Below are positions 1-64,000 of a DNA stretch of 64,000 bases, piece by piece. Positions within the stretch are counted from its first letter, which is position 1. Every line of letters starts with the position of its first letter. Made by a program: the position numbers and the translations under genes. Origin of the DNA: Mobula hypostoma. Taxonomy: Eukaryota. The notes beneath the pieces are model-generated. The model saw only the letters and a list, made by a program, of their open reading frames with translations, made no database searches and was not told the origin of the DNA. The stretch covers positions 30,690,001 through 30,754,000 of the forward strand of contig NC_086111.1 of NCBI RefSeq assembly GCF_963921235.1, in the 5' to 3' direction.

Positions 1-353
1 GACCTCACTGGCAATTTCACTTACTTCAAAATACTGCTCAATTCACTCAGTATACAGTACCCAATGTCAGTTATCTCCTGGGCTATCTATCTTTCTGATG
101 TAACCAGCCATTTCTGCTATTTTTTAAATTTGTTCTTATTATCACCCAGTACTCACTGTTTATGAGCCCATGAATTTGTCCATTTTCTGCCGTTTTAAAA
201 ATTCAACCTGTTCTCTTTCATCCTTCCAAGGAGACACACGCTGAGCTGCTTTTTTTTAAAACTCAGACGACCCACTATGCTTTTTTTTAAACATCTTGTG
301 CTTCAACGGGTAGGTCTCCATCTCAAGTTTGCTTTAAAAATACATCAACACCA

Positions 354-1234
354 TGATTATTTTTGTAATTCCATAACTAAATGAAAGGATAACAAGGGAG
401 AGCTGGGGCTAATTTGTGTATTTTGTTTTTACTTTCAGTAAGACACTCACACATGATGCTGTGGCATGATAACATATGGGATTCATGTTCTTTTCAATAA
501 ATCCACCAATGTATTACGTAAACCACAAAGAATTGGTTAATCAAACAAGATATTCACAACATTACTCAAATTTTGGTTGGTTGGCATCCATCTGCCTCAA
601 AGGACAATGGGTGATGATCATCATCACAAGCCTGGGTGGAAGGTGTGGAGATCCTGAGATGCCCAGTTGTCAAGATCCCCCTCTCAGCCTCACCAGTATA
701 GCCCAATGGAAAGCTTATGAAGCAATATGTTTGGCACCTGCTTGGCTGCAGGAGCTGCCGGAAGGATGCTCAATGATGTCCAGCTGCCGTAGGGGCTCCA
801 TTTGCTGTCTGTGTGTAATCCCATAGCTTTCATCTCTCCTGACACTGCTCACAAGGCAGTGGTGCTATTTAGCTATTACTGAGGGTTCTGGTTCATGAGC
901 ACCAGGGCAAGTCCACACACTGGTGGACCTGCATGCTACATGTGCAAGGGCCAGATCACCTCCCCATCCTCTGCAGTTCAGCTGAGTCCAAAAGGAATTC
1001 AGTCGCTGGTGTGTCACCAGCGAGGAGGCACTGCATGAAGCTTGCTGTTGGAGAGGCTATGTACTGGCAGGGAGAGACTTTCACATCCAGCTCTCCTTTT
1101 CACAAGACTGCTAGCCAGCAATGGAAGATGAAATTGAAAGCGACAAGCACTAACCACTACACTGCCACACTAGACACATCATAACAACCATTTTGACACC
1201 ACTCAAATATTGCTGAAATATTAAATACACAACA
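354..1234 (-). mobile_element. Possible degenerate solo LTR interrupted by the SINE above
   Basis: TG at 354 and ...ATATTAAATACACAACA at 1234; ACTCAAAT occurs on both sides of the SINE. No convincing TSD. Confidence 0.25.
572..1170 (-). mobile_element. tRNA-head SINE with RTE-like body/tail
   Basis: Minus strand starts with a tRNA A-box-like GTGGCAGTGTAGTGGTTAGTGC and ends ...GATGGATGCCAACCAACC, an RTE-type 3' end with short repeats. Confidence 0.5.
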
Positions 1235-1918
1235 GTCACCCATATTGATTTTCAATTGTTGCTAATGTTTATATTGAAAAAAAACAACAAAAAGGCACAT
1301 ACAATCCAGATTTCAGTAGAAAAATTAGGAAGCAATGTTTCAATTGTTTAGAGACTAGAGCACAGCAATTAGTTTCAGCCATCAAAGTGTCCAGAAAGTT
1401 TTATTGCTTCTTGTCTTAATGCACAGCAGGTTCAGTGATTTGCTAATACGGATGAAAATGATAAAATCGCAGTATTGCTTAACTGTGAATCAATGAAAGT
1501 CATGAACATTGGGAGTTATGGATGAATGGGATTTGGTGTGCATTAGGAAGAAAGGAATTTTGTATTACTTCAAGATTCGGAGGTTAGAGTCAGGGAGGCT
1601 TTCTAAGGATGAGCTTACGTAGTGAAGTCCAGAGCTAACAAAGGCATTGCTGAGGGTTTCAGGAGCAAATAGACTGAAATAGACCTGGAGTCAGAAAATA
1701 TTATGGAGGTTGAAACTGGGAATTTGAATTATAACAGGAATATGAAATACTGCAATTCAAACTGAGGCCATAAGACCATAAGACATAGAGCAGAATTAGG
1801 CCATTCAGGCCATCAAGTCCTTGTATGCAGGGGCTCTGCCCCCTGGTCCTAGACTCCCTCACGATAGGAAACACCTTCTTCATGTCCATTCTTTCAAGGG
1901 CACTCAGTATTTGACAGG

Positions 1919-2121
1919 TGTTATGTTACTTCTATTTAAACATTCTGTGGATTAACAACAAAAAAAAATCATGTTCTGGAAGAATTAGAGAACTTTTATT
2001 TACAGAAATAAACAAACACTTCTTTACCCCCGCCACATGGTGAAACATACTAGCAAACCCCGCGCATGTTCAGTGCTCTCCAATCAGGAACTGGCGCATC
2101 ATTGCGCATGATATCACTACA
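1919..2121 (-). repeat. 3' LTR
   Basis: TGTTATGTTAC...GATATCACTACA; about 90% identical to 3348-3547 by hand count; AATAAA on the minus strand. Confidence 0.93.
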
Positions 2122-2134
2122 TCTTCCCTTCCTT
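2122..2134 (-). promoter_or_regulatory. Polypurine tract
   Basis: Minus strand AAGGAAGGGAAGA directly before the TG of the 3' LTR. Confidence 0.85.
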
Positions 2135-2361
2135 AAAAAGAAAAAATAAAGAACAACATTAATCAAAACAAATACATAATTCAACAAGTCTCTATCAGTC
2201 TCTCTGTGGGTTTACTTGTTATTATTTACAGGTTTTGTCTCATCTTCATCCTTTAACTGAATCTCTGAAGAATCACAACTTCTTTTCCTTAAAAAGAAAA
2301 ACAAATAACAACATTAACCAATAAACAAATCTATATCAGCTAACTGACACTCTGAAGTTGG

Positions 2362-2529
2362 CTCTTCACTATCAGTGTCATAACTCTTCTTGTGCTTCTT
2401 TTTCTTCTCCTTTTCTGCTTTAAGTTTTTCTAAACTTTTTTGTATACTCTCACATGCCTCCTGGTTAGAATCTGGAATTTCAGGCAAGCAGTTCACGCTA
2501 TCCTCCTCAGCAATATCCTTCCCTGCTTC
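2362..2529 (-). pseudogene. SLU7: Probable captured SLU7 fragment
   Basis: EAGKDIA...[23 protein letters not shown] resembles recalled SLU7 EAGKEIV...EKLKEEKKKKKKKKKKHRKSSSDSDDEE with similar spacing; partly low complexity. Confidence 0.55.
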
Positions 2530-2544
2530 TGTTTGGACTGTATC

Positions 2545-2697
2545 TTTCTTAATTCCTTCCACTTCCATTTGTGATGAAATACAAATCTTCTTTTCTTCAT
2601 CTAATTCATTCATTAACTGTGAAATCTCTTTTTTATGCTGAGACTTCATCATTTCAATAAAACTTCTCAATTCCTTCATTTGTGCTTTCACTTCTTG
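2545..2697 (-). pseudogene. SH3KBP1: Captured SH3KBP1 (CIN85) C-terminal coiled-coil fragment
   Basis: [50 protein letters not shown] versus recalled human [50 protein letters not shown]. Confidence 0.83.
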
Positions 2698-2890
2698 CTT
2701 ATACTGTGCCCACTGCGAGCGTTCTTGCTCTAGATGGTGATTAGACTGAATCTCATATTCTCTCAGTCTCTTTCATCATCGCTTGCATTGAAGCAACCTC
2801 TTCCTGCCATTGCTTTTTCACATCATCAATTGCCCCCTGTTTGGTCGTCTCAGACACTGCAGTTACTGCTTTTATATTCTCCATGTCAGC
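2698..2890 (-). pseudogene. RABEP1: Captured RABEP1 (Rabaptin-5) N-terminal coiled-coil fragment
   Basis: [63 protein letters not shown] versus recalled human AEMENIKAIATVSENTKQEAIDEVKRQWREEVASLQAVMKETVRDYEHQFHLRLEQERTQWAQY; one 2-nt deletion. Confidence 0.88.
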
Positions 2891-3248
2891 ATTTTCATAA
2901 AGCACATCTGTATAAAATTCCTCACGTTCATCTTCAATCACAGCATTTACTTGTTTCATTTCATTTTCCTTCCTTCTACTTCTACAACAGTGCGAAAAAT
3001 GATTAATCTTACCACAGCTGTAACAAAGTTTGCCATATCCGAAACACTGATTTGGACAGTATTCCCATGCACAGCAATCACATGACTTTTTTTTTTCAAA
3101 TGCCGTCTTGCTTTCTGTTGGTTTTGTCCGCTTTTCTATCAGCTAAGGTGGCCGATACATATATCTCAAACTGTTGCTTGAATATCCTCCAATTCTCAGC
3201 TTCATAGCCAGTCAGCTGCAATTTTTGTGGGGGTTGTAAACTTTCCAT
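2891..3248 (-). pseudogene. Internally deleted Gypsy gag (N-terminus plus CCHC zinc knuckle)
   Basis: MESLQPPQKLQLTGYEAENWRIFKQQFEIYVSAT, then after a frameshift QCFGYGKLCYSCGKINHFSHCCRS (C-x2-C-x4-H-x4-C). Confidence 0.88.
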
Positions 3249-3333
3249 ATTACTGAATACCATTCAAACTTGTTTCCTCTTTTCTTTTGGATTATCTTCG
3301 ATTTTTGATTCTCCTGTATTATTCTTCCAAAAG

Positions 3334-3347
3334 CACTTCTAACACTA
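3334..3347 (-). promoter_or_regulatory. Primer binding site (tRNA-Leu type)
   Basis: Minus strand TAGTGTTAGAAGTG directly after the 5' LTR; two mismatches to TGGTGTCAGAAGTG, the complement of the tRNA-Leu(CAA) 3' end. Confidence 0.8.
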
Positions 3348-3547
3348 TGTTATGTTACTTCTATTTAAACATTCTGTGGGTTAACAACAAATAATCATAT
3401 TGTGGAAGAATTAGAGAACCTTTATTTACAGAAATAAACAAACACATCTTAACTCCTGCCACATGCTGAAACATACTGGCAAACCCCGGACATGCTCAGT
3501 GCTCTCCAATCAGGAACCGGCACATCATTGCACGTGATATCACCACA
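3348..3547 (-). repeat. 5' LTR
   Basis: TGTTATGTTAC...GATATCACCACA followed by TSD ACAGG. Confidence 0.93.
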
Positions 3548-5099
3548 ACAGGTTTCAATGAGATCCTCCTTCATTCTTCTGAACTCCTGTGAGTAGAGGC
3601 CCAAAGCCATCAAACACTCAATATACATTATCCCTTTCATTACCGGGATCATTCTCATGAAACTCCTCTGGACTCTCACCAATGTCAGCACATTGTTTCT
3701 TAGATAAGGGGCAAAACTACATACAATTCTCCAAGTATTGTCTGATCAATGCCTTATAAAGACTCAGCATTACATCCTTGCTCTTGTATTGTAGTCCTCT
3801 CAAAATGAATACTAACATTGCATTTGTCTTCCTTACCACCAATTCAAACTCCAATTCAACCTTCAGGGAATACTGCATGAGGACTCCCATGTCCCTTTGC
3901 ATCTTTAACTTCTGAAGTTGCTCCCTATTTAGAAAATAGTCTATACCTTCATTCCTTCTATTAAAGTGAATGACCATACATTTCCCTACACTGTACTCTG
4001 TCTGCCACTTCTTTGCTCATTCTCCTAACCTGTTTAAGTCCTTTTGCAGACTCTCTACTTTCCCAAAACTACCTGCCCCTCACCTGTCTTCATATTGTCC
4101 ACAAGCCGGGCCACAAGATCAGCAATTCTGTCATCCAAATCATTGATATATGACAGACAAAGAAATGGTCCCAACACTGACTCCTGTAAAACACGTCACT
4201 GGCAGCCACCCAGAAAAGGCCCTCTTTATTCCCATACTTTGTTTTCTGTCATTCAGCTAATCTTCTAGCCATGCTGGTATCATTCCATACCATGGTAATA
4301 CCATGTGCTCTTATCTTGCTCAGTAGCCCCATGTACAGTACTTGGTCAAAGGCCTTCTGAAAAGTCAAGTAACCGGCACCCACTGACACTCCGTTTTCTG
4401 TCCTACCTGTTATTTCCTAAAAGAATCCCAACAGATTTGTCAGATGAGATTTCCCCTGAAGGAAACCATGGTGACTTTGGCCTGTTGTATCATTTCCTTC
4501 CAATTAGCCTGAAACATCATCCTTAGTAATAGGCTCCAGTACCTTCCCAACCACTGAAATTAAGCTAACTGGCCTACAATTTCCTGTCTTTTGCTAGTCG
4601 AATATAACATCAATACGAATACAAAAAAACTTCTATGTTTCATATACACTCAGTGGTCACTTTATTAGGTACACCTGTACACCTACTCATTAATCCAAAT
4701 ATCTAATCAGCCAATCACGTGACAGAAACTGTATACATAAAAGCAAGCAGACATGGTCAAGATGTTCAGTTGTTGTTTCGACCAAACATCTGAATGGGGA
4801 AGTAATAGGGTCTAAGTGACTTTGACCATGGAGTGGTTGTTGGTGTCATGAGGAGGTGGCTGGGAATGGACCCAAGTACAAGACACAGACACTGAAATAC
4901 TAGGGACAGGACTAGGATACAGGCTAAGGGCAAGGACATGGACACGAAAACCGGGAACCCGGAACAGGACTGGACAAGAGAGCTAGGAGCCCGGGCTTGG
5001 ACTCCGAGCCAGAGACTGGACAAGGACCCAGTACCTGGGTCTTGCCTCTGGCTCGGACTCCAGAACTAGGCAAGGACGAGGCTTGGCAGGCAGGCAGGA

Positions 5100-5403
5100 T
5101 GAGGTTGGAGTCTTCAGGCTTGAGGCTTGAGGCTAGAGACTTGAGGCGAGGCTTGGCAGGAGGCAGGAGGCTAGAGACTTGAGGCGAGGCTTGGCAGGAG
5201 GCTAGAGATTTGAGGCTAGGCTTGGCAGGAGGCTAGAGACTTGAGGCAAGGCTTCAGGCTTGAGGCTAGGCAGGAGGCTGGAGTCTTCCGGCTTGAGGCT
5301 AGGCAGGAGGCTGGAGTCTTCAGGCTTGAGGCTAGGCAGGAGGCTGGAGGCTTCAGGCTTGAGGCTAGGCAGGAGGCTGGAGTCTTCAGGCTTGAGGCTA
5401 GGC
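5100..5403. repeat. Tandem array, ~33-bp unit AGGCTGGAGTCTTCAGGCTTGAGGCTAGGCAGG and variants
   Basis: At least four near-identical copies visible; they produce the repetitive ORFs 5202-5471 and 5241-5615. Confidence 0.9.
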
Positions 5404-5449
5404 ACGGTACTCCTGGGCAGGGCGCGGATCACCACCTGACAGAGGCATG

Positions 5450-5885
5450 GAACAGGAAGGGACAGAACCAACCACAGGTAACGGCAAGACGGCCTGGCTT
5501 ACCGGACGGAGGCAAGGGACAGGAAGTGACAGAACCAACCACAGGTAATGGCAAGACGGCCTGGCTTATCCGATGGAAGCAAGGGACTGGAAGGGACAGA
5601 ACCAACCGCAGGTAACGGCAAGACGGCCTGGCTTATCTGGGCGGAGGTGAGGGACAGGAAGGGAGCTAGGTACAGGGCGGCTCCAGGACGAGACTGCAGG
5701 CGAGGTGAGGCGAGAGTTACCAGCAAGACAAGGCAAGGCTTCAGGTAATGCAAGGTGAGACGTGAACTTCAGCTGAGGCGATAGTTACCGGCAAGACAAG
5801 GCAAGGCTTCTGGCAAAGCAAGGCGAGACGAGAACTTCAGCCGAGGCGAGAGTTACCGGCAAGACAAGGCAGGGCTTCAGCCGAG
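5450..5885. repeat. Two ~66-bp tandem arrays, about three copies each
   Basis: GACAGAACCAACCACAGGTAACGGCAAGACGGCCTGGCTTA x3; GAGTTACCGGCAAGACAAGGCAAGGCTTC x3. Confidence 0.85.
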
Positions 5886-6300
5886 GAAACAGGAGGCAGA
5901 GGAAGGGATACAAGGAGTAGGACAAGAACAATCCAGCAGCCACACCCTGGTCTCTGAAGGTATTTATGCAGCCAGCCCCAACGAGCATCAGCTGCCTCAA
6001 TTAGAGCTCAAGAAGAACAGAAACAGGGTAGACAGGAAAACCTGGAGCAAGGGTCAATGGACCAGACTGTGAACTGGAATACGGACTTCACGGACAGGAT
6101 CATGACAGTTGGTGCCTGATAGGATGGTTTGAGTATCTCAGAAACTGCTGATCTCCTGAACTTTCATACACAATAGTCTCTAAAGTTTACAGTGAATGGC
6201 GTGAAAATTAAAAAAACGTCCAGTAAATAGCAGTTCTGTGGGAAAAATGCTTTGTTAATGAGAGAGATCAGAGGAGAATGGCCAAAATGGTTCAAGCTGA

Positions 6301-6955
6301 CCTCTCTCCCACTGTTCTCTTTCTGCTACTGCCTCTCTTCCTCTCCTTCCTTCCTCCCTCTCTTTCCCATCCACCCTCTATCTCACTCCCTCCACCCCAT
6401 CTGTCTCACCCACAACCCCTCCCTCTTTCCTCCTCCCTACCCCTTCTCTCTCCTGCTCCTTACCCCTCCCCTACATCCTCTCCTACTCTCACCTCCTCCC
6501 TGCTCACTGCCCCCTCACTCCCTCTCTCCCCTCCCTCAGACCCTTCCACTCCATCTCACACCTCTACCCCAGCTACTCTTGCCCACCCTCCACCCTCCCC
6601 ACTCTATTCCTACCCATACCTCTCTTCCCCTCCTCCAGCTCTCCCACAAACCCTGTCCTTCCTCCACCCCACTCCCAAATGACCCTCTTCCCATCCCTTC
6701 CCCACTCCCACCTCTAATCCCTTACCCCTGCTCCTTCCCATATCCTCACTCCTCCCCTTCACCTTCTCCTTCCCCCTGCACATTCCTTTCCCTCACTCCC
6801 CTACCCTCTGTTTCCTTCCTCCTTCCCCTTCCCTGTCCCCTATCCCACTCCCTGTCTTCCCTTTTCCTACCCTCTCTTTTCCCCTCCCCATCTCTACTTC
6901 ATCTTCGCCACTCTTCTCTCTACTCCCTCGCTACCTCCTCCCCTCTTTACTGTTC
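6301..6955. repeat. C/T-rich low-complexity tract
   Basis: About 650 bp dominated by pyrimidines. Confidence 0.9.
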
Positions 6956-6959
6956 CTAT

Positions 6960-7935
6960 AGATGGCAACTTGGCCAAGTATGAGCAGAGGGCAGATAGTA
7001 ATTGGTTTATATTTGGATTGGAAGAATGTGAAAAGTGGAGAGCTGGGACTGTTACCTTTCTTGGATCTATTTTAGTGAGTTGGACCTTGGAGTGCATGCC
7101 ACAATTTCTTAATCTGCAGATGACACAAAGCTTGGCAGCATTGTGAGCTGTGAAAAGAATAGAGATAGTTTGCAGTGGCATATAAATAGGCTGATGGCAA
7201 AGGCAGACACATGGCAGATGAAAATTCTGAGGTAATGCAGTTTGGTTAGAAGGTTGAGGAGCGGTGATATAAATTAAAAGGCATTGTTCTTTAAGTTTTT
7301 GGGTGCAGGGGAGTCTGGGAGTATCTGTACACAAATTACTGAAAGTGGTTGGACAGTTTGGAAGCTAATCAATAAAGTGGACATAATCTGGGATTTATCA
7401 ACAAGTGTACAAAATAAAACCGGGGAAGTTATACTGTATTTTTATAAAACACTGCACCAGCTTCATCTGGAGTGCTGTGTTCTGATCCAGTTGCCGCTTT
7501 GTAGGAAGGATGTGATGGCGCCAGAGAGGTTAAGAACAGGTTTACAAGCGATGAGGCACTAAAATTGCAGTAAATGATTGGAGCATCTGGGGCTACTTTC
7601 TTTGGAGAAGAGAAATCTGAGAAGCTAAGGGAATATAAAGTGGACAGAGTGGATAGTGCAGAGGTCGAGTGCTAGAGGAATATAAAATGAAGAGGAAAAG
7701 ATTAAGAGTGACATGGGGAAAATCTTTTCTCAGCAGCATGTGACAGGAATTAGGAATACACTGTCAGCAGGTGTGGTTGACGCAAGGTCCACGGCAGCCT
7801 TCAGGAGGGAATTGTATTAATATATGGTGGTGAAAAAAATGGAAAGGTTGTGTCGAAAGGGTGACTGGAACCACAGAGTTGCTTTGGTGGAGAGCTGGCA
7901 CAGACATGGTAGGTCAAATTGTTTTATTCTCTGCT
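6960..7935 (+). mobile_element. Old CR1 LINE 3' fragment
   Basis: GCAGATGACACAAAGCTTGG (ADDTKLG) and YKTLHQLHLECCV, followed by a degenerate 3' UTR. Confidence 0.75.
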
Positions 7936-7959
7936 GTAACCTTTTTATGACCAGTGCTA

Positions 7960-8555
7960 TTTTGAATGGTGTGTCCAATCTTCATATGCAGCACTTTATC
8001 AAAATGTTTCTGAAGTCCAAGCAAATAGCATTTTCTAAGTCTCCTTTGATTATCCTTCTTGTTATTATCTCAAGGAATTTCAACAAATTTGCCAGGCATA
8101 ACTTGCACTTAGGGAAACCAAATAAGGACTTTGGCCTGCTTTACTTCCCCATGCCTCTAAATACCCCGAAACCTCATCATTAATAATGGACCATAAGTTC
8201 TTACCAACAACCACCAAAGTCAGATGAACTGGTCTATAATTTCCTGTCTTTTTCCCCTTCCCTTCTTAACGAGTGCAGTGACATTTGCAATTTTCCAGTT
8301 CTCTGGAACCATTCTGGCTCTAGTGATTTTTGAATGATCACTACTACTGCCTCCACAATCTCTTCAGTTACGTATATCTTTTAGAACCATTGGCTGCAGT
8401 CCATCTGACTTATCCACCTTCATACCAGCTTTCCAAGCACCTGCTCCGTAGTAATAGTGACTACGCTTATTTCTGCTCCCAGACCATCTTGGATATCTGG
8501 CATGTTGCTAGTGTCTTCTACAGTGAATACTGATGAACAATACTTATTCAGTTCA
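7960..8555 (-). mobile_element. CR1 LINE ORF2 fragment
   Basis: Reverse complement encodes GNYRPVHLT and MVPENWKIANVT-like motifs. Confidence 0.75.
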
Positions 8556-9100
8556 TCTTCCTTGTTTTGTGTACAGTGTGCATTCAAATATAACACCTTA
8601 AGTCACGTATTCACCACCCCTTTTCTCAAATTTGTTTCCATGTTACCTGCAGTTAAATTCATATCCCTTGCTGAACCTAGTGTTTACTCTGGAGACCTTG
8701 GTAATCTTTCCTGCACTCTGCTTCCTTTTACTTTATCTACACTTCTCTGATTTGTTGAACCCAACACCTCCTCCTCCACCAACTATTTAGTTTGAAACCC
8801 TATCTCTAGCCCTAGTTCTGTGATTTGACAGGAACCTGGCTTTCACAATCTCTAGATCACTGAAAAAGATACTCTGGCACTCATAGTGCTCCCGCGATGA
8901 AAGGAAAACAACAGCTAAATTGGGTTTTGAACTTTTTTTTTGAAAAAATGCCTATGAAAATGAATATATAATTTATTTTGAGATTGTAGCTGAAAGTTAA
9001 ATATAGGTCACATCTCTGTGTAGAGGTTCTCTTCCTTATGAAACACATGAGTGGGATTATCATCATCATCTGAGTGTGGCTGGATATCTCCATCTAACAA

Positions 9101-9215
9101 GTCATCTGATAAAAAGACACCTCTTGTAGTGCACCTGTGCCTCACCACTGCACTAGAATGCTTGCTAGATTTTGTTCTTGAAGTATTGAAGTAGGACTTG
9201 AACACATGGAAGCCT
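9101..9215 (-). mobile_element. Deu-domain SINE (SacSINE1/AmnSINE-like) fragment
   Basis: CACTGCACTAGAATGCTTGCTAGATTTTGT...GGACTTGAAC resembles the reverse-complemented DeuSINE head/core. Confidence 0.5.
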
Positions 9216-9882
9216 TGAAAATGGATCAATTAGTGTCTGTTTTTTGTGGGCAAATTGAACATAAAGTGATTTTAGTTGGGGTTACACCTTCAGGCACAAT
9301 TGCACCCACTGGGACTTTGGCTGGGGAACTCCATACATGACTGATATTTTCCTAGCTACAGTTGCTTACCTAACAAAACTATAGGCTGTGCATTGTATAT
9401 TCCCCCCCCCAGCCCCCATTTATTGGATCTTTAAGATTCAGCCTTTGAATGTTTTGAACACACTTCAAAACTAAGAATGTGTCACATTAATATTGCTAAT
9501 GACATATCAAAGGTTGTCCCCTCTTCCCATCAACCTTTTGTATGCAACATCTGCCAGCCCTGTTTTTCATGTTTGGTAGGTGGAAACCTTTTCACTGATT
9601 GCAGCATTTTATATAATTCAGGTCAGAATTGTCCACTGTGACCTCTGACAGTTGATCATACCTTAGAGTGAAGTGGGAACACTCACACCACTGTAACATT
9701 CTATTCTTAACATATTTTTGGTTGGGTAGATTCTTTATTTGGAGGATCTGGTTGTGCATGGGAATGTTGGGTAAAATTGAATTTTTGGGCTCTCTTTGTC
9801 ACTCTGATGTGAGAGTGCTGATATCTAGTACTAGCGAATAAGGAATTCAACTGTGGTCTGAAAAAAACATGCATTACTTAAT

Positions 9883-10000
9883 ATAAAAATTGCTGGTGAA
9901 TGCAACAGGCCAGGCAGCATTTATAGGAAGAGGTACAGTCGACGTTTCGGGCTAAGACCCTTCGTCAGGACCCTTCCAGCATCTGCAGATTTCCTCGTGT
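9883..10000. mobile_element. Penelope-like terminal-repeat mini-insertion
   Basis: PLE terminal sequence flanked by a 14-bp TSD ATGCATTACTTAAT (9869-9882 and 10001-10014). Confidence 0.8.
9936..9973 (-). ncRNA. Minimal type I hammerhead ribozyme motif
   Basis: Minus strand GGGTC-CTGACGA-AGGGTCTTAGCCC-GAAAC-GTC-GACTG: intact core, stem II, palindromic ACGT stem III, GUC cleavage triplet. Confidence 0.75.
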
Positions 10001-10206
10001 ATGCATTACTTAATGTTTGATTTAGCAAAGATATTTAAATTAATGAATGGGTTTCATTCAGTATTTTGGAAACAGCATTTCTGAGAGATGGATCAAGAAT
10101 AAAGGATCTTATAATTGGAATTTTATCAATTAGTAATCAAATCAGATAGCACCTTGTCATAAAAAGGGAATTAAATATCCAAAATTCCACTACCCCTTCT
10201 TTGCAG

Positions 10207-10720
10207 CATACGCAAAATACTGGAGGATCTCAGCAGGCCAGGCAGCATGTATAGTAATGAGTACAGTCAACATTTCCATGAAAAAACCATTTCCAGGTCT
10301 CAAAAAAAAGCTGAGGAGTAGATTTTAAAGGTGGGGGCGGGGAGGGAAGAGAAAAACACCAAGTGGTAGGTGAAACCTGAAGGGGGAGGGATGAAGTAAA
10401 GAGCTGGGAAGTTGATTGGTGAAGGAAGTACAGGGCTGGAGAAGGGGGAATCTAATAGAAGAGGACAAAAGGCCATGGAAGGAAAAAAACGGGGGAGGAG
10501 TTCTAGAGGGAGGTGACGGGTGGGCAAGGAGATAAGGTGAGAGAGAGAAAAGGGGATGGGGAATGGTGAAGGGGGGGAGGCGTTAACAGAAGTTTGAGAA
10601 ATTGATGTTCATGCCATCAGGTTGGAGGCTACCCAAATGAAATATGAGGTGTTGTTCCTCCAACCTAAGTGTGCCCTCATCACAACAGTGGAGGAGGCCA
10701 TGGATAGGCATATTGGAATG
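10207..10720 (-). mobile_element. Penelope-like element 3' fragment
   Basis: Minus strand RLEEQHLIFHLGSLQPDGMNINFSNF (GIY-YIG C-terminus) followed by the PLE terminal repeat. Confidence 0.85.
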
Positions 10721-10829
10721 TAGTCGTCAGGTTGAAGGCTACCCCTTCCTTCCTCACTTTCTCACCTCCTCTTTAAATGTTTAGTGATTAAGAGTTCAAT
10801 TGACTGTATTTACGAGCTGTTTCCTAAGA

Positions 10830-11032
10830 AAGGAAGCAGATTCAATGGGTCGAATTCTTCTCATATGTCTTATGGTCTTATTAGGTTCTTGATTAGTCAA
10901 GGCTTCAAAGGTTACAGGGAGAAGGCAAGAGAATGGGGTTGACAGGGATAATAAATCAGCCATGATGGAATGGCAGGGCAGACTTGATGGGCAGAATGGC
11001 CTAATTCTGCTCCTATATTTTATCGTCTTATG
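10830..11032 (+). mobile_element. CR1 3' UTR fragments
   Basis: GGGCAGAATGGCCTAATTCTGCTCC and TCTTATGG tails. Confidence 0.75.
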
Positions 11033-11207
11033 GCAAGGAATAAAAACCTGTGGAAGATAGATGGATAATTGAAGTTAAAGCAGAGATAAGGTGTGGTCTA
11101 ATTGAATGGCGGAGTATATTCAGAAGGTAATATGGCCTATCTCCCTGGACACATATTCAGTATTCATGATTTGTTGCAAGATATTTTAAAAGAAGTTTCT
11201 TATTGAA

Positions 11208-11633
11208 CAGTACTGTCCAAAAAGTCTTAGGCACCTTGGATTTTTCTATATGGTGTCAGATGGTATGACCTCCACAGAGCCCTGATCTCAACTTCATCGA
11301 GACTGTCTGGGATTACCTGAAGAGACAGAAGCAAATGACACCGGCAAAGTCTACAGAACAGCTGTGGCAAATTCTCCAAAATGCCTGGAACAAACCACCA
11401 GTTGATTTTCTTATAAAGCTGCACCGCAGTTTACCTAAGAGAATTGATGCAGTTTTAAAGGCTAATGGTTGTCACACCAAATATTGATTTGATTTGATTT
11501 TGTTTTTTTTACTGTTTACTGTTCTTTATAGTAAATGTTTTGATATTTAGAAACCTTTCATTTCATTATGTTTGAAAGCAACTTCACTTTATAGAGTTTT
11601 CTTAAATGTGCCTAAGACTTTTGCACAGTTCTA
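11208..11633 (+). mobile_element. Internally deleted Tc1 element
   Basis: TIRs CAGTACTGTCCAAAAAGTCTTAGGCAC and GTGCCTAAGACTTTTGCACAGTTCTA; internal PPQSPDLNFIETVWDYLK (Tc1 DDE C-terminal motif). Confidence 0.85.
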
Positions 11634-12051
11634 CACATTGTACAAAAGTGAAGGACAGGAAAACAAAATATTAATCAATATATTCTCTCTCCATGGTAGC
11701 ATCTGGAGGAACAATGAACTCTTGTGGGGGCCTTAGTCCAATGATTATTATTCATTGATGAAAAATGATGTGTAGCGGCTACAGTATTAAGATTTTATGT
11801 CAATGAGCTTTTATTGACACCACATGGGAATATTTGTCTGGTCATAGTGAAGGTGCTAAGCAAAAACAAGACCTTCTTCCAAGGAAGCAGGTAGAAATTT
11901 GGAGAGTTGGTTAAACTGTGTTTCCCTCATACATCCTGTGAGAACTAGTTCCAGAAGTATATTGGCCAATCAGCAAATTAGAGCATAAAAAATGAAGACA
12001 CAGAAAGAGGCCAGCTGGCTCACGGAGTCCATGCTAAATCTATGTACATAA

Positions 12052-12430
12052 AATTCAAGTTCAATGTTCAAAGTAAATGTATTATCAAAGTACTTATGTG
12101 CCATCATACACTGTACTACGCCGCAATACATTTTCTTGCAGGAATTCACAGTAGAAAAAAGAACTATAATTCATGAAAAACTACAACAAAGACTGGCGAA
12201 AACCAATGTGCAAAAGAAGATAGACTGTGCAAATACAAATAAAGGAATAAGTAAGTAAAGAATACCAAGAACATAAGTTGCAGAGTCTTTAAAAGTGAGT
12301 CCATCGGTTGTAGAATCCGTTCAGTGTTGAGGTGAGTTAAGTCACGGTTGAAAGGTAATAACTGATCCTGAACCTAGTGGTGTGGAAACAGTTATTATCC
12401 TTCAACCATCAAGCTCCTGAACCAGCATCC
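12052..12430 (-). mobile_element. Rex1/Babar-type LINE 3' fragment
   Basis: TTCAAG-type tail and CAAAGTAAATGTATTATCAAAGTAC match the reverse complement of the 3' UTR at 32400-32563. Confidence 0.6.
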
Positions 12431-13101
12431 TGAACTAATGCTAGCAAGAGAATGTTTTTATAATAACAGTGAAAACAAAGGTATATTCTCTTCATATTTT
12501 CTTGTAACTTTCCTCTCATTGGCTGAATTTGTGTAGCCCAGCATAGCAAACAAACTTTCATAAATCCTGCCCAAAAATAAGAGCATCTGATGTGGGCAGA
12601 ATATTCCATTCCACTACCTCAATGAGAAACATGGCAGACTTACAGATATAGAAACAAGGAAACAAAACAATCTCTAATCTTCCAGCAGGGAACGAAAAGA
12701 CATTCCAGTACAATAAAGTACATGTACAATCAAATCAGATACATTTTAGGATGAAAATGAATCCCAACTGTTTAATTCTTTTTTATGTCACAGAATAAAA
12801 TGATACTTCAGTGGAACTGATGTTATTATTGTCTATGTTTGCTAGGAACTTGAATCCAGATTTTCCACTGTGTAGACTTTAAAGAGCAATGGATTGCCTA
12901 TTATAGATCTATGAAAACCTGTGCTCCAGTTACAGAGGGCCTAATCTTCATTTGTTCATCAAAAATTTTTTGATTGCACTGAAGTATTCTTCCACATTCA
13001 CAGCAGTCTTCATTCCTTTTGGCAATGAGTAGTGTTTTTGGTCAGGCATTTGATCTGGAGAGGTAGTCGAAAAATAAATATCTCTTACATTTTGTCCTTT
13101 T

Positions 13102-13123
13102 CCCATCCATCCATCCATCCATC
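13102..13123. repeat. (CCAT)n microsatellite
   Basis: Seen directly. Confidence 0.9.
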
Positions 13124-13942
13124 AAACTACATTTTCACCATTTCCATAGAGTCACTGCTCTAACTGCACTGCCCAACTTCACTTCACTCCTCACTGTCAC
13201 TTTCCTACTGTTCCCCTCCTCACTTCAGTCATAGGATAGGGAATGTGGAGGTTATATTAGGACTGATTATTTTGCCTTTGATCCCCTTGCTGTTCAGGTG
13301 GAAGACAGAGTTGTTCAGCCATATCTGAATGATGGACAATCAGTCTGACAATGCAGTAGTCATAAGAGTTGGGGGAGAGCTGGAACTGAGCATTGCCCAT
13401 GCAATTGCATGATTAAGAGTTGTGCAGAAGATGCACATTGATTGTAATGGCATGTTCTCTACAAGGACACGGTCAAAGAAGGTTATGTTCTGATAAGGTG
13501 GTGATTTTCAGTGACATTCAGACTGAGGTAGCTTTTATGACTGAAACTGAAAGAGAGAGACCTTAGGCAGAAGAAATTACCCACAACTCTTTTTACAGAG
13601 GGAAGAGAATTTTAATTATCAGCAGCTTAATAGAACTGGAAACAAGAACACAAGATTTATGCCTCAAGGATTAGATTAGATATCAGAGGAAGGCTAAGGG
13701 AAGATATGAAATTACGAAAAGAAGATCATGAGAGTGTGGAAGGGTGAAGCCGGTTGATTTGCACAATAATGAATCATTATAATGGAGAGATGGGTAGCAA
13801 ATATGAGACAGCCGATCAAATAGTTTCAATTTTGCTCATAGAAAGCTCTTTACACTTACTAAAGGTGAAGAAATGGTTGCTAGTAAAATACTCCCAGGTG
13901 AGACTAATCACCTGAGATTAGATTGGAACTGGTGACATTGTT

Positions 13943-13977
13943 GTGTGTGTGTGTGTGGGCGCGCGCGCACACGCACA
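13943..13977. repeat. (GT)n/(GC)n alternating purine-pyrimidine tract
   Basis: GTGTGTGTGTGTGTGGGCGCGCGCGCACACGCACA. Confidence 0.85.
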
Positions 13978-15080
13978 TAACTGTCTTGGCATTATTATTT
14001 ACCTTATCATGTACATGTACTTACATGACAGTCTGTGTGAATTCAGACACAGGCATGTAGTGTGAAGTGTTTCCCTGTCCCAGTTGCTCTCTGGAGTTTC
14101 ATGATTATTAGTGAAAACTTAAATAGAACCATGCTCTAATGTCTTTCAGTCTCATTACCAGAACAAGTTCACAGCCAGGAGAGATGATTGGAGTAAATCC
14201 AAAGAGAAAATGATACAGAAATAGAATATATTTCAATTGCCAGGCTTAAGTCATTTCTGGACTATTTTAAACACTTTTATTCCTGTAGTTCTACATAGTG
14301 CATACCAGAAAGTGTCTTCAGGTAAAACGTGTTTATCAGAGGCTACAGTCTTTATCCAAATAATTTTGTGCAAGATTTGTTGAGCAAATGTTGGCTTTTG
14401 AGCAAAGCAAATCCACATTTGCTGACTTTGATTCCCAAATTCTCATCTTGCCCCTCACAACGTTCCTTGTTCTCATCACTTCCCATGTCTGTAATTTCCC
14501 CACCTTACAATGCATTGAGGTTTCCCCTAAATATGATCTCCTGTGCATCCTGAATTTAATCTTTCCACTATTGGGAATTCTGCCTTCAATTGTTAGCTGC
14601 TTGATGTTCTGGAGTTTCATTTCTATATTACACAGTTTCTTTTTCCTTCTTTAAGAAGTGCCTTATAACATAATGTCTGCTCCAACAATCTAATCAAAGG
14701 ATAAAAAATTGCCACAATCCTCTATTCTTCTTAATAACCACACAAGATTCTTATGTCTGAGGTCACAGATCAGGCAATGAGTTAATGTTTAGCCTGTCTG
14801 GCTCTGTGGCACAGCCTCAGTACTACACTTAGGGTTCAGCCTAGGTTACATACTCAGGTTTCTAGAGTTGTAATTGGGCTTCTTTGAAAAGATGAGAGTC
14901 TGTTCCAAAAATAGAAATTAAATGGACTCAACTCATGATTCACATTAAGGAAGTTCTATAAATAGAATAAAAACAACTTGACTTTATTTTGCCACTTTGA
15001 GTGTAGTAAAGTATCCTAGCACATGATTTGTGATCACTTTGAAACAAAATTTGATTACTTAGCCAGAAGACAGAAAGCTT

Positions 15081-16680
15081 TCAAGTCAAGTCAAGTCAGG
15101 AGAAGTTTATTGTCATTTAACTGCATACATGCATACCATATAATGGATATAGAAATGAGACAACGTTTCTTCAAAACAGGGTGTAAAGCTTAGTAGTACA
15201 CATAACACACAATAACTTCTGAAGGTAAGAATACAAGCTACACATAAATAACAAACTAATATGCATTAATATTAAAATTTGTAAGGTGCAGATCAGATTA
15301 GCTAGTGACACTTCGAATCACTAGCTAATCTGAGTTCAGAAGTCTAATTGCCTGGAGGAAGAAACTTTCTCATCCTGACCATTCTTGTTTTTATGCATTG
15401 TAGTCTCCTGCCTGGTGATGTAACATCAAAGAGGATGCTGGATGGATGCATAGGAACCTTAATAATACTAAGAACCCTGCATATGCAGTGCTCCTGATAA
15501 ATGTCCCAGTGGATGGTAGGATGCCAGGGAGACCCCTATGATCCTCACTGTCCTTTGTTGGAACTTCCGGTCCAACGCTTGACTGTTCCCATACCAGATG
15601 GAGATACAATTTGTCAGGACATTTTTAATGGTGCTCCTGTAAAATGCAGTTAAGATGAGGCGGGGGGGGAGGGGATGTGGGAGCTTTGCTTGCATAAAGC
15701 CCGGTTTATACTTCTGCGTCAACGCGTCGCCGTAAGGTCTGCGTTGCCGCAAACCCTACGCAAAGCCGACATGGAACCCTACGCGAGAGCTTGCGTCGCT
15801 GTGACACGCACCGCTCCCAAAATGTAACCGCGCGTCGCGGCAACGCAGAACGCAACAACTGTGATTGGTCCACCTGGTAGCGTCGCACGTCATCCTACGC
15901 TGCAATAGCTTCCCATTGGGCGACTGAAGGGCAGGGAAGGAACTCTGGCTGCAATGCTTTCCATAAAGCTTTACAGACCTCCGAAATTATGCAGGACACA
16001 TTTTACACGAAAAAAGACGCTCACGACTTGTTTACCCCAAGGCTACCACGACCGTGAAGCCTTGTGCGGGCAGGTGAGTGCGCATGAGTGACGTGCGCGA
16101 ATTGCCGAGTGACGCAGACAAACCAAGGCACAAGTATAAATGCTCACAACGCGCGTAGGCCACTTGCGTAGGTTACGGCTTCCAGTTAACGCAGAAGTAT
16201 AAACCAGGCTTCAGTCTTCTTAGAAAGTAGAAGTGTTGCTCTGCCTTCTTGTTCAGGGAGGTGATATTAAGTGACCAAGTGAGGTCATCCATGATGAGAA
16301 CTCCCAGGAACTTGGTGCACTTAACTCTCTCTGTGGAGGAGCCATGTATTCGCAGAGAGGGATGGTTTGTCTGCAGCTTCCTGAAGTCCACAATGATCTC
16401 CTTTGTTCAGGTTTAGCTTTTACTTCTCACATCAATCCACCAGAGGCTCCACTTCCTCTCTGTACTCCGTCTCATCATTCTTGATAAGGCCAACCACTGT
16501 TGTCTCGTCTGAAAACTTGATAACACAATTTGAGCTGGATCTTGCAACACAGCCGTGCATCAGCAGTGTGAACAGCAGCAGGCTGAGTTTGCAGCCGTGG
16601 GGACCACCAGTGCTCAGCGTAATGGAATGAGAGACATTGCTGCCCACATGGACTAAATGTGGCCTTACTGTTGAATGTCC
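15081..16680 (-). mobile_element. Rex1/Babar LINE, split by a Harbinger MITE
   Basis: (CAAGT)n tail; RT peptides STGGPHGCKLSLLLFTL...IKFSDETTVVGLI, KFLGVLIMDDLTWS and AFYRSTIKNVLTNCISIWYGN. Confidence 0.85.
15698..16210. mobile_element. Non-autonomous PIF/Harbinger element, copy 1
   Basis: TIRs AGCCCGGTTTATACTTCTGCGT and ACGCAGAAGTATAAACCAGGCT; 3-bp TSD TAA/TCA; transposase fragment on the minus strand. Confidence 0.88.
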
Positions 16681-16879
16681 AATAGCCAATATCTAATATA
16701 TAATGCTTTATAATTTATAACCATGAAAAAAAATCTTTCAGCTATAGATCTGATAGATGGAGAGCCATCCACAAATTTAGGGCCTTCTTTCTCTGAAAGG
16801 TGATTGGTATCCAAATATTTTATTCATAGTGTATGGCCTAAATTGCCAAAACATCAAAACAGAATGACCTTAATTAAAT

Positions 16880-17124
16880 CACAAACAAGAGAAAATCTGC
16901 AGATGCTGGAAATCCGAGCAACACACACAAAATGCTGGAGGAACTCAGCAGGCCAGGCAGCATCTATGGAAAAAAGTACAGTCGATGTTTCAGGCCATAA
17001 CCCTTCAGCAGGACTGGTGAAAACAAACTGAGGAGTAGATTATGGACCGAAACATTGATTGTACTTTCTTCCATAGATGCTGCCTGGCCTGCTAAGTTCC
17101 TCCAGCATTTTCTGTGTGATGCTC
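16880..17124. mobile_element. Penelope-like inverted terminal-repeat pair
   Basis: AAATGCTGGAGGAACTCAGCAGGCCAGGCAGCATCTATGG and its reverse complement; mutated hammerhead core (CTGCTGA); degenerate TSD GACCTTAATTAA/GACCATCATTAA. Confidence 0.8.
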
Positions 17125-17289
17125 GACCATCATTAATATGCAGCTTTTTGGAGCATCAGACTTTGTACGGTGTATGAAGAACTTCCTAACACTAGCAGCC
17201 TAGGAAATGAGACATACAATCGTTACACAGAAAGCTCCTACAAAGAGAGCCACCCTTGTTTAGAAACGATGATTTCAGGATACATCCTG

Positions 17290-17672
17290 GAGTATGTACT
17301 CCAAGAAAAACTCAATCATTCTTTCTGATATTTCTTGGCATCTTTTACATCCCACTGCAATGGTGCCTTGGTACATCTAAAAGATGGCCTTTCTAACAGT
17401 GTAGCCTCTTTAAATTTTGAAATAAAATTCAAAGTAATACCAGAAACACCCTGCAGATAAGGAAGCATCTGGAAAGTAAGAAAGTGATAAAATTCTGCTT
17501 CTTTCCATAAGATTTCCTGTCTATTTCTTGAATTTTTCTCTTTTATTTCATGCTTCCAGCATTTGTGTTTTGATATCGGTCTGGGTCTTTTGTACTCAAG
17601 TCTCAGGAGTGGTAATTAAATTTATAACCTCAGGATCAGAGGTGGAGGTATTACCAAATGAGCCATAGCTAA
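17290..17672 (-). mobile_element. Deu-domain SINE split by an old PLE remnant
   Basis: GGCATCTTTTACATCCCAC...CATCTAAAAGATGGCCTTTCTAACAGTG, then GTACTCAAGTCTCAGGAGTGG...TGAGCCATAGCT. Confidence 0.5.
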
Positions 17673-18477
17673 TTAGCCAGTAATATCTCCTTACATTGAC
17701 AGTCAGTGTTTTGACTGAAATGAGTCAGTAGCACCTCTGTGATTTGTCCTAATAGTTGGTCCGGAATTTCCGGGATACTGAGACCCTGTGCTCACTGTTC
17801 ACCTATCTGCTAAGCTGCTCTTAGTTCGTGGGGAACCTTCAGTGAGAGCTTCCCGAATGAGGCTTTGTCTGGCTTGCAGGGCCCTGTGTGGTGCATTGGC
17901 CGACTGAGTGCAAATTCCACTTTTTACAGATGGTTAAGCTGCATCTTAGGCTATACCAGCTGTCAAGCAGTTATATCCTGCTTATTAATGCCTTTTGAAA
18001 CTTAATCACACTATTAACAAAAAAATAACAATTACATTCCCTAAAGTAGAATTGAATGTGCAAAACCAATTAGCTCCCTTTTGTAGCATAAAATAATTAG
18101 TTTACAGTTCTTACATGAAAGTTACATTGTAAATTATGTTTCTGTATAATTGTATATTATTCTCAGTAACTAAGTGGTTGAGAAAAGTTCTTCTTTCTCC
18201 AGATATATGGGGTCCAAATTGGAGAGGTTAGAGGAGCACTTACAGGGAATGCAATGAGTGACTTATGACACCAGTGTTAACTGAGCTCCGCATTGGAGAG
18301 CCTCTTTAATAATTTCTGTATCCATTCATTACAATTTTTGCTTTTGACTACCTTCAGTGATATAGTAATGGACTCAATATTGTCTGCAATATGCACTTGT
18401 GCTCATGCTTGCTTGTCCTGCTTAAAGTCTTGCTATAGCTTTGAAATGAGGGGTGCATTGAATCATGACCACAAGAG

Positions 18478-18810
18478 CTTTTGCAAATACTGGAAATCCA
18501 GAGTAACACACACAAAACGCTGGAGGAACTCAGCAGGTCAGGCAGGATCTATGGAGAGGAATGTTTCGGTCTGAGGCCCTTCATCAGGACTGGAGAGGAA
18601 GGGGGAAGATGCAGGATAAGGAGGTGGGGGGGACGAGAAGGAGTACAGCTGGAAGATGAGGGGGGGAATAGGTGGGTGGGGAGGACGGGTGAACTGAGAA
18701 GCTGGGAAGTGATAAGTAGAAGAGATAAAGGGCTGAAGAAGAAAGAATCTGATAAGAGAGGAGAGTGAACATGGGAGAAAGGGGAAGAGGTGGGGCACCA
18801 GAGGGAGGTG
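18478..18810 (-). mobile_element. Penelope-like 3' UTR/terminal repeat
   Basis: PLE terminal sequence; CTGATGA...GAAAC core on the minus strand at ~18560-18592 with a damaged cleavage region. Confidence 0.8.
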
Positions 18811-20628
18811 ATTGTTCTGGTACTCGCAGCTGATCAGAGAGTGAGTTCAGCCTGGCACAGGGGATATTCTTACGAAGCAGGTCTGGAAACCTGTTGGAGA
18901 ACGTGATAAGAAACAATATAGTTAAGGTAGACTGGAAGCCCTATAGCCACACTGAAGTGTGCATAGGAGTGACTATGGGAGAATGTAGGCCATTCAGCCT
19001 ATTCAATGGCTGACCTATTACAATATTATTTTCCTTCACTACATGCATATACCTTAATTCCTTTACACCAGAGACCTATCTAGTTGTTCAATGACTGGGC
19101 CTCCAAAAGAACAAAGAATTCCCAAGTTTTGCTACCAACAAAGCTATATTTTCCAAATTTCAATCCGATATGGCCTAATTTGAGACTTGTGACCTCTGGT
19201 TCTAGACCACTCACCCTGGGGTTAAATTCACTCAGTACCTACCCTATAAAGTCCTCTAAGAACTGTGTATGTTTCAGTCAGATCAAATCTCATTATGTGA
19301 CAGACCTACCACACTGGAGGAGGTCGCTGCCGTGGTGAATGCAAGATGCCACCCAAGAACCAGAGGAAGTTTTGGTGACATCGCATGTAAGGGTCTCATG
19401 GTGGTGGGGCGTGTTAATGAGTGGAGGTGTTGATCAGTCTGATGGAAAGTAGCTGTTTCTGAGTCTAGTGTATATAAACCCAGATATGTGCCCAACATTC
19501 ATGCCCTTCACTAAATGTGCTCTTGGTCATGGTTAAGCCCGACCTCCAGCCTGCATACTCTTTCAGCTCTTCAGTCTTAGTATACACATCAGAACAGTTC
19601 CTGAAACACCCAAAGAGTGGACATGCCACCTGATTCCATTGTTCTCCCACCTGAAATAATGCAGATAAGGTTTACTGACTAAGGGAAAAACAGGTGTTGA
19701 TCACACTTTCACAAAATTAAGTACCTATTAAATTCAGAAAGGAGTTATCAATTAGGCACTGGTTTATATAATTCATAGAGGTTGCTTGTTCTTTAATATA
19801 ATGGCATAAACCATTTTAAAGTCCTTTATCTTTTGACAAATCATAGATCATGGCAAGAAATTGTATCAAAATGAGTTTGAATACTCACAAGTTTTTTTTT
19901 CCATTTTGACAGTATTGAAGGAGCCAATAATGAGTCAACTCCGAGACAAAGTACCGTGAATCAATCTTGTAACACCACTTCAATCCAATTTTTGTTGCTT
20001 TTCCCCTTGATTTCTTGATGTGGCAAGGAGGACAACACTGTAATCAAGCTATAATTTTTAAATTGTATAGTTGGGAACTCTAATATTGAATGATCCAAGA
20101 ATGCTAACTTTGTGAGATATGCTGAGATCCTAAGAAATGAATAAAGTTTTAAAACATGCCAACAGCAAATAGGATATCATTGGTCAAGACCCAGTGCATG
20201 TTGGTGGAGCATAACATTTATTCAGAACTTCGATCAAAGGGTATCTTAGAAGCCTTCATAATTGAGATTCTAAACATTTAAGCCAAACCTAAACTTTTGT
20301 CTGGGGCAATATTTTCATAAACATGAAGTTGATGAGAGCCCAGATCGCTTGTCATTTAAAATATAGTCTGTTTTTTAATTTATCTACAGAACTGAAGAAC
20401 TGCACATCTTTTGCATTATATTCCATCTATCATGACCTCACCTGTTGCCTTAGCCTATGTGTGTCACTTAGAATTCTTTAATTATTTCTGTATTCTCTTC
20501 ACAATGCTCACCTCAGCAAACACAAATATGTTTCAGCTGGTTCTTTAATCAAGATCATCGATACAGTTAGTGAAGACTGAGGGCCTTAACACCAATCCTT
20601 TTTGGTAGAATATTAGTTGCACACTTCC

Positions 20629-20779
20629 NNNNNNNNNNNNNNNNNNNNNNNNNNNNNNNNNNNNNNNNNNNNNNNNNNNNNNNNNNNNNNNNNNNNNNNN
20701 NNNNNNNNNNNNNNNNNNNNNNNNNNNNNNNNNNNNNNNNNNNNNNNNNNNNNNNNNNNNNNNNNNNNNNNNNNNNNNN
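20629..20779. other. Assembly gap (151 N)
   Basis: Run of N. Confidence 1.
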
Positions 20780-21067
20780 CTGACCTGCTGAGTATCTGAA
20801 AGACCTTGCAGAGAGGAAGCAGCAGGAGTATTTCTCCTCAGGTTAGAGTCTAAAATTATTTTCCAAATAAGTAGACAAATTAAGTGATGAGACGTAATCT
20901 CTTCTCTCTCAGAGACTTGCAAATGTTTGGTAAATTCCTGAGAGCTATGAATACCCAGTCATTAAGTCAATTCAAGGCAGAAACAGACACACTTTTGGAT
21001 AATAGGGGTATCAGGGACAACTGGGATAAGGACAGGTAAAAGCTACAATCAGATCAGCAATGATCTT

Positions 21068-22115
21068 ATTTATTCATTTAGTGCAGGGGTCCCCAACCTT
21101 TTTTGTACCGCGGACCGGTTTAATATTGACAATATTCTTGCAGACCGGCCGACCGGAACAGAGTGCTCAAGTAGGGTTAAACTCACCTCAACATGTCTTT
21201 TACAGTTAGGGTTGCCAACTTTCACACTCCCAAGTAAGGGACAAAAGTAGCAGTCAAATCCTGGGACACTTTACCCCAGGAAAGACCACCATGACCATGA
21301 AGCCTCGCGCGGGCACCTGTGTGCGCATGCGTGATTGAACATGTGATGTGTATATGTGCGTACGTGCTGATTTTTTCTCCCCCCACAAATCACTTTTGCC
21401 TTCATCTTCCCGACTATACTGGACATACATTATTTCTACTTTATATAGGCTGTGTATTTATCATATCATTCCTGCTTTTACTATATGTTAGTGTTATTTA
21501 TTTTTGGTTTTATCTGTTATTTGGTATGATTTGTTAGCTTATTTTTTGGGTCCAGGAACGCTCAAAAATTTTTCCCACATAAATTAATGGTAATTGCCTC
21601 TTCGCTTCACGCCAACTCGGCACAAAAGGTTTCATAGGAACGCTCTGCCTCAGCGGGGGAAATACCGGACAAACCAATTTAGCCCAATATACGAGATGTC
21701 CCAGCAAATACGGGACAGTTGGCAACCCTACATTCAAGTTCAACAGTGTGTGACAGGGAATCAGGAAAAGGTGCAACTGACTCATATCGTTTCCTCGCGG
21801 CCCGGTAGCACATGCTTTGTGGCCCGGTGGTTGGGGACCGTTGATTTAGTGATACCGCATGGAGTAGGCCTTTTGAGCCATACTGCCCCAGAAACACCTC
21901 CCCAACAAATCCAGTTAACCATGGGACAATTTACAATGACCGATTCACCTACCTGGTAGTACCTTTGGACGGTGGGAGGAAACTGGAGCACTAGTGTAAA
22001 CCCATGCATTCCATGCGGAGGGCGTACAGAGACTCCTTACAGGCGGCGCCAGAAATGAACTCATAACTTCAAAGCCATGAGCTGAAATAGCATTGCACTA
22101 ACCACTACGCCACTT
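21068..22115 (-). mobile_element. V-domain (HE1-like) SINE split by an hAT element
   Basis: GGTGGGAGGAAACTGGAGCAC...AAACCCATGC (V-domain reverse complement) and tRNA head GCACTAACCACTACGCCAC. Confidence 0.75.
21084..21843. mobile_element. Non-autonomous hAT (Charlie-like) composite element
   Basis: TIRs CAGGGGTCCCCAACC and GGTTGGGGACCGTTG; perfect 8-bp TSD ATTTAGTG (21076-21083 and 21844-21851). Confidence 0.92.
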
Positions 22116-22189
22116 TGGCATCCATTCTTACTATTATTACTGAATAGTAGTCAAGGCTCAAGGCAGCATATGTTCTCCTCTGCCACAAT

Positions 22190-24028
22190 TATCACCAACT
22201 TCAAGACCTATATGGATGAGTGTGTGCCTTCAAGAACATACCAGTCATACCCAAACCAAAAGTCAATGAAGAACCAAAGATTTGCAGTCTGCTGAGGGCT
22301 AGATCGGAGGTATCCAAAACAGGTGATCCAAAACTAAAAAAAAGTCCAGGTGTGACCCATGGAAGGATATCTTAAGAGTGAAAAGACAATTCCGATTGAA
22401 GTTAGAGACAGCATTGAATGTAAACCATCTCTGGCAGGGTTTGTAGGCCATTACCATTACTTCTTACAAAGTGAAACCAAGCATCAGGACATCTGGAATC
22501 GCTGTGATGCTTCACTCCCAGGTGAGCTCTACGCCTTTCAAAGGGAGAATAAACTACACCTGTGTGAATCCCTGCAGCATCACAACATCTTTAAAGAGGG
22601 TGAACCCCCGCAAGGTGTCATGCCCTGATGGTGTACGTGGTAGGACACAGCAAATCTGTGCCAACCAACTGCGGCAGTGTTCAAGGTCATCTTCAACCTC
22701 TCACTGCTGCGATCTGAGGTTCCCAACTGCTTTAAAAAGGCGACAATCATACCAGTGCCCACGAAGGGTACAATGAGTTGCCTGAACAATTATCACTCAC
22801 AGCTATTGTGATGAAGTGCTTTGAGAGGTTGGTCATGGCCAAAACCAGCTCCTGCCTGAGCAAGGACCAGGACCCACTGCAATTTTCCTTTTGCCACAAC
22901 AGGTCTACAAATGATTCAATCTCACTGCTCTCCACAAGGCCCTGAACCACCTGGACAATAGTAATACTTACGTCAGGCTTCCGTTTATTGATTACAACTC
23001 AGTGTTCAACAACATCATACTCTCAGTACTAATCAAGAAGCCCCAGAACCTGGGCCTCTTTCTACAACTAGATTCTTGACTTTCTCATCGGGAGACCACA
23101 GTCAGTGCAGAACAGAAATAAGAACTCCTCCTCGCTGGCAATCAACATCAGTGCACCTCAAGGATGCATGCTTAACCCAATGCTCTACACTCTCTGCATC
23201 CATGATGGTGTGGCTAGGGACAGATCAAACACCATCTATAAATTTGCCAATGACACACCTATTGTTGGCAGAATTTGAACGGTGATGAGGAAGCATACAG
23301 GAGTGAGATAGACCAGCTGCTTGAGTGATGCTGTAGCAACAGCCTTGCACTCAATGTCAATAAGATCAAGGGATTGTTTGTGGACTTCAGGAAGGGGATG
23401 GCGAGGGAAGCACACACCAGTCCTCATTGAAAAATCAAACACGGAAAGGGTGAGCAAATTCAAGTTCCTGGGTGTCAACATCTCTGAAGAACCACCCTGG
23501 GCCAACAATATGGATGCAATTACAAAGAGGCTATATTTCATTCCGAGTTTAAGGAGATTTGGTATGTCACCAAAGATGCTAGCAAGTTTCTACGGATGTA
23601 CCAGGAAGACATTTTAACTGGTTGCATCACTATCTGGCATGGAGGGCCCACTGCACAGGACTGTAAAAAGCTACAGAAAGTTGCAAACCCAGCCATCTCC
23701 ATCATGGGTAGTAGCCTTTCCAGCATCAAGGGCATCTTCAAAAGGCGATGCCTCAAAAATGGTGGCATCCATCATTAAGGACTCCCATCACACAGAACAT
23801 GCCCTCTTCTCATTGCTACCATCAAGGAGGAAGTCGAGGAGTGTGCAAATACTCAGGTTTTTGGAACAGCTTCTTCTCTCCACCATTAGATTTCAGAATG
23901 GACAATGAATTACTCTACGTTATTGTAATTTATAGTGCTTTTTATTATGTATTGCTCTGTCCAGCTGCCACAAAACAACAAATTTCACAACTTAGGTATG
24001 CTGGTGATATTAAATCTGATTCTGATTC
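22190..24028 (+). mobile_element. Rex1/Babar LINE, degenerate and 5'-truncated
   Basis: RT motifs VPNCFKKATIIPVP, APQGCMLNPMLYTL and FKFLGVNISEE; tail GATATTAAATCTGATTCTGATTC. Confidence 0.88.
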
Positions 24029-24786
24029 CTCTTGTCTTTGATGTTCTTATACATTGATATAAAAGATTCTCATATCTCGTAAGAAGAGACTGCAGCTGCA
24101 CTGTCTTGACCCAAAACACCAGCCATCCCTTTGTAGCCATAAACTTGCTGAATTCATCCAGCAACTTGCTTTTTGCTTTCATGCATAATTCCTCACTGAA
24201 GCTGATGAAGATTTGTTCCATAATTATATCTAACAGTTATAGATGTTGAGAGCCTTCCTTTCCCTCCTCATCTTCTTTCTCTCTCTTCCAACAATTTCTC
24301 CCACTCTGCTTGCCCTCTAATCATTCTCCAAGTCATTCATTCCTAGAGAAATGCTGGCTAATGTCTTCTTGCCTAATTCATGAAGAAGCTTTGAAGTCAG
24401 CACAAAATGCAACATTCCCTTTAAAATAATAAAGCTTCAAAGTACTCTGCAAAGGATTTAAGAAAATTGCAAAAGCACAGCCAGAGCCAGTAGAATTCAA
24501 TAAGCAACTGACTTCCAGGTGGATAATAATTCCTCTGATAGATCTGTTGTGTACCCTTCCAGCTATTTAATGTGTGTTTATCTGTGAAGATATCAAAGAC
24601 TACTGGATGTCTGACCTCCAAAATGGCAGTGATAATGTAGGCACCATTACCTACCCAGTTTATATTTCTGATGGACATTGGCTGTGAAAGCATATGTACC
24701 CTCACCAATGTTGCAAACGGTGTGATTCACATACTATTTTGAAGTCTTCATGTCATCAGTAGCACACAGAATATGAGCATGACTAA

Positions 24787-25281
24787 AGGCTGATTTATAC
24801 TTGTGCGTCAACTCGACGCAGTAGGTACGGCATTGCTGTGAACCCTACGCAGAGCCTACGCAGATCCCTACGCCGTAGCCCTGACACGCACCTCTCCCAA
24901 AATGTAACTAGATGTCGCGGCAACGCAGACCGCAACAACTGTGATTGGTCCGCCTGGTAGCATCGCATTTCCTCCTACGCTGCAATAGCTTCCCATTAGG
25001 CAACTAAGGGGCAGGAAAGGAACTCTGGCTGCAATGCTTTCAATAAAGCTTTACAGACCTCCGAAATTATGGAGGACACATTTCGCTTTTACGAAAATAT
25101 ACGCTCGCTTTAAACTTGTTTACCCCGAGAAAGACTACCATGACCATAAAGCCTTGCGCGGGCAGGTGTGTGCGCATACGCGACGCAGACACTCCAACAC
25201 ACAAGTATAAATGCTCACAACGTGCGTAGGCCGCTTGTGTAGGTTACGGCGTCAATTTGACGCACAAGTATAAATCAGCCT
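24787..25281. mobile_element. Non-autonomous PIF/Harbinger element, copy 2
   Basis: Perfect 25-bp TIR AGGCTGATTTATACTTGTGCGTCAA; TSD TAA on both sides. Confidence 0.92.
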
Positions 25282-27305
25282 TAAGGCATGTAGTGTGTTG
25301 TTATGTGTCTCGATGTCCACTTGATGTATGTAGTCATGATTTTTTAAAACATAAGTTATACTTTTGAAGCATTTTTCCTTCTCTGTCACATGATAAACAA
25401 ATTTCGTTATTTTCAATTATTTATTTGCAATCCCTAAAAACATATTATAATTAAAGCCTTGTTCTCTTAATTATCTTTTAATTCATGACAATTAAAAAAA
25501 ACATTCTGACAGTAACAAATGTATCTGTGTCACATGCAATAATTATTGTATATTGGGGTGCATATGGTAAATGTTACAGCCATGATACATGCAATAAATA
25601 TTGTACATTGTGGCACATGCTGGATACTTTGTATATTGTGGTGCATGCAATGAATATATTGTACGATAAGACACACAATAAATATTGAATTTTATGCCAC
25701 ATACAATAAATTAGAGTTTACAGAGTTATTGGATCCTTGGTCTAAACTGAATATATTAATGATAGCCCTCGTGAAATAAGCAAAAATGACTAAAGTTAGT
25801 ATATTTAATTCAAGAAAGCAAATAAGTTACGGTAATATTACAAAAAGTCATGATAGTTTAAAGTTGTGGATTGCATAAATTGGGAAACTGTGTACACAAT
25901 AATGACAAAAATAGCACATTAGAAGGAATTCTTAAAGCACTGAACTGGAGGCTCACCAGACATTGAACCACAGAAGGTGATAGAAGGATCAAAGACCAAA
26001 ATCCTTTTCAAAGAGATGTGGTTTAACATGTGTTCTGAAAAATAAGATAAGTTTAAGGAGTACCAAAGGTTCAGGAGTTGAAACTGAAAGCAAGGAACCA
26101 ACGGTGGTGTACTTAAATTCTCCAGAAGTGGAGATATTTCAGAATTATTGAGAAGGAGGAGGTTTCACAGATGGGATGAGATCATTGAGGGATTTTAAAG
26201 GAAGAAAAATTTAAAACTGAGGTATTGCTTAATCTGGAACCAATAAAGTTGGTGATGTGTGAACAATTAATAGTGTGAATTAGAACATGGGCAACTTTGA
26301 TGATAGAAAACTTGAGTTTTAAAACCTTGAATATTACATGAGGTAAGAGAAGTGGGAGAGGTAAACAGATGCAAAGTCAAGGGTGAAGAGGTGTTGTTAT
26401 AATGTTGCAAGCAGGAATAGGATGTTGATGGTAGCATACATAGAGCTGAAGATGAATAAGAAATATAAAAATCAATAATTAAAAATATGATTAATTATGT
26501 TAATTACATGTCTATCTAAAATCATGCAATTAGACTTCAAAATTGCATTTTATTGAATAAATTGGCAAATAAATTATTTGATGAATTTTGATCATATGCA
26601 AGAAAAGCTACAAAAAGCGCACAAAAACTAAAGAATTTAACTGTAATATAGGCATACATGTGAATAAATATATTATGTAAATGCAGATGGGCATTTTTAT
26701 TAGATACTTAGTATTGACAGATTTTCAGTGTACTGTGGACACAAAGAGTGTGAAATATGCTTTTGTCAACCTTACTGCTTCTTTATAGATGTCACTCTGG
26801 ATACAACATTTTTCCAGCTGTGGAACAACTGGATTCAATGTTCCTGGAGTAGCCATTTCATTTACACAATGCAATGCAGAATATGAAGTAATACTCTACA
26901 TTTGTCTTGTTAAGTGCAGTGTGAATAACATTCAAGAATCACAACTCCATCCAGGACAAATACATTGCTTTGATTGGAATTCCATCCACCGCACTAGATA
27001 CTCACACTTCTAATGCACCACGGTTGCAATATGTACCATCTACTACCAACCCTCAACGACCTTCAAAACATCTGCAATGAATCAAAAAGACAGCACACTA
27101 CCATTTCCTCAAAAGCAATAAATTAACTTTTTACCTGAATTTTATTTCTATGAGCCTGAATCTTGAAAAGTTAAGAAATCACAGTACTACCCCACATGTA
27201 TTCCCATCCAATATACTCAATTAAAGAGTTACAACCTTTCAAGTTCCAGGAATTCTAGTTTGTGCATTCTCTTCTTATAACTGAATTCTCCATTAAGGCT
27301 CAGAG

Positions 27306-27850
27306 GTGTCCTGTGCTCCGCCCGCCAGAAAAAGCGGGATTTCCCAGTGGCCACCCATTTTAATTCCACTTCCCATTCCCGTTCCAATATATCCATCCAT
27401 GACCTCCTCCACTGTCACGATGAGGCCACACTTAGTTTGGAGGAACAACACCTTATATTCCATTTGGGTAGCCGCCAACCTGATGGCATTAACATCGATT
27501 TCTCAAACTTCCAGTAACACCTCCCACCCCCCCCCTTCACCATTTCCCATCCCCCTCACCTTATCTCCTTGCCCAGCCATTCCCTCCCCCTGGTGCTCCT
27601 CCTCCCATTTTCTTTCTTCGCTGGCCTTCTGTCTCTTTCACCAATCAACTTCCCAGCTCTTTACTTCATCCCTCCCCCTCCAAGCTTCACCTTTCTCCTG
27701 GTGTTTCTCTCTCCCCTCCCCACACCTTTTAAATCTACTCCTCAGCATTTTTTCTCCAATCCTACTGACGGGTTTTGGCCTGAAATGTCAACTGTACTTT
27801 TTTTCTGTAGATGCTGCCTGGCCTGCTGAGATCCTCCAGCATTTTGTGTG
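27306..27850 (+). mobile_element. Penelope-like element 3' fragment
   Basis: DFPVATHFNSTSHS...LEEQHLIFHLGSRQPDGINIDFSNF (GIY-YIG C-terminus), then a terminal repeat with a degenerate hammerhead. Confidence 0.85.
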
Positions 27851-29249
27851 CTCTTATCAGATTATATCTCTCCAAATACTCATGAATCCTGACCCCTGCT
27901 CCATCAGAAAATCATGAAATCGCTAGTTCATTAAGGGGGTCCAAAAGTCTGTTGCTTAAGTCTTTCTTATAAGCTGCTGATTGCAGTGACGGTAGTTCAG
28001 AAGAAATATATTTAGAAGTTTTATACGCTGCCTGCAAAGTATCATTATCTTACTGTTATCCACAGGACCTTGCTGATGCAAGTTATTTGCCATGCTTCCT
28101 ACAGTGAATCCAGTTTTAGATTACTCCATTGACCATGAGGCATTTTAGGATATTCTGAAAATTTTTCCCCCTTTTCAGTTCATTAATCTAGTTAAAATCA
28201 GTTTGTAATTTTACTAAGATCCATTTATACTGCTGCAATATTGTCAGTCTTTGTGCCTTTGGCAATTTGGATATATGACTTTATAGTGCATTGTAAATGT
28301 GAAGGTCAGCTGCAGCCTCTGCTCAGATCCTTCTTGTCTTGCCTAGTGTACATTCTAACAATTGCACATACATTATCCCTGATCACTTTTGTTTCTTAGC
28401 TCATTAATTTATTTTCAATTCCATGAGCTTGAGCATTAGTTACAAGCACATTGCGAGGGTCTTTTAAAAGTCCACACAAGTACAATCCATTCCTATTTAT
28501 GGGAATTCCAAGCCTGGAAACTGGAATAAGGCTAGGACCAGAATTCCAGTCTGAAGCTGAGCATGTGACCTTCTGACTGATCTTACCTGATCCAAGTAAT
28601 CAAAAAGTAAGACTGCAGAATGGGAGCCAGTACCCCGAATAACTCAGCAATACAAACAGACATAGGTGGGAGATATAGCATCTTCTACACCTATACTTTT
28701 ATTACTACACTTACTGCAATAGGTAGTCCAAAAAAATCAGATAAATACTTTTCTTTTCCTGTTAGGATCCAAAACAGAATTATTTGAAGTCACTTAAAAT
28801 TCATTCATATTGGTGTAGGGTTGCAAAATGTTATTTTTATTGAAAATGATTGGTGAAGAAAAGAATTGAGAAATGTAGGAGGGAATGGTCTTTGCAACAT
28901 GGGATTAAAGCAGGTTATTGGAGGTGCACAAGAGACAGAGATTTCTGCTACATTTCTGGAACTGACTGGGATATACCAGAAATAATTTAAGTCTGAGGAA
29001 TACAAGTTCCTACAGTTACAGTTACAAATGGCAGAGGAAATGCACAAGCAGGCTGAGCTGGAAAAGACAAGCATTGAGGCTATTCTGTGCTGTTGGAACG
29101 ATGGAGAAAACAACTATATGGCAACAAGTGAAAAAGACAGGAAGCAAACTCACCATTGGAACTAACGAGCTGTTTGAATCGGATTTGAAGATTCACAAGG
29201 GAGTTGGGTGGGGAAGCCTCTCAAACAATAAAAGTAGTATCATCTCAGG

Positions 29250-29470
29250 TGCAACACACACAAAATGTTGGAGAAACTCAGTGAGTCAGACAGCATCAAT
29301 GGAGAGGAATAAAGGAGTCAACATTTTGGGCCAAGAGTCTTCATCAGAACTCAGTTCAAAATGTCAGCTGTGTATTCCTCTTCAATGATGCTTCCTGACT
29401 TGCTGAGTTCCTTTAGCACTTGTATATGCTGCTCTGCATTTCCAGCATGTGCACAATCTTTTGTGTTTAT
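29250..29470. mobile_element. Penelope-like inverted terminal-repeat pair
   Basis: Degenerate inverted PLE termini; ATCATCTCAGG on both flanks acts as a TSD. Confidence 0.7.
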
Positions 29471-29854
29471 CATCTCAGGCAGCATGTTGTGGCAATGGTG
29501 CTATTTGTCTGTGCTATTCTCTCTCTTTAAAGTTTACACCATGTAACGTACTGACCATGAACGTAAAGGAATTTTGGATTATATATTTTTATAATGAAAA
29601 ATTCCATTGTTGAAATCTTAAAAAGTACAGTATGTGTTGGTGGTGAATCTCTCTCAGAATACTAAATGACCCTGCTTGTACATTGAATTTTCACATATCC
29701 TTTGGTGAAATGAAGATGTATTTACTTACAGCCTACCACATCCTGGGACATTTTAAAGTGTTTCACAGCCCCATTCTTGTACTGTTTATATGACAACATA
29801 ACCAGATTATACATAGCAAAATCCCCAGAAATAGCAAAAGTAAACTCTCTGACT

Positions 29855-29965
29855 AAACATGCCAAATGCTGGAGGAACTCAGTGGGTCAGGCAGCATCTA
29901 TGGAAATGAATAAATACTCGATGTTTCTGGCAGAAATCCTTCATCAGAACTGGAAAGCAAGAAGG
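29855..29965 (-). mobile_element. Penelope-like terminal-repeat fragment
   Basis: AAATGCTGGAGGAACTCAGTGGGTCAGGCAGCATCTATGG. Confidence 0.7.
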
Positions 29966-30002
29966 AAGAAGCCAGTCTGGTTTCTTCCTCTTTTATACTT
30001 AT

Positions 30003-32563
30003 GGCTGTGAGGCTAAGCACAGCTCCAATGCCATATTTAAGGTTGTTGTCATTGGCTAAATCAAAGGTGGTGACAAATCAGCAGATAAGAAGGAGAGTGA
30101 AAATCTGGTTGAGTGGTGGCACAAAAACAATCTCTCATTCGATGTCAGCAAGACCAAGGATCTGATTATCGACTACAGGAGGAGGAAATCAGAGGTCCAA
30201 GAACCAGTCCTCACTGGGAGATCAGAGGGAGAGAGCATCAGAAACTTTAAATTCCTTGGTGTTATCATTTCAGAGGATCTGTCCTGGGTCCCACACTTAA
30301 GTGCCATTACAAAGAAAGCACAACAGCATCTCGACTTTGTAGAGGTACAACATGTCATCTAAAACTTTGACAAACTTCTACCGATGTGAGGTGGAGAGTA
30401 TATCAGTTGGTTGCATCACAGCCTGGTATGGAAACACCAATCCCTTTGAACAGAAGAGTCTTATTTATTATTTTTTTTCTCAGCTCATGCTGATAAAACC
30501 TGAGCTACAGGCATAGCCACGCACACTCATTTCACAAGTGCTAGGAACTTCCAGACTATTCTAGTGGTATTTAGTATTGTAGCTTAATATTGCTTTGTAG
30601 CCCTAATTGTTTAACGCTATTGTGTGGAGCCTTTGGGATGATACCATTTGTAGATAATAATATCAAGACAATGCACACCCTGTTCATATTCCATTGTCCT
30701 TCAATTTCCTCTTTTAATTCAGCATATATCTGATGTTTTCACTTATTGATTTCTGTAAGTTATGTGTGTATGGCTATATCTATTAAGAAAGTTGTTCTTG
30801 CTTGTTTATCCTGTATTAGTACATCTGGATGGTTATTACGGATTGTCCTATCTGTAATAATGGATCAGGCTTAACACAATTTGTGGGACTCTGACTCTAA
30901 AACTGGATCAGGCTTGTATTTATAGTAGGGTATGATTTCTTTTATGAGTTTGTATTTTAAAGTAAGATTTTGGTGAATGATGTTTTTCAGTTGATTGTGC
31001 CTGTGTAAGCAATCAGATTGATTTAAACTGCTGCAGGATCCTGTAATGTGTTGGTTTCTCTTGGCAATTTCTACATTTATTAACTTAAATTTGTTGGTCT
31101 ATTATAATATATTTTTGATAATATTTTTGTGTTAACCACCTGGTCTTGTATTGCCAAAAGGAACCCTTCTGTTTCTGGGAAGAGGTCTCCAACTCTGAGC
31201 CAGATGTTTGTCGCTTTCTTGTCGACATTTAGTCTGGTCATATCATGGGAATGACTTCCATGGATGGTCATGTTCTTCCATTAATTAACAACTTCTTCAG
31301 TAGTGATAACTTCTTCATTTTTCTGAATTGTCCTCTCCTTTAAGTTTAGTGGTGTGTACTTGTTATGAGAATTGCTTATGCTCATGTAGAGTGCTGAATC
31401 CTGTTTTTATTGATGAAAATATATCCTTAGAAGTTTGATTTGACAATTGTGTAATTTTTTAATGTCTGTCATTCCTCTTCCTCCTTCTGTTCTAAGTAAT
31501 GTTAATCTAAGTACATTCAAGTGTACGAAGTGCTTTCTGAAATTCATCATTTCATTTCATATTTTTTTTTGTAAATTTTCCAGATCAGCTTTGGACCAAG
31601 ATATTATGCCAAATGAGTATATTAACATGGGTACAGCAGAAGTGTTTATTGCCTTTGTTGTATTTTTAATGTTGAGCTTTGTTTGGCAGATTTCCTTAAG
31701 CCTTGAAATAAATTGTCAAAAGTTTTCACTTCATCACACTATAATCCATTTTCTTTGCTTGTAATATCCCAGATACTTACATGTTTCATATTCATCTGTA
31801 TAGCTGTATTGTATCCCGATGCTCTGCTTTGTATTCTATTGGCTCTGTTGCACCTTTTTTTATGTTTAATGTTTTGCACTTACCTAGTCCAAGGTTCATG
31901 TTTATATCTTTTGAAAATAGTTCTACTATTTGAATCAATTGCTGATGAAGAAGTGTATAATTTCAATTCATCCATGTATAGAAAGTGGGTCAAAGTATAA
32001 GCCACTTCATTGTTTCTGATTTGATATCTAATTTTTGTTCAACTCAGTAAATTAGAGAGCTGGTTTCAAGCAAGACAGAACCATAGTGGGCTTAGAGATT
32101 TGCCCTGGAAAAAGCCTCGGTTTATTTTGATATTGGTGGTTGTTCTTGTTTGGTTGTCAATAGACAGGGTGATTCGAGTATGCCAATACTTCATCAGATG
32201 TTGAAAGAATTTCAGTAGTACTGCATGTTGTTTAAGGACTTCTATTAACCATGACTGTGGGACAGAATCAAATGCTTTTTGGTATTCAATATAGCAACAT
32301 GAAATATTTCTGCTTTTCTGCCAGGCTTGATTTGGAATGATCTATTATTGGATGTTCTTAGCATCCTCTCATTCCCTTATTATTATTATTCACTTTCTGT
32401 ATCTGCACAGTTTGTTGTCTTTTGCACACTGCTGTACGTCTATTTTGTTGGATGCAGTCTTTCGTTGATTCTATTGTATTTATTGTGAATACCTGCAAGA
32501 AAATGAATCTCAGGGTTGTACCTGGTGACATATGTACTTTGATAATGCATTTACTTTGAACTT
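30003..32563 (+). mobile_element. Rex1/Babar LINE fragment split by the R4/Dong insertion
   Basis: RT 3' motifs at 30003-30460 (FKFLGVIISEDLSW); the 3' UTR resumes at 32377-32563. Confidence 0.75.
30461..32376 (-). mobile_element. R4/Dong-clade non-LTR retrotransposon (RT plus restriction-like endonuclease), 5'-truncated and degenerate
   Basis: Minus strand: YQKAFDSVPQSWL, FQGKSLSPLWFCLA, HFLYMDELKLY, WLRVGDLFPETEGFLLAIQDQVVNTK, CRNC...HITGSC, NHPDVLIQDKQARTTFLIDIAI; TAA repeats at both junctions. Confidence 0.85.
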
Positions 32564-32649
32564 CAGTGCATCTCTCATGGATGTGTTTGGATTTTGAATT
32601 TTTTCATGTTTGAACTTATGATGTCTTAAATACTATCTGAATTAAACTG

Positions 32650-34405
32650 ATAGAACATAGAATATCAAAGATAGAAAACCTACAGCACAATACAGGCCCT
32701 TCGGCCCACAGTGCTGTGCCGAACATGTACTTACTTTAGAAATTACCTAAGGTTACCCATAGTCCTCTATTTTTCTGAGCTCCATGTACCTATCCAGGAG
32801 TCTCTTAAAAGACCCTATCGTATCCACCTCCACCACCATCTCCGGCAGCCTATTCCATGCACTTATCACTCTCTGTGCAAAATGCTTACTCCTGACATCG
32901 CCTCTGTACCTACTTCCAAGCGCCTTAAAACTGTGCCCTCTCATGTTAGCCATTTCAGCCCTGGGAAAAAGCCTGACTATCCACGTGATCAATGCCTCTC
33001 GTTATCTTAAACAACTCGTCGACTGTACCTCTTCCTAGAGATGCTGCCTGGCCTGCTGCGTTCACCAGCAACTTTGATGTGTGTTGCTTGAATTTCCAGC
33101 ACCTGCAGAATTCCTCGTGTTATACACTTCTATCAGGTCACCTCTCATCCTCTGCCGCTTCAAGGAGAAAAGGCCGAGTTCACTCAACCTATTCTCATAA
33201 GGTATGCTCCCCAATCCAGGAAACATCCTTGTAAATCTCCTCTGCACACTTTCTATAGTTTCCACATCCTTTCTGTAGTGAGGTGACCAGAACTGAGCAC
33301 AGTACTCCAAGTGAGGTCTGACCATTATCAAATATACCTGTAACATTAGCTCTTGGCCCTTGAACTCAATCCCATGGCTGATGAAGGCCAATGCACCGTA
33401 TGCCTTCTTAACCAGAGTCAACCCGCACAGCAGCTTTGAGTGTCCTATGGACTTAGACCCCAAGATCCCTCTGATCCTCCACACTACCAAGAGTCTTCCC
33501 ATTAATGCTATATTCTGCCATCATATTTGACCTATGAAAATGAACCACCTCAAACTTATCTGGATTGACCTCCATCTGCCGCTTCTCAGCCCTGTTTTGT
33601 ATCTTATTGATGTTCGCTGTAACCTCTGACAGCTCTCCACACTGTCCACAACACCCCCAACCTTTGTGACATCAGTAAATTTACTAACCCATCCCTTCAC
33701 TTCCTCATCCAGGTCATTTATAAAAATCACGAAGAGAAGAGGTCCCAAAACAGATCCCTGAGGCACACCACTGGTCACCAACCTCCATGCAGATTATGAC
33801 CTGTCTACAACCATTCTTTGCCTTCTGTGGGCAAGCCAGTTCTGGATCCACAAAGCAACGTCTCCTTGGATCCCATGCCTCCTTACTTTCTCAATAAAAC
33901 TTGTATGGGGTACCTTGTCAAATGCCTTACTGAAATCCATATACACTACATCTACTGCTCTTCCTTCATCAACGTGTTTAGTCATATCCTCAAAAAAATT
34001 CAATCATGCTTGTAAGGCACGACCTGCCTTTGACAAAGCCATGTTGACTATTCCTAATCATATTATGCCTCTCCAAATGTTCATAAATCCTGCCTCTCAA
34101 GATCTTTTCCATCAACTTACCAAACACTGAAGTAAGACTCCTTGGTCTATAATTTCCTGGGTTATCTCTACTCCCTTTCTTGAATAAGGGAATGACATCT
34201 GCAACCCCGCAATCCTCCGGAATCTCTTCCGTCCCCATTGATGATGCAAAGATCATTGCCAGAGGCTCAGCAATCCCCTCCCTCACCTCCCAGTAGTCTG
34301 GGATACATCTTGTCTGGTTGCAGAGACTTACCCAACTTGACGTTTTCCAAAAGTTCCAACATATCCTCTTTCTTAATGTTTATATGCTCAAGCTTTTCAA
34401 TCTGC
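32650..34405 (-). mobile_element. CR1 LINE, 5'-truncated
   Basis: ATAGA-type tail; ORFs with [27 protein letters not shown] and RPHLEYCAQFWSP. Confidence 0.93.
33018..33119 (+). mobile_element. Penelope-like terminal-repeat insertion inside CR1
   Basis: GTCGACTGTACC...GATGCTGCCTGGCCTGCTG...CCTCGTG; degenerate TSD TTAAACAACTC/TTATACACTTC. Confidence 0.8.
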
Positions 34406-35179
34406 TGTAAGTTAACACTACAGAATAGCTTGTGATGGAAAATCTGCAATGTTATTAAGTCGTTTTGTGGATGGGAAGTAATTTTATTCTGTTCAGTACT
34501 GACTTGTGCTTAAGATGGAAGTAGTTGGCACGAGCATTGAAGATAGACAATTGCACTGACATTGCTTAATGTGAAAAGCCAACTTGCACACTAAAAAAGA
34601 TGAATTTTTGATCTTGTTTCTGATATTAACTTTACCAAAACAAGAGTTATATTGCCAACCTATGGCACAGAATGGAATTGTTGCATTCACAGTAAGGTCA
34701 AAAGCAAATGCAGTGCTTGTGTCATAAGACACAGACTTATACTGTACTATCACCACCTTTTCTTCAAAGACTAGATCACTTCCCTGTTTGCAGAGAGCTT
34801 AAGTGCCAATACCTACTTTTTGAACTATGGCTCCTCCTTTCTACCAAGGAGGAGGTACTTCCATCTAACAAAGTAGATTAAACTCAGTTCATTTAGTTTT
34901 AGTAAAGTACTGTGCTTCAGCTTGTGGGTTGGAGAGCTTAGCTTGGCAAAACTGAAAGGCACCCTAGTCTTGGACAGTAAATATCCATCGCACCTCAAAA
35001 TGCCTGAGGGAAACTCACCTAAAGGATGTACAGTATTATTGTACATTTACTGGAGTAAATGCAGTATTAATCTGCGTCTGATTTCCATTATTCTTAGACT
35101 GAGGTAGATTGATGCTGAGAAAGCATCCAAGATGTAGCCCAATTACCCTCATGCCTTGGGCGTAGGCAAGAAATGGGAA

Positions 35180-35320
35180 CGACACCCCGCCCCGCCCCAC
35201 CAATCTGGTATTGTGTTAAATGAAGAGGTCTCTTCTCTGATCAAAATTGAACCAATTCTGAGCGTCGCCATCGCCAAATCAGTGGCAAGGGAGTTGAGCC
35301 GGAGCACTGGGTAATGACGT
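35180..35320. promoter_or_regulatory. GC-box/CCAAT cluster, candidate cis-element
   Basis: CCCCGCCCCGCCCC next to CCAAT; TGACGT nearby; local CpG retention. Confidence 0.35.
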
Positions 35321-36117
35321 TTTGTCCTGGGCATCGGTCAACTCTGTAGCATCTAGCACCTGCTTCCAAGGAAATACAATTTGACAACAATGTTAGTACA
35401 GGTTAAAAATGAATGACATTTAGCTTGTTACACTGGCCTTCATCAGAGTTAGTTCGTTAATTGTCTGAGTACCGTTCAATAGCTTGAAGAGTCTGGTAAA
35501 ACTTATCCTGTTAAATGATTGGGTGGCTTTGCATTTGATTTTGCTCCTCCTCCCATCCTCTATTCTTCCCCACACTGTCTTTCTTGAATCTCAGCCCCTG
35601 CTACTGCACCCCAATCAAACCACAGACAGAAATTTGCTCTGGTTCCACGACCCTGCAAGTGCTGATTTCTGTTTGCCCCGTTCAGCTGAGAATACAGAAG
35701 GAGGGAAATCGTTGGGGAATGGAGAATAAAATGCCCGCTGTTGATGTACGGGGGCTGGTTAACGCTCTTTAACAAATGGGTGGCGGGAGAAGTGCTTCGG
35801 GGTTCTTTCTACTCACCTTTGTTGAGAGCAGACTGGACATTGTGGTGCTGGGTCCTGCGTGACAACCCGCAAACACTTGAAGGGTTTATTGTTCAAAGAG
35901 CCCACACTGGCGCTTTGTACACAAAATGTATTAAAGACAACATTACAAATGTATTTAGACCTGAGAACACTGTGAGGGTATAGACTGGATGACACTACGA
36001 ATGTAATGAAAAACCGTGTACTATTTTGTATTTATTGTAGACTTTTTTTATGAATAAAGATTTTTTTTTGTAAATTGAAAGAAAACTGCCTTTTGTTCCC
36101 TGAAACTCACCATCCTG

Positions 36118-36131
36118 GTTGCCATGGCAAT
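36118..36131. promoter_or_regulatory. RFX X-box motif
   Basis: GTTGCCATGGCAAT, 13/14 match to the palindromic consensus GTTGCCATGGCAAC. Confidence 0.5.
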
Positions 36132-36359
36132 GAGCAAGTATGGCCGGCTTGCTGTATTACCATATCAATCCTGTCCAATGAAAACAGTTTAAAAAATAAG
36201 AGCTGGCATTTCAGTCCTGCTCCTGTCAAGAGAAAGAAAAGAAGCAACTCCTTGTTTGCTCTATTAACTGTCCCATTCAGACAGTGCTGATTGCAGTTTT
36301 TCTCTTCTCTGTTTAAAATACTCTAAATCCAGCAGAAAGGGGTCATAGCCCAGGTAAAG

Positions 36360-36746
36360 CTCCCTTTTATGCCAATGCTGCTTCCCCATTGGCTCGTCGG
36401 CTCGCATGCCAGCGGTGCTTTGTTCTCCCTGTGAGGCTGAAAGGAATGTTTCGTTTTTTTTTCCCCTGTGCAGCCACATTCACTAAAGCTCCTGGTGAAA
36501 GAGAAAAGGGGATTAGAGAGAAGTGCGGCGGAGTGCTGATGCAAGCTGATGGGGAGCATGTATCTGCGCCGGGGCCTCGCTCCGCCCCGACAGGCTGCCT
36601 CCAACAGCGGAGGAGGCAAGAGGCAGCGCTCAAGTAAATACCGAGGGGGCAGGCTTCTCATGAACCAGCGCCGCAGTAGCCCACATCCAAGTTCTGCTGT
36701 GGGAGTCTAATCGGGAGTCTTTACTCATGACCAATGGCACTCTCAG
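36360..36746 (+). promoter_or_regulatory. Candidate promoter and first exon of an unidentified gene
   Basis: CpG/GC-rich, TE-free segment; CCAAT boxes at ~36372 and ~36388; ATGs at 36727 and 36734; donor-like CAG|GTAGGG at 36746/36747. Confidence 0.5.
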
Positions 36747-39700
36747 GTAGGGTCAGCTCATTAACTTTCTTCTTCTTGTTCTTTTTGCAAACTCTGAATG
36801 GGTCCGAGTGAAATAACAAAAAAAAACCCATCAAAAAGCAATAGTGTGCTTTGGCTGGGTGGAGGGGCGGAGGGAGATACATAGAGAGAGGGGCAATGCT
36901 ATTGACTGTTGCTGAAGTGAAGATGTTAGGCAGAGAAAGTTAACAGCTGTGGTTCCCTGGAATAATCTAGTTCCAGCCTCCGTCAGTTGAAGATTAAGTG
37001 CTTTTCAGAATGTGTGTTCTTTGTTGTAACCTCTGCTGCTTTATTTTTACTGTTCCCTGAATCCACGCTGTACAGTATATATTTCCCCAAAGTGCTTGCT
37101 TGAAGGCAAGGTTTGTCATTTTCTGTTGACCGTTTTCTTTATTTTGAGGGACAATATTTTTGATTTAAAAAAAACTCTCAAACACTTTACATCCCTGACA
37201 TCAAGCACCAGTGAGCTGAGTTGCAGTTCTTTATCTTTCGTGATTTATATTTTGCATATTGTTGGCCGAACTTCATCCAGTCCGAGAAGCTTTCTTTTCA
37301 CCGGGGGATTGAAACAAATCATCAAAAATCACACTTAGAATTTCAGATTACCAGCAGCTGAACGAGACACCACAGCTGCCGCCGCTCCGGTTCCTAATCT
37401 TAGCTGATTTGTGCATCTTGTGTGGTTAAGGTAGCACTTTCAGCTAAAGATGTTGGTGTGCATGTGAGTTAACAACCGGGAAGATCGAAAGGCAGAGGCT
37501 GGTGTAAAAGTCCCCATTTTTATACTTTGTAACAACTTTTTCTTCCTGCATCTGCGCGGCTTTCCATTTGAAACGAACCTTTTTTTTATTGAATGTGGTC
37601 CATGTGGAGGTCCTAGGACTCAGATTCTATAGTAAAGGATCTGTCCTCATTTCTATTTTTTTTTAATCCATAAATGACAGTTTTGTTTTACTTTCTTCCT
37701 TGACCTATAAAATAAATAAATACTCTTTAAGCAAAGAGGCTGTGTTTGGTGTTTGTGGTTTGTAAAGTTTCTGAATTCGGAGATTTTCTAGAGTATAACA
37801 CTTTGCATCTCATCTTATGAAGCATCCTAGGACCTGCCAGCACAGCTTCTACCTTCCCCAGTGAGGTTATCAGTAATAGAGAACTACGTGTCACCTTTTG
37901 TCTTGACCAGCAGCTTCAATACACTAAAAAAAATACCCTATAAGGGTCTGATACAAAGGGGAAAATGTAGTCCTCTAAAATTTAAACCTTTCAGCAGGTG
38001 CAAGTAAAACAAAGAGTGCAGAATTCTTAAAATCATATTTGAAGTGTAATGGTAGGTGAAATGTGAATTAAAGTGAAATGCCAGGTAACCTGAAGAATCC
38101 TTTAACATTATTTTAAATGCATGTTTTGATTTTTTTCCTCATAAAATAATTGGTTTTATTAAAATGTTGCCAATAAGCATAATCCAGGCAAAAATCAGAT
38201 ACGAAGAGTTATGTATCATATGTTTATGGGCTATTATTTTGGTTGATAATCTGCTTCTGGTGGATAAGGAGAGTCTTTTGATAATGATGGACAAATCAGT
38301 GCTGAGAATATTAACAATGAGATTTGAGTTGACTGAGACTGTCCATGTCCATCATTTGGATGGATGGTGCGCCGCTTCAATGTCCTATTAACCCATACGT
38401 TGCTCTGGTTCCTTGAATGCTATCAAACCATTTTTTAACCAGTGTTCTCTCCTCGCTTTACCCCTTCTTTTTCTCTGTGCTTTTCCAATTTTTGCTTCCA
38501 CCCTGAGCTCTGTTTTTCTTCATTACCACCCTGATGTCATCTCAGTATATTCTTTCATCCCCTCTCTTTAACTATTGAATGAAAGCAATCTGAGGAAGAT
38601 ATGCCACCAAACACTATCATACATTTGCCAATCCTTACTGAAAATAGCATAGAAATGGAACTTTCAACAACTTTAATGAGCAAAGTTGATATATCTTTTT
38701 AAATCAAGCAAGGCAATGCAATGCGGGAGATGCTAAAGACGCAATAAACAGGTTTCCTTACGTCTTGTAAAATTCTATGCCTGTTTCCTACAAGGAGCTG
38801 GATAGTAGCTAAAAGTCAGAGCTGCACTGATGTCTCACTTTCCGCTCCTGTGAGGTTGAGGAAGATATTGTGATCACACCAGCTGAAGTGACTTCAAAAA
38901 TTACCCAACTAGGAATCAAACCTGTCTTTTCATCTGCTGGATTACACAGGCATTTTTAATATATGTTTTGTCTAATTTACTTTACCATTAATTCCCAGCT
39001 TAACCTTTATGTGTGTTTGGCATTGTATGTCTGGGTACATATTAGATCCTCTTGCTTTGATATAGATACTGTAATTAAAGTATGACATTCTATATTTAAC
39101 ATTAATATTTATATTTAAAATTAATTCCATTTCTAATTTTATTATAACCTCCCTCTACCAAAAGGCCCCAAAGTCACTTGTTACCACCTTGAAGTGCTAC
39201 TCAAATAGCAAGTGAGTTTCCCATCTAGTCCAATGGCCTGATTCTTTCCTTCATCGATTTCCATTCTTTCACTGAAATGGTCCAAGCTACTTTTGTTGCT
39301 GGTGTTTGATTCTACTGAGATTCTGTTTTTTTCCCCCCATTACACTGGGGGAAAAAGTAATGTGTTGATGTTTCCTCCCTTTTTGCATTTGTTTCAAGCT
39401 GATATGAAAATCTTGACCAAGGATATGGTCGGACAAATCATCTATATTTTATTTTTGTTATTTTCAAAATGAAAAATGGTGGCAATACTGAACAGGGTTG
39501 CTAAAATTATAGAAGGTGAATTAACCACTCTTATTTCATGTACATCTTAAAATACATCCCACCACCTTTCCCATTCTAGTATCCAGCTGTCTTTCATTTT
39601 ATAGAGAAAGCTTACTCTATTTTTATGTTCATGTTTTCTCTGTGAAGAAGCACTCTGTGCCAAACCTAAATTTGTTTGTTTTGGTTGTTTGCATCGGCAT

Positions 39701-41789
39701 TTCTTTTAAACCGGTACATTTATAGAAGGAAGCCAGATATTGCATGTCGATAAAATGACCCTGTCTCTTTCCAGGCATGGCTGTTTAGTAAATGGATGGA
39801 GTGGATGTCAGTAAACATTGACTAAATATTTCAGAGTATTGCATTTTAAAAGAAGCTTCTGAATGTGGATCAGTTGTGTACTCTTGTCGGGAAGCTTGTT
39901 AAGAAAGCTGGTATGCACATGGTAAATGAGTAACAGGGAATATCCTGCAACAAACAAACATGTCAATGTGGTGCTAATTCAAGTTTGAGTGCAAAATGCA
40001 TGGTCTTGTAGAAGGATGCACAGGGATTGTGTTTTATGGAGATGTGCATCTTCTGTGGGGAATATGTCTTCACATGACTGCCTATGTGTGTGAGGTTGAC
40101 TGAAGTGACTGGCTGATTATAGAAAGTACGTAATGTAACAGTTGATGTTAGTGAATATCGTCAGTTCAGAGTGAGGCACTGCTTGTATGGGAAATGTGCA
40201 CTGCATTGCATCTGGGAAACAAAAATTGTGTCCACACCCACATGATGCTGCTTTTTATACCCTTCAGACCTTCTACTGCAGCTATACACAGAGACTTGAC
40301 AATGAGACATGCACACATTATGAACATGTTATTAGATTCTACCATATTGTATCTATCCAGACGTATACTTGTATTTTGTGATGTGTAACCTGTCTAAGCT
40401 ATCATCCTTAAACATAAGAACTTTCCTCAACTAATTTTATGTTGCTGTCATTCACGACTTAACCTAAACTAACGTTCTTCCCCTTCCCCCCTCTTTTCTG
40501 ATTGTTCTCTTCCTTTCTGTATTCTTTTCTTTGCCCCTCTTCTCTCTCTTGCACACTGACCCCACCTACTTCTTAGCGTCCAGTTTGCTATAATGGGAAA
40601 GAGGGGAGTGGAGTGTAAAAGACCAGATAGTTCTAATAGGATGGTGTGCATATTGGCTCATGATAATGTTTACTTAGATTTTGTTCTCTTGGATGGGACC
40701 TCTTCTGTCACACCCATCTTTTTGGTGATACAGTATGTAAAATATCTTGTGGCACTAGTTCAGTGAAGTCAAGGGACTTCTCCTGTTCCCAAAAGGGTGC
40801 AATAATATTTGTGATTTCTTGCAAAGGCCAATTATACTGTTACTAATGTTGCAATACAGTAGTTGCTACTTTTCAAAAGCCTCTAATTGGTTGAAAAGTA
40901 CTTTGGCCTGTCCCAAGATTATCAAAACATCTATTTTGACGCATCTGTTTTTAAAATTGTCTCCCTCTCATGGGCAGTCTTCTCCAATATAGCAAAAGAA
41001 AAGACTCTTTCAAACTATCTAAGGGAGGATTCTCTAATCTTTATGTCTTTGGACTTGGTCTGTGGAAAGATTTTACCTTGGGACCACATTTGTTTGTTCA
41101 ATGTTTTTTTCATGTTTTGCAGGTCATGGGCAGTAACAATTCATGATGTATTAATTTACAATTTAATATGAAGATTTATAAGTGTGGCAATTGTGCTGTC
41201 AACAGTTTGTTCTAAATGTCATAATTCAATGGGTAAACTGGCATATAAGAATTACAAGTGCAAACAAGTGCACATTGATTGGCTTTGAGGAAGAAACTAA
41301 TCATGATCAAAAAGAGCTCTTACAATCTTGAATCCCAAAATCAATAGAACTGTTCCCTCGTCTGCAACCGAGTAAAATGTTAAAAAGAAGCTTTCTCTAC
41401 TCTTTATTGCTAACTGTATAAAACCAGGTGTGAGTGGTTAAGCATCTATCCTTGGTCACTTCCCTCAAATGCAAAAGACTGCACCTGTACATCGAATTCA
41501 ATGGAACTGAAAGCAGAGTTCAATGATGCTGATGTGACAAAGAACAAATCTGTGCATCCAAGTTTCAGTATATAAAACTGTAACTATTTTTTCTTATTTC
41601 AAAACTATACAGTAAGCACATCGAAACATACTTATTTCCAAGCAATGCAAAAGAAAATCGTTTTTCCAGGCATTGTTTAAGCAAAACATAAATGACCCTC
41701 ATTTTAATCGATTAGCTCCAACATCTGTTATCACTGTGATTTTAAGATGGAGGGTTACTTCAAATGATCTGATTGTCAAAAAGAAAGAA

Positions 41790-41918
41790 TTTATTTATTT
41801 CTATATCTATTTATTGAGATACTGTTTGGAATAGGCCCTTCTGGCCCTTCAAGTCATGCCACTGATTTAACCCTAGTCTAATCACAGGACAATTTACAAT
41901 GACCAACTAACCTACTCA
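41790..41918 (-). mobile_element. HE1-like SINE tail fragment
   Basis: GGACAATTTACAATGACCAACTAACCTAC matches the tail of the SINE at 21850-21960. Confidence 0.6.
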
Positions 41919-41920
41919 TT

Positions 41921-42085
41921 AGCTGGCTGGTGGGGTAGTGGCCTCAGCACTGGACTTCAAGACAAATGGTCCTGAGTTCAAATCTGGCTGGCTTCTTGCA
42001 TGCTTTCCATCCATGGTGGGTAGTGTATGTAGCTAGCAACTCGGCCTTGTAAAAAAAAACAGTCAAATGCTATGGAAACATCAAA
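41921..42085 (+). mobile_element. tRNA-derived SINE with RTE-like body
   Basis: A-box-like GGTGGGGTAGTGG, B-box-like GAGTTCAAATC, then GCTAGCAACTCGGCCTTGTAAAA. Confidence 0.55.
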
Positions 42086-43445
42086 CATGCAAAAAACAAG
42101 GTGGGAAAAGTAACAGCAATAAACCCTACCAACCAATATTTGATTGTAAAGGGTCTTAAGCTTTGGTTGCCCCACTGCACATACAATCATTAAACAATGC
42201 ATGTGATGTTGCGATTAGGAATGGCGTGAAGCACAACAATGCCCCACAAAAGTAAAGAAAAAATCACCAGATAATACTGCTGGAGGAGGAGTAATCATTT
42301 GGAAAGAAACTGGGGAAATATTTACTGCTCATTTATCAAGAATTCTATGGTATCCATTAAACCCATCTGCATCCTGGACATAAACCTGATGTAGTGTCAG
42401 ATTCAGAAGCCAGAACCTCTGACACAGCCAGGGTTACCACAGCACTGCACTGCTTTAGCAAATACATGGACCAGAGTTCTACCTGCAATCATTCAACATG
42501 GACAGAATAGATTTTTGTGAGCTGTTGTGATTATAACAGCTAGATTGTAGTGATTGGCAGGTCTGCAAAGTATTGAAAGTAAAAGGATATGCCTCTGCTT
42601 TGCCAGATGACTTGGTAAAGGTAAATTCTGTTGTGATGTTCAGCCGAGAAAGGGACAAAGTCCTTTTAGTTTATTTCCCGATTGGTGTTATGTGATCAGG
42701 GAGGAAACATTTGAATAGATAGTGTGTGAGAAAGGAAAGGAAAATTAGAAGGCCCTCATTTTCTGACCACTGTTCGACGACTGCTTCTGCAGTTTTATAC
42801 AAATGGCCCGTGCTGCTTGAAACCAAGGTTGCGATTTTTAAGTTAAAATGAAGACATTAATTTCCATAATATTTCCAAGCAAGCTTCTGAAGTTAGGTAA
42901 TCTACTATACAGAATCTTGAGTCCCAAAGCTTCCCAATGGGTTTCTCTACAGATAAAGCCGGAACATGTGGTCAATTCAGTGTTACGGAACACTGTTCAT
43001 CTGTGTGGTTGCCATCTTGTTATTAGTCTTTGTCACTTCTTACTACTTTTAGATAATTTTTTTGTACACTTAGATGTTTTGCTATATTGGACGAAACTAT
43101 AAAGTCTAAATATTTCATGATCAGGAGACATTTTCTTGTTTGTGTATGTAGATTTGATATTTCTTTACATACATTTAAAAGTAAAGGTTAACCAGTAAGT
43201 TAATTGTTGACATACATAGGACTCAGTTAATTTAACACCACTTTAGCATGCCACCATTGGGGTAGTGCCCTCTATTTGGCTTGATGATCACCACAGAGAA
43301 GGGCAAGGATTATAATTGCATTGGGCTGCTGTCACCACCATAACTTCGACCCTTAGCTCATGCACCATCTTGCCTTCATCATGTGTCACCAGTCCTTCAT
43401 TTTCTCCGATTTGAAATCCTGGACCTTCTCAATGGTGATGAAAGT

Positions 43446-43630
43446 TGGATGGTGGTGTGGTCGTTAGTCCTGCTGCCTCATAGCTCCAGGAACTCAAGCT
43501 AAATCCTGATCTCCAGTGCTCTCCGTGGGGAGTTTGCATGTTGTCCCTGTGACAAAGCAGGTTTCCCCAAAGTACTCCAGCTTCCCCCACCAGGTTGCAA
43601 AGGCTCTCTGACAGGTTAATTACCTACTAT
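43446..43630 (+). mobile_element. V-domain SINE (older copy)
   Basis: GGAGTTTGCATGTTGTCCCTGTG V-domain core. Confidence 0.65.
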
Positions 43631-43673
43631 ATGTCAGCATTTAGTGTAGCGAAGGAGTGAAGGAAAATAAGAT

Positions 43674-43982
43674 GCCCATTAGTGTAGTGGTTATCACATC
43701 GCTTTACAGTGCCAGTGGTCACTGATCAGGGCTCAAATGCAGCCACTGCCCGTAAGGAGTTTGTACGTTCTCTCTATGTCTGCGTGGGTTTCCTCTGGGT
43801 GCTCTGGTTTCCTCCCACATTCCAAAGACGTACAGTTAGGGTTAATGAGTTGGAGGCAGGTTATGTTGGCACCGGAGGTGTCACAACACTCGTGGGCTGC
43901 CGATCACAATCCTTGTTGATTTGGTGCAACCAACGTATTTTACTGCAGGTTTTGTACATGTGGCAAGTGAAGCTAATCGTTA
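43674..43982 (+). mobile_element. V-domain SINE
   Basis: tRNA head and GGAGTTTGTACGTTCTC...GGGTTTCCTCTGGGTGCTCTGGTTTCCTCCCAC. Confidence 0.85.
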
Positions 43983-44429
43983 TTTTAAAGAATCACTGTT
44001 GAGTTGATGAGCATGTGAAAGAGAATAAACTGCAGGGTTACATCGAAAAGGGTCAATAGGATTTGCTCTGCTGAATGAAGGGAACAAAAAGGCACCTCTT
44101 CTGTTATAATAAACAAATACTGTTAGTCTGAGGTATTTTGTGGACGATAGTAGTTCAAGAAAATTGACCACCACCTTCCAGACATGTTTTCTTTAAACTT
44201 CAACACAAAGCAAAAATGTTGCAAACATCTGCCCTTGTATGGCATGCAGGCTATCTATGGGAAATAGTTCTTGAGTCATCCATCATAACTGAATGGAGGG
44301 AAGATATGAGCATTGCAATGACCAAAATATAGCTGGAGTTATCTTCATGGAGATTGAAATTATACACAGACTAATCAGAGAAAAATAAAACAAAAAATGA
44401 AATTAGATTCATTAATTCTACTGAAGTAA

Positions 44430-46465
44430 TAATATGCCAAGATTGTGCAATAACTCTAATGGATTATAAATTAACAAATGTAACAGAGGCATACTGAAAA
44501 GGAAGTGAAAAGGAAAAAGGGAACTACAGATTGGCTAACCTAATATCAGTCTTCAGAAAAATACTGAGGATTAATTATTAAGCAAGCGGTAATATAGCAC
44601 TTGGGAAATCATAATATGATTATGCAGAATCAATGTGACATTATTAAAGAGAAATCATGCTTGACAAATTTAATAATTTTTTGAGAGTATAATGATAGCA
44701 GGTCAGGTAAAGGAGAAACAGAGGTAAAGGAGAAACAGTGGTGATAATATATCTGAAGTTTTGATGTTGTCACAGAGAAGACTGTAACATAGACTGGTTA
44801 AAGGGCCAAAAGCAGACAGGAGGAATATACATACTATTTGTAGTTTGACAAATGTTACTTATGGGTATGAAAAAGATCTGTGCTGTGGTCTCAGCTGTTT
44901 GAAATCCATATAATAATTTGCGTGAAGAGACTAATGTAACATATCAAAATTTGCTGATGATAGCTGGAGAGGTTATGAAGGAAGGCAAAAATTCTCAAAA
45001 GGATAATGACTGACTCCAAAGATGAGCAAGAGCTTAGCAGCTGGAATGAAATATAGGAAAATGTAGGATTATTCTCTTTGGATAGAAAAATAAAGAATTG
45101 GGGTATTTTTAAATTGAGGAAAAGATATTAAATGTTGATGTTCCAAGGAACCTGTTTTTTTTTTGTCTGTGATATATGTTGTCAATTACAAGTACAACAA
45201 GCAATTAAGAACATAAGTGATTGGTGTATTTTAATGCAAGATTTTTGGTGTTTCACAAAATATAAGAGAATCTCGCTTGAATTACTTAGGGCTTTGACTT
45301 CTAAAGAAAAAAAGATTTATTAGTCACATGTACATCAAAACATACAGTGAAATGTGTTGTTTTGCGCCAACAACCAACGCAGTCCGAGGATGTGCTGGGG
45401 GCAGCCTCCAACTGTGGCCATGCTTTCAGCGCCAGTGAAGCATGTCCACAACTTATTAACTCTAACCCAGTCTTCTTTGGAACATAGAAGAAAACTGGAA
45501 CACCTGGAGGAAACCTATGGGGAGAACTTATAAACTCCTTATAGACCGCGACGGGAAGTGAGCTGGAAATTACACTGCCTCTGTAAAGAGTTATACTAAC
45601 TGCTAATCTATGATGCTGCCTTCTGTAGTTGCCTAGATAACATAGAAAGAAAATGTTTCCTCCATGGGGCAGTACACATATTCTCTGGACGCAAACATTT
45701 TTGAGGAATAGATTGAGTAGCAAATTTTTAATGTTCTCTGATTTAAAAGAATTAAAAATAATCCATTGAAGTGTACAGATTCTAATGGAGTTTGAGCAGG
45801 TAAATGTTATGAAGCTGGGCTGGTTGTGAAGAAGGCTTTTTGTTGACTGGCCTTCATCAGTCAGGGCAATACCTAAGGAAGCTGGAATATTATGTCGCAG
45901 TTGTATAAAATGTTGGTCAGGCTGTATTTGGAATATTATCTTCAATTTTTGTCACTCTGCTATGGAAAAGACTGCATTGAACTGGAAAGAGTGCAGAAGA
46001 AATTTACAAGATATTCAAGTGACTGAGTTATGGAGAGAGGTTGAGCGGGCTGGGACTTCTTTTGCTGGAGCATGGAAGAATAAGGGATGATTTTATACTG
46101 GTCTATAACATCATGAGAGGCATAAGTGGGATGAATGTGCTCAGTCTTTTTTTCTCCAGAATTAAGGGAATCAAGAACTAGATGTCGTATGTTTAAGGTG
46201 AGAGGAAAGAGATTTAATAGGAACTTGAGGGGCAATTTTTTTTCACCCAGAGGGTGGTCACTAAATAGAATGAGCTGCCAGAGGAAGTGGTTGAGGCAGA
46301 TTCATTAACAACAATTAAAAGGTGTTTGGACAGGTCCATGGCTAGGAAAGGTTTAGATGAATATTAAAGGAACACTGGCAAATGGGACTAGCTTAGATGG
46401 GAATATTAGTCAGTTTGAACCTGTTTGGACAAAGGACATGTTTCTGTACTGTATTACTCCATGAC
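44430..46465 (+). mobile_element. Old CR1 LINE fragments, split by a SINE
   Basis: GNYRLANLIS, KFADD and LERVQKKFTR motifs; CR1 3' UTR at ~46250-46465. Confidence 0.75.
45303..45620 (-). mobile_element. V-domain SINE
   Basis: Reverse complement of the 43674-43982 family. Confidence 0.8.
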
Positions 46466-48159
46466 TATAAATTAAGGCAAGATTTTTTGAAAGTGGGGGT
46501 AACTATTTTTGACAAGATGAAGAGAAAATTTTTCAGATGGACGACTAGAATATTTGGAATTCTTGGCTGCAATGTGGTATTGCTTCTTAATTGTATACAT
46601 TTATATTTGAGATTGATAGATTTTTGAATTTTACAAAAGTCTAAGGTTTCTGGGAAAGCAATGAGATCAAAGATTAACCACGCTCTTATTAAAGGACTCC
46701 ATACTCCTTTGCTACTTGTACTTCTTTCATCTATTTCCTGTTTCTTTTGCTGCCAGAAGAAGCCGTAATTTAATTTTGAGAATTTCATTACTTTCTTGAT
46801 ATCCTGACCTAGAGGAATTTATTTGCAGTGAGATCTTCCATTTCAGTAGTTCATTAATTGGCCTTGTTTTTCTCTTTACCTTCAGAGATGCTGTTAAAAT
46901 TGTTAATCTCCCAATCAAGTTTAAATTGTTTAACATGGTTAGTGATTTATACTTAGAACCAAATAATTAGTGTGGATCAAACTGTGGCACAATTCATTTG
47001 GTTGGTAGTAATAGTCTTGATAGTATTAGCGAAAATAAAAGTTCAAGAGATTTGCTCTAGTGCCTCTGTTTCTTTACCCTCACTGATTTTTACCCTTACA
47101 CTGTTGCTCCTTTCTGCCACTGATTGTCTCCTTTTTATTGCAACCATGTTCATGCTCAGTTGATACTTGAAGTGTTGCCAGCTTTTGTGCAGTTTATATT
47201 AAGTCCTTGGGGAATCAGCAGGCTGGTTATTTAAAAAAAATGTTACCTGTCCAGGTTCAAGGCCCAAGGTGATATGTTATGGCGAAAAGAATTAGTAACC
47301 TCAATTAAAGGTAAAAGAAAGTAAAATGTTAATTTTGAAACCCTTTCACACACCTGAAAAAGGTGAGAACAATGGTAATTTTTTTTTTCAAAAATCTTGG
47401 GTATAGGCAATTTCTGTGAATGCCTGAAAGAGTTCAACTCTGGCTGGCAGAGTTTCAAATAACTCATGCATTCAGTAACTAATTAGGTTGTAACTTTAAC
47501 TGTCTAACAACCAATGCAAGTTACAATATAACTGCTGGCATTGAAGTAATGGGATTCTATTAATGACAATGCGATCTTAATTAAAAAAGAAGCAAGGTTT
47601 ATCATTTATGTAGTGTGGTGTAATTTACTGGTGATGCTCCATTATAAATCATGACATAATGAAAAGGGCACTGCCAGGACCCTGGGGAAGAGAACTAACA
47701 GGTAGTGAGAGAACATTTGGGAAGGCTGTCAGGATGTAGTAGTGATATGGAAACAAAACAGAGCTGAGTTATTACAGGGATGCAGCTACAAAAGTCATCC
47801 TGCACTGATGAGGAGCAGGATCCTGAAGTAGTGATGGACGGGTGAAAAGAATGGAAATGAGATAGGACTAGAAAATGGAGAGTAGATAGAGATTGGAGAT
47901 GAGATGGAGAACATTATTGGTGACAGCACATGACAATATGGTTGTAAAACATAGAGAGAAACACCAGAATAGAAAATGGAAGCAAAATAAAGTAAGAGGG
48001 GATAAAAGTAGTGAAGTAAAATGGATGACTAAAATCAATAAAAAATCTATGGATTGATGGGCAGGTAAGAGAAAGCAATAATGTATTTATTCTAACATTG
48101 ACCATTAACTTCATCTATCTGAGTATTTCTACATGAAATAAATTTTCTAAATTCAGACT

Positions 48160-50985
48160 TTAGAAAGGCTTTCAATAAAGTCCGACATGCGAGGTTGGGT
48201 CCCATGGAATGCAGGGAGAGCTAATGAGGTGGATTCAAAGTTGGTTCAGATGTTGGGTGCAAAGGGCGATTTTTGAAGGAAGATTCTCAGAATGGAGGCT
48301 GGTGACTGGTGGTGTGCCACAGGGGTTGTTGTTGGAACCCTTGTTATTCTTAATTTATATAAAAAAAAATTGGATGTAAATGAATAGAATTGGATCAATA
48401 ATTTTGCAGATAACACAAAATTAGCAGGTGTTGACTGTGAAGAAGGTTATCATAGATTACAAGGGGATCTTGATTAGTTAGGGAAGTGGAGAAAATGGGT
48501 TTCACTATAGATTAGTGCAAGGTGATGTGCTTTGGGAAGGCAAGACTTGTACTATGAATGGAAAGGCACGAGAGTGTGATGGAACAGAGGTACTTAGGAA
48601 TGCAAATGTATCTTTGATCAAAAGCGCCTCAACAGGCAGACAGCACGATAAAGAAGGCTTTTAGCATGCTGCCCTTCATCAGTCAGGCCAATGAATATAG
48701 GAGCTGAGACATTAGACCACAAGACAACGGAGCAGAAGTCAGCCATTCGGTCCATCGAGTCTGCTCCGCCATTTTATCATGAGCTGATCCATTCTCCCAT
48801 TTAGTCCCACTCCCCTTCCTTCTCACTATAACCTTTGATGCCCTGGCTACTCAGATACCTATCAATCTCTGCCTTAAATATACCCAATGACTTAACCTCC
48901 ACTGCCGCCCATGGCAACAAATTCCACAGATTCACCACCCTCTGGCTAAAAGAATTTCTTCAAGCATCTCTGTTCTGAATGGGTGCCTTTCTATCCTTAA
49001 GTCATGTCCTCTCATACTAGACTCCCCCACCATGGGAAACAACTTTGCCACATCCACTGTCCATGCCTTTCAACATTCAAACTGTTTCTCTGAGGTCCCC
49101 CCTCATTCTTCTAAACTCCAAGGAGTACAGTCCAAGAGCGGACAAGCGTTCCTCATATGTTAACCCTCTCATTGCCGGATTCATTCCAGTGAATCTTCTC
49201 TGAACCCTCGCCAACGTCAGCACATCCTTTCTTAAATAAGGAACCCAAAACTGCACACAGTACTCCAAGTGAGGTCTCACTAGCGCCTTATAGAGCCTCA
49301 ACATCACATCCCTGCTCCTATACTCTATTCCTCTAGAAATGAATGCCAACATTGCATTCGCCTTCTTCACCACCGACTCAACCTGGAGGTTAACTTTAAG
49401 GGTATCCTGCACGAGGACTCCCAAGTCCCGTTGCATCTCAGAACTTTGAATTTTCTCCCCATTTAAATAATAGTCTGCCCATTTATTTCTTCTTCCAACG
49501 TGCATAATCATACACTTTCCAACATTGTATTTCATTTGCCACTTCTTTGCCAATTCTTCCAATCTATCCAAGTCTCTCTGCAGATTCTCTGTTTCCTCAG
49601 CACTACCGGTCCCTCCACCTATCTTTGTATCATCAGCAAATGTAGCCACAAAGCCACCTATTCCATAATCCAAATCATTGATGTACAATGTAAAAAGAAG
49701 CAGCCCCAACACGGACCCCGTGGAACACCACGGGTAACCGGCAGTCAACCAGAATGGGATCCCTTAATTCCCACTCTCTGTTTCCTGCCAATCAGCCAAT
49801 GCTCTATCCACGTATGTAACTTTCCCATAATTCCATGGGCTCTTATCTTGTTTAGCAGCCTCATGTGCAGCACCTTGTCAAAGGTCTTCTGAAAATCCAA
49901 ATACACAACATCCACTGCATCTCCCTTGTTCAGCCTACTTGTAATTTCCTCAAAAAATTGCAATAGGTTTGTCAGGCAGGATTTTCCTTTAAGGAAACCA
50001 TGCTGAGTTCTGCCTATCTTGTCATATGCCTCCAGGTACTCTGTAACCTCATCCTTGACAATTGACTCCAACAACTTCCCAACCACCGATGTCAAGCTAA
50101 CAGGTCTATAATTTCCTTTTTGCTTCCTTGCCCCCTTCTTAAATAGCGGATTGACATTTGCAATCTTCCAGTCCTCCGGAAGCACGCCAGAATCTATTGA
50201 CTTTTGAAAGATCATTGCTAATGCCTCTGCAATCTCCACAGCTACTTCCTTCAGAACATGAGTGTGCATTCCATTTGGTCCGGGAGATTTATCTACCCTA
50301 GACTATTCAGCTTCCTGAATAATTTCTCTGTCATAAATGTGACTGCGCACACTTCTCTTCCCTGACACCCTTGAATGTCCGGTATACTGCTAATGTCTTC
50401 CTCAGTGAAGGCTGATGCAAAATACTCGTTCATTATGTCGCAGTTGTCTAATTTGTTCATGAGGATGTTGTGTACAGTTTTGTACACCCTGTTATAGGAA
50501 AGGTGTGGTTAAGCCAGAAAGAGTACAGAAAAGATTTTCAGTGGTGTTGCTAGAACTAGAATATCTGAGTCATAGGGAGAGATTGGCCAGGCTAGGTTTT
50601 TGTTCCTTGGACTGGAAGAGAATGGGGAGCAACCTTATAGAAATTATGTGAGACATAGATAAGTCTGTATAGTAACTGTTTTCTCTTAAATAAGAAATAG
50701 GGGGCATATGTTTAAGGTAAGAAGTGAAAAATGTAAAAGAAACCCATGGATCATACTTCTCATGCAGAGGGTGGTGGGTATATAGAACGAGCTGCCAGAA
50801 GATGTTTTGAGGTAGGTACAATAATATCATTTAAGAAGCACTTGTACATATAAAAGGAGGAGTGGGGCTTAGAGAAATATGGGTTGAACACAAGAATTGG
50901 GATTATCTGGGTGACATCTTGTTTGGCATGAAGGACTTATTGGGTTGAAGGATTTGTGTCAGTAATGTATTGCTCCATAACGCTA
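48160..50985 (+). mobile_element. Older CR1 LINE (outer element)
   Basis: GGVPQGLLLEPLLF and FADNTKLAG before 48714; the element resumes at 50431 and runs to its 3' UTR. Confidence 0.8.
48715..50430 (-). mobile_element. Younger CR1 LINE nested in an opposite-strand CR1
   Basis: Long ORFs 49077-49748 and 49745-50269 with RT motifs (YLDFQKTFDKV, FADDTKIGG); CATTA duplicated at both junctions. Confidence 0.93.
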
Positions 50986-52155
50986 TACCTCTAAATTGCA
51001 ATCATCATTTCTTTAAAAAAATCTTCAACGTCCACTTTTTTAACCACGCTTTTGATCATTCGCAACATCTTCCAAAGTTCAGCATCAGTACCCTATGTAA
51101 CCTTCTGTGGAGCACACTGGCACGTTCTTCATTTTAAAATCACCATATAAATGTAAATCATTATACAGCTGTGAGAGTATTTGTGGCACAGAGACTAAGT
51201 CTCGCTGTGGACTGACACTAGCCCAAATTGTTCATGAGAAAGCAGTTCAGTATTGGATCTACAGAAACGGGTGGCTGAGTCTATTTTCCTGCCTGGTACA
51301 TTAAAACTGCTTTCAAAATGGAAGCAGCCCTATTTTGAACAAATCTGACAGAACAGTATTATTTTTGTTAAAGGAAGCCGACCACTCTTGTTGAGTACAG
51401 CAAGATCAAAGGAGCTACATCAAAGGGCCGTCTTGTTAAATGGACATGTGAAATCAGAACTGGTTGGTCTCTCCTTGTATCATCACTTACTTTCAGTAGA
51501 AACATTTTCTATCACTCGATTTGTATTCTCCATTCTGACATTCAACAATGGAATCTGAGTGCAATATTATCCTCACTGCTGTAAGGCCAGGAGACAAGTT
51601 CTATTTGTTGTGAGGCACGGTATAGATTGACTATTCGAAAGGTCAAACTGAGCAACCTTGGGCAAATAGGCATAAAGGCATTTAAATTACTTCTAGATCT
51701 CAGAGATTCCACTGTTTATTAATTACTAGGCTGTTGAATTGATGACGCACAGTTCAGTGTGACACTTTTCATTTGAGTCCCGAAACTTTACTTCACCGCA
51801 TAAACATGTTAATGAGAATCCCAGGGTCCTGTCTTCATGGTTACTGCAGACACATTTTAAATTATTCTTGCTTTTCAGTGGCTGCTCTTTGCAGTCATTG
51901 CTTCTGGGCACTGGCAGCAGCTACTGGAGACAAATTATCTTTCAGCTGAACAAGGATGAAGCTTCTGTTTAAGAAGCAAATGGAGATAAAAACACAGAAG
52001 GAGACAGGCCATTTAGCCCAATGAAGCTCACTCCTTAATGTTCAGTTTGCAATTTTAGAGATATTCAAGTTAGTAATTCAGGAGATTATTCTGAACACTT
52101 AGCATTCTATGAATGTAAGAGGCATGAGTATTTGTTAGTTAATTAATTTTTCTGG

Positions 52156-52576
52156 CTTCTCCGTGGATCGTCAACTTGTCGTGGTGGAGATGCTTGTGTG
52201 GTCCTGTGATCCCGAGAGCAATGCCGTGTGGAGCTATGCTCCTGGTAGGGTCACCCATGGCGGTGAGGTCGAGAGTGAGGTCCCTGACACAACAATCGAA
52301 CCAAGACCTCAACAATGGAACAGGGGGATGAATTTACTTCAAACTCAATGGCTGTGAAGGCGGATGAAGGCTGCAACAAATCCATCAGCTCCAATGGTCG
52401 TGGTTTCCATCCCATTGGAATCAGTTGATTGTTTTATGAAGTATCATGTGCTTCTTGGAGTGCAACATCAAGCACACATTAAACAAATACATGCACAGGC
52501 ATCTTCACTCTGTGGGCCACTTCTTCAGAATGAAGACCATCATCCTCGACTTCGAGGGATAGCCATGACGACAACG
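52156..52576 (+). mobile_element. Short bipartite RTE-derived retroposon (5' UTR joined to 3' end)
   Basis: RTE/Expander-like 5' motif CCTGGTAGGGTCACCCATGGC; 3' hairpin CCTCGACTTCGAGG plus GAC repeats; 11-bp TSD AATTTTTCTGG. Confidence 0.7.
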
Positions 52577-52587
52577 AATTTTTCTGG

Positions 52588-52890
52588 GTGAGTGCTGTAG
52601 CTGGTAGAGTTAGTATCTCACAACCCAGGTTCAATCTTAACCTCTGGTGCTGTCTGCATGTATTTTGTGTATTTTCCACATAACTGGGCTTCCACCAGTT
52701 GCTCCAGTTTCTTCCTTCAGCTCAGAGATATGTGGGTTATTACTGTGTCAAGAGTACAGGTGGCAGTAGAATCTGGGAGGATTGATGAAATATGTGGAGA
52801 ATAAAAAGATACGGGACTAATATAAGATTATTAAAATGGTAGACAGAGGCTTTGTAGGCTGAATGGCCTGATCCTATGCTGTATCTCAAT
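52588..52890 (+). mobile_element. Degenerate V-domain SINE
   Basis: CCAGGTTCAATC B-box, V-like core and CR1-like tail GGCTGAATGGCCTG. Confidence 0.6.
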
Positions 52891-53437
52891 GGCTGTAGTT
52901 ATCTTTACCAAGGATAGTTATTGCTTTCCTTTTCTCTTTGATCCTCTTGAGCATTTCAGCATGAAGCTCAATGGCTCCTGCTACACCCTGCTTTTGGTCT
53001 CTGTCAAACCTGGCTGTGCTAGGAATTTGGGTAAAGGAGCCACCATTAATCCTAACCCTTTGCCGTCACAATGCAGGCTGATGTCTTTCAACTGCTTCCA
53101 GTCAGCTCTTCCAAATTCAGCAGTACAATGTGCACATTGTGCAAGCACAAAGTATTACGTCGTAGAACTGCCAGCTTTGGATTGCTGATCAGTGCTGGCC
53201 TGACTGTGTGCACTTTACTGAGGAGGACATCGGCCTTAACAAGAGCACAAATGCCTTGTTTATAGAAGATCCTGTACAGTGACAATGACAACCATTTGTG
53301 CCTCTGTTGCTCCCACTCGGCTGTCCATCCGTGTACTCATTGAAGGGAGTCTGTTCAATGAGATGGACACTACACTAACTTTACAAGGGATAATCTTCAG
53401 GCTGTCACTAAGGTGTGAAACAGTGAGGTGTTCCTTA

Positions 53438-53931
53438 AGGCTGATTTATACTTCTGCGTCAAATCGACGCCTTACGTACAGCGTAGCCATGAACACTACG
53501 CAGAGCCTACACGTATCCCTACACCGTAGCCTGACGCGCACCTCTCCCAAAATGTAACTACGTGTCGCGGCAACGCAAACCGCAACAACTGTGATTGGTC
53601 CGCTTGGTAGCATCGCATTTCCTCCAATGCTGCAATAGCTTCCCACTGGGTGACTGAAGGGCAGGGAAGGAACTCTGGCTGCAGTGCTTTCCATAAAGCT
53701 TTACAGACCTCCGAAATTATGGAGGACACATTTCGCTTTTACGAAAAAAGACGCTCGCTTTAAACTTGTTTACCCCGAGAAAGACTACCATGACCACGAA
53801 GCTTTGCACGGACAGGGGTGTGCACATGCGCGACGCAGACACACCAACACACAAGTATAAATGCTCACAACGTGCGTAGGCCACTTGTGTAGGTTACGGT
53901 GTCAATTTGACGCAGAAGTATAAATCAACCT
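53438..53931. mobile_element. Non-autonomous PIF/Harbinger element, copy 3
   Basis: TIR AGGCTGATTTATACTTCTGCGTCAAAT; TSD TTA; minus strand [32 protein letters not shown] (Harbinger transposase fragment). Confidence 0.92.
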
Positions 53932-54139
53932 TTACTGTTTTCTTGATTTGGGCATAGTTAACCTTTCCTTTGGCACCACTTGTTCAGTTTTCTAGAGGTT
54001 ATTGTGGGAGAGCTGCCTTCATTCAAGCTGTAGCAGTTAATGAAGAAGGCTCTATATTATCATCTCCCTGCTGCTCAGTTCTCACAAATTGAGAATATAT
54101 ATATGCAAGAAAGGACCACCCAAGAGAACTGGATGACTC

Positions 54140-54390
54140 TTTTCCTAGGGTGAGAGGGGAAAAGTTTACAAGAGATTTGAGGCAAGGATTTTTTGCATAG
54201 CATGGTAGCAGCCCGGCAAACACTGCCAAGGGAAGCAGATCTAATGGCAATGTTTAAGAGGCATTTAGATAGACATAGAAACAGTTGGGGAATGGATTGA
54301 TGGAGACCATGTGTAGTTTAAATTGGCCACATGGTTGTCAAGGACATTACAGCTGAAGGGTCTTTTACTGTGCTGTACTGTTCTATGTTC
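54140..54390 (+). mobile_element. CR1 3' fragment
   Basis: TTTAAGAGGCATTTAGATAGACA and CTGTGCTGTACTGTTCTATGTTC tail. Confidence 0.7.
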
Positions 54391-56859
54391 GATCTCTGAA
54401 TTAGTGCATGTCCCAAGTTTTTTCTCTGTAAAAGTTCATAAGTTCTTCTGCAAAGACTGGTTATCCAAAACATTTCTGATCACAAAGGAGCTCAGTGTAA
54501 CTTAGTTCCTTCCATAGTTGGGCACCCTTGTGTTGATTAAAAGCTGAGCACATTCTAAACAGAGGAAGAAGATAATTGCCTTTTCTGTAAATTAGATGTT
54601 GCTGTACATCCATGCTGCACCACAAGGTTAGTTCTACTTCCTTTTTAGAACATTAGAATGTGATGGGAATGCAAAAGTTACATGTACTTTAGAATCCTAT
54701 CAAGGTTTCTCTGCCTTCTCTCACCAGCTGTGCTCTGACAAGACCATTAAGGCTGGATTCTGACTGTCAAGTCAGTTAAAACCCTTTCATTCAGAAGGGG
54801 ACAATAGATGTCTTTCGCAAACTGGATGCGCTACATTTGACAGGTAGACAATATATCCAACACAATAGAACCGGCCAGCAAGAATAGATAAAGGATATTT
54901 ACACTGCAAATTTGAGACATTAACGCTGTCCTATAGGGCTGGTAGCGATGAATGTTGCTTAATTCCTAAAGGTTGTTTGTGAGAAAAGAGCATCCAATGT
55001 GGCACTGTACACATAACCCCAATTTATCACAAATGGTTTGCTGGTTGATTCTCTATCTAGGATTGTATACATGGAATGACCATTGACAAATAGTGCTGGT
55101 GAATACTCTTGCTCAACAACCAGGAATGTTGTCAGGAAACAAAGGCAGAAGGGAGATATGAAGCAAATAAATAGTTTGGCTGGTTTGTGTGTTATCCCAG
55201 AACACCTAAGCACGTGAGATATAGGAGCAAGAATAATTCGTTCAGCCCATCATGTCTGCACCGCTAATCATTAGCACCTTTCACTCCAGTGCTGCACAAA
55301 TGTCATATGCTTTGATATCCCTAACATTCAAAAAGCTATTGTTGGTGACTGAGTCTTCACTGCCTTGGGCAGGACATTCAATTGCAAACTGATAAATCTA
55401 TTGCCACTAAATTTCATTGTAGGTTGTGAGATCGGATTTGTAAATGATATTCCAAGTGTGATCTCACTAGAGCCTTTTATAATTGCAATGAAAAATCTTG
55501 TACTGTATTCAAATCCTCTAGCAAGAAAGACCAATATACTGGTCTTTCCAATTGCTTGCTGTGTGTGTATATATAAAACTACACATTTTCTTCAAGCTAC
55601 TTACAAATATACTCTGCTTTTCTGGGGTTTTTTTGTACCAAAATGGAAGCCTTTCCATTTTTCTACATTATATTCTATGTCCTCATCCATTTTCTCAGCC
55701 TGCCTTTATCCCCTGAAGCTTTAGGATGAAACATCCTAAAAATTACCGCACTGCAGAAGATTAAACTTTTTAAGGTAAGTTAAAGGTTTCCTGTCTGATT
55801 TATATATTGACTGAGCCAATTCGCTTTATCTGTGGAAACTGGAAAAAAAAAGCATGGTCGCTGAAAGGTGACTGTTTAGTAACTCAAATGCTGTGGATTT
55901 CACATATCAGGAATATTATCTAAACTATATTAGGACATAATTGTTTGTCTCCTTTAGCATATGCACACTGACAGTAATCAGATCAGAAAATTCTGATATT
56001 GTAAAAGATGTTGGCATCGAACTCCAGATTGTGAGACTGCCTGTTTTCAACTGATGCTCTTTGGAAAGGAAGGGGTTAATAGTCTTTTCATTCCAGTGCC
56101 CCAGGCTAGTTTATTTTTATTTGTTTATTTGCAGCAAGCACAAAAATTGTGAATTGATTGATTCAAACAGTTAGACTATTCATGAAGGACGTGGTTTCCC
56201 TTCCTCCCTCTTACAATGCAAAATAAATTGCATGAGATACAATGTCAGTTATTCCCCATTGTTCTAAATTTTAATGTCTCTCTTTTCGATAGTTTTCCTA
56301 GATTACATGTTGCATATTTTCCTGACTCATTTTATTGGGGTGAACAATGGTAACCAGCAGCTGATTTGAATGAATAGCCTAGGCTTGCACGCTTTGCAAG
56401 CAAAATTTATTTGGCAGAGTTCTGATGTGGTGAAGTTGCTCTTTGATCATACGAAATGAAAGCACTTGCAGCATTACCGAGATTCAAAATTTAATTTCTC
56501 TTGAAGTATGATTAATGTTGCCATTTATGTTTAAAAAAAAGAAAATGCATGCATAGCAAGATCCCACAAAATGCAAATGTGATTAACGGTCTAACTCTAT
56601 TTCAGCTAAATTACTTCATCTCCAACAGTGCCTCACTCCCTCCATTGTGTTCTGGTTCGTTGTCCTGAATTGTGAACACTGGTCCTGGATTAAGTTTTGA
56701 AATGGCTACTCTTTGATTCTGAGGCAAGAGTTCTTAAACATTGGAACTATGTAGTGTGTGAGTGTATGTATGTATATATATATATGATTTTTTTTTGTTA
56801 AAGATCTTAACTGCAAGTTGCATCTTATGGCAAATCATACAAAATGAGGAACTAATCAT

Positions 56860-57090
56860 TGGAAGCAAGTACATGGGAATTTCTCCTCACAGAGGATGGT
56901 GAGTCTCTATCTATCCTGGAGGTTTATGGGCATAAAGAGGAGGTAGGTTAATATTTTGAAAGATTGAAGAATTGAGAGTTATGTGGAATATTTACAGAAG
57001 AGGAGCTGAGGACAGGGACAGATCAGCTATGATCATTTAGAATGGTGGGGTAGGCTTGAGAGGCTAGGTAGCCCGTTACTGCTGTTATCT
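56860..57090 (+). mobile_element. CR1 3' fragment
   Basis: Degenerate CR1 3' UTR (GATCAGCTATGATC...GGCTTGAGAGGC). Confidence 0.55.
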
Positions 57091-59459
57091 TGCATCCCTG
57101 TGGATAACGTATTGAATAAAATACTTGCATAAAAGCTAAATATATTTTACACTGAACAGAAAATGAAGTTATGATCAAAGATGTGGTTGAGGATGCAGAC
57201 GTTAATTGTTTTTGAATTTGAAGGGAACCATAATATTGCACAGTAACAGACTCTGGGGTTGTGGTGGGGACACACATTATACCAAAATATTAAGGGTATT
57301 TTAATATTTTGGATATTAAAATATCTTGAATGCAATGCTACTACCCTATCTATTTTTTTCTTACATTGTTGAGGAGTGTCTTTTCTATGCTAAAGGTGCC
57401 ATTTAAATGCAAGTTGCTGCTCCCGAGCTGACTGTGTTGCGAGAATATGTGGAAATTTGAAAGCAAGGACCATACTTGAAAGCAGTAGCGATGAGGAATT
57501 TGAGGTTCTTTGTAAGGACTGAGCAAGATATGTTTCTGAGCTTGTTTTGAGATTGGATCGAAATGAGTCGGAGCTGATAGAAGATAGGTGCCAGCAGGTG
57601 GTGTGGAGAAAGTTTCAAATATTGAAGTTCTTGGGAATAAATTATAAATGAAAATTTCATTGATGGCAGAGGGAAGATGTAGTGTATCGGCTTGGAGGCT
57701 GAATAATGCAGGATTTGGACGTTACAATTGAAGAATTCTCCTGGATGTAAGGTCATTAAGTATTTCTTAGTGTGGAAAACACAATCCATGCATGAAGTTA
57801 AGATCTTCAGATGTACATGGTTTCAATACCACTGCAGTGCATTTACTCACCATGCTAGTAAGAACATTTTACATGGTAAGTAGGCAACTTTCAGGTGGGT
57901 GGGTTGCAGAGAATAGCACAGAACAACAAAGAGAATTTTCAGGTTCAACTAGGCAAATTCATAGCTTGGTTGTGTTGGTGGATGGGAGAGCTGGTGAGAG
58001 GAAGGAAGTTGGGAGGTTATTGCGAAGATCCAAGGCTCAAAGTTTCAAACAAGAATTGAACAGGACAGTTGAAGTGTTGCAGTGTACAAGAGATGTTGCA
58101 ATAAGAACTCACTGAAAGGCAGATGGATGGTCTGGCTCTTAGAAGTTTTTCACTAGTTTCAGGTCAAGGTGTTGATATTTGATGATGGAGTGGAAATTTC
58201 CAATTGTTCCTGTCCTTTTTATTCTCGTACGTTTAGTATTATTTGCAAGCCTTTTACTGTTTTGATTTGAAACTTGGACGACAAATATTTGTATTTTCTG
58301 TTGTTTATATTTCCTGGAATTCCAACTGTATAGCTTTGTAGGATTACTTTCAGGATTCCTCGATGCTTTTTATTTTTTTGCATCACTACCAAAGGTTTCT
58401 ACAGTTTGTGACTAATACCTGGAATATACATACACAGGGAGAAAGTGAGTGCGTTGGGAACATGATGAAACTTATTCTGGAGTTTGGAAACCTCAGTGTA
58501 CACCATCTAGGACAAGGCACAAATATGGAAAGGCAAGGGATCTTCAGGGATAGACACTAGAAGAGTCAGCGCCTTCAGAAGATGAAGAGCGAGCACTCCC
58601 TACAGTTTCATTGAAATGGCCAATTTCAGACGAACACTGATATCTTTGAATGCTGAGAAGTCTTTCTTTTGCCTCTGGGTCAGGATCATTGCTTGGATCA
58701 GACTTTCTGTGGTGCTTGTACATCCTGATCAAAAAATTCCAGCATAGTTTGCACCTCAGCTCAATTCAAAATTCAGATCAGCAATTAAATCAAATTAAAA
58801 CCTCACCAAACATTGTGCTGTTAGGAATGACAAAGCTGCTCTTTACAAGAAGGTGTGAATGAGCTTGAAATGAATTGTTTAAGATCTGTCATTCTAACTG
58901 GCAGTAATTATATAGCACATTGAGAAGATCTGGGTGAAGAATACTCAAAGTAAGCCTGAGTTTCAATCTTCCATCATTGCTACATATTGATAGAGCAGCA
59001 ACAAACACTGGACTTTCATCTCTAAATTCTGGATTTAAATTCAAATTGAACTAATTTAAGCACGCCTTTACATTCTTCAATGCCCATAACACTTTGGGAA
59101 TAAGAATAGCTCCATAAGTCATTTCTCAATGGCAATGCATCTCCTCAACTACCTCTGTGACTTCTATTGCCTAGTTGTGAGGGTTTCATGGTTTTAATTG
59201 ATTTATGTTTACTGCTTTACAGGAGACCTATTTTTTTAAAAAAATCACAATTCCCCACAATGCCAACCACAGCACAGCTCTTGATTCTTCACATATCCTG
59301 ATATTAATTCCAGATTACCTACTCTTCTCCTTGCCACAATGAACCACGTCACTCATGAGCTTTCCTGAAGCATGTTTGCTGAAATTGTTGTTGCATCTTT
59401 CTGTAATGCACCTCATAAATTTATATTGCCACTTCTCTCAAAAGGCTCACCTTGGATCC

Positions 59460-59860
59460 TAGTTGGAATCAAACTGAGTCCTGTTCTTTTGCGCTCTTAA
59501 CTAAGATCCTTGAATATGCTCCCAAAGTTTAGAATACAAGAACAATCTTATCATTCCAGATTGGATAGTACGTTGCTTGTTAGATCTAGAGAACTGCATT
59601 TGATGTTCACAATGTGGCTTCCTCTGCATCTGAGAAACAGACTCGGACTGGGTGTCCACATTGTGAAGCAACTTTGTTCAGTCTTCAGGTGTGACCCAGG
59701 GCTTCCATTGTTCCCACTTTAAGTCAACATCACTGTTACACTGATCTTTCTGTCTGTGGCCACCTGCACTGTAACAAGAATACCCAATGCAAGCTTGCAG
59801 AACAACACCTCATCTTTTGTCTGGCATGTGCAAACTTCTGGACTTCACTTCAACATTAGG
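59460..59860 (+). mobile_element. Old Penelope-like GIY-YIG fragment
   Basis: Degenerate CSQCGFLCI-ET...LG and KLAEQHLIFCL motifs. Confidence 0.6.
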
Positions 59861-60234
59861 TAACTGGTTCTTTTATTCTTTCTGGATCAGAATAGCCATT
59901 TTTTTCCCTGCCATTGTTGTGGCTGAGATGTTTCTTTTTGTATAGCTGGGTATGATTCACAACTTAATGATTAACCACACATAGTTCAAACTGCCATTTA
60001 GCATCACCCTGTCAGAAATATTCCTTTTGTTCTTCCCTTTCCATCCATTTGTTTTGAATTCATTCCGCATCTTTGGATGCATTGAACTGAAATGTCTCTT
60101 TATTATCTTCACTATGTCTACATATGATCCTTCAGTGTTAAATTATGATACACTCACGAACCAACATTTCACGTCTTCAGCCCCACTACCAAATGTAGTA
60201 TCATCATCATACCCTATATTATATGATTGTGTTC

Positions 60235-61932
60235 CTTTGTTCTCTGTTCTTTGGGTATCAGTGTTACTGTGGAAGACACTAGCAGTATGGTGGAAGTTCC
60301 ATGTGTGCGCTCATGAATTGTGTGAAGCTACCATTACTAGGGAGAAGGTTCTAGGGAAACTGAAAGAACTGAAGGTAGGTAAGTCACCTGGGCCAGATAT
60401 TGTACCCCCTAGGGCTCTAAAAGAGGTGGTTGAAGGCATTGTGGAGGCATTAATAATGATATTTCAAGAATCACTAGATTCTGGAATGGTTCTGCAAGAC
60501 TGGAAAATTGCAAATGTCACTCCTCTTCAAGAAGGAAGAGAGGCTGAAGAAAGGAAAAATTATAGGCCAGTTAGTCTGACCTCGGTGGTTGGGAAGATGT
60601 TGGAGTCCATTGTTAAGGATGTAGTTTTGAGCTACTTGGAGCCACATGATAAAATAAGCCGTAGTCAGTGTGGTTTCCTCAAGGGAAAATCTAGCCTGAC
60701 AAATCTGTTGGAATTCTTTGAAGAAATAACAAGCAGGATAGACAATGGAGAATTGGTGGATGTTGTGTACTTCGATTTTCAGGCCTTTGACAAGGCACCA
60801 CACATGAGGCTACTTAGCAAGCTATGAGCCCGTGGTATTACAGAGAGGATCTTAGCATGGATAAAGCAGTGGCTGACTGGCAGGAGGCAAAGAGTGGGAA
60901 CAAAGAAAGCCTTTTCTGGTTGGCTGCTGATGATTGAGATCTGTGTTGAGACCAATTTTTTTTTTGTCTTATTTTTGTGTGGTATGTTAATGATTTGAAT
61001 GATGGAATTGATGGCTTTGTTGCAAAATTTGCAGATGATACGAAATGGGTCAAGGGACAGGTAGTTTTGAGGAAGTAGAAAGGCTACAGAAGGACTTAGA
61101 TTAGGAGACTGGGCAAAGAAATAGCAGTTAGAATGCAGAGTCGGGGAGTGTATGTTCATGCACTTTGGTAGAAGAAGAGAAAGGGTTGACTATTTTCTAA
61201 ATGGAGAGAAAATACAAACAACTCAGGTGCAAAGTGCTTGGGCAGGATTCCCTAAAGGTTAATTTGCAGGTTCAGTCTATAGTGAGGAAGGCAAATGTGA
61301 TGTTAGCATTTATTTTAAAAGGACTAGAAAATTAAAGCAAGGTGTTATTTTGAGACTTTATAAAGCTGTAGTGAGGTTTCACTTCAGTATTGTGAGCAGT
61401 TTTGAGCAACTTATCTTAGAAAGGATGTTCTGAAACTGAAGAAGGTTCAAAGGAGATTCACAAAATTGATTCCAGGTTTCAACAGCTTGTCATATGAAGA
61501 GGGTTTGATGGCTCTGGGCCTTTATTCACTAGAATTTAGAAGAATGAGGTATGACCTCATTGAAACCTATCCAATGTTGAAAGGCCTTGATAGAGTGGAT
61601 ATGGAGAGGATGCTTTCTATGGTGGGGGTGTCTACAACCAGAGATCACAGCCTCAGAATATAGAGTTACACTTTTAGAATGGAAATTAAGATGAATTTCT
61701 TTAGTCAGAAAGTGGTGAATTGGTGGAATTCGTTGCCAAATACAGCTCTGGAGGCCAAGTTTGTTTACATATTTAAGGCAGAGGTTGATAGAATCTTCAT
61801 TGGTCAGGTCAAGAAGGGATACAGGGAGAAGGCAGCAGATTGGGGCTAAGAGGGGGAAATGGCTCAGCCATGATGAAATGATGGAGCAGACTTGATGGGC
61901 CAAATGTCCTAATTCTGCTTCTATGTCTTATG
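60235..61932 (+). mobile_element. CR1 LINE, 5'-truncated
   Basis: KSPGPD, NYRPVSLTSVVGKMLE, YFDFQAFDK and KFADDTK motifs; 3' tail TATGTCTTATG. Confidence 0.92.
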
Positions 61933-61999
61933 ATATCATTTCCTTTGGAGAACACCTCCACATGCTCCATATGCAGGATGAATGATAGGCTGCTTAGAT

Positions 62000-63155
62000 C
62001 AGGGGTCCCCAACCTTTTTTGCAACGCGGACCGGTTTATTATTGACAATATTCTTGCGGACCGGCCGACCGGGGGGTGGGGGGGGGTAGGGTTGCCAACG
62101 GACAAGAGTAGCAGTCAAATACATTGTTTACCCCGAGAAAGACTACAATGACCATGAAGCCTTGCGCGGGCACCAGTGCGCATGCGTGTACGTGCTGATT
62201 TTTTTTTTGCCCTACAAATCGTTTTTGGCGATTCTGTTCAGGTGGGTTGTTAATCACGACCGGAATATAGGTGATAAGTGGCTCATGCACTCAGTTTCCT
62301 TTCTAAAAGGGTTTGTCCAACAAATTTAATATTAAACACACAGCGCATATTTTCCTCGCATGAATATAGTGATAAGTCAATTATCAAGGGAGGACAGGGG
62401 AGCTTGAAGTAAGTGTTGAATGAACTTCCAATAGAAGTGGTAGAGGCAGGTTCGATATTATCATTTAAAGAAAAATTGGATAGGTATATGGACAGGTCGG
62501 TGGGACTAGGTGAGAGTAGCGTTCGGCACAGACTGGAAGGGCAGAGATGGCCTGTTTCCATGCTGTAATTGGTATATGGTTATATAAGTCACTTATTAGT
62601 CAATAGCATCATAACATTTTAAGTAACGTTTGAATATTAAACACACAGCACATATTTTCCCCGTATGAACATATAAAATCATTGCAACACACCAATATCG
62701 CTGAATCAGTGGGAGTCCTGGGCTTGTTTCCCTGCAATGAGACCGTCCTATCGAAGGGTGATGGGAGGCAGCGACACTCAAAGGGGATTCCTTATGTCCA
62801 GTCTATTCCGCAATTGAGATTTCATTGCATTCATTGCAGAGATATGTTGGAAATGGAAGCAACGTTTTCAGTGCTTTCGTAGCTATCTCAGGATATCTAG
62901 CCTTGACTTTGATCCAGAAGGCCGGCAGAGATGCTATGTCAAACACACTTTTCAGCCCGCCGGCATTTGCAAGCTCGAGGAGTTGATCTCCTTCCTGCGC
63001 CGACATGGATGACGCGTGCATAATGACCTCGCGTGTGTTCAAGCTCAACAGTGGCCGTGACAGGGAATGAGGAAAGGTGCAGCTGACTCATATCGCCAAA
63101 TCATATCGTTTCCTCGCGGCCCGGTAGTACATGCCTTGGTGGTTGGGGACTAGTG
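62000..63155 (-). mobile_element. Non-autonomous hAT (Charlie/Buster-like) element with transposase C-terminus
   Basis: TIRs CAGGGGTCCCCAACC and GGTTGGGGACTAGTG; 8-bp TSD GCTTAGAT; ORF 62803-63048 SLPAFWIKVKARYPEIATKALKTLLPFPT (hAT dimerisation domain); internal CR1 piece at ~62410-62585. Confidence 0.92.
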
Positions 63156-63616
63156 GCTTAGATTGTGAAGGTTCCTAAGGCATCTCAAGTTAATTTCCTA
63201 CCATTCCAACGATGCATACTCAAACTACCTCTGTCCACAGCTTTACCATGTTGTGGCTCCATTTCCTGATACTTTCACATACAGCAGCATCCAAATTTGG
63301 AAACCTGTGTGGTGTCTAAGTTTCTTTTTGTGTTGCTGTAAGGAGTGTTAGTTGGACTAGGGCTAATAAGAGAACATTTTTTGAGCATGTATTTTGCGTG
63401 TACTATGTTGATGCTGGAATGAGTGGCAACACTTGCAGGCTGCCCCTAGCAGCACATCCTTGAGTGTGTTGGTTGTTAACACAAGCAATATATTCTGCTG
63501 TATGTTTCCATGTACATGTAATAAATGAGTTTGAGAATGGTCCTTCCCAATCTAAGCAGTAGTTCCTAGTATAATGGTACTTCCAGGTTATACAATGAGG
63601 TATACTCAGTTCTTAA

Positions 63617-64000
63617 AGGTACACCTACACCTGTACACTGAGTGGCCTGCTTTTTAATGCAAGTATCTAATCAGCCAATCATGTGGCAGCAACTCACTGC
63701 ACAAATGCATACGGACATGGTCAAGAAGTTAATTTGTGTTCAACCCAAACATCAGAGTGGGGAAGAAATGTGATCTAAGTTGCCTTGACTGTGGAATGAT
63801 TGTTGGTACCAGAAGGTGTGCTTTGAGTTTCTTAGAAACTGCTGATCTCTTGGCATTTTCACACAAAACAGTCTCTAGCGTTTACAGAGAATGGTGCAAA
63901 AAGCAATAAACATCCATTAGGTGGCAGTTCTGTGGGTGTAAATGTCTTGTTAATGAGAGAGGTCAGAGGAGAATTGTCAAAATGGTACAAGCTGACAGGA
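63617..64000 (+). mobile_element. Tc1/mariner element, same family as 4647-6301, running off the window
   Basis: TATCTAATCAGCCAATCA and transposase start GKKCDLS...GMIVGTR...ETADLLAFSHKTVSSVYREWCK. Confidence 0.85.

Follow-up and report, generated by a model that had tools for sequence, protein, structure and literature searches.

A captured piece of spliced SH3KBP1 message beside RABEP1 and SLU7 pieces in a non-autonomous Ty3/gypsy-type element of Mobula hypostoma

The segment at 2544-2696 on the minus strand of the window (the whole 64,000-nt stretch of Mobula hypostoma DNA analyzed here) is a captured piece of the ray's own spliced SH3KBP1 (CIN85) message. It resides in a non-autonomous element of the Ty3/gypsy type (1,629 bp, 1919-3547, minus strand), in which the order is gag, zinc knuckle, RABEP1, CIN85 coil and SLU7. 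Template switching likely brought the SH3KBP1 piece into the RABEP1-carrying lineage, where it was probably retained as a passenger, since the master copies needed a long open frame.

The identity of the segment is clear at several levels. The minus-strand translation of 2545-2697 matched the human CIN85 coiled-coil structures 5ABS and 2N64 with E-values of 8e-13 and 3e-12, respectively. Of 19 protein-database matches, 15 are SH3KBP1 by name or by its three SH3 domains and none is named CD2AP. The SH3KBP1-type matches come from rays, sharks, a chimaera and lungfish (full SH3-domain proteins, 15-16 rows, one full-length but unnamed), and the remainder are one short unnamed piece and two Hemitrygon akajei models (P0004 and P0016) that are themselves element chimeras. 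In the ray's own genome, SH3KBP1 is found at G000:C18 and is identical to the segment (2696-2544, minus) at 149 of 153 nt and 46 of 51 amino acids. The segment consists of three exons joined exactly at splice sites, with introns absent at both boundaries (2/2); since introns are absent from the captured pieces, transduction of unspliced genomic DNA was rejected. A paralog at G000:C2:30.668-30.670 Mb, which we infer to be CD2AP-like, shares only 41% and 50% of amino acids with the segment over two exon pieces. SH3KBP1 is thus the nearest host gene and CD2AP is ruled out as the donor, in agreement with the original prediction that the match to CIN85 is the better one. The description of the coil as almost whole was also correct, because the piece lacks just the final five host residues and the stop.

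The features of the element, in window coordinates, are as follows.

1914..1918, unstranded: 5-bp target-site duplication, left copy (ACAGG; the same 5-mer is at 3548-3552)
1919..2121, minus: 3' LTR (TG...CA); LTR-LTR K2P distance 0.103
2122..2134, minus: polypurine tract
2314..2362, minus: stub of the integrase C-terminal tail with the family ORF stop
2363..2529, minus: captured spliced SLU7 mRNA piece, three exons, native frame, Lys-rich (exon matches, splice sites)
2530..2543, minus: 14-nt integrase-tail stub, remnant of the SH3KBP1/pol junction common with the SH3KBP1-only family
2544..2696, minus: captured spliced SH3KBP1/CIN85 C-terminal coiled coil, three exons, boundaries after 2633 and 2569
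2686..2894, minus: captured spliced RABEP1 N-terminal coiled-coil piece, two exons (host match, Pfam)
2686-2696, minus: short homology common to RABEP1 and SH3KBP1
2895..3115, minus: gag C-terminal part with CCHC zinc knuckle (start 3025)
3116..3263, minus: gag N-terminus, ATG at 3263; copy-private deletion of about 470 nt at about 3115
3334..3347, minus: primer-binding-site-like stretch adjoining the 5' LTR
3348..3547, minus: 5' LTR
3548..3552, unstranded: target-site duplication, right copy (ACAGG)

The hallmarks of Ty3/gypsy elements are all present: TG..CA LTRs, a primer-binding-site-like stretch (putatively of the tRNA-Leu type), a polypurine tract and a 5-bp target duplication. The exact 5-bp duplication is also found in 13 of 50 window-type copies that have both LTRs. 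The window copy itself is dead. Its frame is broken twice before the coil, by the out-of-frame gag deletion of about 470 nt and by a 2-nt deletion in RABEP1 at about 2768.

Other repeats occur in the window as well. Decayed RT fragments of CR1/L2-type LINEs are found at 3550-4585, 45301-45951, 49077-50302 and 59985-61858, and the studied element is inserted beside or into one such fragment. A second LTR-like element (4846-6107) has a duplicated end (about 4846-4860 and 6090-6107) and an interior made of several tandem repeat arrays with 33-, 67- and 68-nt units. Three MITE-like copies of about 510 bp with 42-46-nt terminal inverted repeats are located at 15694-16218, 24778-25290 and 53433-53939.

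The other two host pieces were captured in the same manner. The piece adjoining the coil had been assigned to RABEP1, and this assignment is borne out by a Pfam Rabaptin match (E=8e-21) and by identity to the host gene on C71 at 197 of 209 nt; it represents two exons with the intron removed at their single boundary (1/1). For the stretch downstream of the coil (2363-2529), a protein database search gave no named match, and contigs placed on the element ran on from it into non-element sequence. A presumed likeness to SLU7 was then tested against the genome. The SLU7 gene, identified through Pfam PF11708 at G000:C21:67.57-67.59 Mb, accounts for the stretch as three spliced exons in their native frame, with introns absent at both boundaries (2/2). 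The middle captured exon (L297/L298, G000:C21:67583226-67583309) is followed in the host gene by a GC rather than a GT splice donor. All three pieces, from RABEP1, SH3KBP1 and SLU7, are in their native frame in the family. No fourth donor gene was found at the pol-tail position in 30 loci fetched with a query biased to the SH3KBP1-only family.

The element search produced 988 first-look candidates, 40 of them scored, and the coil alone gave 435; these are not copy numbers. A host piece was found in 196 of the fetched loci, of which 170 are unique; they form a sample of best-scoring matches and not a random one. The 170 unique copies comprise 75 of the window type, 48 with SH3KBP1 only (S), 33 with RABEP1 and SH3KBP1 but without SLU7, and 14 with RABEP1 only (R). 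All but one of the 33 have the coil inside the RABEP1 coil (RSR) or are truncated (32 copies). The reading frame of the SH3KBP1-only family continues unbroken from gag and protease through the host piece to the integrase tail, as seen in one natural frame of 563 aa. Two sets of copies deserve separate mention. L036 and L037 (G000:C1:168.38 and 168.43 Mb) are SH3KBP1-carrying copies 45 kb apart with identical match tables and, together with the nearby L247, likely represent a local segmental duplication. L204 (G000:C18:42448000-42451200) contains a coil-inside-RABEP1 copy with another, partial RABEP1-coil piece directly behind it, in a tandem or nested arrangement.

An autonomous relative is present in the same genome, with the same gag and LTR ends and the order gag-protease-RT-...-integrase. 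RT with the same gag(-protease) upstream was found in 20 of 20 loci and has a Pfam RVT_1 match. The integrase was read from translations, and Pfam gave no match for it on the C-terminal 226 aa tested. Among 30 loci retrieved by their pol tail, 14 contain integrase, 13 SH3KBP1 and three only RABEP1. The presence of RT in 20/20 and of integrase in 14/30 loci means that a helper existed. The family as a whole is an old burst, now dead, because median LTR-LTR distances are 0.068-0.094 (0.103 in the window copy), copy trees are star-like, and none of the 75 window-type copies is open over gag and cargo, while 19 of the 75 are open over cargo alone. Outside Mobula, the public H. akajei gene models P0004 and P0016, annotated as 'uncharacterized' and 'RABEP1-like', are copies of this element family. 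In three runs from other organisms, contigs extend at least 31 letters to either side of the gag/RABEP1, RABEP1/coil or coil/SLU7 join (X15 record 4; X18 records 20, 22 and 23; X20 records 28 and 31), which speaks to presence only. Four runs whose RNA origin is a guess gave contigs over parts of the element, and junctions are bridged in runs of this kind; these contigs are uninformative on expression.

It had been proposed that a self-association module took the place of a deleted capsid region of gag. The family speaks against this proposal. The deletion of about 470 nt is private to the window copy (1 of 75 window-type copies) and is out of frame there, and 51 of the 75 copies show one continuous LTR-gag match. 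Moreover, the host pieces occupy the place of protease, RT, RNase H and integrase in all families. The region deleted here resembles Retrotrans_gag/Ty3_capsid in another copy according to language-model features (0.95), a resemblance that we treat as a lead. For the natural gag frame, no capsid match was found in PDB or Pfam, and its single-sequence fold (pLDDT 38) was too poor to use. Taken together, the single-copy deletion, the continuous LTR-gag matches and the capsid-like region indicate that the cargo replaced pol and not the capsid; capsid replacement is therefore ruled out.

How the pieces came together can be read from the surviving families. Since the SH3KBP1-only family and the window type have the SH3KBP1/pol 3' junction in common, SH3KBP1 was apparently captured once and then passed on. 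SH3KBP1-only, RABEP1-only and recombinant families coexist, which argues that template switching at short homologies brought the coil in from a sister element. The inspected junctions show homologies of about 4-12 nt, and one RABEP1 motif that resembles both the coil start and the coil end was used for both switches in the coil-inside-RABEP1 family. The sequences suggest that capture took place on the stingray-type stem, because captured SH3KBP1 states are common to Mobula and Hemitrygon and absent in sawfish, skate and electric ray (e.g., positions 74-75), because position 36 retains the ancestral state where Mobula changed, and because the same chimeras occur in the Hemitrygon models. The C-terminal region of the ray's own SH3KBP1 agrees with database protein P0002 at each of the variable sites listed, and protein similarity places the genome among myliobatiform rays. 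The probable order of events would begin with SH3KBP1 3' exons replacing RT-RH-IN to give the S family, and with a separate capture of RABEP1 exons giving the R family. Co-packaged S and R RNAs would then have recombined at the RABEP1 motif, yielding the RSR and RABEP1-coil forms. Capture of SLU7 into the pol tail and deletion of the protease would have completed the window type. The switches would have been made by reverse transcriptase between co-packaged RNAs, along the lines of the model outlined by Tan et al. 2016 (PMC5131818).

We asked what kept the host pieces in the family. Distinct large junctions present in at least two copies are all in frame (16/16), compared with 18 of 30 single-copy junctions (Fisher p=0.004). 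The 16 come from 30 multi-copy junction bins (178 copies), of which 14 were set aside by us, being duplicates or else small indels adjacent to junctions already known. A homology-based null gives an in-frame probability of 0.37-0.51 per junction for homologies of 3-7 nt and 0.42-0.65 at 8 nt; even at 0.55 per junction, 16/16 has p of about 7e-5, and 10/10 at 0.5 has 1e-3. Recurrent SLU7 indels are likewise all multiples of three (3/3 classes). Private indels of the window type (81 in frame, 240 out) are as expected after insertion.

At the level of codons, gag and cargo were compared in the window-type alignment. In gag, shared changes are 42 N:33 S vs 348:78 for singletons (p=4e-6), indicating purifying selection; this signal may reflect patches acquired by exchange with autonomous relatives. 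On the captured codons no purifying selection was detected (shared 11 N:3 S vs singletons 291:65, p=0.73), with low power, as the test includes just 14 shared changes and its difference from gag is not significant (p=0.14). The coil alone gives 4 N:2 S vs 191:46, and SLU7 compared with the host gives 10:3 vs 122:22. A pooled host-versus-copy test (21 N:15 S shared vs 527:150, p=0.013) was discarded because it counted fixed synonymous sites once per family and included host-lineage changes. A putative role for the coil finds no support at the codon level, and the data favor the frame over the protein as the reason for cargo retention.

The passenger explanation fits these observations as follows. 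Transcripts translated to near the 3' LTR might escape decay, be packaged with their own Gag, or both. In-frame products would multiply as a result, with the partner supplying RT and integrase in trans. A search of the literature on decay or packaging favoring long translated frames found nothing specific. Neither the RABEP1 nor the SH3KBP1 piece was itself required, since RABEP1-only and SH3KBP1-only families both spread. Against strict frame keeping stand three observations. In gag, 27 of 68 window-type copies have an A-run shortened by 1-2 nt, where post-insertion slippage and a shifted master are indistinguishable; five codons before the coil end, 1 nt is deleted in 11 of 49 S copies and in none of 72 window-type copies; and six copies (4/30 RSR and 2/72 window-type) have a recurrent 5-nt deletion within the coil.

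An alternative is that the coil was functional, with a C-terminal trimerizing or oligomerizing tag on Gag aiding assembly of the partner's particles or entry into them, and was kept for that reason. The CIN85 coil is reported to trimerize (PMC10786037), consistent with the three chains of structure 2N64, and two of the three captures are coiled coils. The 5' boundaries and internal deletion ends of captured SH3KBP1 fall at cDNA positions 59, 105, 252, 259-261, 268-274, 280, 293, 325 and 334, nine end points upstream and none inside the coil, which starts at about 334 (rough p=0.02 if uniform). The coil is kept in 28 of 30 loci found with the upstream SH3KBP1 piece, whereas upstream sequence is lost in nine of 24 S loci found with the coil (15/24 keep it; p=0.007 vs 28/30, events not independent). 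This repeated trimming of upstream SH3KBP1 with the coil spared is the only hint that the coil mattered. However, because the coil adjoins the fixed 3' junction, 5' trimming would spare it anyway. The RABEP1-to-coil join preserves the hydrophobic register of the native RABEP1 continuation, but the second RSR join, read by hand, adds a one-residue stutter. Furthermore, the coil shows no amino-acid constraint in the shared and singleton counts given above, RABEP1-only families (14 copies) spread without it, and most copies retain an intact capsid-like gag, which left nothing to be replaced. On balance, a functional coil is possible but doubtful. Its most specific form, a Gag with a stolen trimerization tag, in which the coil was trimmed to its exact helical start and grafted in register onto the Rabaptin coil, seems rather unlikely; if true, the tag would have been kept through rounds of recombination since it let the parasite Gag out-compete or hijack the helper's particles.

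The in-frame junctions might also have arisen without selection, if purine-rich, GAA-codon-rich host segments resemble the element RNA so that switches land there, often in frame, and amplification is chance. The captured pieces are indeed purine-rich (coil 0.70, SLU7 0.69 and RABEP1 0.65, vs 0.55-0.59 in the element), the in-frame null exceeds one third, 18 of 30 single-copy junctions are in frame and shared frameshifts exist. The junction probabilities and SLU7 indel classes nevertheless make this account improbable, and at the TE/SH3KBP1-59 join, read by eye, the longer homology is out of frame but the copies carry the in-frame form. Least probable by far is that the chimera interfered with host CIN85/CD2AP or Rabaptin-5 as a dominant negative on endocytosis, to the benefit of element or host: co-assembly of the coil with host CIN85 is conceivable, and CIN85 and RABEP1, two of the three donors, are endocytic adaptors, but the endocytosis theme of the original prediction is weakened by the third donor, SLU7, being a splicing factor, the captured codons are without constraint, no window-type copy is open over gag and cargo, and neither env nor an extracellular phase, which would give endocytosis a bearing on the element, was seen in any fetched copy.

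In transducing (oncogene-capturing) retroviruses, Gag is fused in frame to spliced host exons that replace pol, and the product is mobilized by a helper. The ray family differs in having no env, in its germ-line amplification and in showing no sign that the cargo benefits the element. The ray family is of interest because it preserves a series of steps (two separate captures, recombination, a third capture and trimming) across at least 170 copies, and thereby makes testable whether the cargo of a non-autonomous LTR element is kept for its encoded protein or only for its open frame. Spurious ray gene models annotated as 'RABEP1-like' or 'uncharacterized', such as the two from H. akajei, are also explained by the family.

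We found no description of the RABEP1/SH3KBP1/SLU7 family among the papers listed on the donor genes, on capture in elasmobranchs or on LTR retrocopies in Mobula, and the main text of a manta/devil-ray genome preprint (10.64898/2026.10.27.761883) has zero mentions of SH3KBP1 or RABEP1. Abrusan et al. 2013 (PMC3597677) describe a similar outcome, host coding fragments fixed in the ORF of a TE family; they report selection in nine of 24 testable cases, while none is detectable on the ray's captured codons. The likeness to the LTR-mediated retrocopies outlined by Tan et al. 2016 (PMC5131818) extends to a host mRNA piece replacing part of an internal ORF, similarity at switch points, retention of both LTRs, secondary retroposition and multi-gene chimeras that are often in frame. 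In the ray element, too, introns are absent, both LTRs are present, the ORF is replaced and not interrupted, and the switch points show similarity. However, the retrocopies in that account are mostly young with one to few insertion sites, whereas the ray family has at least 170 copies, four architectures, parent and intermediate forms, and a frame kept through 16 amplified junctions. The closest resemblance is to maize Bs1, an LTR element in which, according to the same source (PMC5131818), three unlinked cellular gene pieces are fused to gag with constant switch points. Bs1 is present there in 1-5 copies with one piece out of frame, whereas the ray family keeps the native frame in all three pieces, has at least 75 copies of the window type alone, and is carried by a vertebrate Ty3/gypsy element. 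The mechanism is thus already known from Tan et al. and from Bs1, and it is the far larger scale in the ray that is unusual.

Follow-up and report, generated by a model that had tools for sequence, protein, structure and literature searches.

Positions 2698-2890 of the window (the whole 64,000-nt stretch of Mobula hypostoma NC_086111.1 analysed here, position 1 being its first letter) raise the question of how coding sequence resembling RABEP1 came to lie within a retrotransposon. The first-pass annotation had proposed, from the letters alone, an intron-free RABEP1 coiled-coil fragment, interrupted by a 2-nt deletion, inside an LTR element. A minus-strand frame at 2753-3139 encodes a CCHC zinc knuckle, behind which it matches the Pfam family Rabaptin (PF03528, E=8e-21, 74.7 bits against a cut-off of 26.7). 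We located host RABEP1 via its C-terminal family PF09311 on contig C71 and then examined the 200 kb upstream. The locus contains PF09311 and later PF03528 exons as well, and its peptide matches Narcine RABEP1 (P0020) at 93%. Window 2894-2686 aligned to this gene at 197/211 nt (93%) with one 2-nt gap, covering the last 125 nt (nt 80-204) of a 204-nt exon (G000:C71:53174546-53174343) and the first 86 nt of a 161-nt exon (G000:C71:53165279-53165119). We take these to be exons 3 and 4, as in the human gene. The exon junction lies at 2770/2769, and the host intron of about 9.06 kb is absent from the window copy.

The Rabaptin domain above the Pfam cut-off and the host RABEP1 locus as best match make the piece RABEP1-derived; a generic coiled coil or a TE protein is ruled out by the PF03528 match and the alignment to host exons. 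The proposed 2-nt deletion was recovered as the gap in the host alignment (2768/2767, just inside exon 4). Since a gap at or near this spot occurs in only 4 of 61 copies, the deletion is not a trait of the family.

The piece lies, as proposed, inside a dead Ty3/Gypsy-type LTR element of 1.63 kb on the minus strand (1919-3547), with the 5-bp target duplication ACAGG on both sides (3548-3552 and 1914-1918). The 5' LTR (3348-3547; 200 bp, TG...CA) differs from the 3' LTR (1919-2121; 203 bp) at 9.5%. Directly after the 5' LTR there is a decayed stretch (3334-3347), which reads TGGTGTCAGAAGT in other copies and, by its position, is a putative primer-binding site. A leader and gag remnant with the CCHC zinc knuckle follows (2891-3333; 83% to the full-length copy L164), with about 470 nt missing near 3125. 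The element contains no protease and almost nothing of pol. It ends in an integrase-tail remnant and a duplicated 3' end (2122-2366) with the frame stop at 2316-2314 and a polypurine tract at 2140-2122. The duplicated 3' end of the three-gene group described below (window 2321-2122) consists of a polypurine-tract-like stretch, an integrase-tail repeat and the true tract.

The RABEP1 reading was correct but incomplete, for the cargo is a mosaic of three genes, with spliced SH3KBP1 (2696-2544) and SLU7 (2529-2363) next to the RABEP1 piece. The 153 nt following RABEP1 hit both SH3KBP1 proteins of sharks and rays and the coiled coil of CIN85 (PDB 5abs, E=7.6e-13). They represent three exons of the host gene on contig C18, encoding the C-terminal coiled coil, joined without introns at 2633/2632 and 2569/2568 and identical at 149/153 positions. 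Over its final 167 residues, host SH3KBP1 agrees fully with a Mobula hypostoma record (P0005). A further locus (L070, G000:C2:30664721-30664834) showed a 58% match to part of SH3KBP1 and is perhaps an exon of its paralogue CD2AP.

After a short integrase-tail remnant (2526-2543, reading VQTE) comes a third segment of 167 nt (2363-2529). Protein searches with this segment gave no identification (0/103 candidates; Atlas matches all under 0.9), and its assignment to full-length-element sequence was rejected, as it had no match in 14 full-length loci. In contigs of two sequencing runs the segment was preceded by a different upstream flank, which led to SLU7: the flank occurs once in the genome, on contig C21, in a host exon matching human SLU7 (PDB 5xjc, E=3.4e-18). 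The element holds parts of three SLU7 exons, a lysine-rich C-terminal piece, without the 3.0- and 5.7-kb introns, and both splices are also present as joints in the run contigs. The first junction is at 2509/2508; the second falls inside a 15-nt deletion of the window copy. A SLU7-only family with longer 5' sequence was considered and rejected, the upstream 29-mer being single in the genome, at the host gene. The RABEP1, SH3KBP1 and SLU7 donors lie on three contigs other than that of the window. The host SLU7 intron of the second junction (L183:3310-8985, G000:C21) starts with GC and is a GC-AG intron.

Among 119 loci scanned, 92 carried cargo and 77 were distinct, dispersed over many contigs. 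By coarse architecture, and in numbers that mirror the queries used rather than true frequencies, the 77 comprised 43 with RABEP1, SH3KBP1 and SLU7, 15 with SH3KBP1 only, 10 with a RABEP1 piece whose exon 4 harbours an inserted piece of SH3KBP1, 6 with RABEP1 and SH3KBP1, 2 with RABEP1 only and 1 with SH3KBP1 and SLU7. Exon junctions lay in a single alignment in every copy with both sides (61/61 for RABEP1; 15/15, 74/74 and 71/71 for SH3KBP1; 43/43 and 44/44 for SLU7), and no intron sequence was found in the cargo pieces of any copy examined. The suspicion that the RABEP1 fragment is multicopy proved right: at least 86 non-host loci match PF03528. These copy numbers are lower bounds (88 scored of 264 candidates, and 40 of 93 for the SLU7 piece). 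The 5-bp flanks agreed at 4-5 of 5 positions in 16 of 20 complete copies.

Full-length relatives are common and fall into two LTR types, and some share the LTRs of the cargo elements. They encode RVT_1, RT_RNaseH, Integrase_H2C2 and rve in that order; the protease was recognized by its motif rather than by a profile match. The domain order protease-RT-RNase H-integrase between LTRs identifies the parent as a Ty3/Gypsy LTR retrotransposon, which we assume, from the look of gag and RT, to belong to the Mag clade. One full-length copy (L164, around 3240-4100) has about 860 nt between RNase H and integrase that are absent in other copies and are probably a later insertion. In a scan for other cargo, 100 loci (some overlapping) chosen by RT start or integrase tail gave 86 with none, 13 with SH3KBP1 and 1 with RABEP1; the unexplained gaps in these loci mostly resemble later insertions.

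We therefore read the window element as a dead, non-autonomous Ty3/Gypsy copy in which pol was replaced by spliced RABEP1, SH3KBP1 and SLU7, with gag under selection and the host peptides serving as open-frame filler (probability about 0.85). The spliced origin of the cargo, the replacement of pol, the shared words at the joins and the dispersal with target duplications are all seen directly in the copies. Capture from genomic DNA is ruled out by the spliced junctions. The pieces are not LINE-made processed pseudogenes either, as they end in element sequence or in other cargo, and the only duplication is one of 5 bp, outside the LTRs. By the route we propose, host mRNAs would have been co-packaged with element RNA, the reverse transcriptase likely switched templates at short shared words, and the defective genomes were likely copied in trans by enzymes of full-length relatives.

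RABEP1-only, SH3KBP1-only, two-gene and three-gene forms coexist among the 77 loci. As judged from their sequences, this coexistence of single-gene and mosaic forms shows stepwise assembly. Separate RABEP1-only and SH3KBP1-only families probably came first and then recombined with each other; SLU7 gain and protease loss would be later steps. SLU7 appears to have been added last, because it occurs only beside SH3KBP1, and the flank upstream of it is found nowhere but at the host gene. The single-gene families have one LTR type, and most mosaics have that of the window. Median LTR-LTR mismatch was 7.0% in three-gene copies (n=27), 8.0% in SH3KBP1-only copies (n=6) and about 10% in RABEP1-only (n=2) and nested (n=5) copies; median mismatch to host exons was 5.7% (three-gene), 4.5% (SH3KBP1-only) and 9.7% (RABEP1-only/nested). 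These values make the family an old one, and young copies were not encountered. Hypanus sabinus (P0018) and Hemitrygon akajei (P0019) have the same RABEP1/SH3KBP1 join as the window family, so the captures probably predate the split of these stingrays from the Mobula lineage. P0003 is an SH3KBP1-only form.

The cargo substitutes for pol between the RT start and the integrase tail. Each switch point lies at a word common to both parents (alignment overlap 4-20 nt), and the SH3KBP1-to-SLU7 join is bridged by the short element remnant. We found 12 junction types at two or more loci, and each of the 12 stays in the gag frame, in all of its copies or in the majority of them. Counted in the main bins, the in-frame fractions were 50/52 for RABEP1/SH3KBP1, 45/45 for gag/RABEP1 (protease lost), 41/42 for SH3KBP1/SLU7, 39/39 for SLU7/tail, 16/16 for SH3KBP1/tail, 13/13 for protease/RABEP1, 9/10 for RABEP1/tail, 9/9 for SH3KBP1/RABEP1, 6/6 for RT/SH3KBP1, 4/4 for an internal deletion, 2/2 for an alternative SH3KBP1 start and 2/3 for RT/RABEP1. 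Tail-to-tail joins at or past the element stop codon or within the duplicated 3' end were excluded from the 12 types; two such bins (30 and 9 copies) are mostly out of frame.

By comparison, single-copy deletions within element sequence were in frame in 5 of 20 cases (4/9 in cargo copies, 1/11 in cargo-free copies). Among single-copy joins involving cargo the rate exceeded chance, with 6 of 9 in frame. The shared types differed from the deletions (Fisher, p=3e-5) and from all single-copy events together (11/29; p=3e-4). Shared words alone would give in-frame joins with a chance of 0.38-0.44 (4-8 nt) or 0.54-0.58 (9-10 nt, few cases), so that 12/12 has P=2e-5 to 2e-3. Several searches were protein-based, which may have biased the sample toward open frames.

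Off-frame readings of the cargo run into stops in 6/6 cases; the likely basis of the frame rule is that off-frame cargo would stop translation early. Because shared joins are in frame and gag is depleted of amino-acid changes (see below), translation through the whole element was likely a requirement. Source elements may have needed to be translated from gag as far as the stop close to the 3' LTR, whether for protection from nonsense-mediated decay or for packaging of translated RNA. Retroviral RNA is reported to become a target of nonsense-mediated decay when it contains early stops (PMC2925335), which may hold here as well. Ty1 is reported to package RNA of the translating pool, although its Gag shows no cis preference for the RNA encoding it (PMC3945221); this would count against a frame rule based on packaging.

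To compare selection on the two parts, cargo was aligned in 76 copies to host exons, with CpG sites removed and L121 dropped for poor alignment. Singleton changes comprised 297 nonsynonymous, 17 stop and 94 synonymous, an N/S of 3.2 against a neutral expectation of 2.7-3.3. Unfixed changes common to at least five copies comprised 22 nonsynonymous, 1 stop and 10 synonymous, a ratio of 23:10 that, with only 33 shared variants, did not differ from the singleton 314:94 (p=0.39). For gag, the reference was a real copy (L164), 7 full-length copies of the window's LTR type were used in the comparison, and variants confined to 45 protease-less copies at 15-85% were counted. Amino-acid changes were depleted among them (N:S 12:18 versus 333:95 for singletons, p=2e-5). 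Apparently, gag rather than the cargo was constrained while the protease-less group spread. These ratios suggest purifying selection on gag in the three-gene group, with the host peptides looking like passengers. It is possible that some group-confined gag alleles were imported from unsampled full-length lineages.

Of 53 copies, 27 are frameshifted at a run of A in gag that precedes the cargo. The state of this run shows no link with relatedness among 42 copies (permutation p=0.48), and of 64 cargo-free copies 32 are shifted at a comparable A-run in RT; the shift therefore looks like repeated slippage, although the frameshift may also have been inherited among copies. Six of the 7 gag indel classes seen in at least three copies shift the frame, and none of 39 scanned copies had an open frame running all the way from gag to tail. 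The window copy is no functional retrogene: it is deleted and frameshifted, and cargo changes are neutral.

The frame data could also be read without any selection on translation. In-frame joins would then be a by-product of codon-patterned shared words, and spread would follow from shortness plus intact LTRs, primer site and polypurine tract. The high in-frame chance of 9-10-nt words and the gag A-run shift in half of the copies agree with this, as do, in one survey, the ready proliferation of non-autonomous copies and the parental frame of 14 of 17 young fly cases (PMC5131818). We nevertheless consider it unlikely, given that P for 12/12 is at most 2e-3 even with a chance of 0.6, that single-copy deletions are mostly out of frame and that gag of the three-gene group shows purifying selection. 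Conversely, the coils themselves may have been useful, if fusion to Gag provided a means of self-association, through the RABEP1 coil, the CIN85 coil and the basic helix of SLU7, and aided entry of Gag and RNA into helper particles. All three pieces are in sense orientation, in frame and helical or charged; shared cargo indels are multiples of three (2/2); and the SH3KBP1 piece, which matches a solved coiled coil, is retained in 75/77 loci despite other deletions, a figure inflated by SH3KBP1- and SLU7-based searches. This idea is rather improbable in view of the missing amino-acid constraint on the cargo, which was moreover cut and swapped repeatedly, and A-rich coding sequence (36-46% A) with its many shared words alone favours such cargo. 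A broader version, that a vertebrate Gypsy lineage repeatedly trades pol for host coiled-coil exons stacked in frame on a selected Gag, the fusion aiding particle assembly, is just as speculative. If true, it would mean exon shuffling driven by element-level selection, and rays would have at hand a supply of small RNAs directed at host genes.

Use of the copies by the host, through small RNAs tuning RABEP1, SH3KBP1 or SLU7 (as the first-pass annotation had envisaged for RABEP1) or through one copy turned gene, is the reading we doubt most. It would draw on the median identity of 90-96% between copies and host exons, and on an analogy with LTR-captured PxyMasc copies, which are reported to make silencing RNAs (PMC9674220). 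It would also draw on contigs of runs from four organisms that cover chimeric joins, three of them bridging RABEP1/SH3KBP1 or SH3KBP1/SLU7 with long sides; these strandless contigs are only guessed to be RNA, and the runs, not on record as such, contain intron and repeat sequence as well. The neutral singleton changes in the cargo, the lack of a complete gag-to-tail frame among the 39 copies and the decayed window copy all speak against host use.

Retroviral oncogene transduction entails a template switch onto host mRNA; the resulting genome carries a gag fusion, is defective and depends on a helper. By its proposed route, the ray element would share these features with such transduction and with the HERV-K capture of FAM8A1 (cited in PMC5131818). 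It differs in its carrier, a gag-pol-only Gypsy-type element with no env in the full-length copies examined, and in that no benefit of the cargo protein was detected. The LTR-mediated retrocopies of Tan et al. (2016; Genome Res 26:1663, PMC5131818) include zebrafish cases, multi-gene chimeras (among them a mouse locus chimeric from four genes) and secondary copying. As in those retrocopies, partial spliced mRNA stands in place of part of the element ORF, spans exon-exon junctions without introns and is flanked by discontinuous element sequence; short shared words mark the switch points, and copies with identical switch points at dispersed sites point to secondary, non-autonomous copying. Unlike those retrocopies, the ray RABEP1 piece is present at 86 or more loci, recombination has taken place among several subfamilies, the shared joins are all in the gag frame with gag constrained (the supplementary tables of Tan et al. 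may hold comparable frame data), and the chimera is common to more than one ray family. Maize Bs1, as summarized in the same source, resembles the ray element in two respects: it is an LTR element carrying exon-derived pieces from three host genes that are not linked, and its copies share switch points. Bs1 has 1-5 copies and one of three pieces out of frame, whereas the ray family has all three in frame, far more copies and no sign of domestication. The Pxyfem copies of Plutella xylostella, reported to make silencing RNAs against the parent gene (PMC9674220), are likewise multicopy LTR-captured spliced host-gene fragments; for the ray copies, silencing RNAs are a hypothesis.

The capture route itself is likely already known (Tan 2016; maize Bs1), mostly from low-copy cases. 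In a literature with limited coverage of subscription journals, we found no paper on the ray family, on shark RABEP1 retrotransposons or on Mobula or stingray LTR retrocopies. In the ray family the intermediates survive in many copies, which allows measurement of the capture order, of the frame rule and of how selection on gag compares with that on cargo. What determines the spread of LTR elements with host cargo becomes testable from sequence. The concern that such fragments could be mis-annotated was well founded: the Hemitrygon akajei record, which consists of element, RABEP1 and SH3KBP1 sequence, is named 'rab GTPase-binding effector protein 1-like', and stingray 'RABEP1-like' gene models can be transposon copies.

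Other repeats were observed in the window. A LINE-like remnant with RT-like frames surrounds the element (1790-1913 and 3553-4590), with further copies around 49.1-50.3 kb and 60.4-61.9 kb. A 1.26-kb stretch at 4844-6107, with a TGTCATG start, a CATGACA end, a 5-bp duplication (GTTGG) and tandem repeats of 33, 67 and 68 nt, is likely a solo LTR. A 0.5-kb element at 24778-25290 with 46-nt terminal inverted repeats is likely a MITE, with relatives near 15694-16218 and 53433-53939.
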